Part shown: positions 1 through 32,000 of the stretch, piece after piece
Layout of the letters: every line of letters starts with the position of its first letter
How positions within the stretch are numbered: position 1 is the stretch's first letter
Source of the DNA: Clostridia bacterium
Lineage (GTDB): Bacteria; Bacillota; Clostridia; TANB77; RGIG9151
Reading direction: 5' to 3'
Length of the DNA: 32,000 nucleotides
Assembly (NCBI GenBank): GCA_017450465.1
Contig: JAFSUW010000004.1
Location: 5,604-37,603, forward strand
The notes under the pieces: generated by a model
Database searches by the model: none
Told to the model about the DNA's origin: nothing
What the model saw: the letters and a program-made list of their open reading frames with translations, nothing else
Translations under genes and position numbers: made by a program

Positions 1-18
1 TAAGGAGGAATGGTATTA

Positions 19-369
19 ATGAATTGGTTGGTTTTTATAGTACTAGCAAGTATAATGCTAATTGTTGGTTGTATTATTTTTATTATTCGTTATATACAAA
101 AACAAGAAAAATATTTTGAAGAGAATAAAAAACGAACTATTGTTACCATTGTTGGCTATGACCGTAAAACCCAAATTTCAGCAAATAAATTTATTTGTGA
201 TTTTTTAGTTAAGTTTGATGACAATGATAATGTTTTTCTATGTTTAACAGAAGGACTTATACCAGAAGATTATCCTGTAGGTACTAGAATAAATGTATTG
301 TATGCAAAAAAAGGGCCTTTTTTCCATATAGAGATGGAGGATCATCCGCCTAAAAAACGTAACATATAA
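19..369 (+). CDS. hypothetical small membrane-anchored protein (one N-terminal TM helix plus a beta-rich soluble part; DUF3592-like at best)
   Basis: ORF 10..369. Hydrophobic N-terminus WLVFIVLASIMLIVGCIIFII. GGAGG at 4-8 lies 10 nt before ATG-19 but only 1 nt before ATG-10, so ATG-19 is preferred. Confidence 0.5.
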   Translation: MNWLVFIVLASIMLIVGCIIFIIRYIQKQEKYFEENKKRTIVTIVGYDRKTQISANKFICDFLVKFDDNDNVFLCLTEGLIPEDYPVGTRINVLYAKKGPFFHIEMEDHPPKKRNI

Positions 370-493
370 AATTTTTGAAATACCTGAGAAGAAACTATTA
401 TTTAAAAAAAGGTTATTAAATGTAAATTGAATATGTTTTAAAAGCGATTTTGACACTAGTTTAGATAAAATTTAGGTGGGAATTGCTTCCAGA

Positions 494-520
494 AAGTAGG
501 CATGTGCCTACTTTTATTTT
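494..520 (+). terminator. rho-independent terminator of the upstream small ORF
   Basis: AGTAGGCA (495-502) / TGCCTACT (505-512) inverted repeat followed by TTTTATTTT. Confidence 0.6.
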
Positions 521-521
521 C

Positions 522-549
522 TTGACTTATTGTAAAAAACTAGTATAAT
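522..549 (+). promoter_or_regulatory. sigmaA-type promoter for lysA
   Basis: TTGACT (522-527), 16-nt spacer, TATAAT (544-549), about 24 nt upstream of the lysA ATG. RBS AGGAG at 561-565. Confidence 0.6.
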
Positions 550-572
550 ATGTAAATAAAAGGAGAGTTTCT

Positions 573-1871
573 ATGATTTGTGAAAATATTGAAATAGGTC
601 AAAATGGTCATTTATTATTTGCAGGACAAGATACTGTAGAACTTGCAAAACAGTATGGTACACCATTATATTTACTTGATGAAAACTATATACGTAAAAT
701 GTGTAATATATATAAAGATGCATTTTATAAGTATTTTGGGGATAGGGCATATCCTGTTTATGCAAGTAAAGCCAATGCTTTTCGCCGTATATATGAAATA
801 ATGAAAGAAGAAAATTTGGGAATAGATGTTGTGTCGCAAGGTGAAATTTATACCGCAGTAAAAGCGGGATTTGATATGAAAAATGCTTATTTTAATAGTA
901 ATAATAAAACAGATGAAGATATTTCTTTTGCTATGGATAACAAGGTTGGCTATTTTGTAGTAGATAACATAGAAGAAGTGTATGCTATTGAAGAAGAGGC
1001 AAAAAAGCGTGGTATGAAGCAAAAAATCCTTCTTCGTTTAACTCCAGGTATTGATCCACATACTTATGAAGAAGTAGCGACAGGTAAAGTAGATTCCAAG
1101 TTTGGTACTGCAATTGAAACAGGACAAGCAGAGGAAATAACAAAAATCACATTAGGCAAGGAGCACATTATTTTATCAGGTTTCCATTGCCATGTTGGTT
1201 CGCAGGTGTTTGCAGAAGATGTTTTTGAACGTGCAGCAGTTGTTATGTTAGAGTTTATCGCACTTATAAAAGATAAATATGGATACACCACTGAAATATT
1301 GGATTTAGGCGGTGGATATGGTGTTCGCTATGTAGATACTGATCCGTATTTAAGCATTGATAAAAAAGTAAGTGAAGTGGCAACGGCTATAAAAGACACT
1401 TGTAAAAGATTAAATATAGATGTGCCAGAAATACATATGGAACCAGGGCGTAGTATAGTGGCTGCTAGCGGTATGACACTTTATACAGTTGGAACTGTAA
1501 AGAGAATCACTGGATACAAAAACTACGTTTCCATCGATGGTGGTATGGCAGATAATCCAAGGTATATATTATATGGTTCAAAGTATACATGTTTACTTGC
1601 GAATAAAATGAATGAAAATAGTAACTTTGAATGTTCGTTAGTTGGACGTTGCTGTGAAAGTGGCGATATAATTCAAGAAAACATCAAACTCCCTGAAAGT
1701 GTAGAACGTGGTGATATAGTCGCAGTATGTACTACAGGTGCATATAATTACTCAATGGCATCAAACTACAATCGATTAACACGTCCACCTATTGTTATGC
1801 TAAATAAGGGCAAGAGTTACGTTGCAGTAAAAAGGGAAACATTAGAGGATTTAATACAAAATGATATGTAG
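573..1871 (+). CDS. lysA: diaminopimelate decarboxylase (PLP-dependent, Orn/DAP/Arg decarboxylase family 2)
   Basis: 432 aa. Family motifs: YASKAN (PLP lysine), HCHVGSQ, GGGYGVRY, EPGRSIVA, CESGD. Confidence 0.93.
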   Translation: MICENIEIGQNGHLLFAGQDTVELAKQYGTPLYLLDENYIRKMCNIYKDAFYKYFGDRAYPVYASKANAFRRIYEIMKEENLGIDVVSQGEIYTAVKAGFDMKNAYFNSNNKTDEDISFAMDNKVGYFVVDNIEEVYAIEEEAKKRGMKQKILLRLTPGIDPHTYEEVATGKVDSKFGTAIETGQAEEITKITLGKEHIILSGFHCHVGSQVFAEDVFERAAVVMLEFIALIKDKYGYTTEILDLGGGYGVRYVDTDPYLSIDKKVSEVATAIKDTCKRLNIDVPEIHMEPGRSIVAASGMTLYTVGTVKRITGYKNYVSIDGGMADNPRYILYGSKYTCLLANKMNENSNFECSLVGRCCESGDIIQENIKLPESVERGDIVAVCTTGAYNYSMASNYNRLTRPPIVMLNKGKSYVAVKRETLEDLIQNDM

Positions 1872-1898
1872 GGCGGACTAAAGTTCGCCTTTTATTTT
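1872..1898 (+). terminator. rho-independent terminator after lysA
   Basis: GGCGGAC (1872-1878) pairs with GTTCGCC (1883-1889, one G-T wobble), followed by TTTTATTTT. Confidence 0.65.
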
Positions 1899-1911
1899 AG
1901 GAGGATACAGT

Positions 1912-2736
1912 ATGAAGCTATTGTTAAATGATTTTAATATAAAACAGTTAGCAGAATCAGGTGAATGTTTTAGATGGGACAAAATCACCGAGAATAGTTA
2001 TAGAGGCGTAATATACGGTAAAGTATGTGAGGTTACGCAGAATAAAAATGAGGTAAATTTTGATGGAATAGATGAAAAAACACTTAAAGAATATTTTGAT
2101 TTAAATCGTGATTATAGTGCTATAAAAGCAAAATATAAGGATGATTATGTATTAAATAAGGCATATGATTTTGGCTATGGCATAAGAATAATGAATCAAG
2201 AAAAGTTTGAAACATTAATTTCTTTCATAATATCTGCGAACAATAATATACCACGTATAAAGAAATCTATTGAAAAAATATCTAAAATGTATGGGGAAAA
2301 GATAATGTATAAAGGTAGCGAGTATTATGCTTTCCCAACCCCAAAGGCGTTATCAATGGCTATTTTAGAGGAACTTCGTTCATGTGGCGTTGGTTTTAGG
2401 GATAAATACATATTAGAAGCAGCTAAAAAAGTAGCAAATGGCGAGATAAATTTAAGTGAAATAAGTAAATTACCTACAGAAAAATGTAAAAAAGAGTTAC
2501 TAAAAATAAAAGGTGTAGGTCCCAAAGTTGCCGATTGTGTAATGCTATTTTCGATGGGGAAGATAGATGCATTTCCAATAGACGTTTGGATAAAAAGGAT
2601 AATGGAAAATTTATATATTAAAGAAGAAAAAAGCTTAAAGGAAATTGAAAAGTATGCAAAAGAAAAATTTGGCGATTATGCAGGAATAGCACAGCAGTAT
2701 TTATTTTACTATGTAAGAGAAAATAAAATATTATAA
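1912..2736 (+). CDS. ogg: OGG1-type 8-oxoguanine DNA glycosylase / AP lyase (HhH-GPD superfamily)
   Basis: 274 aa. GECFRW N-terminal motif. HhH-GPD element LLKIKGVGPKVADCVMLF with the catalytic Lys position, and downstream AFPIDVW (Asp). AGGAGG RBS. Confidence 0.82.
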   Translation: MKLLLNDFNIKQLAESGECFRWDKITENSYRGVIYGKVCEVTQNKNEVNFDGIDEKTLKEYFDLNRDYSAIKAKYKDDYVLNKAYDFGYGIRIMNQEKFETLISFIISANNNIPRIKKSIEKISKMYGEKIMYKGSEYYAFPTPKALSMAILEELRSCGVGFRDKYILEAAKKVANGEINLSEISKLPTEKCKKELLKIKGVGPKVADCVMLFSMGKIDAFPIDVWIKRIMENLYIKEEKSLKEIEKYAKEKFGDYAGIAQQYLFYYVRENKIL

Positions 2737-2737
2737 C

Positions 2738-2913
2738 GCCTTCCCCATGAGGGTAGGTTTTGATTTAATGCCTTCCCCTTGAGGGGAAGGTGGTGCGGAG
2801 CACCGGATGAGGTGGAATTAATCATCATTTACTTAGTGGTAGGTTTTGGGGACAGAGCAAATTTAAAGCCTTCCCCTTGAGGGGAAGGTGGTGCGAAGCA
2901 CCGGATGAGGTGG
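2738..2913 (+). repeat. tandem GC-rich palindromic repeats: a degenerate copy at 2738-2763 and 46-nt copies at 2770-2815 and 2868-2913
   Basis: GCCTTCCCCTTGAGGGGAAGGTGGTGCG[G/A]AGCACCGGATGAGGTGG occurs twice (45/46 identical). Each copy contains the hairpin CCTTCCCC-TTGA-GGGGAAGG. The first copy, GCCTTCCCCATGAGGGTAGGTTTTG, looks like an internally deleted unit. GTAGGTTTTG recurs at 2754 and 2839. Confidence 0.9.
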
Positions 2914-2965
2914 AAAACTAATTGCCAAATAATAATTTACTTAAGAGAAAAGGAATAAGCCATAA

Positions 2966-3313
2966 ATGAATAAACGTTATAATAATAAATTAGTAAAAAA
3001 TAGTCAAGAATTACGTATTAATATGACGAAAGAAGAAAGACATCTTTGGTATGATTTTTTAAATAAATTGCCTATAACTTTTAATAGGCAGAAGGTTATA
3101 GGTAATTATATTGTTGATTTTTATTGTGCCAGTAAAAAATTGGTTTTAGAACTGGATGGCTCACAACATTATATGTCAGAGGGTAGAAAAAATGATTTAG
3201 AACGGGATGCATATTTTAATGAATTAGGTATAAAAGTATTAAGATTTTCTAATTTAGATGTAAATAAGAATTTTAACGGAGTATGTAGAGAAATAAATCG
3301 ATATATAACTTGA
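2966..3313 (+). CDS. DUF559 domain protein (Vsr / restriction-endonuclease-like fold)
   Basis: 115 aa. Family pattern: LR.NMT.EE..LW..L, then F.RQ..IG.YIVDFYC, LVLELDG.QH, D..RD..F...GIKVLRF.N..V. Confidence 0.85.
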   Translation: MNKRYNNKLVKNSQELRINMTKEERHLWYDFLNKLPITFNRQKVIGNYIVDFYCASKKLVLELDGSQHYMSEGRKNDLERDAYFNELGIKVLRFSNLDVNKNFNGVCREINRYIT

Positions 3314-3383
3314 CACCTCATCCGTCGCCTTCGGCGCCACCTTCCCCTTGAGGGGAAGGTGGTGCGAAGCACCGGATGAGGTG
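3314..3383. repeat. 70-nt extended palindrome of the same repeat family; probable bidirectional terminator between the DUF559 gene and ypeB
   Basis: CACCTCATCCG...CCACCTTCCCC-TTGA-GGGGAAGGTGG...CGGATGAGGTG. Positions 3340-3383 are 44/44 identical to 2869-2912. Confidence 0.88.
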
Positions 3384-3390
3384 TTAATAC

Positions 3391-4773
3391 TTATATTGTT
3401 AAAATTCCGTTTGGCGTATGCAGAATAATTAAAATATCTTCTTCAGCGCCGGTTTCTGCGTTTATATATACAATAAATTCTCGTTCATCGACTTTACCTT
3501 TAAATTCGTACACTAAAACTTCTGTTTTCACATCAGTAGGAATAATAGCAAGCCCAGAATTTACAAGATTAAGTTTTTCGTTTAGCATTGATTTTGCCAT
3601 ATCAATAGTAATTTTTGGTGCTGGTATATCACGTTCTTTGTGCGAAAACAAGAACCCTGCTGCTTCAAAGCCAACTATTTCGCCATTATCCATTGCAATT
3701 TGTACTTTTATTAAATCGGGGTAAATAGTTACGTCTTTTTCGGTATATGCAAAATTTATAGTAGAAACTCCGCTTTCTTCCATATAATAAGTAGATTTCA
3801 TATTCTTATATCCATGTGTTTTTAAGAAGTTAGAAGCAACATTTATTGCCTCATCAGTAGAAAGTTTATTCGTCTTTATTGCGCGATTGTTCATCATGTA
3901 TATAGGGTGACCACCAACTTTAGATACTGCCATATATAGAGTAGTATCGTTTTTTAATGTAAGAGATATATCAAAAGCAGGTATATTTGATTTTGTTGTT
4001 TCATTAACACTTTCAATATTTTTTATTCTGTCACTACCTATAAATTCTTTAACAATACTTTTGGCTTTTACTTCATCAATTTCACTTCCCGTAATGCCGA
4101 CTGGTTTAATATTAGTTATGTGTTCAGAAAAAGGGCCATCATAAATAAGCCCAGGATAGTCTTGGAATTCCTTTGCAATCTTTGTAAAAGAATTTTCGTT
4201 AGTTTCACTAGATACTTGTTTAAAGGTTTCGGTTCCTTTTTTCGCAATTTCATTCCAGTGAAGGCGTCCAGCGTTTATTTCTTCATTTAATGAAACAATA
4301 TTTTGATGGAGTTTATCGGCGTAATCTGATAAAGATTTAATTTTCTCTAATTGAGATGTAGAGATAGGCATTTTATTAATTGTTTGCATAGTAAGTGTAT
4401 ACGAAAAATCACTCGTCTGCGTTAAAAATTTTGAAGCATTACTAATTACACTTTGTTCTATTGGTAGTTTAGAGAGATTATTTTGCGCAAGATTGGATTC
4501 TCGCCAAATTTCACTCATTGTTTTAGCACCATGGATAGGATCCCGACTTATTTGTGCTTTTGTAAGTAAGTTATTTATATTATCTATATATGAGGAAAGT
4601 TCGTAAAAAGCGTAGTTATAGGTGTTTTCTAGAGCTTGTCTATTATCATTTCGTATTTTTAATATATATAGCCCCATTGTTATAGTGGAAAGTAAGGAAA
4701 CAATTACAATTGTAAACATGTGCCGGTCACGAAGGCGATTTTTAAAGTCTTTTAATTTGGTAATTATATTCAT
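3391..4773 (-). CDS. ypeB: germination protein YpeB (N-terminal TM anchor, C-terminal PepSY-type domains)
   Basis: 460 aa. TM segment FTIVIVSLLSTITMGLYIL. YpeB-like N-terminal region (ALENTYNYAFYEL...KLP). C-terminus VYEFKG...FIVYINAETGAEEDI typical of YpeB/PepSY. AGGAG RBS on the minus strand. Confidence 0.8.
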   Translation of the reverse strand: MNIITKLKDFKNRLRDRHMFTIVIVSLLSTITMGLYILKIRNDNRQALENTYNYAFYELSSYIDNINNLLTKAQISRDPIHGAKTMSEIWRESNLAQNNLSKLPIEQSVISNASKFLTQTSDFSYTLTMQTINKMPISTSQLEKIKSLSDYADKLHQNIVSLNEEINAGRLHWNEIAKKGTETFKQVSSETNENSFTKIAKEFQDYPGLIYDGPFSEHITNIKPVGITGSEIDEVKAKSIVKEFIGSDRIKNIESVNETTKSNIPAFDISLTLKNDTTLYMAVSKVGGHPIYMMNNRAIKTNKLSTDEAINVASNFLKTHGYKNMKSTYYMEESGVSTINFAYTEKDVTIYPDLIKVQIAMDNGEIVGFEAAGFLFSHKERDIPAPKITIDMAKSMLNEKLNLVNSGLAIIPTDVKTEVLVYEFKGKVDEREFIVYINAETGAEEDILIILHTPNGILTI

Positions 4774-4838
4774 ATTGTGGCTCCTTTTTTGTTTGTTAAT
4801 TTTATTATCTGCAAAACTTGGTTAAATATGCAATTTAT

Positions 4839-4867
4839 TTGCGTTCTACATAAAAAAGTGATATAAT
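4839..4867 (+). promoter_or_regulatory. sigmaA-type promoter with extended -10, driving the riboswitch leader
   Basis: TTGCGT (4839-4844), 17-nt spacer, TG-n-TATAAT (TG 4859-4860, TATAAT 4862-4867). Confidence 0.6.
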
Positions 4868-4892
4868 ATAATATAATATAGAAGAATATGTG

Positions 4893-4978
4893 AAAATAGC
4901 AAACTAGGTGAAAGCCTAGGACGCAAAGCTTTAGAGGCTAAGATAACTTACGTTATTATGCCAGTCGAGTTGCCCATA
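4893..4978 (+). promoter_or_regulatory. c-di-GMP-I (GEMM-I) riboswitch aptamer
   Basis: AAAUAGCAAAC-[CUAGGU-GAAA-GCCUAG]-GACGCAAAGC...GGCUAAG...[GAUAAC-UUAC-GUUAUU]-AUGCC-AGUCGAGUUGCC. It shows the conserved GCAAAC and GGACGCAAAGC blocks, a GNRA (GAAA) tetraloop on P1a, a CUAAG/UAUG tetraloop-receptor-like motif in P2, and the 3' ...GUUGCC closing strand. Confidence 0.85.
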
Positions 4979-4992
4979 AATAGAAGCATTTT

Positions 4993-5022
4993 AAATCTCG
5001 ATTGGATAATCGAGATTTTTTG
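4993..5022 (+). terminator. intrinsic terminator (riboswitch expression platform)
   Basis: Perfect 11-bp stem AAATCTCGATT (4993-5003) / AATCGAGATTT (5008-5018), loop GGAT, then a T-run. Confidence 0.8.
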
Positions 5023-5197
5023 GTTTAAAAAATATTTTTAAGAATTCACACATTATCCACAGTTTAAATATTATAAAATGCCTAAAATAAGCACAAACTA
5101 TGTAATATTAAAGAAGAATTAAGAAAACTAAACATACTTTACGAAAATGACAAATGAGAAGGTGTATTATAAGGAAATTAATTTGGGAGGATTTAAC

Positions 5198-8100
5198 ATG
5201 AAGAAAAAATGGGTTGTCTTGTTAATATTTTTACTGGCTTTATTTATAAAGCCCTATTTAGATATGACTTTTAAAGGAGATAGCGAAATCCTTTCTAATT
5301 ATACATATGCATATGATAGAAATAATCCTTGTGCAAATTGTACTAACGGAAATCATACATCATGTGTGGCTAAAACAACATATAGTTGTGGTACGAAAAA
5401 ATGTTGTTGCGGTAAAAAGGTTGTAGAGGGTAACCATACTTATAGTGTTGCCCCTACTAGTGATGGCTATCATGTTTTCTACTGTAATATATGTGGTGGT
5501 GAAACACAAGGTCTTTCTTATGAAGAACACACAGATGGTGTAAATACATTCTATTCAGGAAATTGGAGACCAGGTACAGTTTGTATAATATGTGGTTACC
5601 AATCTTCGGGAGGTACAAGTGGAAGTTCAAGTTCAAGTACGCCAACTCCAACGTCAAATCCACCAACTCCAACACCAGACCCAACACCAACAACGACAAC
5701 GTTAACAGTAAATCCTAATGGTGAAGTATGGAATGATAGCACAAGTTCACAAACTTTTACAGGTACTACGGGAAGCACAAAATCATTAAGTAATCCAACT
5801 GTATCAGTTTCTGCAATATCTGTAAGTTATAATGGTAATGGAGGTTCAGTATCAGGTGGTACAACCACAGCACATAAAACATTTAGCCATTGGATGCATA
5901 GTGGTGGAGGAAGTTTAAGTGGTAGTACTTATACATATGGTTCATCTGATGGTATGGCAATTGCGATTTATAGTAATGGTACAGTAACTCTTGCAAATGC
6001 TTCAAGAGATGGATATACATTTGATGGTTGGTATACAGCGTCTAGCGGTGGAACATATGTTGGTGGAGCAGGAAGTTCATATTCACCAAGTAATTCAATA
6101 ACTTTGTATGCACACTGGACAACTGTTCCTCAAGGAACTGGAACATCAACATTAACAGTAATAACTGGAGCAGTTAGTAATACATATACACAGGCAGTTG
6201 GAACGACAAAAACAATATCGAATAATCTAACAAAACCGGGTTATACAGTAACATTTGATGGTAATGGAGGAACACCAGCAGTAAGTTCTTTGAGTAATTA
6301 TTTGATTGGTAGCTATACATTAACAGGTGGTGGCTCATATAATGGTTCGACATATACATTTGGCACTAATGATGGAACTTTAACTGCATTTTATGGTAGT
6401 AGGAGTTCAATAGTATTACCGGATGCATATAGAAGTGGATATGAACTTGTTGGGTGGTATGAAAGCAATCCGTCCAATGCATCTAACGCTAGACCTGGGC
6501 GAGCAATTTCTCCGTCAGAAAATTATACTCTCCATGCATGTTGGATAGAAAATTCTAATCCAGAATCTACTCCAGGTGGTACAACTCCAACTTCATATAC
6601 TTTAACGGTAAATCCAAATGGTGGAACATGGAGTGGCTCTTCAAGTACGCAAACATTTACAGGGTATACTGGTAACACTAAAACTGGCTTAACAGCACCA
6701 ACAAAGTCTGGCTCATGCACAGTAACACTTAATGTAAATGGAGGTAATAGTATATCTCCAAGTTCTTACACATCATCATATGTAGGAAGCTGGAGCCGAT
6801 CGGGTGGAGGCTCTTTAAGTGGTACAACATATACATATGGTTCATCAGATGGTACATTAACGGGTTATTATGAGTATAATACAGTAACATTGCCAACTCC
6901 AACTAGAAGTAATTATAAATTTGTTGGTTGGTATACAGCAGCAGAAGGTGGTACAAGTGTTAGTAACCCATATCGTCCAACGGGTAATATAACGCTCTAT
7001 GCACGTTGGACTCCAAATAGTGTTTCTACATCTACCTTAACAGTAAATCCAAATGGCGGAACATGGAATGGAAGTACGGCGTCTAATACATATACGCAGC
7101 AAGTAAACTCTACGATGACAATTGCAAATCCAACTATTAGTAATTATGTAGTAACGTTTAATGAAAATGGTGGACGAATTATAGGAGATAATGTAGGAGA
7201 AGTAAATAGAAGATTCCTTAATTGGACAAATACAGGCTATAAAGGGTTAAATGGTACAACGTATACATTTGGTTCAACTAATGGAACAATAACTGCAAAT
7301 TATAGTGATGGAACAATAACTTTGCCAGAAGCAACAAGATCAGGATATATACTTACTGGTTGGTACACAGCATCTAGTGGTGGAACGAAGTTTGGTAATG
7401 CTGGTGTAAGCTATCCAGTTACAAGTAATCTTACTTTATATGCACAATGGACAGCAGGTACATCAAGCTTAGTAGTAAATCCAAATGGAGGTACATGGAG
7501 AGGTTCAAAAGAAGCACAAACTATATATGGAACTTATGATACGTCTGTAACAATAGAAGATCCTGTACCGCCTAATGGTTATGGAGTAACATTTGATGCA
7601 ATGGGTGGAAGTTGTGTAGATAGTTATAAAGTTCAGAATGTTACATTTAAAACCTGGCAAAAAAATGGTTCTGGTTTTATGGGATCAGGATATTATATAT
7701 ATGGTTCATCATCTGGTTCTATTACAGCGGTATATAATAGATATGCAGTTATATTGCCAGATGCAAGTTATGCAGGAAAGAAACTTGTTGGTTGGTACAC
7801 AACTCCTACTTATGAAAATAAAGTAGGTGATGCTGGAGAAGCTTATGTACCAACTAGCACTACAACACTTTATGCAAAATGGAGTGATAATTTATTAATT
7901 GCTAATGTAGATGGCCCAAACCCTAATATAATAGGTAAAAATGGTGTAATAACTTATCAAATTACATTAACAGATCCAACAGCTACAATTGATAAATCAA
8001 AAATTTATGTAACACCATTTGATTCATCAGTAAGCATAACAGAATATACATATGGTTATGGATATTCAACAACTCCGAGTGGAGTACAAGTTGTTGTAAA

Positions 8101-8899
8101 TGTAAGTGATATAGATCCAGGAACAGGAAATGTTACTGTAACAATTACAAACAATAATACTTTGGTTGAAGGAAAGTATGCACTAGTTATAGGTTCAGGT
8201 GCATTTACTAGTGGTGGAATTTCTACAAATCAAGAGGTATGTAGTCCATTCTTAGTAAATACTACATTAAAAGGTTCTATAAGATATAGCACTACTTCTC
8301 CAACAAAAGGTAGTATAGTTGCGACATTTGTGCCAAATTATGAAATATATGAAGGATTAAAAACTATTTGGCTAAGTGGTCAAACAGGTTTTAGTCATAT
8401 ATTTACTGAAAATGGTACTTATACATTCCAAGCTGTAGATTCACTTGGAAATACTGCAAACTTTACAGCGACAGTAGACTGGATTGTAAAGAATCGTAGT
8501 GCAGTATCGATGGACTATGATGTATTAGTGGGTGGAACGATATTCCCTAAAGTAATGATAAAAACAAATAAAAGTTTTAGACTTAATCAATCAAAGCCAG
8601 TAGAATTCACCATTAAAAATGGTAGTGGTACAGATGTTACAAATAGTGCAAGTGTAACAGTATTATCAATTAGAGAGTATTATGGAGATACCGAGATAAC
8701 TGATTTGTCTACTACTTTCCCACCAGGTACGTATCTACTTACTGTTGCGGTTGGAAAGGTATTTACTGTTCCAAGTACGACATATACTGTTTCACTTAGT
8801 AAGGTAAATATAATAAATGCAACGACGGCAGAAGCTATAGAGATAGAAGGTTTAAATAGTATAAGAGCTACAACATATGCATTACTAAACTTAGACTAA
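5198..8899 (+). CDS. giant secreted/surface protein: signal-anchor, Cys-rich head, Pro/Thr linker, 5 super-repeats with Listeria-Bacteroides (InlB B-repeat, Flg_new) type modules, C-terminal Ig-like modules
   Basis: The ORF is open from 5147, but GGGAGG (5185-5190) sits 7 nt before ATG-5198 (MKKKWVVLLIFLLALFIKP). Recurrent ...GY.F.GWYT...GG......Y.P....TLYA.WT signature. ENGTYTFQAVDSLGNTANFTATVDWI-type Ig-like module near the C-terminus. Confidence 0.85.
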   Translation: MKKKWVVLLIFLLALFIKPYLDMTFKGDSEILSNYTYAYDRNNPCANCTNGNHTSCVAKTTYSCGTKKCCCGKKVVEGNHTYSVAPTSDGYHVFYCNICGGETQGLSYEEHTDGVNTFYSGNWRPGTVCIICGYQSSGGTSGSSSSSTPTPTSNPPTPTPDPTPTTTTLTVNPNGEVWNDSTSSQTFTGTTGSTKSLSNPTVSVSAISVSYNGNGGSVSGGTTTAHKTFSHWMHSGGGSLSGSTYTYGSSDGMAIAIYSNGTVTLANASRDGYTFDGWYTASSGGTYVGGAGSSYSPSNSITLYAHWTTVPQGTGTSTLTVITGAVSNTYTQAVGTTKTISNNLTKPGYTVTFDGNGGTPAVSSLSNYLIGSYTLTGGGSYNGSTYTFGTNDGTLTAFYGSRSSIVLPDAYRSGYELVGWYESNPSNASNARPGRAISPSENYTLHACWIENSNPESTPGGTTPTSYTLTVNPNGGTWSGSSSTQTFTGYTGNTKTGLTAPTKSGSCTVTLNVNGGNSISPSSYTSSYVGSWSRSGGGSLSGTTYTYGSSDGTLTGYYEYNTVTLPTPTRSNYKFVGWYTAAEGGTSVSNPYRPTGNITLYARWTPNSVSTSTLTVNPNGGTWNGSTASNTYTQQVNSTMTIANPTISNYVVTFNENGGRIIGDNVGEVNRRFLNWTNTGYKGLNGTTYTFGSTNGTITANYSDGTITLPEATRSGYILTGWYTASSGGTKFGNAGVSYPVTSNLTLYAQWTAGTSSLVVNPNGGTWRGSKEAQTIYGTYDTSVTIEDPVPPNGYGVTFDAMGGSCVDSYKVQNVTFKTWQKNGSGFMGSGYYIYGSSSGSITAVYNRYAVILPDASYAGKKLVGWYTTPTYENKVGDAGEAYVPTSTTTLYAKWSDNLLIANVDGPNPNIIGKNGVITYQITLTDPTATIDKSKIYVTPFDSSVSITEYTYGYGYSTTPSGVQVVVNVSDIDPGTGNVTVTITNNNTLVEGKYALVIGSGAFTSGGISTNQEVCSPFLVNTTLKGSIRYSTTSPTKGSIVATFVPNYEIYEGLKTIWLSGQTGFSHIFTENGTYTFQAVDSLGNTANFTATVDWIVKNRSAVSMDYDVLVGGTIFPKVMIKTNKSFRLNQSKPVEFTIKNGSGTDVTNSASVTVLSIREYYGDTEITDLSTTFPPGTYLLTVAVGKVFTVPSTTYTVSLSKVNIINATTAEAIEIEGLNSIRATTYALLNLD
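5702..7882 (+). repeat. five in-frame ~138-150-aa super-repeats inside the first giant gene (unit starts 5702, 6152, 6602, 7037, 7469)
   Basis: Each unit opens with LTVNPNGGTW.GS...QT[FY]T (unit 2 degenerate: LTVITGA) and ends with GY.[FL].GWYT..(S)GG...TLYA.W. The DNA copies are diverged. Confidence 0.85.
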
Positions 8900-8913
8900 A
8901 GGGGGGATAATTA

Positions 8914-11900
8914 GTGAAGAAAAGATATCTAATATTTTTAGCATTTCTATTAGTCTTATTTATAAAACCACTAATGGACATTAATTATTCTGGAGAAGGG
9001 GTACTTACAAATTATACATACGCATATAGTGGTAGTAATCCTTGCCTTACTTGTCAACAAGGTAATCATGCAAGTTGCCCATATTTAGCAACATATGCAT
9101 GTGGTGTAAAACATTGTTGTGAAGGTTTAAATGTAGCTTCGAATACTGTAGTAAATCATACTTATACAAATATAACTTCAACACATCACTATGTTGTATG
9201 TACTTATTGTGGTACAAATAGTCAAGAATATCATAATGATAATATAACATATAGAACAGGTGCAGATTTTACAGCATGGTGGCAACCAGGAACTACTTGT
9301 GCAATGTGTGGATATACATGTCAAGGATCTGGTTCTAGTGGTGGAGGTACTACAGTACACACTCATAATTATACAAACTATGTAAGTAAAGATAGCACAA
9401 ATCACTTTATATATTGCTCATGTGGAGCATATATATTAGAACATCATGACTTATGGACTGTAGGATATGTAACAAAATGTAGCAAATGTGATTATGTAGA
9501 TAGAAGCACACCAGATCCAGGAACTGGTTCTAATCATACACACATTTATGCAATATATGAAGACTATAATAGTACATATCATAAAGTAAGTTGTACTGCA
9601 CTAGATGCGTCGAAATACGAGGAACATACGTGGATACCATGTTGTGCAAATGGTCAACAATGTGGTGCTTGTGGACGTAAAAATCATACTAATTGTCATC
9701 AACATAGTTATACATATAGGTATGTAGAAATTAATAACACAAGTCACTACGCATACTGTAGTTGCGGTGCTTCTATAACAGAGAATCATGATATGACATA
9801 TTGTTGTGCAAATGGTAATTACTGTACGAAATGCGGACATAAAGACCATAAGTCAGAACCTGCAATACACACACATAATTTTACAGCACGTTATGTTTCA
9901 ATAAGCGCTACAAAGCATGATTCGTATTGTGTGTGTGGCGTAAAGAAAGATGGTGGAGATAATCATAACTTAGTAGCATGTGACTGTGGCAAGTCGGGTG
10001 CAAAGAAATGTTCATATAATTGTGGTTATAGAGATCATACGTGTCATTATCATAGTTACACAAGTTATGCGACATTAAATACAACAAATCATAAAAAAGT
10101 ATGTTCATGTGGTGATTATATAACAGAACCACATGATCTTATAACACTTACATGTGGTTATAAATATTGTACAAAGTGTACTTATACATCTGGTTCACAT
10201 AGTTATACAGACCACTATGTAAGTTATAGTTCATCTAGCCACTATGCTTATTGTTCATGTGGTGCAAATACTTCACAATCACATAGTTTAACTTCGTTAT
10301 CTGGTTGTGGTATATCAAAATGTAGTAAAAACTGTGGTTATACAACTGGATCGCATAAATATACGACATATACAAATAATGGTGATAGTGGGCATACAAA
10401 GACATGTGCTTGTGGTCAGTCGTCTATATCTGAAGCACATTCGCTAACAGTTTATTCATGTGGATATAAGTATTGTACTTTATGTACCTATACCTCTGGT
10501 TCGCATAGATATGTAAGTAGATATGAGCAGGTAAATGAAAATGTTCATAAGTCTTATTGTTTCTGTGGTGCGTATATTTCTGAATCGCACACATGGGAGA
10601 CTTGCTGTTATAACGGCAAAAAATGTACATATTGCGGTTATAAAGACCATGATGATGAGCATGTATGTTCGTATAACTACGCTTATGAATTCTATAGTAT
10701 GACTAAACATAAAGCTTTTTGTAGATGTGGCAACTACATTTTAGTTGATCACACTTGGACACAGTGTTGTGCAAATGGGCAAAAATGTGTATATTGTGGA
10801 GTAAAAGACCATGGCTCATGTGAGGTATCACATACGCATTCATGGCGATATGAAAACTATGATGATGAAACCAACCATAAGATGATATGTACAAATGCTT
10901 TGTGTGGAATAGTTCAGCTTGAAAATCATACATTTAACAGTAGTAATGTATGTACAAAATGTGGCTATACAAAAGCAACAGAGGCAGAGTGCACACATAA
11001 CTATAGCTATGAAAATTATGGTAATGCAGATGACCATAAGGTATCATGTACGATATGTTCAAAAGATTTAGGTACAGAGCAGCACGTAATGGTATATTGT
11101 TGTCTTGCAGGGTTAAAGTGTAGCAAGTGTGGATATAAAGACCATGCATCGGATGTTTTGTCACATGTCCATAACTATACAGCAGCATATTTAATAAAAA
11201 ATGATACGGTTCATGAAGCATATTGTATATGTAACCAGTATATAGAAGAAAACCATACATTTTCAGGGATAAGATGTACAAAATGTGGTTATGAAAAGAA
11301 CTTTACACCAGGAATTGCTGGTGGAGATCCAAATAGTCCTATAATACCTGAAGGATCGGTACCTGTAAAACCTGATCCTGATACAGGTGGTTGGATTGTA
11401 GCAGATACTACAGATCCAGAATGGTATGATTACTATAATCAAAAATGGGCAAATATTACACTTCGTGATGGACTTGTAATAGATGGAGCTAATGCTTCTG
11501 TAACTACATTAGATGGATTAGTAGGTAAAAAGGTACTTTCTATGGGTTCAATGTTTGTTTGGATACCTCGTTTTACATATAAAAATAATGGCAACGGAAA
11601 TGTAAGCATATACTTTAGTAATGGTACAAACGATTATACATCAAACTATTATGTTGCATCTCCTGCGTTCTTCTATGGTGAATATTTAGGTGGAGATCCA
11701 GGGGCCGAGTCGAGTTATGTAGATAGAAATGGAACTAATAATGAACTTGCGGGTATATGGGTTGCTAAATATATGGCAAGCAATACAGGAAGCCATATAG
11801 ATGTAAAACCATCCAAAAATGTTTATACATCTGATGTTAATACATTATTTACACTTGCAAAAAATATGGCATTAGACAGTAGTTATGGACTAACTAGTGG

Positions 11901-12921
11901 TGCAAACTCTCATATGATGAAAGCAAGCGAATGGTCGGCTATAGAATTTTTAGCAGCAGGTGCAGGACAAATTCCATTTATAAATAACAAACAGGTAACA
12001 GGTTATGCAAGTAATGGTTTAAGTGCAAATACAACTGACCCAAGTTATGTATGGGATTCAGAACTTGGTGTATTTGGAAGCACAACATATAATAAGACAG
12101 GTATATTTGATTTAAGTGGTACAACAAAAGAATATCTAGCAAGCTTCATAACAGTTGCAGGAAATGATTTAATTAATGGTGCAATTACCGAAACTACGAA
12201 TAGAAAAGACGTAGATAGGTTAGATGCAAGTTCTGCTGAAGCTGTTGGAATAGTGCCTCTTATAAGATATAAACTAGGTATAGCTGATGTTAAGAATTGG
12301 TGCGAAGATGCATTTATAACCCCAAGTACAATGCTTAGCGTCGTAAATAGAGGTGGAGAATATAATCAAGGTGCGCAAGCTGGTTTATTTGCACTAGATG
12401 GTCAAGATGGAAATTCACCTTTAGGATTTAGGCCGGTATTACTTGTATTTGAACTTGCCGATGAAGATGATGTTGCACTTATAGAGTCAGAAGTTACAGT
12501 AATGGCTGGTGGTAGTGCAATTATAAATGTAGACTTTAAGTCAAGTGAAACGTGGAGTTTTGGTAAGACTTTAGGTCAGGTATTTACAGCTGATGGTTCG
12601 GGTAAGAGAGTAATATCACTTTATACAGTAGAAACAGAGGGTACATCAGCAAAGAACTACAATATAAATGCTTCGATTGTAGGAATAGTGAAAAACGGTA
12701 CGGCGATGACGACTTCGCAAATAAACGCAATAGGTTCTTCAACCACTATGGATGCGGGAAGTTATCAGATAAAAGTATCTATAGGTGGAAGTGGAGTATT
12801 TACAGGTAGTAAAAAATATAATGTAGTGCTAGAGGAGCTAAACTTAAAACATGGCTCGAATGACATACATATTCCTGGTATTAGTTATAATGTAGTAAAA
12901 ATAAATTGTATATCAATGTAG
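8914..12921 (+). CDS. giant secreted/surface protein: signal-anchor, Cys-rich head, 13 Cys/His-rich modules, FGE-sulfatase / C-type-lectin-like domain, Ig-like tail
   Basis: GTG start 14 nt after the upstream stop, with AGGGGGG RBS, so co-transcribed. N-terminus MKKRYLIFLAFLLVLFIKP is homologous to the first protein. Confidence 0.85.
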   Translation: MKKRYLIFLAFLLVLFIKPLMDINYSGEGVLTNYTYAYSGSNPCLTCQQGNHASCPYLATYACGVKHCCEGLNVASNTVVNHTYTNITSTHHYVVCTYCGTNSQEYHNDNITYRTGADFTAWWQPGTTCAMCGYTCQGSGSSGGGTTVHTHNYTNYVSKDSTNHFIYCSCGAYILEHHDLWTVGYVTKCSKCDYVDRSTPDPGTGSNHTHIYAIYEDYNSTYHKVSCTALDASKYEEHTWIPCCANGQQCGACGRKNHTNCHQHSYTYRYVEINNTSHYAYCSCGASITENHDMTYCCANGNYCTKCGHKDHKSEPAIHTHNFTARYVSISATKHDSYCVCGVKKDGGDNHNLVACDCGKSGAKKCSYNCGYRDHTCHYHSYTSYATLNTTNHKKVCSCGDYITEPHDLITLTCGYKYCTKCTYTSGSHSYTDHYVSYSSSSHYAYCSCGANTSQSHSLTSLSGCGISKCSKNCGYTTGSHKYTTYTNNGDSGHTKTCACGQSSISEAHSLTVYSCGYKYCTLCTYTSGSHRYVSRYEQVNENVHKSYCFCGAYISESHTWETCCYNGKKCTYCGYKDHDDEHVCSYNYAYEFYSMTKHKAFCRCGNYILVDHTWTQCCANGQKCVYCGVKDHGSCEVSHTHSWRYENYDDETNHKMICTNALCGIVQLENHTFNSSNVCTKCGYTKATEAECTHNYSYENYGNADDHKVSCTICSKDLGTEQHVMVYCCLAGLKCSKCGYKDHASDVLSHVHNYTAAYLIKNDTVHEAYCICNQYIEENHTFSGIRCTKCGYEKNFTPGIAGGDPNSPIIPEGSVPVKPDPDTGGWIVADTTDPEWYDYYNQKWANITLRDGLVIDGANASVTTLDGLVGKKVLSMGSMFVWIPRFTYKNNGNGNVSIYFSNGTNDYTSNYYVASPAFFYGEYLGGDPGAESSYVDRNGTNNELAGIWVAKYMASNTGSHIDVKPSKNVYTSDVNTLFTLAKNMALDSSYGLTSGANSHMMKASEWSAIEFLAAGAGQIPFINNKQVTGYASNGLSANTTDPSYVWDSELGVFGSTTYNKTGIFDLSGTTKEYLASFITVAGNDLINGAITETTNRKDVDRLDASSAEAVGIVPLIRYKLGIADVKNWCEDAFITPSTMLSVVNRGGEYNQGAQAGLFALDGQDGNSPLGFRPVLLVFELADEDDVALIESEVTVMAGGSAIINVDFKSSETWSFGKTLGQVFTADGSGKRVISLYTVETEGTSAKNYNINASIVGIVKNGTAMTTSQINAIGSSTTMDAGSYQIKVSIGGSGVFTGSKKYNVVLEELNLKHGSNDIHIPGISYNVVKINCISM
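9157..11292 (+). repeat. 13 tandem in-frame Cys/His-rich modules (~50-60 aa each)
   Basis: Unit pattern: H-x-[HY]-x-Y-x(6-9)-H-x(2,3)-C-x-C-G-x(5,6)-H-x(3-8)-(C-C-x-N-G-x2)-C-x2-C-G-[YH]-(K-D-H). Units start at protein residues 82, 149, 208, 262, 319, 378, 429, 481, 531, 583, 640, 695 and 751. Confidence 0.85.
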
Positions 12922-12925
12922 AAAT

Positions 12926-12959
12926 AAAAAGGCAACCGTTAATTAATGGTTGCTTTTTT
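12926..12959 (+). terminator. rho-independent terminator of the two-gene operon
   Basis: AAAAA-GCAACC (12932-12937)...GGTTGC (12948-12953)-TTTTTT. Confidence 0.75.
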
Positions 12960-12998
12960 ATTTAGATAAATTGTTATTTGTATGAATAATTATATGAA

Positions 12999-13025
12999 TG
13001 GCCGATCAGGGGATCGGCCACTACA
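12999..13025. repeat. REP-like GC-rich hairpin, inverted copy
   Basis: TGGCCGATC-AGGG-GATCGGCCA followed by CTACA. It resembles the reverse complement of 13071-13097. Confidence 0.7.
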
Positions 13026-13070
13026 ATGCATCGAATGATTAGCACCAATAAATAATTTATATCTTAATAA

Positions 13071-13097
13071 TGTAGGGGCCGATGCCCACATCGGCCC
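13071..13097. repeat. REP-like GC-rich hairpin, TGTAGGGGC type
   Basis: TGTAG-GGGCCGATG-CCCA-CATCGGCCC. Same head as the element at 22883-22912. Confidence 0.7.
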
Positions 13098-13155
13098 GAA
13101 AAACAAAATTTTAAATTAGTCAGATAAACAATAATTTGTTTTACTAAAATTTCAT

Positions 13156-13183
13156 TTGACAAATAAACCAAATTGTGGTAAAT
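13156..13183 (+). promoter_or_regulatory. sigmaA-type promoter for the tyrS leader
   Basis: TTGACA (13156-13161), 16-nt spacer, TG-n-TAAATT (13175-13183). Confidence 0.55.
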
Positions 13184-13194
13184 TAAATTAAAGC

Positions 13195-13440
13195 GTTGAT
13201 AAGAAATAGTAACTAAAATATGTTTTTAAGAGAGCTGTTGTTTGGTGCGAAGCAGTAAAACAAATTTAGTGAATACATCTTGGAGCAGAATACCGAATTA
13301 AGTAGGCTATTACGGGTGCAACCGTTATATTGTAAGAGTGTATATGCACTTGATGAGGCAAGTATTGTGAAATACTTGTAAATAGAGGTGGTACCACGTA
13401 AAAACGTCCTCGGTAAGATAAACTTACCGGGGATTTTTGT
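13195..13440 (+). promoter_or_regulatory. T-box leader, tyrosine-specific
   Basis: AGAGAG and GGTGCGAAG stem I elements. Specifier loop AGTGAA-TAC-A with the Tyr codon TAC at 13274-13276. T-box sequence AATAGAGGTGGTACCACG at 13381-13398. Terminator CCTCGGTAAG / CTTACCGGGG (13408-13432) plus T-run. Confidence 0.9.
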
Positions 13441-13455
13441 ATAGGAGGGGTTTTT

Positions 13456-14679
13456 ATGAAGATTTATGAAGAATTAGTTGAACGTGGCTTAATTGCACAA
13501 GTTACTGATGAAGAAAAAATTAGGGAGTTAGTTAATAGTGGCAACGCGAAGTTTTATATAGGTTTTGACCCAACAGCAGATTCACTTCATGTAGGACATT
13601 TTATGGCACTATGTTTAATGAGAAGATTACAACTTGCGGGTAATAAACCAGTAGCATTAATCGGTGGTGGCACAGGATATATTGGTGATCCATCAGGCAG
13701 AACAGATATGCGTACAATGATGACACCTGAAATAATTGAACACAACTGTGCATGTTTTAAGAAACAGATGGAAAGATTTATTCATTTTGATGGTGATAAT
13801 GCTGCAATAATGGTAAATAACGCTGATTGGCTACTTAAACTTAATTACATAGAAATGTTAAGAGAAGTAGGAGCTTGTTTTTCAGTAAATAATATGCTTC
13901 GTGCAGAATGTTACAAGCAAAGAATGGAAAGAGGTTTATCATTCTTGGAATTTAACTACATGATAATGCAATCATACGATTTTTATCATTTGTTTAAGGA
14001 ATATGATTGTAATATGCAGTTTGGCGGCGATGATCAATGGTCAAATATGCTAGGTGGTACAGAACTGATTCGTAAAAAACTTGGTAAAGATGCTTTTGCG
14101 ATGACAATTACATTACTATTAAATTCTGAGGGTAAGAAGATGGGTAAAACAGCAAATGGTGCTGTATGGCTTGATCCAAATAAGACATCTCCTTTTGAGT
14201 TTTTCCAATACTGGAGGAATGTTGAAGATGCGGATGTTATAAATTGCTTAAAGATGCTTACATTTTTACCACTTGAAGAAATTAAAAAGTATGAACATTT
14301 AACAGGTAGTGAATTAAATCCAGTAAAGGAATTGCTTGCTTATGAACTTACAAGTTTAGTGCATGGTGAAGAAGAGGCAAATAAAGCACGAGAAGGGGCA
14401 AGGAGCCTATTTGTAAGTGGTGGTGATACAACTAATATGCCTACAACAAAACTTGACTCTACGGACTTTGTAGAAGACGAAATAGGGGTATTAGATTTAT
14501 TAGTAAAAACTGCTCTTGCACCATCTAAAAAAGAGGCAAGAAGACTAGTAGAGCAAGGTGGAGTAGAAGTTAATAGTGAAAAAGTTACCGATGTAAATAA
14601 AAAATTAGGTAAAGCAGATTTTGAAAAAGAAGTTATAATTAAAAAAGGCAAGAAGACTTTCCACAAAGTAACTTTATAG
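13456..14679 (+). CDS. tyrS: tyrosine--tRNA ligase
   Basis: 407 aa. HIGH-type motif HVGH, KMSKS-type motif KMGKT, C-terminal S4-like domain. Preceded by the Tyr T-box. Confidence 0.95.
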   Translation: MKIYEELVERGLIAQVTDEEKIRELVNSGNAKFYIGFDPTADSLHVGHFMALCLMRRLQLAGNKPVALIGGGTGYIGDPSGRTDMRTMMTPEIIEHNCACFKKQMERFIHFDGDNAAIMVNNADWLLKLNYIEMLREVGACFSVNNMLRAECYKQRMERGLSFLEFNYMIMQSYDFYHLFKEYDCNMQFGGDDQWSNMLGGTELIRKKLGKDAFAMTITLLLNSEGKKMGKTANGAVWLDPNKTSPFEFFQYWRNVEDADVINCLKMLTFLPLEEIKKYEHLTGSELNPVKELLAYELTSLVHGEEEANKAREGARSLFVSGGDTTNMPTTKLDSTDFVEDEIGVLDLLVKTALAPSKKEARRLVEQGGVEVNSEKVTDVNKKLGKADFEKEVIIKKGKKTFHKVTL

Positions 14680-14695
14680 GCGAAAGGAGTATCCT

Positions 14696-15484
14696 ATGCA
14701 AAAACAAAGGCTTGATACACTACTTGTTGAAAAAGGTTTTTTCCCATCACGTGAAAAGGCGAAGGCCTCAATAATGGCTGGAGTAGTGTTTGTAGATAAT
14801 CAAAAAGTAGATAAAGCTGGAGAAGAAGTAAAAGTAGAGGCTATAATAGAAGTGCGAGAGAATATATGCCCCTATGTAAGTCGTGGTGGCTTAAAACTTG
14901 AAAAGGCGGTTAATGAATTTAACTTAATTCTTTCGGGTAAGATATGTATGGATATGGGTGCGTCTACAGGTGGTTTTACCGATTGTATGCTTAAAAATGG
15001 TGCGGTAAAAGTATATGCAGTTGATGTTGGATATGGACAGCTTGATTGGAAACTTCGTACAGACGAACGTGTAGTGTGCATGGAACGTACAAACGTTAGG
15101 TACTTAACTGAGAATGAAATAACTGAAAAACTAGATTTTGTATCTATCGATGTATCCTTCATTTCGCTTACGAAAGTTTTACCTGTAGCATATAATTTAA
15201 CTAAAGAAACTGGCGAAGTTGTGGCATTAATAAAACCACAATTTGAAGCAAGGCGTGAGCAGGTAGGTAAAAAGGGAGTAATAAAAGATCCTTTAGTACA
15301 TAAGGAAGTTATCGAAAAGGTTATAGATTTTTCAAAAGAGTTAGGGTTCAAAATAAAAAATTTGAGTTTTTCTCCAATTAAAGGACCGGAAGGTAACATA
15401 GAGTTTTTACTATATCTATCTAAACAAGAGGAAAACGAGTATGATGTAGATAGTGTAGTAAAAAGTGCAAATGATACACTTTAG
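14696..15484 (+). CDS. tlyA: TlyA-family rRNA 2'-O-methyltransferase (S4 domain + FtsJ-like MTase)
   Basis: 262 aa. N-terminal S4 RNA-binding region (RLDTLLVEKGFFPSREKAKASIMAG). SAM motif DMGASTGGFTDCML. Confidence 0.85.
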   Translation: MQKQRLDTLLVEKGFFPSREKAKASIMAGVVFVDNQKVDKAGEEVKVEAIIEVRENICPYVSRGGLKLEKAVNEFNLILSGKICMDMGASTGGFTDCMLKNGAVKVYAVDVGYGQLDWKLRTDERVVCMERTNVRYLTENEITEKLDFVSIDVSFISLTKVLPVAYNLTKETGEVVALIKPQFEARREQVGKKGVIKDPLVHKEVIEKVIDFSKELGFKIKNLSFSPIKGPEGNIEFLLYLSKQEENEYDVDSVVKSANDTL

Positions 15485-15495
15485 GGGGTGATTTT

Positions 15496-16404
15496 GTGAG
15501 AATAGTATTTATGGGAACACCAGATTTTGCTGTTAGTTCACTAGATAAAATAGTACGACTAGGCCACGAGGTACCATTAGTTGTTACACAACCAGATAGA
15601 CCACAAAACCGTGGTATGAAATTAAAACCATGCGCAGTAAAGGAGTATGCAATGGAGCATGGTTTAAATGTGGTTTCTCCAGAAAAAATAAGGACAGATA
15701 GTGAATTCTTAGAGATGTATAAAAACATAAAACCAGATTTAACAGTGGTTGTAGCGTTTGGCCAAATACTTCCGGAAGAAGTATTAAATGTGCCACGTCT
15801 TGGTTCTATAAATGTTCATGGTTCGCTACTTCCAAAGTATAGAGGAGCTGCCCCAATACAGTGGGCAGTTATAAATGGGGATAAAACAACAGGTATTACA
15901 ACAATGTTTATGGATAAGGGAATGGACACTGGCGATATTATTTTACAAGATGAAACTAAAATAGGTGAAACTGAAACTGCTGGAGAATTATTTGACAGAC
16001 TAGCTATTATGGGTGCAGAAACTCTTGAAAAGACGTTAAAACTTTTTGAGGAAGGTAATGTAACTCGTACAAAGCAGGATGAACAAAAAGCAACATATGC
16101 ATCGATGCTAAATAAAGAAATTGCAAATATTGATTATACAAAAACATCTGAAGAAATAGTGAATTTGGTTCGTGGATTAAATCCGTGGCCGGTTGCGATA
16201 ACAGTATTAAACGGTGTAAAGCTTAAAGTGTATAGTGCAAAAAAAGTAAGTTTATCTGGAATACCGGGTGAAATACTAAAAGCAAGCAGTAAAGAAGGTT
16301 TAGTAATAGCAACTAAGGATAGTGCAGTAGAATTAATTGAAATTCAGCCAGAAAACAAAAAGAGGATGGAAGCAAAAGCATATTTATTGGGTAATAAGAT
16401 ATAG
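15496..16404 (+). CDS. fmt: methionyl-tRNA formyltransferase
   Basis: 302 aa, GTG start after AGGGGG. MRIVFMGTPDFA N-terminus. HGSLLPKYRGAAPIQ formyltransferase motif. Confidence 0.92.
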   Translation: MRIVFMGTPDFAVSSLDKIVRLGHEVPLVVTQPDRPQNRGMKLKPCAVKEYAMEHGLNVVSPEKIRTDSEFLEMYKNIKPDLTVVVAFGQILPEEVLNVPRLGSINVHGSLLPKYRGAAPIQWAVINGDKTTGITTMFMDKGMDTGDIILQDETKIGETETAGELFDRLAIMGAETLEKTLKLFEEGNVTRTKQDEQKATYASMLNKEIANIDYTKTSEEIVNLVRGLNPWPVAITVLNGVKLKVYSAKKVSLSGIPGEILKASSKEGLVIATKDSAVELIEIQPENKKRMEAKAYLLGNKI

Positions 16405-16406
16405 TA

Positions 16407-16440
16407 AAGGAGCACTTGTGTGCTTCTTTTTTTGTTTTTT
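16407..16440 (+). terminator. rho-independent terminator after fmt
   Basis: 9-bp stem AAGGAGCAC (16407-16415) / GTGCTTCTT (16420-16428) with one G-T wobble, followed by a long T-run. Confidence 0.7.
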
Positions 16441-16505
16441 GTTCTAACTTGAAACTTCCTTGCATATTGTTGTAAAGAAAAAACGCGTACAAGGAGGTAA
16501 TATAG

Positions 16506-17984
16506 GTGGAAAAATACGATATTTACGAAGATATTGCCACAAGAACCAATGGTGATATTTATATAGGGGTTGTAGGACCTGTGAGGACAGGAAAATCGAC
16601 TTTTATAAAAAGGTTCATGGATTTAGTTGTAATACCAAACATTGAAGATGTTTATAAACAAGAAAGAGCAAAAGATGAGCTCCCTCAAAGTGCCTCCGGG
16701 CGTACAATAATGACAACAGAGCCAAAATTTATTCCAAACGAGGCGGTTAAAGTAACCTTAGATAATAATATACAAATGAATGTAAGGTTGGTTGATTGTG
16801 TCGGTTTTTTGGTAAATGGTGCGTTAGGATCTATGGAAGGTGATAATCCGCGTATGATAACTACCCCTTGGAATAGTGAGCGTATACCATTTGAAGAGGC
16901 GGCAGAAATTGGCACAGAAAAAGTAATAAATGAGCATTCGACAATTGGCTTAGTAGTAACTACTGATGGTACGATTTCCGAAATTCCAAGAGGAGCATAT
17001 GTAGATGCAGAGCAGAGGGTTATTGGCGAACTAAAGAAGTTAAATAAACCTTTTGTGGTACTTTTGAATTCTGCATATCCAGAAAGTAGTGACACGATAA
17101 AATTAAAAGAAGAGCTTGAAGAAAAATATGACACACCTGTAGTTGTTGTAGATTGTATGGGGCTTACGGTTGATGATATAAACGAAATATTAAAAAATGT
17201 TTTAATGGAATTTCCAATAGATGAAATAAATATAGATTTGCCAAGTTGGATAGAAGGGTTAGAAAGTACGCATCCGCTAAAAAGTAAGTTGATTAGCGAT
17301 ATAAAAGATATATTTTGTGATGTAAAAACTATGCGTGAAGTAGTAGAAGCAGCGAAAAATCTTACTAATTGTGAGAATGTAACAGAGGCAATAATAGATA
17401 CAATTGATATGGGTAAAGGAACGGCAAAAATTAATTTGAAGTTCCCCGAAGAATTATTTTACAAGATTCTTAGCGAACTTGCTGGTGTTACGGTTAATAA
17501 TCAGAGCGAACTTGTAAAAACGATTGAGCATATGGCCAAAATAAAACATGAATATGATAAAGTTTCATTTGCACTTCATGAAGTAAATGAAAAGGGTTAT
17601 GGTATTGTTACGCCAAGCATGGAAGAAATGAAATTAGAAGAGCCGGAGATTGTAAAGCAAGGTGGGAAATTTGGTGTAAAGTTAAGAGCTAGTGCCCCAA
17701 GTATACATATGATAAGAGCCGATATCGAAACAGAAGTTTCGCCGATTGTAGGAAGTGAAAGACAGTCTGAGGAATTAGTAGAATATTTAATGAGTGAGTT
17801 TGAACAAGACCCTAAAAAAATATGGGAGTCGAATATATTTGGTAAGTCGCTACACGAACTTGTGAGTGAGGGGCTTCATAATAAACTTTATAAAATGCCC
17901 GAGGATGCGCAGGAAAAGTTACAGGAGACTTTGCAAAAAATAATAAACGAGGGTAGTGGTGGATTAATTTGCATCATACTATAA
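16506..17984 (+). CDS. spoIVA: stage IV sporulation protein A (spore-coat basement-layer ATPase)
   Basis: 492 aa, GTG start after AGGAGG. N-terminus MEKYDIYEDIATRTNGDIYIGVVGPVRTGKSTFIKRFM (Walker A) is characteristic of SpoIVA. Confidence 0.93.
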   Translation: MEKYDIYEDIATRTNGDIYIGVVGPVRTGKSTFIKRFMDLVVIPNIEDVYKQERAKDELPQSASGRTIMTTEPKFIPNEAVKVTLDNNIQMNVRLVDCVGFLVNGALGSMEGDNPRMITTPWNSERIPFEEAAEIGTEKVINEHSTIGLVVTTDGTISEIPRGAYVDAEQRVIGELKKLNKPFVVLLNSAYPESSDTIKLKEELEEKYDTPVVVVDCMGLTVDDINEILKNVLMEFPIDEINIDLPSWIEGLESTHPLKSKLISDIKDIFCDVKTMREVVEAAKNLTNCENVTEAIIDTIDMGKGTAKINLKFPEELFYKILSELAGVTVNNQSELVKTIEHMAKIKHEYDKVSFALHEVNEKGYGIVTPSMEEMKLEEPEIVKQGGKFGVKLRASAPSIHMIRADIETEVSPIVGSERQSEELVEYLMSEFEQDPKKIWESNIFGKSLHELVSEGLHNKLYKMPEDAQEKLQETLQKIINEGSGGLICIIL

Positions 17985-17998
17985 TAAATTTTTTAATA

Positions 17999-18193
17999 AG
18001 TAAAAGACAATAAATAACGTTCACTGGGCTTCGCTTGATCATTTCTTGCCAAAACGATTGCCGGTCGCTCACACAAGACGTCCTTGTCTTGTCTTCGCTC
18101 AAAAAAACATCCTGTTTTTTTGTCCGGCAAAAACTGTTTTGGAGAAATGTCAAACTCTCACCCAATGTTCACTTATATTTATTGTCTTTTGCT
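17999..18193. repeat. ~195-bp inverted-repeat-bounded, rod-folding intergenic element (MITE-like or structured RNA)
   Basis: 18-nt terminal inverted repeat AG[T/C]AAAAGACAATAAATA (17999-18016 vs 18176-18193, 17/18). Nested helices: 18025-28/18161-64, 18049-55/18136-42, 18058-64/18124-30. Internal A9/T9-type hairpin at 18101-18121. Confidence 0.6.
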
Positions 18194-18232
18194 TATTTAT
18201 TATTCATGAACGCAAATTATAATTTATATGAT

Positions 18233-18261
18233 TTGCAAAATTTGGTAATATATAGTATAAT
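18233..18261 (+). promoter_or_regulatory. sigmaA-type promoter for lgt
   Basis: TTGCAA (18233-18238), 17-nt spacer, TATAAT (18256-18261). Confidence 0.55.
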
Positions 18262-18281
18262 AGCCATCGAGGTTGAAAATT

Positions 18282-19067
18282 ATGGATTATAATATAGCGT
18301 TTCCGAATTTACATTTGTATTTTTATATTGATAAAATAGCGTTTTCAGTGTTTGGCAAAGATATTTATTGGTATGGAATAATAATAGCTTTGGCTATTTT
18401 AGTGTGCATGTTTTTAGCAAAAAAGCAAAATAAAACCTATGGCATTAAATATGACGATATAGAAAACTTTGCATTAATTACAATACCTTTTTGTATAATT
18501 GGTGCACGGCTTTATTATGTACTATTTAATTTAAGTTACTATAGCAAAAATTTTCTAGATATATTTAAAATCTGGAATGGCGGACTTGCTATATATGGCG
18601 GAATTATAGCAGCTGTTTTAACTGCATTTGTATATTGCAAGAAATTGAAAATAAATATACTTGATTTGTTAGATGCTTGTGCACCGTATTTAGCATTAGG
18701 TCAGGCGATAGGGCGTTGGGGCAACTTCGTAAATCGTGAGGCATATGGTGTAGTTACAAATTCTTTTTTTAGAATGGAAATAATAAATGATTTCGGGAAA
18801 CTTATTTCAGTACATCCTACTTTTTTATATGAATCTATTGGATTAATTATAATTTTTATGGTTTTAATAAAAACTAATAGAAAATATAAAGGTGAAATTA
18901 CACTTAAATATTTTGCGGGATATGGCTTTATAAGATTTTTTATCGAATATTTAAGAACAGATAGTTTAATGTTTTTCAATATAAAAGTTTCCATGTTACT
19001 ATCATTAGTTTTGTTTATTGTAAGTGTTACGTTATTAATAAAAAATAGGCACAAAAAAACGGCTTAA
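18282..19067 (+). CDS. lgt: prolipoprotein diacylglyceryl transferase
   Basis: Polytopic membrane protein with the Lgt signature GRWGNFVNREAYG. The ORF is open from TTG-18273, but ATG-18282 has GAGG 9 nt upstream. Confidence 0.9.
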   Translation: MDYNIAFPNLHLYFYIDKIAFSVFGKDIYWYGIIIALAILVCMFLAKKQNKTYGIKYDDIENFALITIPFCIIGARLYYVLFNLSYYSKNFLDIFKIWNGGLAIYGGIIAAVLTAFVYCKKLKINILDLLDACAPYLALGQAIGRWGNFVNREAYGVVTNSFFRMEIINDFGKLISVHPTFLYESIGLIIIFMVLIKTNRKYKGEITLKYFAGYGFIRFFIEYLRTDSLMFFNIKVSMLLSLVLFIVSVTLLIKNRHKKTA

Positions 19068-19080
19068 AAGCCGTTTTTTA
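19054..19080. terminator. bidirectional terminator between lgt and the convergent CBM-like gene
   Basis: AAAAAAACGGC-TTAAAA-GCCGTTTTTT, overlapping the lgt stop codon. Confidence 0.65.
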
Positions 19081-19088
19081 TATATTAA

Positions 19089-19664
19089 TTATTGTTTCCA
19101 TAAACTTGAGAAAATACCTTTATTCTTTTTGCTTGAACCAGCAACATCTCTCGGAATAAAGTTAAATAATCTATAGAACATAAGTTTATTTTTCTTTCTT
19201 TGAATGTATGCTTCAGTAATGTTCTTTGAAGGAACTAAACTTAGTTCATTAGGAATTACTGGAGTAGCACTTTCAATAATTTTAGAAACTTCACTCATCT
19301 TTGCTTCAACTTTGTTTGTTACAGGTGAGATTAATGTTTCTGATGTTGCTTTAATCATTTTTGGTCTTGCAACATCATAAGTATAGTTTTTGCATGAATT
19401 GTTGTCCCAGTTGTTCTTAGTATCTCTGAAACAGAAATTTAATGTATCAGCTTTTACCATTGGAACTTCTGCAACATAACCATCTGTAGTTTTTGTCATT
19501 TTGATTTCAGCTAAGTTCTCCCACATAGCACCAAATCCTAAGTGGATGTAGAGCTCTTCATTCTCTGATTTTGCTAAAGGTCCGTTATATACAATCTTTG
19601 CTGTCTTTCCTTGAAACAAATCAGCCGCATTTATAAATACGTTACTTTTATTCTTCATACTCAT
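19089..19664 (-). CDS. hypothetical protein with an N-terminal CBM25/CBM53-like (starch/glycogen-binding) module and no signal peptide
   Basis: 191 aa. Pattern KIVYNG.L......LYIHLGFG..WE......M.......YVAEVPM..A..LNFCFRD..NNWDNN....Y resembles starch-binding modules of starch synthase III type. Confidence 0.4.
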   Translation of the reverse strand: MSMKNKSNVFINAADLFQGKTAKIVYNGPLAKSENEELYIHLGFGAMWENLAEIKMTKTTDGYVAEVPMVKADTLNFCFRDTKNNWDNNSCKNYTYDVARPKMIKATSETLISPVTNKVEAKMSEVSKIIESATPVIPNELSLVPSKNITEAYIQRKKNKLMFYRLFNFIPRDVAGSSKKNKGIFSSLWKQ

Positions 19665-19928
19665 GACCTCCGATTTATCATTTGTTTTTGTAATTCTATC
19701 TTTAATATCGGAACTTTTTTATTTTACTTTAGATAATTTTTAAAAAAATTTGAATTTTTTTAAAATTGTTGAAGGAATTGTTTGTTAATAACCATTCCAG
19801 GCAACGATTTATTTTTTATAAAAAAATAAAAAAAGACTATGAAAACAAAAATTAAAGTAATATAATAAATAAGTAAAAAAATATATTTCGGGTAGCAACT
19901 ATGTTAGACGTGAATAAGGAGGATACTT

Positions 19929-21353
19929 ATGAAAAAAACAGTCTTATCGCTTGGTATAGCAGGTATAATTTTAGGTTCATCAATCTCAATGGCTTTTTCA
20001 GATGTTAAGGATACGCACTGGGCTAAAGAAGAGATAGATGCAATGACTGAAAGAGGAATAATATCAGGATATACGGATGGAACTTTTAGACCTTCGCGTG
20101 AACTTAGCAAAATAGAAGCGATTATACTACTTTCAAAAGTCGCAGGAATAAATAAATATACTGATGCTGCAACATATTTTGAAAAAGAATTTAGCAAAGA
20201 TTTAGAAAATTATAGTACAAAATATAAAAGCCAAGTAAGTTATCTACTTGGGGTTGGAGTTTTGACTAAAGCTGATCTAGAGGGCTTTGTTGCTGATGAT
20301 AAAGCAAATACTCCAATATCGCGTGAAGAGATGGCAGTGCTTGTAACAAGAGCTCTTGGCAAAGAAGATGATGTGCTTGCAAAATCATTCTTTGTACTAC
20401 CTTTTACAGATGCTTCAAGCATAAAAACAGGTTATAAAGCATATGTAGAATTTGTATATAATGAAGGCATTATGAAGGGCGTTACAGAAAATACATTCTC
20501 GCCAAAGACATCTGTAACAAGGGCACAAATGGCAATAATATTAAATGATATAATTGATAGAGTTAATATAAAACCAGTAGTTCCAGAGGCAGAAAAAACT
20601 GATGAAACAGATAAAAAAGAAGATACAGAAGCAACGAGTAGAGCGTCTATATCACTAAATGTTACACAAGGTAATGTTACAGCAATAGATACATTAAAGC
20701 AAACAATAACAATAAATAAAGATGATTATAAATATTCTGAATCTACGCTATTCTATGTAGATGACGAAAGAGCTGATGAATACGATGTAGAAGAAGGCAT
20801 GGAATTAGAGAAGGCAGTAGTAAAAGATGGATTAATAACTTCAATAAAATTAAATTCTGTTGAATATAACATAGATAAAACAACAGGTACAGTTAAAGGC
20901 GAAATAATATCAATAAATATAACAAGTGAAAAAGTTATAACACTTGAGGTAGATAAAAAGGAAAAAACCTATTTGCTAACTTCATCAACTAAATATTATA
21001 AAGATGATGTAAAAGCAAGTATTCTTGATTTTGAAACAGGAGATATCGTAACTGCTACTGTGGAAGATGGCGAAGTAACAAAAATAGTTTCTGGTGAAGA
21101 CGAAGAAGATACTGATAGTTATAAAGTAGGAACAATTAAATCTGTTAGTACATCGAATAAAACAATAAAAGTAGTATTTTCAGATGGAGAAGTAGAAAAC
21201 ATTTATTTAGCGTCAACATATAAAATATTAGATTCAGATGACGCATCTACATTAAAAATAGGAGAACTCAGTAAGGGCGATAAAATAGTAGCGTTTGGTA
21301 AATATAAGAGTTCAAAATATACAGCAAACGTTGTAATAGTATATTACGAATAA
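19929..21353 (+). CDS. S-layer homology (SLH) domain cell-wall-associated protein
   Basis: 474 aa. Signal peptide ending SISMA/FS. Three SLH units (FSDVKDTHWAKEEIDAMTERGIISGY..., ...LGVGVLTK..., FTDASSIKTGYKAYVEFVYNEGIMKG...). Acidic linker, then three ~55-aa beta-rich repeats. Confidence 0.8.
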   Translation: MKKTVLSLGIAGIILGSSISMAFSDVKDTHWAKEEIDAMTERGIISGYTDGTFRPSRELSKIEAIILLSKVAGINKYTDAATYFEKEFSKDLENYSTKYKSQVSYLLGVGVLTKADLEGFVADDKANTPISREEMAVLVTRALGKEDDVLAKSFFVLPFTDASSIKTGYKAYVEFVYNEGIMKGVTENTFSPKTSVTRAQMAIILNDIIDRVNIKPVVPEAEKTDETDKKEDTEATSRASISLNVTQGNVTAIDTLKQTITINKDDYKYSESTLFYVDDERADEYDVEEGMELEKAVVKDGLITSIKLNSVEYNIDKTTGTVKGEIISINITSEKVITLEVDKKEKTYLLTSSTKYYKDDVKASILDFETGDIVTATVEDGEVTKIVSGEDEEDTDSYKVGTIKSVSTSNKTIKVVFSDGEVENIYLASTYKILDSDDASTLKIGELSKGDKIVAFGKYKSSKYTANVVIVYYE

Positions 21354-21418
21354 AAATTGAATAAATTTTAATATATAAGACTATACTTATACCAAGAAAA
21401 TTCTTGGGAGGTAAACTT

Positions 21419-21697
21419 ATGACAGATTCATTTGGCTTTACAGAAGATGTAGAGAATAAGAGTTTAGGAGTATGGTCTTATATTATGAAAAAGTTTAGTG
21501 AAAAGGAAAAAACCGAAAAAGAAGTATTGTTAGAAAACTTAAAAGTAGCACAAGTTGAACTTGATACAGCAATAAATAACTATGATTTCGCAAAAGAGCC
21601 AGAACTTGTTGATTATTATACATATAACATAAAAGCGGCTCAAATGCGGTATGAATATTTGCTTAAGAAAGTAAAAAAAATAAACGAAGGGAATTGA
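21419..21697 (+). CDS. yaaL: YaaL-family protein (DUF2508)
   Basis: Small coiled protein with ...DYYTYNIKAAQMRYEYLLKKVK. GGGAGG RBS before ATG-21419. Sits immediately upstream of bofA, as in Bacillus. Confidence 0.65.
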   Translation: MTDSFGFTEDVENKSLGVWSYIMKKFSEKEKTEKEVLLENLKVAQVELDTAINNYDFAKEPELVDYYTYNIKAAQMRYEYLLKKVKKINEGN

Positions 21698-21966
21698 TGA
21701 AGATGGCAGAATTACCAGGAATTGCGATATTTGTTATCGCGGTAGTAGTATTATATTTGATACTTAAAGTGATTTCAGTACCAATTAAGATATTAAAATG
21801 GGTAGTATGCAATGCTATTGTGGGCGGTATAGTATTGTTTTTACTAAATCTTATTGGTGGATATTTTGGATTACATATTGATATAAATATAATATCAGCA
21901 TTAGTTACAGGTGTTTTAGGAATACCGGGCGTAATATTATTAATAATTTTAAAGTTTTTAGCATAA
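21697..21966 (+). CDS. bofA: pro-sigmaK processing inhibitor BofA
   Basis: ~89-aa two-TM protein, ...VVCNAIVGGIVLFLLNLIGGYFGLHIDINIISALVTGVLGIPGVILL. The start overlaps the yaaL stop (TGATG). ATG-21703 is an alternative start. Confidence 0.8.
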   Translation: MKMAELPGIAIFVIAVVVLYLILKVISVPIKILKWVVCNAIVGGIVLFLLNLIGGYFGLHIDINIISALVTGVLGIPGVILLIILKFLA

Positions 21967-21979
21967 TGGAGGATTAAAA

Positions 21980-22879
21980 ATGATTGATATTGCAATAATT
22001 GGAGCAGGACCAGCAGGACTTACTGCAAGTATATATGGAGCAAGAGCAGGATTAAAAACCGTAGTATTTGAAAAGAATTTTTCAGGTGGGCAAATGGTTG
22101 TGACAAGTGGGATAGAAAATTTCCCTGGGTTCATTGATATAAGCGGTAGCGATTTAGCATTAAAGATGGACGAACAGGCAAGAAAACTAGGGGTTGAATT
22201 TGTAAATTCCGAAATAAGTAATATAGATAAGAAAGAAACACATTTTGTACTTGAAACAAGCAAAGGTGTATATGAAGCAAAGAATGTAATAGTAGCAATG
22301 GGAGCATCTCCTAGAAAACTAGGTTTAGAAAGCGAAAAACGTTTAACTGGTTCAGGTGTTTCATATTGTGCAACATGTGATGGTGCCTTTTACAAAGGAG
22401 CTACAGTTGCAGTTGTTGGTGGAGGAAACACAGCACTTGAAGATGCTGAGTACTTATCAAGAATATGTAATAAAGTATATATAATACATAGAAGAGATGA
22501 GTTTAGGGCAGACAAAGTTTTACAAGATAGAGTTTTAAGTTTAAGTAATGTTGAAACTGTAACTAACTGTGTTACAGAAGATATTTTGGGTAAGTTCGAA
22601 GTTGAAAAGATTAAAGTAAAAAATGTGAAGACAGAAGAAACAAAAGACATAGATGTGACAGGTGTTTTTGTTGCTGTTGGTACAATACCAAACAGTAAGT
22701 TGGTAAGTAGCTTAGTTGAAACTGATGAATCTGGTTATATTAAAACTGACTCACAAATGAGGACAAGTGTTCCGGGTATATATGCAGTAGGGGATATTCG
22801 TAACACAAGTTTAAGACAAGTAATAACAGCATGCAGCGATGGAGCTATTGCAGTACATACTATAGTTACAAAGCAATAA
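21980..22879 (+). CDS. trxB: thioredoxin-disulfide reductase
   Basis: 299 aa. FAD motif IIGAGPAGLTA, redox-active CATCDG, NADPH motif VVGGGNTALEDA. Confidence 0.92.
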   Translation: MIDIAIIGAGPAGLTASIYGARAGLKTVVFEKNFSGGQMVVTSGIENFPGFIDISGSDLALKMDEQARKLGVEFVNSEISNIDKKETHFVLETSKGVYEAKNVIVAMGASPRKLGLESEKRLTGSGVSYCATCDGAFYKGATVAVVGGGNTALEDAEYLSRICNKVYIIHRRDEFRADKVLQDRVLSLSNVETVTNCVTEDILGKFEVEKIKVKNVKTEETKDIDVTGVFVAVGTIPNSKLVSSLVETDESGYIKTDSQMRTSVPGIYAVGDIRNTSLRQVITACSDGAIAVHTIVTKQ

Positions 22880-22882
22880 TAA

Positions 22883-22912
22883 TGTAGGGGCGGGTTTCCA
22901 TGCCCGCCCACA
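22883..22912. repeat. REP-like GC-rich hairpin (TGTAGGGGC type), probable trxB terminator
   Basis: TGTAG-GGGCGGG-TTTCCATG-CCCGCCC-ACA. Confidence 0.65.
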
Positions 22913-22925
22913 AATAGAGGTTAAT

Positions 22926-23327
22926 ATGAAGATAATAACAAAAAGTGAACAAGAAACATATGATTTTGCATATAATTTTGCCAAGTCGGTCAAAGACAAT
23001 GCTGTTATATGTTTAAATGGAGATTTAGGCGCAGGTAAAACAGTATTTGTAAAAGGGTTTGCTAAATATTTTAATGTAAATGAAATATCAAGCCCTACTT
23101 TTACAATAGTAAATGAATATAATGGCGATAAAACAATTTATCATTTTGATGTGTATCGTTTAACAGATGAGAATGATTTTTACGATATAGGTGGCGAAGA
23201 GTACATAGGGAATGGAATTTGTATAATAGAGTGGAGCAATATAATAAAAGAGGCATTACCTAAAGACGCTATACAAATATCTATAAATAAAATATCTGAA
23301 AACGAAAGAGAGATAGAGGTAAGTTAG
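22926..23327 (+). CDS. tsaE: tRNA t6A37 biosynthesis ATPase TsaE
   Basis: 133 aa. GDLGAGKT Walker A, SPTFTIVNEY, HFDVYRL motifs. Confidence 0.88.
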   Translation: MKIITKSEQETYDFAYNFAKSVKDNAVICLNGDLGAGKTVFVKGFAKYFNVNEISSPTFTIVNEYNGDKTIYHFDVYRLTDENDFYDIGGEEYIGNGICIIEWSNIIKEALPKDAIQISINKISENEREIEVS

Positions 23328-23329
23328 GT

Positions 23330-23971
23330 ATGAAAGTATTATCAGTAGATACGTCAAGTAAAGTAGCAACAGTAGCCGTTTTAAGAGATGGTGAAATTAT
23401 TTTAGAAAAAGAATCAGAAGACCAAAAAACACATTCTGAAAAAATAGTACCACTTGTAGACAGTGTATTAGAAGAAGCGAATTTAGAGTTAAAGGATATA
23501 GATGAATTTTGTGTTTGTATAGGCCCTGGCTCATTTACGGGTATACGAATAGGTGTATCATTAGTAAAAGCAATGGCAGAGGCATTAAACAAAAAAGTAG
23601 TTGGTGTTTCATCACTTTGTGGCTTAATAAATGCAGCGAATACGGATAATGTTTGTGCAATGATAGATGCGCTACATGACAATGTGTACTGCCAATATAA
23701 AATAGGAAATGATTATAGTACACCAGACTGCAAAAATATAAATGAATTAATAGAAGAATTAAAAATTAAAAATACTGAGATAACATTTATAGGTAATGGG
23801 GTTTTGTCACATAGGGCTTTACTTACCGAAAATATAAAATGTAAATTTAATGAAGTAGAATTTTCAAGGGCGAGTGATTTAGGATTATTTTCTTATAAAA
23901 ATAATTTAAAATCTGAGGAAGCTTACAAAATCGTTCCAATTTATCTTAGAAAGGCACAGCCGGAAAGGTAG
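23330..23971 (+). CDS. tsaB: tRNA t6A37 biosynthesis protein TsaB (YeaZ)
   Basis: 213 aa. MKVLSVDTSS..., GPGSFTGIRIG motif. Position between tsaE and rimI. Confidence 0.85.
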   Translation: MKVLSVDTSSKVATVAVLRDGEIILEKESEDQKTHSEKIVPLVDSVLEEANLELKDIDEFCVCIGPGSFTGIRIGVSLVKAMAEALNKKVVGVSSLCGLINAANTDNVCAMIDALHDNVYCQYKIGNDYSTPDCKNINELIEELKIKNTEITFIGNGVLSHRALLTENIKCKFNEVEFSRASDLGLFSYKNNLKSEEAYKIVPIYLRKAQPER

Positions 23972-24026
23972 TAATAGAAGGCGTTTCTATCAATTTTTAT
24001 ATTGATAAAAAATTTGGTGAAAAAAT

Positions 24027-24470
24027 ATGCAAAAAATAGTTATTGAATTAATGAAAGTTGACGATATTAAGAATGTACTAGAAGTTGAAGAAAAAAGTTT
24101 TACTATTCCATGGCATAAAGAATCGTTTGAAAATGAACTCAAAAATAATTTAGCTTTATATTTAGTAGCAAAGGTAGAAAATAAGGCAGTAGGATATGTT
24201 GGTGTCTGGCGTGTTTTAGACGAAGGGCACATAACAAATGTAGCAGTGCATCCAGATTATAGACGAAGAGGAATTGCAAAAGCACTAGTATCCGAACTGC
24301 TTTTATTGTGCGAAAAAGATGGAATCACGTCTTTTACATTAGAAGTTCGAAAAAGCAATAAAGTAGCATACGAGTTATATAAAAAATTAGGTTTTAAAGA
24401 AGAAGGAATACGTAAAAAGTATTATGCTGACAACAACGAAGATGCAATAATAATGTGGAAGAAGATATGA
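24027..24470 (+). CDS. rimI: ribosomal-protein-alanine N-acetyltransferase (GNAT)
   Basis: 147 aa. GNAT acetyl-CoA motif HPDYRRRGIAKALV. Conserved tsaE-tsaB-rimI synteny. Confidence 0.8.
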   Translation: MQKIVIELMKVDDIKNVLEVEEKSFTIPWHKESFENELKNNLALYLVAKVENKAVGYVGVWRVLDEGHITNVAVHPDYRRRGIAKALVSELLLLCEKDGITSFTLEVRKSNKVAYELYKKLGFKEEGIRKKYYADNNEDAIIMWKKI

Positions 24471-26902
24471 CAAAAGATGAAAGGATGAGTATTTTGAAAG
24501 AACTAGGTTATAAGGAATTAAATTATTTTTGTGATGTAAAAAGCTTAAAATTCAAAACTACTAAAGAAGTAATGCCATCAAGAGAAATAATCGGACAAGG
24601 CAAAACTACTAAGTCTCTTGAATTTGGCTTAAATATTGATGCTAAAGGATATAACATTTACTTGTCTGGTTCAACAGGAACAGGTAAGACAAGTTTTGTT
24701 AAAGATTACTTAAAGAGAGTAGCAAAAAGAAGAGAAGTTCCTTGTGACTGGTGCTATGTACATAATTTTGATGATTCAAATCAACCTCTTGCAATTTCAC
24801 TTCCAGCAGGAAAAGGTAAGGTTTTTGTAAGAGATATGGATAATTTAATAAAAACTATTTCTATCGAAATACCAAAGGCATTTGATAATAACGATTATGA
24901 GAACGAGAAAAATAGAATAATGCAAGAGTTCCAAGATAAGAGAACAGAATTAATCGATAAATTAAATGTTACTGCGGAAAAGCAGGGCTTTAGAGTAAAG
25001 ACAACACCAAATGGTATTTATTTCTTACCAATAATTAATGGTGAAGCAATAACAGAAGAAGAATTTAATGATTTAGATGATTCAGAAAAGAATAAAATAA
25101 TGGCTAAATCAGGTAAAATTCAATTAAAAACTATGGATACCATTCGTAAGATAAAAGAACTTGAGAAAAAAGCACAAATGGAAACTGAAGAGTGGGAAAA
25201 CCAGACAGCACTTTTTGCAGTTGGTGTACATGTAAATGATTTAATGGAAAAGTATAAAGATTATCCTAAAATTGTTAATTATTTATATGATGTACAAAAA
25301 GATATTTTGGAAAACATCGATAAATTCTCTGAAGAAGAAATACCAGAAGAAGCACAAATCTTTTTACAAGGCATGTTAAAGAAGGAAAACGATTCACCGA
25401 CAGAGAGATATAAAGTAAATTTATTAGTTGATAACTCAAAAACAAAGGGTGCTCCTGTAATAGTAGACTTTAACCCAACATTCTATAATTTAGTTGGTAA
25501 AATAGAATATGAAAACGAGTTTGGTGCATTAGCTACAAACTACACAATGATAAAGCCAGGTTTACTTCATAATGCAAATGGTGGATATTTAGTACTTCAA
25601 GTAAAAGATGTTCTTACAAATCCACTTGCTTGGGAAGCATTAAAAAGATGCTTAAGAACCGGCGAAGTTCAAGTAGAAAATGTAAAAGATCAAGTAAATG
25701 TATTGCCTGTTGCAACATTAAAACCAGAGCCAATACCACTTAACTTAAAAGTTATATTAGTTGGTACACCAGATGTATATCATTTATTATATGAAATGGA
25801 TGATGACTTTTATAAATTATTCAAAGTAAAAGTAGAATTTGAAGAAGAGATGGATAATACAGAAGCAAATAGAAAGAAATTAACATCATTCATTAGTTCT
25901 TTCTGTGAAAAAGATAAGACATTACATTTTGCACCAAGTGGCGTTGCAGCAGTTATACAATATTCATCAGCAGTTGCAGATGATCAAACAAAATTATCAG
26001 CAAGATTTAATGACTTGCTTCAAATTCTTACTGAGTCTGCTTCATGGGCAGCAAATGATAAAGCAAATGCTGTTGAAGAAAAGCATGTAAAACGTGCAAT
26101 GCAAGAAAAACGTAATAGAGTAAATAACTACGACAAACGTATGCAAGAAATGATTTTAGACAACACAATTTTAGTTGATACTGTAGGAAGTGTTGTAGGA
26201 CAAATCAATGGTCTTGCAGTAATAGATATGGGCGATTGTGTATTTGGTAAGCCATCAAGAATAACTGCAAATACATTTATAGGTAAAGCAGGTATCGTAA
26301 ATATTGAAAGAGAAGCAGACATGAGTGGTACTTCTCATACAAAAGGTGTATTAATACTTAGTGCATATATTGGTGAAAAGTATGCTCAAAACTTGCCATT
26401 AGCACTTACCGCAAGTTTATGTTTCGAACAACAATATAACGGAGTAGATGGTGATAGCGCATCGAGTACAGAAGTATATGCAATTTTATCAAGTTTGTCT
26501 GGTGTGCCAATAAAACAAGGAATTGCAGTTACTGGTTCGGTTAACCAAAAAGGTGAAATACAGCCAATAGGTGGAGCAAGTGACAAGATAGAAGGATTCT
26601 TTAATGTATGTAAAGCACGTAAACTTACAGGAGAGCAAGGTGTAATAATACCTCATCAAAACGTAAAGAATCTTCACTTAAATGATGAAGTAATAGAGGC
26701 AGTAAAAGCAGGTAAGTTCCATATATGGTCAGTTAAGACAATAGACGAAGGAATTGAAATTTTAACTGGTGTAAAGGCAGGAAAGAGAAAAGAAGATGGA
26801 ACATATCCAAAGGGCACAATAAATCAACTTGCTTATGATAAATTAAAATCTTATGCAATGACAGTAACTACTTTTGGAAAAGAAGAGAATAAAAAATATT
26901 AA
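24467..26902 (+). CDS. Lon-like ATP-dependent protease (AAA+ domain + S16 Ser-Lys protease domain; LonB/COG1067-like)
   Basis: About 811 aa. Walker A GSTGTGKTS. C-terminal DGDSASSTEVYAILSSL (catalytic Ser) and GGASDKIEGFF (Lys). The ATG-24467 start overlaps the rimI stop (ATGA). ATG-24455 is an alternative start. Confidence 0.75.
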   Translation: MTKDERMSILKELGYKELNYFCDVKSLKFKTTKEVMPSREIIGQGKTTKSLEFGLNIDAKGYNIYLSGSTGTGKTSFVKDYLKRVAKRREVPCDWCYVHNFDDSNQPLAISLPAGKGKVFVRDMDNLIKTISIEIPKAFDNNDYENEKNRIMQEFQDKRTELIDKLNVTAEKQGFRVKTTPNGIYFLPIINGEAITEEEFNDLDDSEKNKIMAKSGKIQLKTMDTIRKIKELEKKAQMETEEWENQTALFAVGVHVNDLMEKYKDYPKIVNYLYDVQKDILENIDKFSEEEIPEEAQIFLQGMLKKENDSPTERYKVNLLVDNSKTKGAPVIVDFNPTFYNLVGKIEYENEFGALATNYTMIKPGLLHNANGGYLVLQVKDVLTNPLAWEALKRCLRTGEVQVENVKDQVNVLPVATLKPEPIPLNLKVILVGTPDVYHLLYEMDDDFYKLFKVKVEFEEEMDNTEANRKKLTSFISSFCEKDKTLHFAPSGVAAVIQYSSAVADDQTKLSARFNDLLQILTESASWAANDKANAVEEKHVKRAMQEKRNRVNNYDKRMQEMILDNTILVDTVGSVVGQINGLAVIDMGDCVFGKPSRITANTFIGKAGIVNIEREADMSGTSHTKGVLILSAYIGEKYAQNLPLALTASLCFEQQYNGVDGDSASSTEVYAILSSLSGVPIKQGIAVTGSVNQKGEIQPIGGASDKIEGFFNVCKARKLTGEQGVIIPHQNVKNLHLNDEVIEAVKAGKFHIWSVKTIDEGIEILTGVKAGKRKEDGTYPKGTINQLAYDKLKSYAMTVTTFGKEENKKY

Positions 26903-26906
26903 AATA

Positions 26907-26938
26907 AAAACTCTGGATAGTTGATATCCAGAGTTTTT
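26907..26938. terminator. bidirectional terminator between the Lon-like gene and tatD
   Basis: AAAA-CTCTGGATA (26911-26919) / TATCCAGAG (26925-26933)-TTTTTT. Confidence 0.75.
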
Positions 26939-26957
26939 TGTAATTATTATAAAAAAG

Positions 26958-27722
26958 TTACGAAATCCCAAACAATTTTTTTGCATTATTTTTTGTGATT
27001 TCTGAAATTTCTTCTTCACTAATGTTTTTTAATTCTGCGATTTTTTCTACAACGTATTTTAAGTACATTGAGTTATTCCTTTTGCCTCTATATGGGTTTG
27101 GTGCAAGATATGGTGAATCGGTCTCGATTAAAATTCGATCAAGCGGTGCATATTTTAATACTTCTGGTACAGATTTTGCATTGTTAAATGTAAGTGTTCC
27201 ACCAAAGCCTAGATAAAAACCCAAGTTAAGTATGATTTTTGCACTTTCAAGTGAGCCAGAGTAACAGTGGAGTACGCCTTTTTTATCTAGTGGCGTGTTT
27301 TTTAATATATCTAAAGTGTCCCCATGCGCATCTCTATCATGAATAATAACCGGTAAGTTTAACTCGTTTGCAAGATTTAGTTGACTTACAAAATATTTTT
27401 TTTGAATATCTTTGTTAGAAGTATCATAGTAGTAATCAAGCCCTATTTCACCAATTGCAACTATTTTTTTGTTGGGAGAATAAAGAGCTTTTATATCGTC
27501 TACAGATTCGTTTTCAAAAACATTTTCAGGATGTATACCAATAGCAGCATAAATAAAGTCGTATTTATTTGCAAGTTCGATAGAAATTTTAGAAGTTTTT
27601 ATGTTGGTACCAGCATTTATGATGTTTGAAACTGAATTTTGTTGCATAATAGATAATATTTCGTCTCGGTCGATATCGAATTTTGCATCATCATAATGTG
27701 CATGTGAATCAAAATATTCCAT
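26958..27722 (-). CDS. tatD: TatD-family metal-dependent hydrolase/DNase
   Basis: 254 aa. FDSHAHYDD N-terminal metal motif, IGEIGLDYYY, VIIHDRDAH, ETDSPYL. Confidence 0.88.
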   Translation of the reverse strand: MEYFDSHAHYDDAKFDIDRDEILSIMQQNSVSNIINAGTNIKTSKISIELANKYDFIYAAIGIHPENVFENESVDDIKALYSPNKKIVAIGEIGLDYYYDTSNKDIQKKYFVSQLNLANELNLPVIIHDRDAHGDTLDILKNTPLDKKGVLHCYSGSLESAKIILNLGFYLGFGGTLTFNNAKSVPEVLKYAPLDRILIETDSPYLAPNPYRGKRNNSMYLKYVVEKIAELKNISEEEISEITKNNAKKLFGIS

Positions 27723-27739
27723 AATTATATCCTTTCATG

Positions 27740-30700
27740 TTACTTATTAAGTTCCATTGAAATCAATTTACTTATACCACGTTCTTCCATAGTAACGCCA
27801 TAAACAGAATTTGCAGCTTCCATAGTGCCTTTTCTGTGAGTTATTATGATGAACTGAATGTCGTCTGAAAAATGTTTTATATATTCAGCAAATCTATATA
27901 CGTTTACATCGTCAAGTGCTGCCTCAATCTCGTCGAGTAAGCAAAATGGTGAAGGATTTATTTTTAAGATTGCAAAGAGTAGGGCAATAGCAGTAAATGC
28001 GCGTTCTCCTCCGGAAAGTAACATCATATTTTGAAGTTTCTTTCCTGGTGGCTGTACTTCAATTTCAATGCCACTTGTTAAAACGTTTTCAGCATCACTA
28101 AGTCGTAAAATAGCACGGCCACCGCCAAAAAGTTCAGCAAAAACTTCGCCAAAATTTTTGTTGATTATAGCAAATTTACTTAAAAATTCTTCTTTCATAA
28201 TATTAGTCATATCGAGAATAACTTTCTTTAGTTTGCTTTCTGATTCGTCTAGGTCTTTTTTTTGTGTATCCATAAAGTCAAAACGTTCTTTAGTTTTCTG
28301 ATATTCTTCAATTGCATCAATGTTTATGCTGCCAAGATTATTAATTTTATTTTTTAGTGCATTAATTTTTGTGTTTAAGTTAACACCCCTAAAGTCTTGC
28401 TCTAGTGCCAAACAATCATTATAAGTCATTTGATAGTCTTCCCAAATTTTATTTGTTGCGACTTCAAAATCCATATCAAATTTTGCTTTTTTGATTTCGG
28501 TTTTAGATATTTTTTCTTTAACTTCCGATACAAGAGCGTTTAATTCAATATTTTGCTGTTCGAGTTTTTCGATATTTTCTTGCATTTTTATGCGATCACT
28601 CGCCATAGACTCAAGCTTTTCTTGAGTCCCAGAAATAGAGGTTTTAGTGTCCTCGATTTTTTTATTTAACTCGATAATTTTTTCTGCCATTTTTTCGTTT
28701 TCAGCAGTTAATTTTTCTTTTTGCGCTGCACGCTTTTTGATAGAAGTATTTGCTATAGCAAATTCATTATCGATGCGCTGTATTATTTCTTCTATTGACA
28801 AAATGCTTTCGTCAAAAGAAGAAAGGGATATTTTATAATTGGTTATATCAAGGCTTAAATTGTCGCGAATATCCATTTTTTCTTTATTCTTTTTCTTATA
28901 TTCGTTTACTTCTTCTTGATATGCCATATGTTTTTCTTCTAATGCTTTGTTTTCTTCTGTTAATGTAGCGATTTCGGTGTCTATAGTTTCTTTTTGCTCT
29001 TTTAACTGCGCTTTTTCAATTACAAAACTCTTCTTTTTATTAGTGTTTTCTTCGATAGAGCGAGTAATAGAAGCGGCCTTTTCTTTTGCCGTAGCCATTT
29101 CGATTTCTGCACTTTTTAATTCTTCTTGTAGAGTATTTAAGTTAGAATTAATATCGTTATCACTATTTTTTAATTTATCAATGTCCTTTTTAGTCTTTGA
29201 AATGTTAGTTTCAATTTCTTTTATTTCATCAGCGAGTTTTAAAAGAGCTCTTTTTCTACTAAGTAGACTATCAGATTTTGCCTTGCTACTACCACCAGAC
29301 ATAGTTCCACCAGTGTTTACAACGTCTCCTTCTAGTGAAACAATCTTAAAACTGCCGGTAACTTTTTTAGAAATATTAATTGCGTTGTCTAATGTGTCTA
29401 CGATAACTGTTTTAGATAATAAACTTAAAATAATATCGCTAAATATTTCATCATAAGATATTACTTCAAAGCCCATGCCAAGGAATCCAGGGAGTTTTTC
29501 AAAAGATGCCTTTTTTACAGTATCTTTTGGATGAATTGCAGATATTGGCATGAATGTAGCACGACCGGTGTGGTTTTCTTTTAATAGTTCTATTGCGCGT
29601 TTTGCGTCTTCTTCAGTATCGGTTACGATGTTTTGAAGACTGCCACCAAGAGCAATTTCTATGGCTTGTTCATATTTTTCGTCTACAGTGATTAATTTTG
29701 CAAGTGTCCCATGGAAGCCCTTCGAAAATGTTTTGTTTTTAGCACATTCGTCTAATATTGATTTAACACTTTTTGCATAACCTTCGTTATCGCGTTCGGT
29801 GTCTGAAAGGAACTTATGTTGTGATTTTTTGATATTCAAAGTTGATTCTAAATCAAAAGTATCTTTTTGTAGTTTGTGAATATCGGAAAGTATTTTTTCA
29901 TGCTCTTTATTTGAATCTTCGATTTTATGTTTTATCTCATCACATTTTTTACTTAAAGTAGTTACAGTATCATTAGCGTCTTCTAAAAGGATGTTTAGTT
30001 TATCAGTGCCAAAGAGTATATCGCTTTCTTCTTTTATAATTTGTTCATCTCTTTTTTTTACGTTTACAAGCATGGTATTTAAACTTGCAAGTTTTGAATT
30101 TTTGTCAGCAATTTTGTTCATTATTTCAATTATTTCAGTTTTTGTGTCTTCAATGTGTTGTTCTTCGGTAGAAAGTGTTTCTAAAATTTTACTTAGTTCA
30201 ACTTCTTTTTCAGCAAGAATTTTTACATATGACTCTTTTTGCGAGTTTAAGTACGCTATTTTCTTTTCCTTTTCTCCTTTTTCACTTTGTAAAGTGGCTT
30301 TTTTAGTATCAAATTCTGTAGATTCTGTATCAAAACTTTTTATATTATTTTCGTTATTGGATATTTTTTCGCGCAACAAAGAAACTTCTGAAGAAAGACG
30401 TTCTATTGAAGTTTGTTCATCAAATATAGAATTCTTAGTTTTATCTATTTCGTCATTTAAGTTATTTAATTCATTTTTTATATTTGTTTGTGAAGTAATA
30501 TTTTCATTTACATTGTTAGTTTTTTCGAATAATTCTTCATCAAGTTCAGCAATATGTGCATTTATTGAGTTTAAGTTTTCTTCTAATTTTTTGGTTATAT
30601 TTATGAAGTTATTTACTTCGTAAGTTTTTAGTTCATCTCTAAGTGCTAAATATTCTTTTGCTTTGGTAGATTGTTTTTCGAGTGGTTCTAATTTACTTTC

Positions 30701-31294
30701 TAGTTCACCTAAAATGTCTGTGATACGAAGCAAGTTTTGCCTTGTAGATTCAAGTTTTTTCTCGGCTTCAAGTTTTCTTGCTTTATATTTTGAAATACCA
30801 GCGGCTTCTTCAAATACGTTTCTTCGCTCGTCAGAATTATTTGAAAGTATCTCATCAACACGGCCTTGCCCAATTATCGAGTAGCCATCTTTACCAATAC
30901 CTGTGTTCATGAATAATTCAATGATATCTTTTAATCTACAAGCCGATTTATTAATAAAGAACTCGCTTTCGCCAGTTCTATATACTCTTCTTGTTACAAC
31001 GACTTCTGAAAAGTCTATATTTAATTTGTTGTCAGTATTGTCCATAGTAAGAGAAACCTCTGCAAAATTTAGGGGTTTCCTTGAGGCAGTACCAGCAAAA
31101 ATAACATCATCCATTTTGCCACCACGAAGGGATTTGGCACTTTGTTCACCAAGTACCCAGCGAATAGCATCAGAGATATTACTTTTTCCACTACCATTAG
31201 GCCCGATAACAGTAGTTATACCGGGCTTAAATTCTAGGGTTGTCTTATCTGCGAAGGATTTAAATCCTTGAATTTCTAGTTTTTTTAAGTACAT
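27740..31294 (-). CDS. smc: chromosome segregation protein SMC
   Basis: 1184 aa. N-terminal Walker A GPNGSGKSN, long coiled coils, hinge (GFHGTLAKLI...), C-terminal LSGGERAFTAIALLFA signature and Walker B LLDEIEAALD. Confidence 0.95.
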   Translation of the reverse strand: MYLKKLEIQGFKSFADKTTLEFKPGITTVIGPNGSGKSNISDAIRWVLGEQSAKSLRGGKMDDVIFAGTASRKPLNFAEVSLTMDNTDNKLNIDFSEVVVTRRVYRTGESEFFINKSACRLKDIIELFMNTGIGKDGYSIIGQGRVDEILSNNSDERRNVFEEAAGISKYKARKLEAEKKLESTRQNLLRITDILGELESKLEPLEKQSTKAKEYLALRDELKTYEVNNFINITKKLEENLNSINAHIAELDEELFEKTNNVNENITSQTNIKNELNNLNDEIDKTKNSIFDEQTSIERLSSEVSLLREKISNNENNIKSFDTESTEFDTKKATLQSEKGEKEKKIAYLNSQKESYVKILAEKEVELSKILETLSTEEQHIEDTKTEIIEIMNKIADKNSKLASLNTMLVNVKKRDEQIIKEESDILFGTDKLNILLEDANDTVTTLSKKCDEIKHKIEDSNKEHEKILSDIHKLQKDTFDLESTLNIKKSQHKFLSDTERDNEGYAKSVKSILDECAKNKTFSKGFHGTLAKLITVDEKYEQAIEIALGGSLQNIVTDTEEDAKRAIELLKENHTGRATFMPISAIHPKDTVKKASFEKLPGFLGMGFEVISYDEIFSDIILSLLSKTVIVDTLDNAINISKKVTGSFKIVSLEGDVVNTGGTMSGGSSKAKSDSLLSRKRALLKLADEIKEIETNISKTKKDIDKLKNSDNDINSNLNTLQEELKSAEIEMATAKEKAASITRSIEENTNKKKSFVIEKAQLKEQKETIDTEIATLTEENKALEEKHMAYQEEVNEYKKKNKEKMDIRDNLSLDITNYKISLSSFDESILSIEEIIQRIDNEFAIANTSIKKRAAQKEKLTAENEKMAEKIIELNKKIEDTKTSISGTQEKLESMASDRIKMQENIEKLEQQNIELNALVSEVKEKISKTEIKKAKFDMDFEVATNKIWEDYQMTYNDCLALEQDFRGVNLNTKINALKNKINNLGSINIDAIEEYQKTKERFDFMDTQKKDLDESESKLKKVILDMTNIMKEEFLSKFAIINKNFGEVFAELFGGGRAILRLSDAENVLTSGIEIEVQPPGKKLQNMMLLSGGERAFTAIALLFAILKINPSPFCLLDEIEAALDDVNVYRFAEYIKHFSDDIQFIIITHRKGTMEAANSVYGVTMEERGISKLISMELNK

Positions 31295-31306
31295 TTTTTA
31301 CTATCC

Positions 31307-32000
31307 TTACATAATGCCATATTTTCTTTTACTATTTTTCATCTCCTGCGTACAGAATTGTTCCCATATTGCATATTCTTTTGAATCAGTACGTACAACT
31401 TCGCAAGTGTAGAAACTATCGTCCGCTTCTTGTGTTTTTATAAGACGAATGATATCATTTTCCCCTAAATCGAGTTTTTCAAGTTCAGAAGAATGGATAG
31501 AGAAAGATGATTCGTCTTCTCTTTGGAATAACTTTACTGATTTATCTGTTATCTTTTTGTTTGGATTATTTGTATCAATAATTACAAATTTGCAAAGACG
31601 TGACTTTATCTTGGAATGTTCACCATTTAAGTTATACTTTGTAGGCCAGTCCCAAAATAGAGCGATAGAATCTCTAAGATAAACAGGAATTTTTATTTCC
31701 CCAGCACAAACACCTTTTTTAGTTACTTTTGATACCTCAAACATGAAAATTGCTGTTTTTGAGATATCAGAAGACTTTGGAAGTATTTTGCTTTTTACTT
31801 TTGGAATTTCTTCTTCGTTTTCTGGTTCTTCTTGTATTGGTAAATCAGTAGTTTTGCGTGATGATGGAATAGACACAGTTTTCTTGTTTTCAAACAAGAA
31901 ATTTTCTACATCTAAAGCATTATCAGTATTATAATAAATGGTTTCTGTTGGATAGTCAAGTACAGGAGTTTTATCAATTACTTTTTTCTCTTGTGGAGCG
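31307..32000 (-). CDS. partial ORF (5' end beyond the window edge) of unknown function; the C-terminal ~145 aa may be a DNA-binding pseudobarrel (B3/EcoRII-N-like)
   Basis: The reading frame stays open upstream of the listed TTG-31897 all the way to position 32000 (my translation: ...APQEKKVIDKTPVLDYPTETIYYNTDNALDVENFLFENKK...). The stop lies 12 nt before the smc start. Confidence 0.5.
   Translation of the reverse strand, partial: APQEKKVIDKTPVLDYPTETIYYNTDNALDVENFLFENKKTVSIPSSRKTTDLPIQEEPENEEEIPKVKSKILPKSSDISKTAIFMFEVSKVTKKGVCAGEIKIPVYLRDSIALFWDWPTKYNLNGEHSKIKSRLCKFVIIDTNNPNKKITDKSVKLFQREDESSFSIHSSELEKLDLGENDIIRLIKTQEADDSFYTCEVVRTDSKEYAIWEQFCTQEMKNSKRKYGIM

Follow-up and report, generated by a model that had tools for sequence, protein, structure and literature searches.

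A c-di-GMP-I riboswitch with adenine at the G20 position and a predicted OFF platform ahead of two putative adhesin-like proteins in an uncultured Clostridium-type bacterium

The leader RNA and its operon

The window, by which we mean the whole 32-kb stretch of DNA that was analysed, carries two large genes in tandem on the forward strand, preceded by a structured leader with a putative promoter and an intrinsic terminator (Table 1). The genes lie 14 nt apart and a G-rich ribosome-binding site stands before each. No terminator was found between them, or between gene 2 and the promoter of the tyrS T-box leader. On the upstream side, ypeB directly abuts the riboswitch promoter. The gene content of the window, which includes ypeB, spoIVA, bofA, a gene for an SLH protein and a tyrS preceded by a T-box, is typical of a spore-forming Firmicute, the GC content is 29 to 37% throughout, and there is no compositional break at the operon.

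Table 1. Features of the riboswitch locus, with positions counted from the first base of the window
Feature	Position	Strand	Basis or remark
Putative sigma-70-type promoter: TTGCGT (4839-4844), 17-nt spacer, extended -10 TGaTATAAT (4859-4867)	4839-4867	+	Sequence
c-di-GMP-I (GEMM-I) aptamer, type 1 (GAAA tetraloop and receptor)	4888-4977	+	RF01051, full model length
Adenine at the Vc2 G20-equivalent position	4898	+	Alignment to RF01051 model position 11
GCAAAC block	4899-4904	+	Read from sequence
First hairpin, CUAGGU-GAAA-GCCUAG, with GNRA tetraloop (GAAA loop 4910-4913)	4904-4919	+	Sequence, RF01051, fold
GGACGCAAAGC block	4919-4929	+	Read from sequence
Second hairpin, bearing the tetraloop receptor	4927-4971	+	RF01051 alignment, fold
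Receptor halves GCUAAG and UAUGC (11-nt-type GAAA tetraloop receptor)	4937-4942 and 4957-4961	+	Sequence
Switching strand 'A', CCAGUCGAG (3' strand of second hairpin)	4961-4969	+	Alternative partner 4997-5005
Closing strand AGUCGAGUUGCC	4963-4974	+	Read from sequence
Intrinsic terminator AAAUCUCGAUU-GGAU-AAUCGAGAUUU with U run	4993-5021 (hairpin 4993-5018)	+	Scan, folding
Gene 1 (1233 aa)	5198-8899	+	Open reading frame; gene call with the same start on public contig ERZ28653690 (XIEF21-1_SAMN15829944 scaffold_3976)
Gene 2 (1335 aa)	8914-12921	+	Open reading frame
T-box leader ahead of tyrS (13456-14679)	13187-13414 (terminator 13406-13434)	+	142 bits; same place in contigs L004/L005

The leader was assigned using Rfam covariance models. 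RF01051 (c-di-GMP-I) matched positions 4888-4977 of the forward strand with 71.3 bits and an E value of 2.7e-12, against a gathering score of 35 bits, and the match spanned model positions 1-87 of 87. The preliminary description of this DNA had proposed a covariance-model search as a check on its riboswitch assignment, and the result is clearly significant. Over the whole window, Rfam release 15 gave three matches above curated thresholds, RF01051 among them. In a permissive rescan of 4780-5210 the E value for RF01051 was 3.6e-14, and two further families of its clan also matched the leader with lower scores. Apart from these same-clan matches, the rescan returned no other RNA family at E <= 1 in the leader, and at the same threshold the stretch from the terminator to the start of gene 1 was free of further RNA elements.

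The RNA has the type 1 architecture, with two hairpins, a GNRA tetraloop on the first and a predicted docking receptor for it on the second. Every GEMM-I block that had been read from the letters in the preliminary description was found where it had been placed, and the leader folds better than 200 of 200 shuffled sequences (z = -2.9). On these sequence-level grounds we regard the window RNA as a confirmed, genuine member of the class I cyclic-di-GMP riboswitch family.

Upstream of the aptamer, the -10 element with its TG extension is perfect and the -35 hexamer TTGCGT agrees with the consensus at 3 of 6 positions; a consensus scan therefore did not list the promoter. The label 'strong' that it had been given accordingly rests on the extended -10 element. 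A counterpart, TTTAAA-17-TGgTATAAT, occupies the equivalent relative position in a related leader described below (contig L004). Transcription most likely starts near 4874, as predicted from the extended -10 promoter. Downstream of the aptamer, the terminator hairpin at 4993-5018 consists of 11 perfect pairs closed by a 4-nt loop and is followed by a T run, as previously claimed, and two terminator-like sites were observed in the region compared with 0.4 expected in shuffled sequences. The interval from the terminator to gene 1 also contains a promoter-like site, TTCACA-18-TATTAT (5045-5074), from which transcription could circumvent the switch; the leader on contig L087 has a degraded -10 here (around 1930-1970 of that contig), and L004 lacks the site.

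The two encoded proteins

In both proteins, MKK- at the N-terminus leads into 13 hydrophobic residues, -IKP and a Cys-rich module; their first 135 residues share 43% identity, and beyond these the two sequences are unrelated. In protein 1, the N-terminal signal or anchor and the Cys-rich module (residues ~25-135) are followed by a Pro/Thr linker and by five Listeria-Bacteroides or InlB-type B repeats. The repeats were recognised by PF09479 (131.3 bits in five stretches, cut-off 27) and by TIGR02543 (64.5 bits, cut-off 20.95), and the B-repeat of internalin B was matched in the PDB. The C-terminal ~330 residues have no domain assignment, and the database relatives of protein 1 match it via the InlB-type repeats alone. 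Since the related locus on contig L004 lacks protein 1, gene 1 appears to have been added within one lineage, with the 5' end of gene 2 reused for it.

Protein 2 opens with the shared signal and Cys-rich module and continues with 12 Cys/His modules, a domain resembling C-type lectins and FGE, and a C-terminal ~150 residues without assignment. It had zero matches in Pfam (E <= 0.01), NCBIfam and PHROG. A phage origin of the cargo was considered and rejected on the zero PHROG matches. A search requiring shared 5-residue words returned two relatives among 5.8 billion protein clusters; P0001 is a full-length relative, 43% identical.

Residues ~148-800 of protein 2 (window 9352-11331) form 12 tandem modules of ~54 residues, in which H18, C22, C24, H32 and C47 are invariant and H4 is nearly so, giving the pattern H-x-H-x-Y ... 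H-x3-C-x-C-G ... H ... C-x2-C-G. This spacing of Cys and His suggests metal sites or disulfides. AlphaFold2 run on the repeat alignment gave a confident beta module of five short strands (pLDDT 89.9), for which no match better than E 0.5 was obtained in the PDB. The modules were seen in three proteins, namely protein 2 and the products of L004 2749-4731 and L006 1445-3661. No other carriers were returned by a search with the repeat alignment; this search needs shared 5-residue words and its empty result therefore says little.

The lectin-like domain (residues ~805-1180) belongs to a family with more than 1000 representatives, mostly from gut-derived uncultured Clostridia and Bacilli, whose members often bear a type IV pilin N-terminus, InlB B repeats or Ig-like domains. 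Three of these relatives (P0126, P0127 and P0129) combine the lectin-like domain with InlB B repeats on a single chain, and the two genes of the window thus split this domain combination. The model of residues ~805-1180 (pLDDT 81.9) had a single fold match, TaqVP (5vf4; E 1e-8, TM 0.43-0.45), which was also the best match of the sequence profile (E 4e-6); the identity is 13-14%. PF03781 gave weak matches in 8 of 33 relatives of the domain (best E 2.4e-4), and protein 2 itself falls short of the PF03781 cut-off, with no Pfam match at E <= 0.01, so that the resemblance is one of fold. TaqVP is the variable protein of a diversity-generating retroelement, and its match raised the idea that protein 2 could be a target of such an element. 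This reading was rejected because, unlike the TaqVP system, the window has neither a reverse transcriptase among its scanned ORFs nor a template/variable repeat, with no repeats involving 11300-12500.

Export of both proteins is likely. The preliminary description had called them surface proteins, and their N-terminal signal sequences together with extracellular-type repeats would place them at the surface; on the other side, Pfam and NCBIfam profile scans found no LPXTG, SLH or CWB2 wall-anchor domain in either protein. Judging from their binding-type modules, both most likely have an adhesin-like function.

Related leaders and the ligand-contact position

The protein 2 relative P0001 is encoded on contigs L004/L005, where it is flanked, like the window operon, by ypeB and the tyrS T-box. 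Its leader on L004 contains a c-di-GMP-I aptamer (74.7 bits) followed by a terminator. In L004 a gene for a 145-aa Hydrolase_2 (SleB-like) protein lies at 1566-2003 between ypeB and the riboswitch; the corresponding interval of the window, 4774-4838, has none. A pattern scan of metagenome contigs for further orthologous leaders yielded one, L087, a close variant with ypeB upstream on a 2-kb contig. The L087 leader has an insertion of ~80 nt 3' of the terminator.

Across the three leaders, 95% of cells were paired in the aptamer and terminator structure, compared with 27-43% when the partners were slid by 1-3 columns as a control. Double changes, affecting both partners of a base pair, number six: hairpin 1 has one, distal hairpin 2 three and the terminator two. 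In hairpin 1 of the relatives, one pair has gone from G-C to A-U, and the loop-closing pair from U-G to U-A. The distal helix of the second hairpin is rebuilt in L004, with 3 pairs altered on both sides, and two terminator pairs are altered on both sides in the same leader. With three leaders, two of them close, and such small counts, this covariation is to be read as supporting evidence and not as statistical proof.

A broader link between the lectin-like domain family and GEMM-I was considered and rejected. A single pattern match (L048) was obtained in 80 GTDB loci and was unconfirmed by Rfam, and none of the 11 lectin-like-domain loci scanned with Rfam contained a c-di-GMP riboswitch. On these scans, the link between riboswitch and lectin-like domain does not reach beyond the small clade made up of the window, L087 and L004. 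The same survey brought up a glmS ribozyme (56 bits) at 16316-16482 on the reverse strand of L009, an unrelated locus from a Clostridiaceae MAG.

In Vc2 numbering, GEMM-I RNAs contact their ligand through G20, A47 and C92, and G20 reads one guanine of c-di-GMP. The conserved 5' part of the window aptamer mismatches the RF01051 consensus solely at model positions 10-11, where the consensus is aG and the window has UA. Model position 11 is an unpaired consensus G just 5' of the G-C/C-G pairs and aligns to A4898. Model position 38, the A47 equivalent, is A4925, the first A after GACGC, 27 nt from position 11 with no indels between. The same 27-nt spacing separates the two contacts in Vc2 (G20, A47), Vc1 (G12, A39) and Bc1 (G11, A38) (PMC4744006, PMC11218506). 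This spacing and the unpaired state of model position 11 therefore identify A4898 as the G20 position and A4925 as A47. The CC at 4973-4974 covers the C92 equivalent. The window RNA differs at the G20 equivalent, which is A and not G, and therefore falls into the A20 subset of GEMM-I.

The leaders of L004 and L087 likewise have A at this position. According to PMC6140456, adenine at position 20 defines the cGAMP-binding GEMM-Ib RNAs, and this is the base found in the window, L004 and L087. The same source reports that G20A makes Vc2 bispecific (c-di-GMP 53 nM, 3',3'-cGAMP 120 nM) and that the natural A20 variant Cbe 1-2 of C. beijerinckii binds c-di-GMP at 30 nM and cGAMP at 463 nM. Cbe 1-2 resembles the window RNA in combining the GEMM-I fold with A20, and is described as binding both dinucleotides via a protonated adenine (PMC6140456). 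By analogy, good binding of c-di-GMP and measurable binding of cGAMP are expected of the window RNA as a member of the A20 subset, with the ligand in the cell depending on what the host synthesizes. Because its G20 equivalent is A, the window RNA is predicted to bind 3',3'-cGAMP in vitro as well, and probably does so; its physiological ligand is most likely c-di-GMP.

Alternatively, the riboswitch could function as a GEMM-Ib-like sensor of 3',3'-cGAMP, or as a truly dual one, the operon then answering cGAMP instead of c-di-GMP. The A at the G20 equivalent in the window, L087 and L004 speaks for it, this being the change that defines GEMM-Ib (PMC6140456). The base has also been retained although the cargo protein has diverged to 43% identity. 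Against this, RF01051 outscores the two other matching families of its clan, the 32-kb window holds no cGAMP synthase (Hypr GGDEF or CD-NTase), and none is known for the host. Strongly cGAMP-selective members have, moreover, been described mainly from Geobacter. The one characterised Clostridium member with A20, Cbe 1-2, prefers c-di-GMP about 15-fold (PMC6140456). We consider a cGAMP sensor or a dual switch improbable on this evidence. That the conserved A20 marks a cGAMP-responsive or dual switch tying 3',3'-cGAMP to a previously unseen kind of adhesin is a long shot; if true, cGAMP signalling would be linked to an adhesin of metal- or disulfide-stabilised Cys/His beta modules with a lectin-like head, in an uncultured spore-forming Firmicute. 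The GEMM-Ib RNAs of Geobacter (Gs1761, pilM) have the fold and A20 in common with the window (PMC9262584, PMC6140456). They control exoelectrogenesis and pilus genes, with pilM being ON and high cGAMP selectivity reported, whereas the window RNA belongs to a spore-forming Firmicute and has a predicted OFF-type platform. Its membership in the A20 subset lends the locus some modest extra value with regard to the physiological ligand of such RNAs outside Geobacter.

Expression platform and direction of control

The expression platform comprises the terminator at 4993-5018 and a mutually exclusive antiterminator, 4961-4969/4997-5005. In the latter, CCAGUCGAG pairs over 9 bp with CUCGAUUGG, which covers the terminator 5' arm and two loop bases. 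The antiterminator is the minimum-energy fold for window transcripts ending at 5003 or 5007, before the terminator 3' arm exists, and its duplex energy is -14.6 kcal/mol compared with -11.5 for the two terminator arms. The terminator lies wholly downstream of the aptamer, and the two coexist in the minimum-energy fold. In the complete leader, the best antiterminator state lies 4.7 kcal/mol above the state with aptamer and terminator, and the antiterminator can therefore act only transiently, during transcription. As the terminator state is favoured even without ligand, the switch could be leaky or largely locked off.

The antiterminator is conserved, being 96% paired across the three leaders with zero double changes. 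In L004 it forms in the same register, GCCGGUCGAGUUG pairing with CAACUCAAUUGGU at -14.1 kcal/mol (compared with -14.6), and it is the minimum-energy fold at transcript ends 2236-2240. One of its pairs is lost there through a G-to-A change that is compensated in the terminator, and the loss is offset by a 3-bp extension, GAGUUG/CAACUC.

This layout predicts a transcriptional OFF switch, a direction of control that the preliminary description had left unstated, and we infer the direction in vivo from it. With ligand in place as the polymerase passes through 4978-5007, the 3' strand (4961-4969) would stay with the aptamer. With this strand held, the terminator would form and the transcript would stop at the U run, leaving both genes off. 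Without ligand, 4961-4969 would capture the newly made 4997-5005, the antiterminator would block the terminator, and transcription would read through into the two-gene operon at 5198-12921. The operon proteins, most likely adhesin-like, would then be made at a low messenger level.

The closest parallel is Cd1 (Cdi-1-3) ahead of the C. difficile flgB operon. As in the window, an RF01051-type aptamer is followed by a separate intrinsic terminator (PMC9262584, PMC6200980), and the antiterminator is formed from the aptamer 3' strand and the terminator 5' arm, in P-A-T-H order (PMC9262584). Cd1 is an OFF switch whose antiterminator is reported to be only transiently stable and to refold to the terminator with time (PMC9262584). 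The cargo of Cd1 is flagellar genes and that of the window two large proteins with predicted export; the spacer between aptamer and switching strand, ~22 nt in the window, is far shorter than in Cd1; and the G20 equivalent is A, unlike in Cd1. The window RNA is thus predicted to work like a Cd1-type transcriptional OFF switch; it departs from the class consensus at one of the three ligand contacts, in a manner typical of GEMM-Ib. With regard to cargo, the functional class I riboswitches of C. difficile are OFF switches, one of which stands ahead of a putative adhesin (PMC6200980, PMC11477304). This one, Cdi-1-2 upstream of CD2797 (a calcium-binding putative adhesin), is a class I OFF switch with a large cargo, as predicted for the window (PMC6200980, PMC11477304). 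CD2797 has no detectable homology to the window proteins, and the window has two genes with a common N-terminal module.

The aptamer could be real and yet no longer regulate, either because the leader is held in the terminator state throughout and attenuates constitutively, or because a downstream promoter bypasses it. The preference of the ligand-free, full-length leader for aptamer and terminator by 4.7 kcal/mol is in keeping with the first possibility, as is Bc1 of B. thuringiensis, which seemed to be locked in the OFF state in vivo (PMC11218506). Among the class I riboswitches of C. difficile, some were unresponsive, and some targets have a second downstream promoter (PMC6200980, PMC11477304), and the window has the promoter-like site at 5045-5074. 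This site is not conserved, however, and over the transcript lengths at which the decision falls the antiterminator is the fold of lowest energy. Aptamer, antiterminator and terminator moreover all persist, with compensatory substitutions, in a relative with only 43% identity in the cargo protein, and we judge loss of regulation to be very unlikely. An ON switch, in which ligand binding prevents termination, is known from some GEMM-I and GEMM-Ib riboswitches such as Geobacter pilM (PMC9262584) but is hardly credible here, as the terminator lies entirely outside the aptamer, 15 nt beyond its last conserved base, and co-forms with the folded aptamer, and the sole competitor found for the terminator 5' arm is the aptamer 3' strand, which would be sequestered upon ligand binding.

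Taken as a whole, the locus is probably best explained by a transcriptional OFF c-di-GMP-I riboswitch over a two-gene operon of putatively exported, adhesin-like proteins. It is established for Clostridia that second-messenger riboswitches precede genes for adhesins, pili and flagella (PMC6200980, PMC11477304). The suggestion that this is an undescribed system accordingly holds for the cargo proteins, which are uncharacterised, and not for the way in which they are regulated, an arrangement familiar from Clostridia (PMC6200980, PMC11477304). What is new is the cargo itself, together with the joining of an A20 aptamer to a predicted OFF platform in a Firmicute. For an uncultured Clostridium-type bacterium, the locus adds one well-supported, conserved case in which a cyclic dinucleotide is predicted to control exported proteins of the binding type, together with a predicted sign of that control, the cargo being made at low messenger levels. 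For proteins that are otherwise unannotatable, the riboswitch offers a functional handle, that of 'lifestyle-switch cargo'. Modest extra value comes from protein 2, which is nearly an orphan and contains a confidently foldable 54-residue Cys/His module unmatched among solved structures.

Two further elements were noted elsewhere in the window. A TwoAYGGAY RNA (RF01731) was matched at 18026-18162 on the reverse strand, in the interval between spoIVA and lgt, with 44.7 bits against a threshold of 43 (E 3e-4). Upstream of the operon, three GC-rich copies of a 55-nt sequence, 80-96% identical, lie at 2763-2817, 2861-2915 and 3332-3386 in AT-rich surroundings. The copies carry the internal palindromes CCTTCCCCTTGAGGGGAAGG and GGTGCGRAGCACC, flank an ORF for a DUF559 or Vsr-like endonuclease (2966-3313), and could represent a small mobile or repeated extragenic element.

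Follow-up and report, generated by a model that had tools for sequence, protein, structure and literature searches.

Cysteine-ligated zinc is normally found inside cells, and the surface stalks of bacteria are normally built from Ig-like domains or from domains of the G5/Rib type. A new zinc-binding stalk fold was predicted in 2025 for ZBD1 and ZBD2 (also CTD2 and CTD4) of the M64 IgA protease of Thomasclavelia ramosa, an extracellular Firmicute protein (PMC12237041; PMC12415215). These domains are predicted to form small three-stranded sheets arranged end to end, with zinc sites of 2His+2Cys or 3Cys+1His at the sheet interfaces, and SAXS of the domain indicates an extended rod (PMC12237041; PMC12415215). 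No disulfides were seen in the protease despite its 24 Cys and its monodispersity required reductant (PMC12237041; PMC12415215), and regulation of the ZBDs by environmental zinc has been raised (PMC12415215). A stalk ('periscope') role has been proposed for the rod, which is part of the PDB 9QA6 construct; the rod comprises only 3 + 2 sheets, with an Ig-like barrel between them, close to a C-terminal sortase anchor. Other elongated stalks, i.e. the G5-E domains of SasG/Aap, Rib and SHIRT in fibrillar adhesins of Gram-positive bacteria, are mostly single-layer beta and occur as tandem arrays running from anchor to head; they lack Cys and buried metal sites, and the zinc of Aap mediates dimerisation. 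The copy number of periscope stalks in adhesins varies, and Whelan et al. are said to have defined periscope proteins in 2021 by tandem repeats near-identical at the DNA level, with the number of repeats varying and setting the length of the stalk.

We report on p2, a gene in a 32,000-nucleotide stretch of DNA (here referred to as the window), the product of which would be exported to the cell surface in a spore-forming member of the Clostridia that is uncultured. The product is identical to MBQ7667798.1, a 'hypothetical protein' from a metagenome-assembled genome (MAG) of a Clostridia bacterium, and a protein identical to it is present on four contigs. The features discussed below are listed in Table 1. 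Specifically, p2 has Cys/His modules of the IgA-protease type, predicted to form 26 sheets in a single uninterrupted array that follows an N-terminal leader, and its cargo is a head putatively related to the formylglycine-generating enzyme (FGE) instead of a protease. We think it probable that p2 is a metal-stapled stalk in which every sheet junction has one site, and that this stalk displays a binding head and is controlled by a c-di-GMP-I riboswitch.

Table 1. Features of the p1-p2 locus (positions refer to the window).
Feature	Position	Strand	Remarks
c-di-GMP-I riboswitch aptamer, operon leader	4888..4977	+	Rfam RF01051, 71.3 bits, E 4.6e-14
Terminator-like hairpin and T-run, riboswitch expression platform	4993..5018	+	11-bp stem, then T-run
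p1, upstream paralogous surface-protein gene	5198..8899	+	ATG 5198 after GGGAGG site; ORF listed from 5147
Ribosome-binding site AGGGGGG of p2	8900..8906	+	read in the sequence; spacing of 7 nt to GTG 8914
p2, Cys/His-array surface-protein gene	8914..12921	+	GTG start, 1335 aa, intact frame
p2 N-terminal leader MKKRYLIFLAFLLVLFIKPLMD	8914..8976	+	read in the sequence
p2 N-terminal Cys/His 'base'	9010..9153	+	residues 33-80; 8 Cys+His; also in p1
Array of 13 Cys/His modules	9154..11313	+	residues 81-800; self-trained HMM; 26 predicted three-stranded sheets
Module 1	9154..9357	+	residues 81-148; long second half
Module 2	9358..9534	+	residues 149-207; single CxxC type
Module 3	9535..9696	+	residues 208-261; CC type; 8 ligands after H31
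Module 4	9697..9867	+	residues 262-318; CC type; 8 ligands; within AF2 model
Module 5	9868..10044	+	residues 319-377; C-x-C-G variant; 8 ligands; within AF2 model
Module 6	10045..10197	+	residues 378-428; CGYKYC type; 4 ligands; within AF2 model
Module 7	10198..10353	+	residues 429-480; CGxxKC type; 4 ligands
Module 8	10354..10503	+	residues 481-530; CGYKYC type; 4 ligands
Module 9	10504..10659	+	residues 531-582; CC type; 7 ligands
Module 10	10660..10830	+	residues 583-639; CC type; 8 ligands; position 3 Cys instead of His
Module 11	10831..10992	+	residues 640-693; single CxxC type; 4 ligands
Module 12	10993..11163	+	residues 694-750; CC type; 7 ligands
Module 13	11164..11313	+	residues 751-800; single CxxC type; terminal
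Pro/Gly-rich linker after the array	11314..11382	+	residues 801-823; read in the sequence
p2 head	11383..12474	+	~residues 824-1187; putative divergent FGE-sulfatase-like domain, via ~100 homologues
p2 C-terminal domain	12475..12921	+	~150 aa; kept in P0001 and P0152; weakly like the p1 tail

The array consists of 13 uninterrupted modules of 50-68 aa each. An HMM built from these modules recovers all 13 of them (domain E 9e-14 to 3e-24, the model being self-trained) and also finds 13 modules (E 1e-6 to 5e-19) in P0001, an orthologue that is 43% identical to p2 and likewise has ypeB as neighbour; no relative was found when the GTDB species representatives were searched with full-length p2. A preliminary description of the window had placed 13 modules at 9157-11292, i.e. 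residues 82-793, which agrees with our delimitation apart from a few residues clipped at each end. The invariant core comprises H3, Y9, H17, C21, C23, H31, C43 and C46 (unit 4 numbering). Per module we count 3-6 His, as described before, and 4-8 Cys, where the earlier range of 4-6 was too narrow; the total for the array is 72 Cys. All three subtypes that had been distinguished are present, with the earlier unit numbers offset by one from ours: CC-x-NG in units 3, 4, 9, 10 and 12, CGYxYC in units 6-8 and a single CxxC in units 2, 11 and 13.

At the DNA level the module copies are 53-72% identical in pairwise comparisons, and Tandem Repeats Finder detected no array there. The divergence noted in the preliminary description thus stands, while the pair it had judged to be about three-quarters identical measured 67%. 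Between p2 and the orthologue, Cys/His positions are 90% identical and other positions 35%, which bears out the proposal that the array is under selection and supports that the copies are old, with the Cys and His residues under strong purifying selection. The near-identical DNA repeats of periscope proteins are therefore not seen in p2. The number of repeats does vary among its relatives, i.e. 13 modules in p2, 13 in P0001 and 2 in a third protein, P0152, with leader, head and tail alike in all three, where the comparison is between different species and not strains. The homologue search that had been proposed hence gave a range of 2 to 13 modules among relatives with the same head.

Nothing significant came from Pfam, NCBIfam and PDB sequences, whether the query was the whole of p2, its array, individual units or profiles of the units, and neither the whole protein nor single units had a match in these databases even at E<=10 beyond sub-threshold noise. 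Weak matches to Fur, eL42, PKC C1 and ribbon families (E 0.06 or worse for the Pfam ribbons) were judged to reflect local knuckle similarity. The statement that the module belongs to no named family accordingly holds for p2 itself in these databases; it does not hold for the family, since a module profile finds 2,236 protein clusters at E<=1e-3 among 1.84 billion representatives. Large surface proteins from anaerobic Firmicutes make up most of these clusters, the number of which is a lower bound for the family; the taxa include Clostridia, Bacilli, Coriobacteriia, Selenomonadaceae and Treponemataceae, with gut and rumen anaerobes as hosts, and the accompanying domains are cohesin, dockerin, SLH, BspA-LRR, Flg_new, Big_2, subtilase and M10. 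Among 67 module-family proteins, DUF7836 (PF25206) matches five (best E 2e-10) and HEWD (PF20576) two (best E 2.6e-6), in each case on parts of the module. Pfam partly covers the family with these two entries, which are uncharacterised and not mentioned in the literature searched; in hmmscan neither matched p2, the array or any unit, even at E<=10.

A longer form of the module connects p2 with the IgA protease. Using hhalign, the p2 units align with long-form modules at a probability of 96.9% (E 1.4e-10), and the long-form profile matches residues 1074-1130 of 9qa6_A, which correspond to ZBD2 (E 0.0021). This structure was not matched when the p2 units were searched directly, and it was not recovered with a profile of the first half only or with a single long-form sequence. 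The p2 module hence appears homologous to the ZBD1/ZBD2 rods through a transitive link, the last step of which is weak (E 0.002). The long-form profile also gave C2H2 zinc-finger and antibody matches, which we discounted because the similarity was linker-like or of low complexity; the motif HTxxGxKTYTCxxCG resembles the finger linker TGEKPYxCxxCG and is a source of such spurious PDB matches. The module had been called not recognisable, whereas our data suggest that the p2 array is a variant of a fold that was recognised only in 2025 and is itself a prediction. Compared with the ZBDs, the p2 units are of a short form with the second sheet truncated, and the CC-x-NG...KDH subtype, with four extra ligands, is undescribed for the IgA protease. 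The suggested zinc knuckle or zinc ribbon can be accepted as to the knuckle-like, putatively metal-binding character but not as a ribbon combining C-x-C with C-x2-C. Classical zinc ribbons and C2H2 fingers do share with p2 the Cys knuckles at beta-hairpin turns and the Cys2His2 chemistry; unlike p2 they are intracellular binders of nucleic acids or proteins, and in a ribbon two knuckles build one Cys4 site, whereas in p2 each knuckle would combine with two His (or one His and one Cys) in a site that bridges sheets.

To describe the ligand pattern we used 785 modules in 150 proteins other than p2. H3, H16, C20, C22, H30, C42 and C45 (profile numbering) reach a conservation of 98-100%, the three His as well as the four Cys, with H3 and H30 occasionally swapped with Cys. 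Between H30 and the following H3 the number of Cys+His is four in 73% of 521 cases, with a second peak at eight and a count of three in only 2%. For p2 the corresponding counts after H31, junction by junction, are 5, 4, 8, 8, 8, 4, 4, 4, 7, 8, 4 and 7, such that units 1, 9 and 12 deviate from multiples of four. The fourth ligand upstream of the second knuckle (the variable 'X') is His in 192 cases and Cys in 86, and where it is absent a ligand (H1) is present two residues before the next H3. Occupancy of X and of H1 is complementary (odds ratio 34, p 1e-44). Moreover, H1 is found in 44% of array-first modules vs 7% of internal modules following an X, and X in 45% of array-last modules vs 77% internally (p 1e-18); both p-values are inflated because the repeats share phylogeny and are not independent instances. 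Taken together, the pattern fits a tetrahedral metal site stapling successive sheets, not disulfides, and at the level of sequence p2 has candidate tetrads of 2His+2Cys or 3Cys+1His at its predicted sheet interfaces. Our first assignment, {H3, H17, C21, C23} and {H31, X, C43, C46}, was given up because only four residues separate H17 from C21 on the same strand, and because the statistics of the array ends spoke against it.

The preliminary description had called for structure prediction of two to three units. An AF2 model of residues 262-428 (three units) has a pLDDT of 90.9, which may be inflated since the input alignment consisted of paralogous repeats. All of its secondary structure is beta, each unit having five short strands with the knuckles placed at the turns of hairpins, and its pTM of 0.44 is compatible with an elongated shape; Foldseek gave no match to the PDB at E<0.1 for this model. 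We propose that each module comprises a pair of small antiparallel sheets, three strands each, which adjoin end to end, and that a tetrahedral Cys/His site, most likely for Zn2+, staples every sheet to its successor. Sheet k+1 would supply two ligands at its base, the knuckle Cys (C-x-C or C-x2-C); the third would be the His at the sheet junction (H3 or H31, unit numbering), and the fourth a His or Cys from sheet k, either H17 or X located 4-10 residues before the second knuckle. Where X is absent, the extra His (H1) of an H-x-H start would substitute for it, and the CC-x-NG...KDH subtype, with four more ligands, would probably form one extra site. This gives a predicted total of about 30 metal ions for the p2 array; we infer the identity and occupancy of the metal as well as the exact ligand sets. 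The stalk, probably held rigid by these ~30 zinc ions, might be a stiff rod ~60 nm long as extrapolated from the IgA-protease rod, and would keep the C-terminal head away from the cell. An extracellular electron conduit was also considered and set aside, since three sites are spread over ~110 A in the model of the related ZBD1 and such spacings exceed the range of electron tunnelling.

The head itself has no Pfam match, being below every threshold. Among its homologues, 21/40 match PF03781 at E<=0.1 (best E 1.5e-5), and the profile of the homologues matches PDB 5vf4 (E 1.2e-4) and, weakly, PvdO (E 0.17). The motifs RGG...GFRPV and H-x-MK-x-x-EW align with the FGE-sulfatase / SUMF1-PvdO family. 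Judged from these homologues, the head is a putative divergent FGE-sulfatase-like domain with a C-type-lectin-like fold, in line with the lectin-like head on a stalk that had been suggested. Residues 801-1330 have a single Cys, C1130; the head therefore lacks the catalytic Cys pair of FGE and would be a non-enzymatic binding domain for a putative ligand. Most of its homologues are heads of pilin-like proteins. The C-terminal domain that follows has no family match in a Pfam search, and an AF2 model of the last 540 aa, built on a two-sequence alignment, had a pLDDT of 36.

At the other end, the hydrophobic stretch of p2 is only ~13 residues long. The leader could be either a Sec-type signal peptide or a short anchor; the signal-anchor assigned earlier is thus not upheld, a cleaved signal peptide being the alternative. 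The leader motif IKP-x-[LV]-D-[IM] is common to p2, p1, P0001 and P0152. The leader, together with the surface domains that accompany the module in the family, agrees with the earlier view of an extracytoplasmic protein of an anaerobe, here a Clostridia bacterium. A cell-wall sorting signal was looked for in p2 and none was seen; since cleavage of the leader is also possible, we assume how the stalk is oriented with respect to the cell, and rigidity, length and anchoring are likewise put forward as parts of a model.

The gene p1 encodes a leader of the p2 type and a first Cys/His module followed by five Listeria-Bacteroides repeats (Flg_new, E 1.5e-38), and it is 43% identical to p2 over the first ~140 aa. 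The ribosome-binding site of p2 starts 1 nt past the p1 stop codon, and the two paralogues would be co-transcribed under the c-di-GMP-I riboswitch. The RF01051 match covers the full model (1-87) and exceeds the gathering score of 35; RF01051 is also present upstream of the p2 orthologue, in L001 and L002, at 74.7 bits. The terminator hairpin and the folded aptamer coexist in the minimum-free-energy fold, and L001 has the same layout of aptamer and hairpin with a different hairpin sequence. In Clostridioides difficile, as here, cell-surface genes are preceded by a class I aptamer with a terminator behind it (the flgB operon, CD2797 and zmpI; PMC6200980), and all class I c-di-GMP switches of that species are 'off' switches (PMC6200980). 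The genes downstream of them are unrelated to p1 and p2, and any direction assigned to the present switch is provisional. The riboswitch, the ~140 residues shared with p1 and the eight-ligand stretch at residues 33-80 are additions to the preliminary description.

Cys-rich extracellular repeats can also be disulfide-knotted and free of metal, as in EGF- or TNFR-like repeats, with the His being structural or incidental. The even Cys total of the array would agree with this, but most units have an odd number of Cys (5, 7, 5, 5, 5, 5), three of the His vary as little as the Cys do, His and Cys replace each other at the fourth ligand and now and then at H3 and H30, and the counts track Cys+His tetrads and not Cys pairs. 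Given also that the family is hosted by gut and rumen anaerobes and that no disulfides were seen in the IgA protease, we consider disulfide-knotted repeats very unlikely. From its source and its GTG start, the ORF might be suspected of being a pseudogene, a relic without expression or an artefact of MAG assembly; the intact 4-kb frame with a strong ribosome-binding site, the identical protein on four contigs, an orthologue sharing the 13-module plan, the ypeB neighbour and the riboswitch, and the purifying selection on ligand residues make this extremely improbable.

Other alternatives concern what the modules do. They might themselves bind glycans, host proteins or extracellular DNA in a zinc-finger-like manner and be no inert spacer, as suggested by the partly conserved order of subtypes between orthologues, by a Tyr content of 10% in the array, and by the InlB B-repeat, another stalk domain that proved to bind a ligand. 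With 54 K+R vs 61 D+E the array is close to neutral, and this speaks against DNA as a ligand; moreover, the non-ligand positions are poorly conserved (35%) and the number of modules ranges from 2 to 13 with the head constant, and we judge such binding distinctly unlikely. The metal sites could also be functional, as an extracellular buffer or sensor of zinc or other metals, or as a redox or oxygen switch of stiffness and head display. Some 30 exposed thiolate sites outside an anaerobe would be readily oxidised or demetallated, zinc regulation has been raised for the IgA protease, and the gene is under a second-messenger riboswitch linked to lifestyle. Fully protein-coordinated C2H2/C3H sites are, however, typical of structural zinc, the family serves as spacer in many unrelated architectures, and metal-homeostasis genes were not found nearby; a functional role of the metal thus appears unlikely. 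In its furthest form, which we regard as similarly unlikely, the ~60 nm rod would depend wholly on its exposed Cys/His-zinc staples, extend only under anoxic and zinc-replete conditions and collapse upon oxidation or zinc starvation, with one subtype having an extra, possibly binuclear, site. If true, the chemistry of the gut lumen would gate display of the head on top of transcriptional control by c-di-GMP.

Under the metal-stapled stalk that we favour, p2 would tie a stalk of this kind to c-di-GMP control and to a head otherwise found on pilin-like proteins. As a clean homotypic example with 13 modules it is suited to testing a fold that so far has only been predicted, in 2025 and in one IgA protease, and the ligand rules (a single site at each sheet junction, a fourth ligand that can be exchanged, a subtype with eight ligands) translate into specific mutations. 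Finally, the module type is widespread yet barely annotated, and our data suggest that anaerobic bacteria of the gut and rumen may often make their surface stalks by chaining tiny sheets that would be pinned together by metal ions.

The p2 gene, which encodes the Cys/His-array surface protein, has a GTG start codon that lies 7 bases after an AGGGGGG site and 14 nt after the stop of the preceding ORF. MBQ7667798.1, a "hypothetical protein" from a metagenome-assembled Clostridia bacterium, has the identical sequence. The surrounding genes are ypeB, tyrS with its T-box leader, fmt, spoIVA and lgt, the GC content is ~33%, and the organism is a spore-forming Firmicute. At the N-terminus a leader, MKKRYLIFLAFLLVLFIKPLMD, is followed by a 48-residue Cys/His-rich stretch and then by the tandem array recognized in the preliminary description, which is confirmed here and held in one ORF. 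Cys makes up 10% of the array, as does Tyr, and His 8%, with 128 Cys plus His in 720 residues, and the remaining 535 residues have 2 Cys and 5 His in all. The stretch preceding the array (C44, C47, H52, C55, C63, H67, C68 and C69) is conserved in p1, the paralogous gene directly upstream, and not in the p2 orthologue P0001, and could provide two additional metal sites. After the hydrophobic leader a motif, [IL]-K-[PS]-[YL]-x-[DN]-[IM]-x-[YF]-[SK], is common to p1, p2, P0001 and P0152 (a shorter relative); it could serve specifically as a signal for processing or sorting. Neither LPXTG nor any other C-terminal anchor is present. Two antisense ORFs inside p2 are taken as chance ORFs opposite a conserved coding region.

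Coordinates of features in the window and at the orthologue loci (L001, L002)
Feature	Position	Strand	Remarks
c-di-GMP-I riboswitch ahead of p1	4888-4977	+	71.3 bits, E 4.6e-14
Possible antiterminator	about 4961-4968, with 4997-5004		CAGUCGAG pairs with CUCGAUUG
Terminator hairpin after riboswitch	4993-5018	+	
p1 ORF	5147-8899	+	1250 aa; likely start ATG 5198, after GGGAGG site
p2 ORF	8914..12921	+	1335 aa
Post-leader motif	8965-8990	+	
Cys/His stretch before module 1	9010-9153	+	residues 33-80; exactly 8 Cys+His
p2 array	9154-11313	+	residues 81-800; 13 units of 50-68 aa
Antisense ORF	9601-9849	-	82 aa
Antisense ORF	10934-11281	-	115 aa
T-box leader	13187-13414	+	142 bits; ahead of tyrS (13456-14679)
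TwoAYGGAY RNA motif	18026-18162	-	44.7 bits, barely above Rfam gathering score 43; between spoIVA and lgt
Riboswitch region, L001	2119-2252		
Riboswitch region, L002	1122-1211		

Every p2 unit has H17, C21, H31, C43 and C46 (unit 4 numbering), and nearly all have H3, Y9 and C23. An HMM built from the 13 units matched 13 units in P0001, the sole close p2 relative (from a Logan assembly; 43% identity over the full length), and also detected units in P0002, an unrelated 934-aa protein. Comparing the p2 array with P0001, identity was found at 113 of 126 aligned Cys/His positions and at 201/574 other positions. The units are 53-72% identical to one another in DNA and Tandem Repeats Finder reported nothing on the array DNA, which indicates that the copies are old and bears out the earlier remark that they are well diverged. 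The three unit subtypes proposed from the sequence are likewise all correct, although the unit numbers assigned to them were one lower than ours. One of these, CC-x-NG-x2-C-x2-CG-x-KDH-x-C-H, was seen only in p2, P0001 and P0030 among 151 proteins, and since it has eight ligands where other units have four it probably holds one extra metal site.

The alignment of modules comprised 1,181 matches from these 151 proteins, 785 of them full modules, in which profile positions H3, H16, C20, C22, H30, C42 and C45 are conserved to 98-100%, with Cys as the replacement in the few exceptions at H3 and H30. Counting Cys plus His from H30 up to H3 of the next module gave, for 521 cases outside p2, a total of four in 73%, five in 17%, eight in 4%, three in 2% and six to seven in <2%; along p2 the counts are 5, 4, 8, 8, 8, 4, 4, 4, 7, 8, 4 and 7. 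The fourth residue lies either upstream of the knuckle, at a distance of 4, 6 or 10 (His in 192 cases, Cys in 86), or exactly 2 residues before the next H3 (His 77, Cys 15). The two locations are mutually exclusive, with an H-x-H start of the following module in 72% of cases without the upstream residue vs 7% with one (odds ratio 34, p 1e-44), and the rule holds in 11/11 cases in p2 and P0001. Odd Cys counts are frequent. None of these statistics suits disulfides, and all of them fit four-ligand metal sites.

Three units (p2 residues 262-428) were modelled with AlphaFold2 from an alignment of three-unit windows with 34 rows. The model contains beta structure only, five short strands to each unit, with C-x-C and C-x2-C at hairpin turns and a mean pLDDT of 90.9 that dips only in the inter-unit linkers; the pTM of 0.44 is expected of an elongated chain. 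Foldseek found no match to the model in the PDB. Judged geometrically from the DSSP string of the model, H17 and C21, four residues apart on one strand, are too far from each other to share one ion. In the arrangement we propose, each sheet would run up-down-up with its knuckle at the base. The knuckle would thereby adjoin the top of the sheet before it, the location of a mid-strand His (H17, or X, the variable ligand before the second knuckle) and a junction His (H31, or, from the next module, H3). One ion would staple sheets k and k+1 together, the role predicted for metal in the IgA-protease domains ZBD1 and ZBD2 by both papers on them (PMC12237041, PMC12415215). If so, first modules of arrays should need H1 of the H-x-H start and last modules should not need X. 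H1 is present in 44% of first modules vs 7% of internal modules following an X, and X in 45% of last modules vs 77% internally (p 1e-18), being absent from the last units of p2, P0001 and P0152. The p2 array would then have about 30 metal sites, and extrapolation from ZBD1 by scaling would give a rod of roughly 60 nm.

The p2 units are a short form of a widespread module family and are homologous to the commonest, long form by profile-profile comparison (probability 96.9%, E 1.4e-10). The sole whole-module match of the long-form profile among solved structures was to residues 1074-1130 of 9qa6_A ('IgA protease', E 0.0021), and because this construct spans A31-I1166 of Thomasclavelia ramosa IgAse the match falls in ZBD2 (G1101-T1171). 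The ZBDs are named CTD2 and CTD4 in PMC12415215, where CTD2 is a fully extended rod by SAXS and 'an uncharacterized periscope domain fold' was proposed. A third paper has nothing further on these domains. This kind of module is thus already known, as a prediction only, made for a single five-sheet protein.

Searching 1.84 billion representative proteins with a 30-unit profile yielded 2,236 matches (E<=1e-3), of which 559 have E<=1e-10 and 54 have E<=1e-30, and many comprise 10-31 matched stretches; the initial interpretation, a stalk of metal-binding mini-domains under a lectin-like head, was largely right but overstated the uniqueness of the module. In 67 of the best matches, which are surface or secreted proteins, it is accompanied by cohesin, dockerin, BspA-type LRR, Listeria-Bacteroides repeat, SLH, subtilase, matrixin, PPC and Big_2 domains. 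Annotation is sparse: the module is missing from NCBIfam, and a few modules reached the Pfam models DUF7836 (5/67 proteins) or HEWD (2/67), which p2 units do not match at E<=10 and neither of which was mentioned in the literature searched. Among GTDB species representatives, one peptide pattern of the long form identified at least 506 confirmed loci, and the organisms are almost without exception inhabitants of gut or rumen (Lachnospiraceae, Oscillospiraceae, Ruminococcaceae, Acutalibacteraceae, Sellimonas, Bacilli, Collinsella, Slackia, Eggerthellaceae, Selenomonadaceae, Treponemataceae and Mycoplasmoidaceae). Some proteins, P0007, P0029 and others, are built solely from 28-aa half-modules, H-x13-H-x3-C-x2-C-x7, in runs that reach 17 or more, which shows that evolution has worked with one sheet and its knuckle as the unit; in the 151-protein alignment a further 159 matches are of first halves alone, so that the half-module is the true unit.

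Beyond the stalk, a profile of p2 residues 796-1335 plus P0001 retrieved about 100 homologues of 450-600 aa, most with a pilin-like start (K-G-ITLIALVVTIVVLLILAG or GFTLVELL). Pfam N_methyl matched 15/40 of them, one bears the name 'type II secretion system protein', and FGE-sulfatase weakly matched 21/40; their joint profile found 5vf4 in the PDB (E 1.2e-4) and, faintly, PvdO. Most of P0153-P0253, homologues of window positions 11383-12474, start with a prepilin-like segment, and in many of these Ala replaces Glu at position +5 (GITLIALV...), which points to a pilin-like protein family bearing FGE-like heads in MAGs of Bacilli and Clostridia. The p2 head has a single Cys, which excludes a formylglycine-generating enzyme, and the most plausible reading is a binding domain with a C-type-lectin-like fold, which can be mounted on a pilin-like N-terminus or, in p2, on a Cys/His stalk. 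The last 150 residues of p2 are conserved in P0001 and P0152, and family searches with them matched nothing. P0152 (710 aa) has the p2-type leader, head and tail and just two modules, counterparts of p2 units 12 and 13; the stalk hence differs in length between proteins with the same ends, as is usual for stalk domains.

The paralogue p1, first gene of the p1-p2 operon, has the leader, Cys/His base and module 1 in common with p2 (43% identity over 140 aa), followed by a Ser/Thr/Pro linker and five Listeria-Bacteroides (Flg_new) repeats; its exact sequence, read from 5147, is absent from the protein collection. The orthologue locus is without p1 and has the same riboswitch (74.7 bits) and a terminator, which differs in sequence from that in the window, directly ahead of the array gene; the ypeB neighbour and downstream T-box are as in the window, and in L001 the T-box is again followed by tyrS. 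In C. difficile, every class I c-di-GMP switch acted as an 'off' switch (PMC6200980).

In the p2 array a widespread, poorly annotated and probably zinc-stapled stalk module occurs in large, homotypic and well-conserved form; metal binding, the rod's length, anchoring and the ligand of the head are what we infer for it. The module was first noted in 2025, in the IgA protease, and new here are its short variant and its variant with eight ligands, the rules for the ligands, the size and host range of the family, the FGE-like head common to p2 and pilin-like proteins, and the conserved c-di-GMP riboswitch ahead of the array gene.
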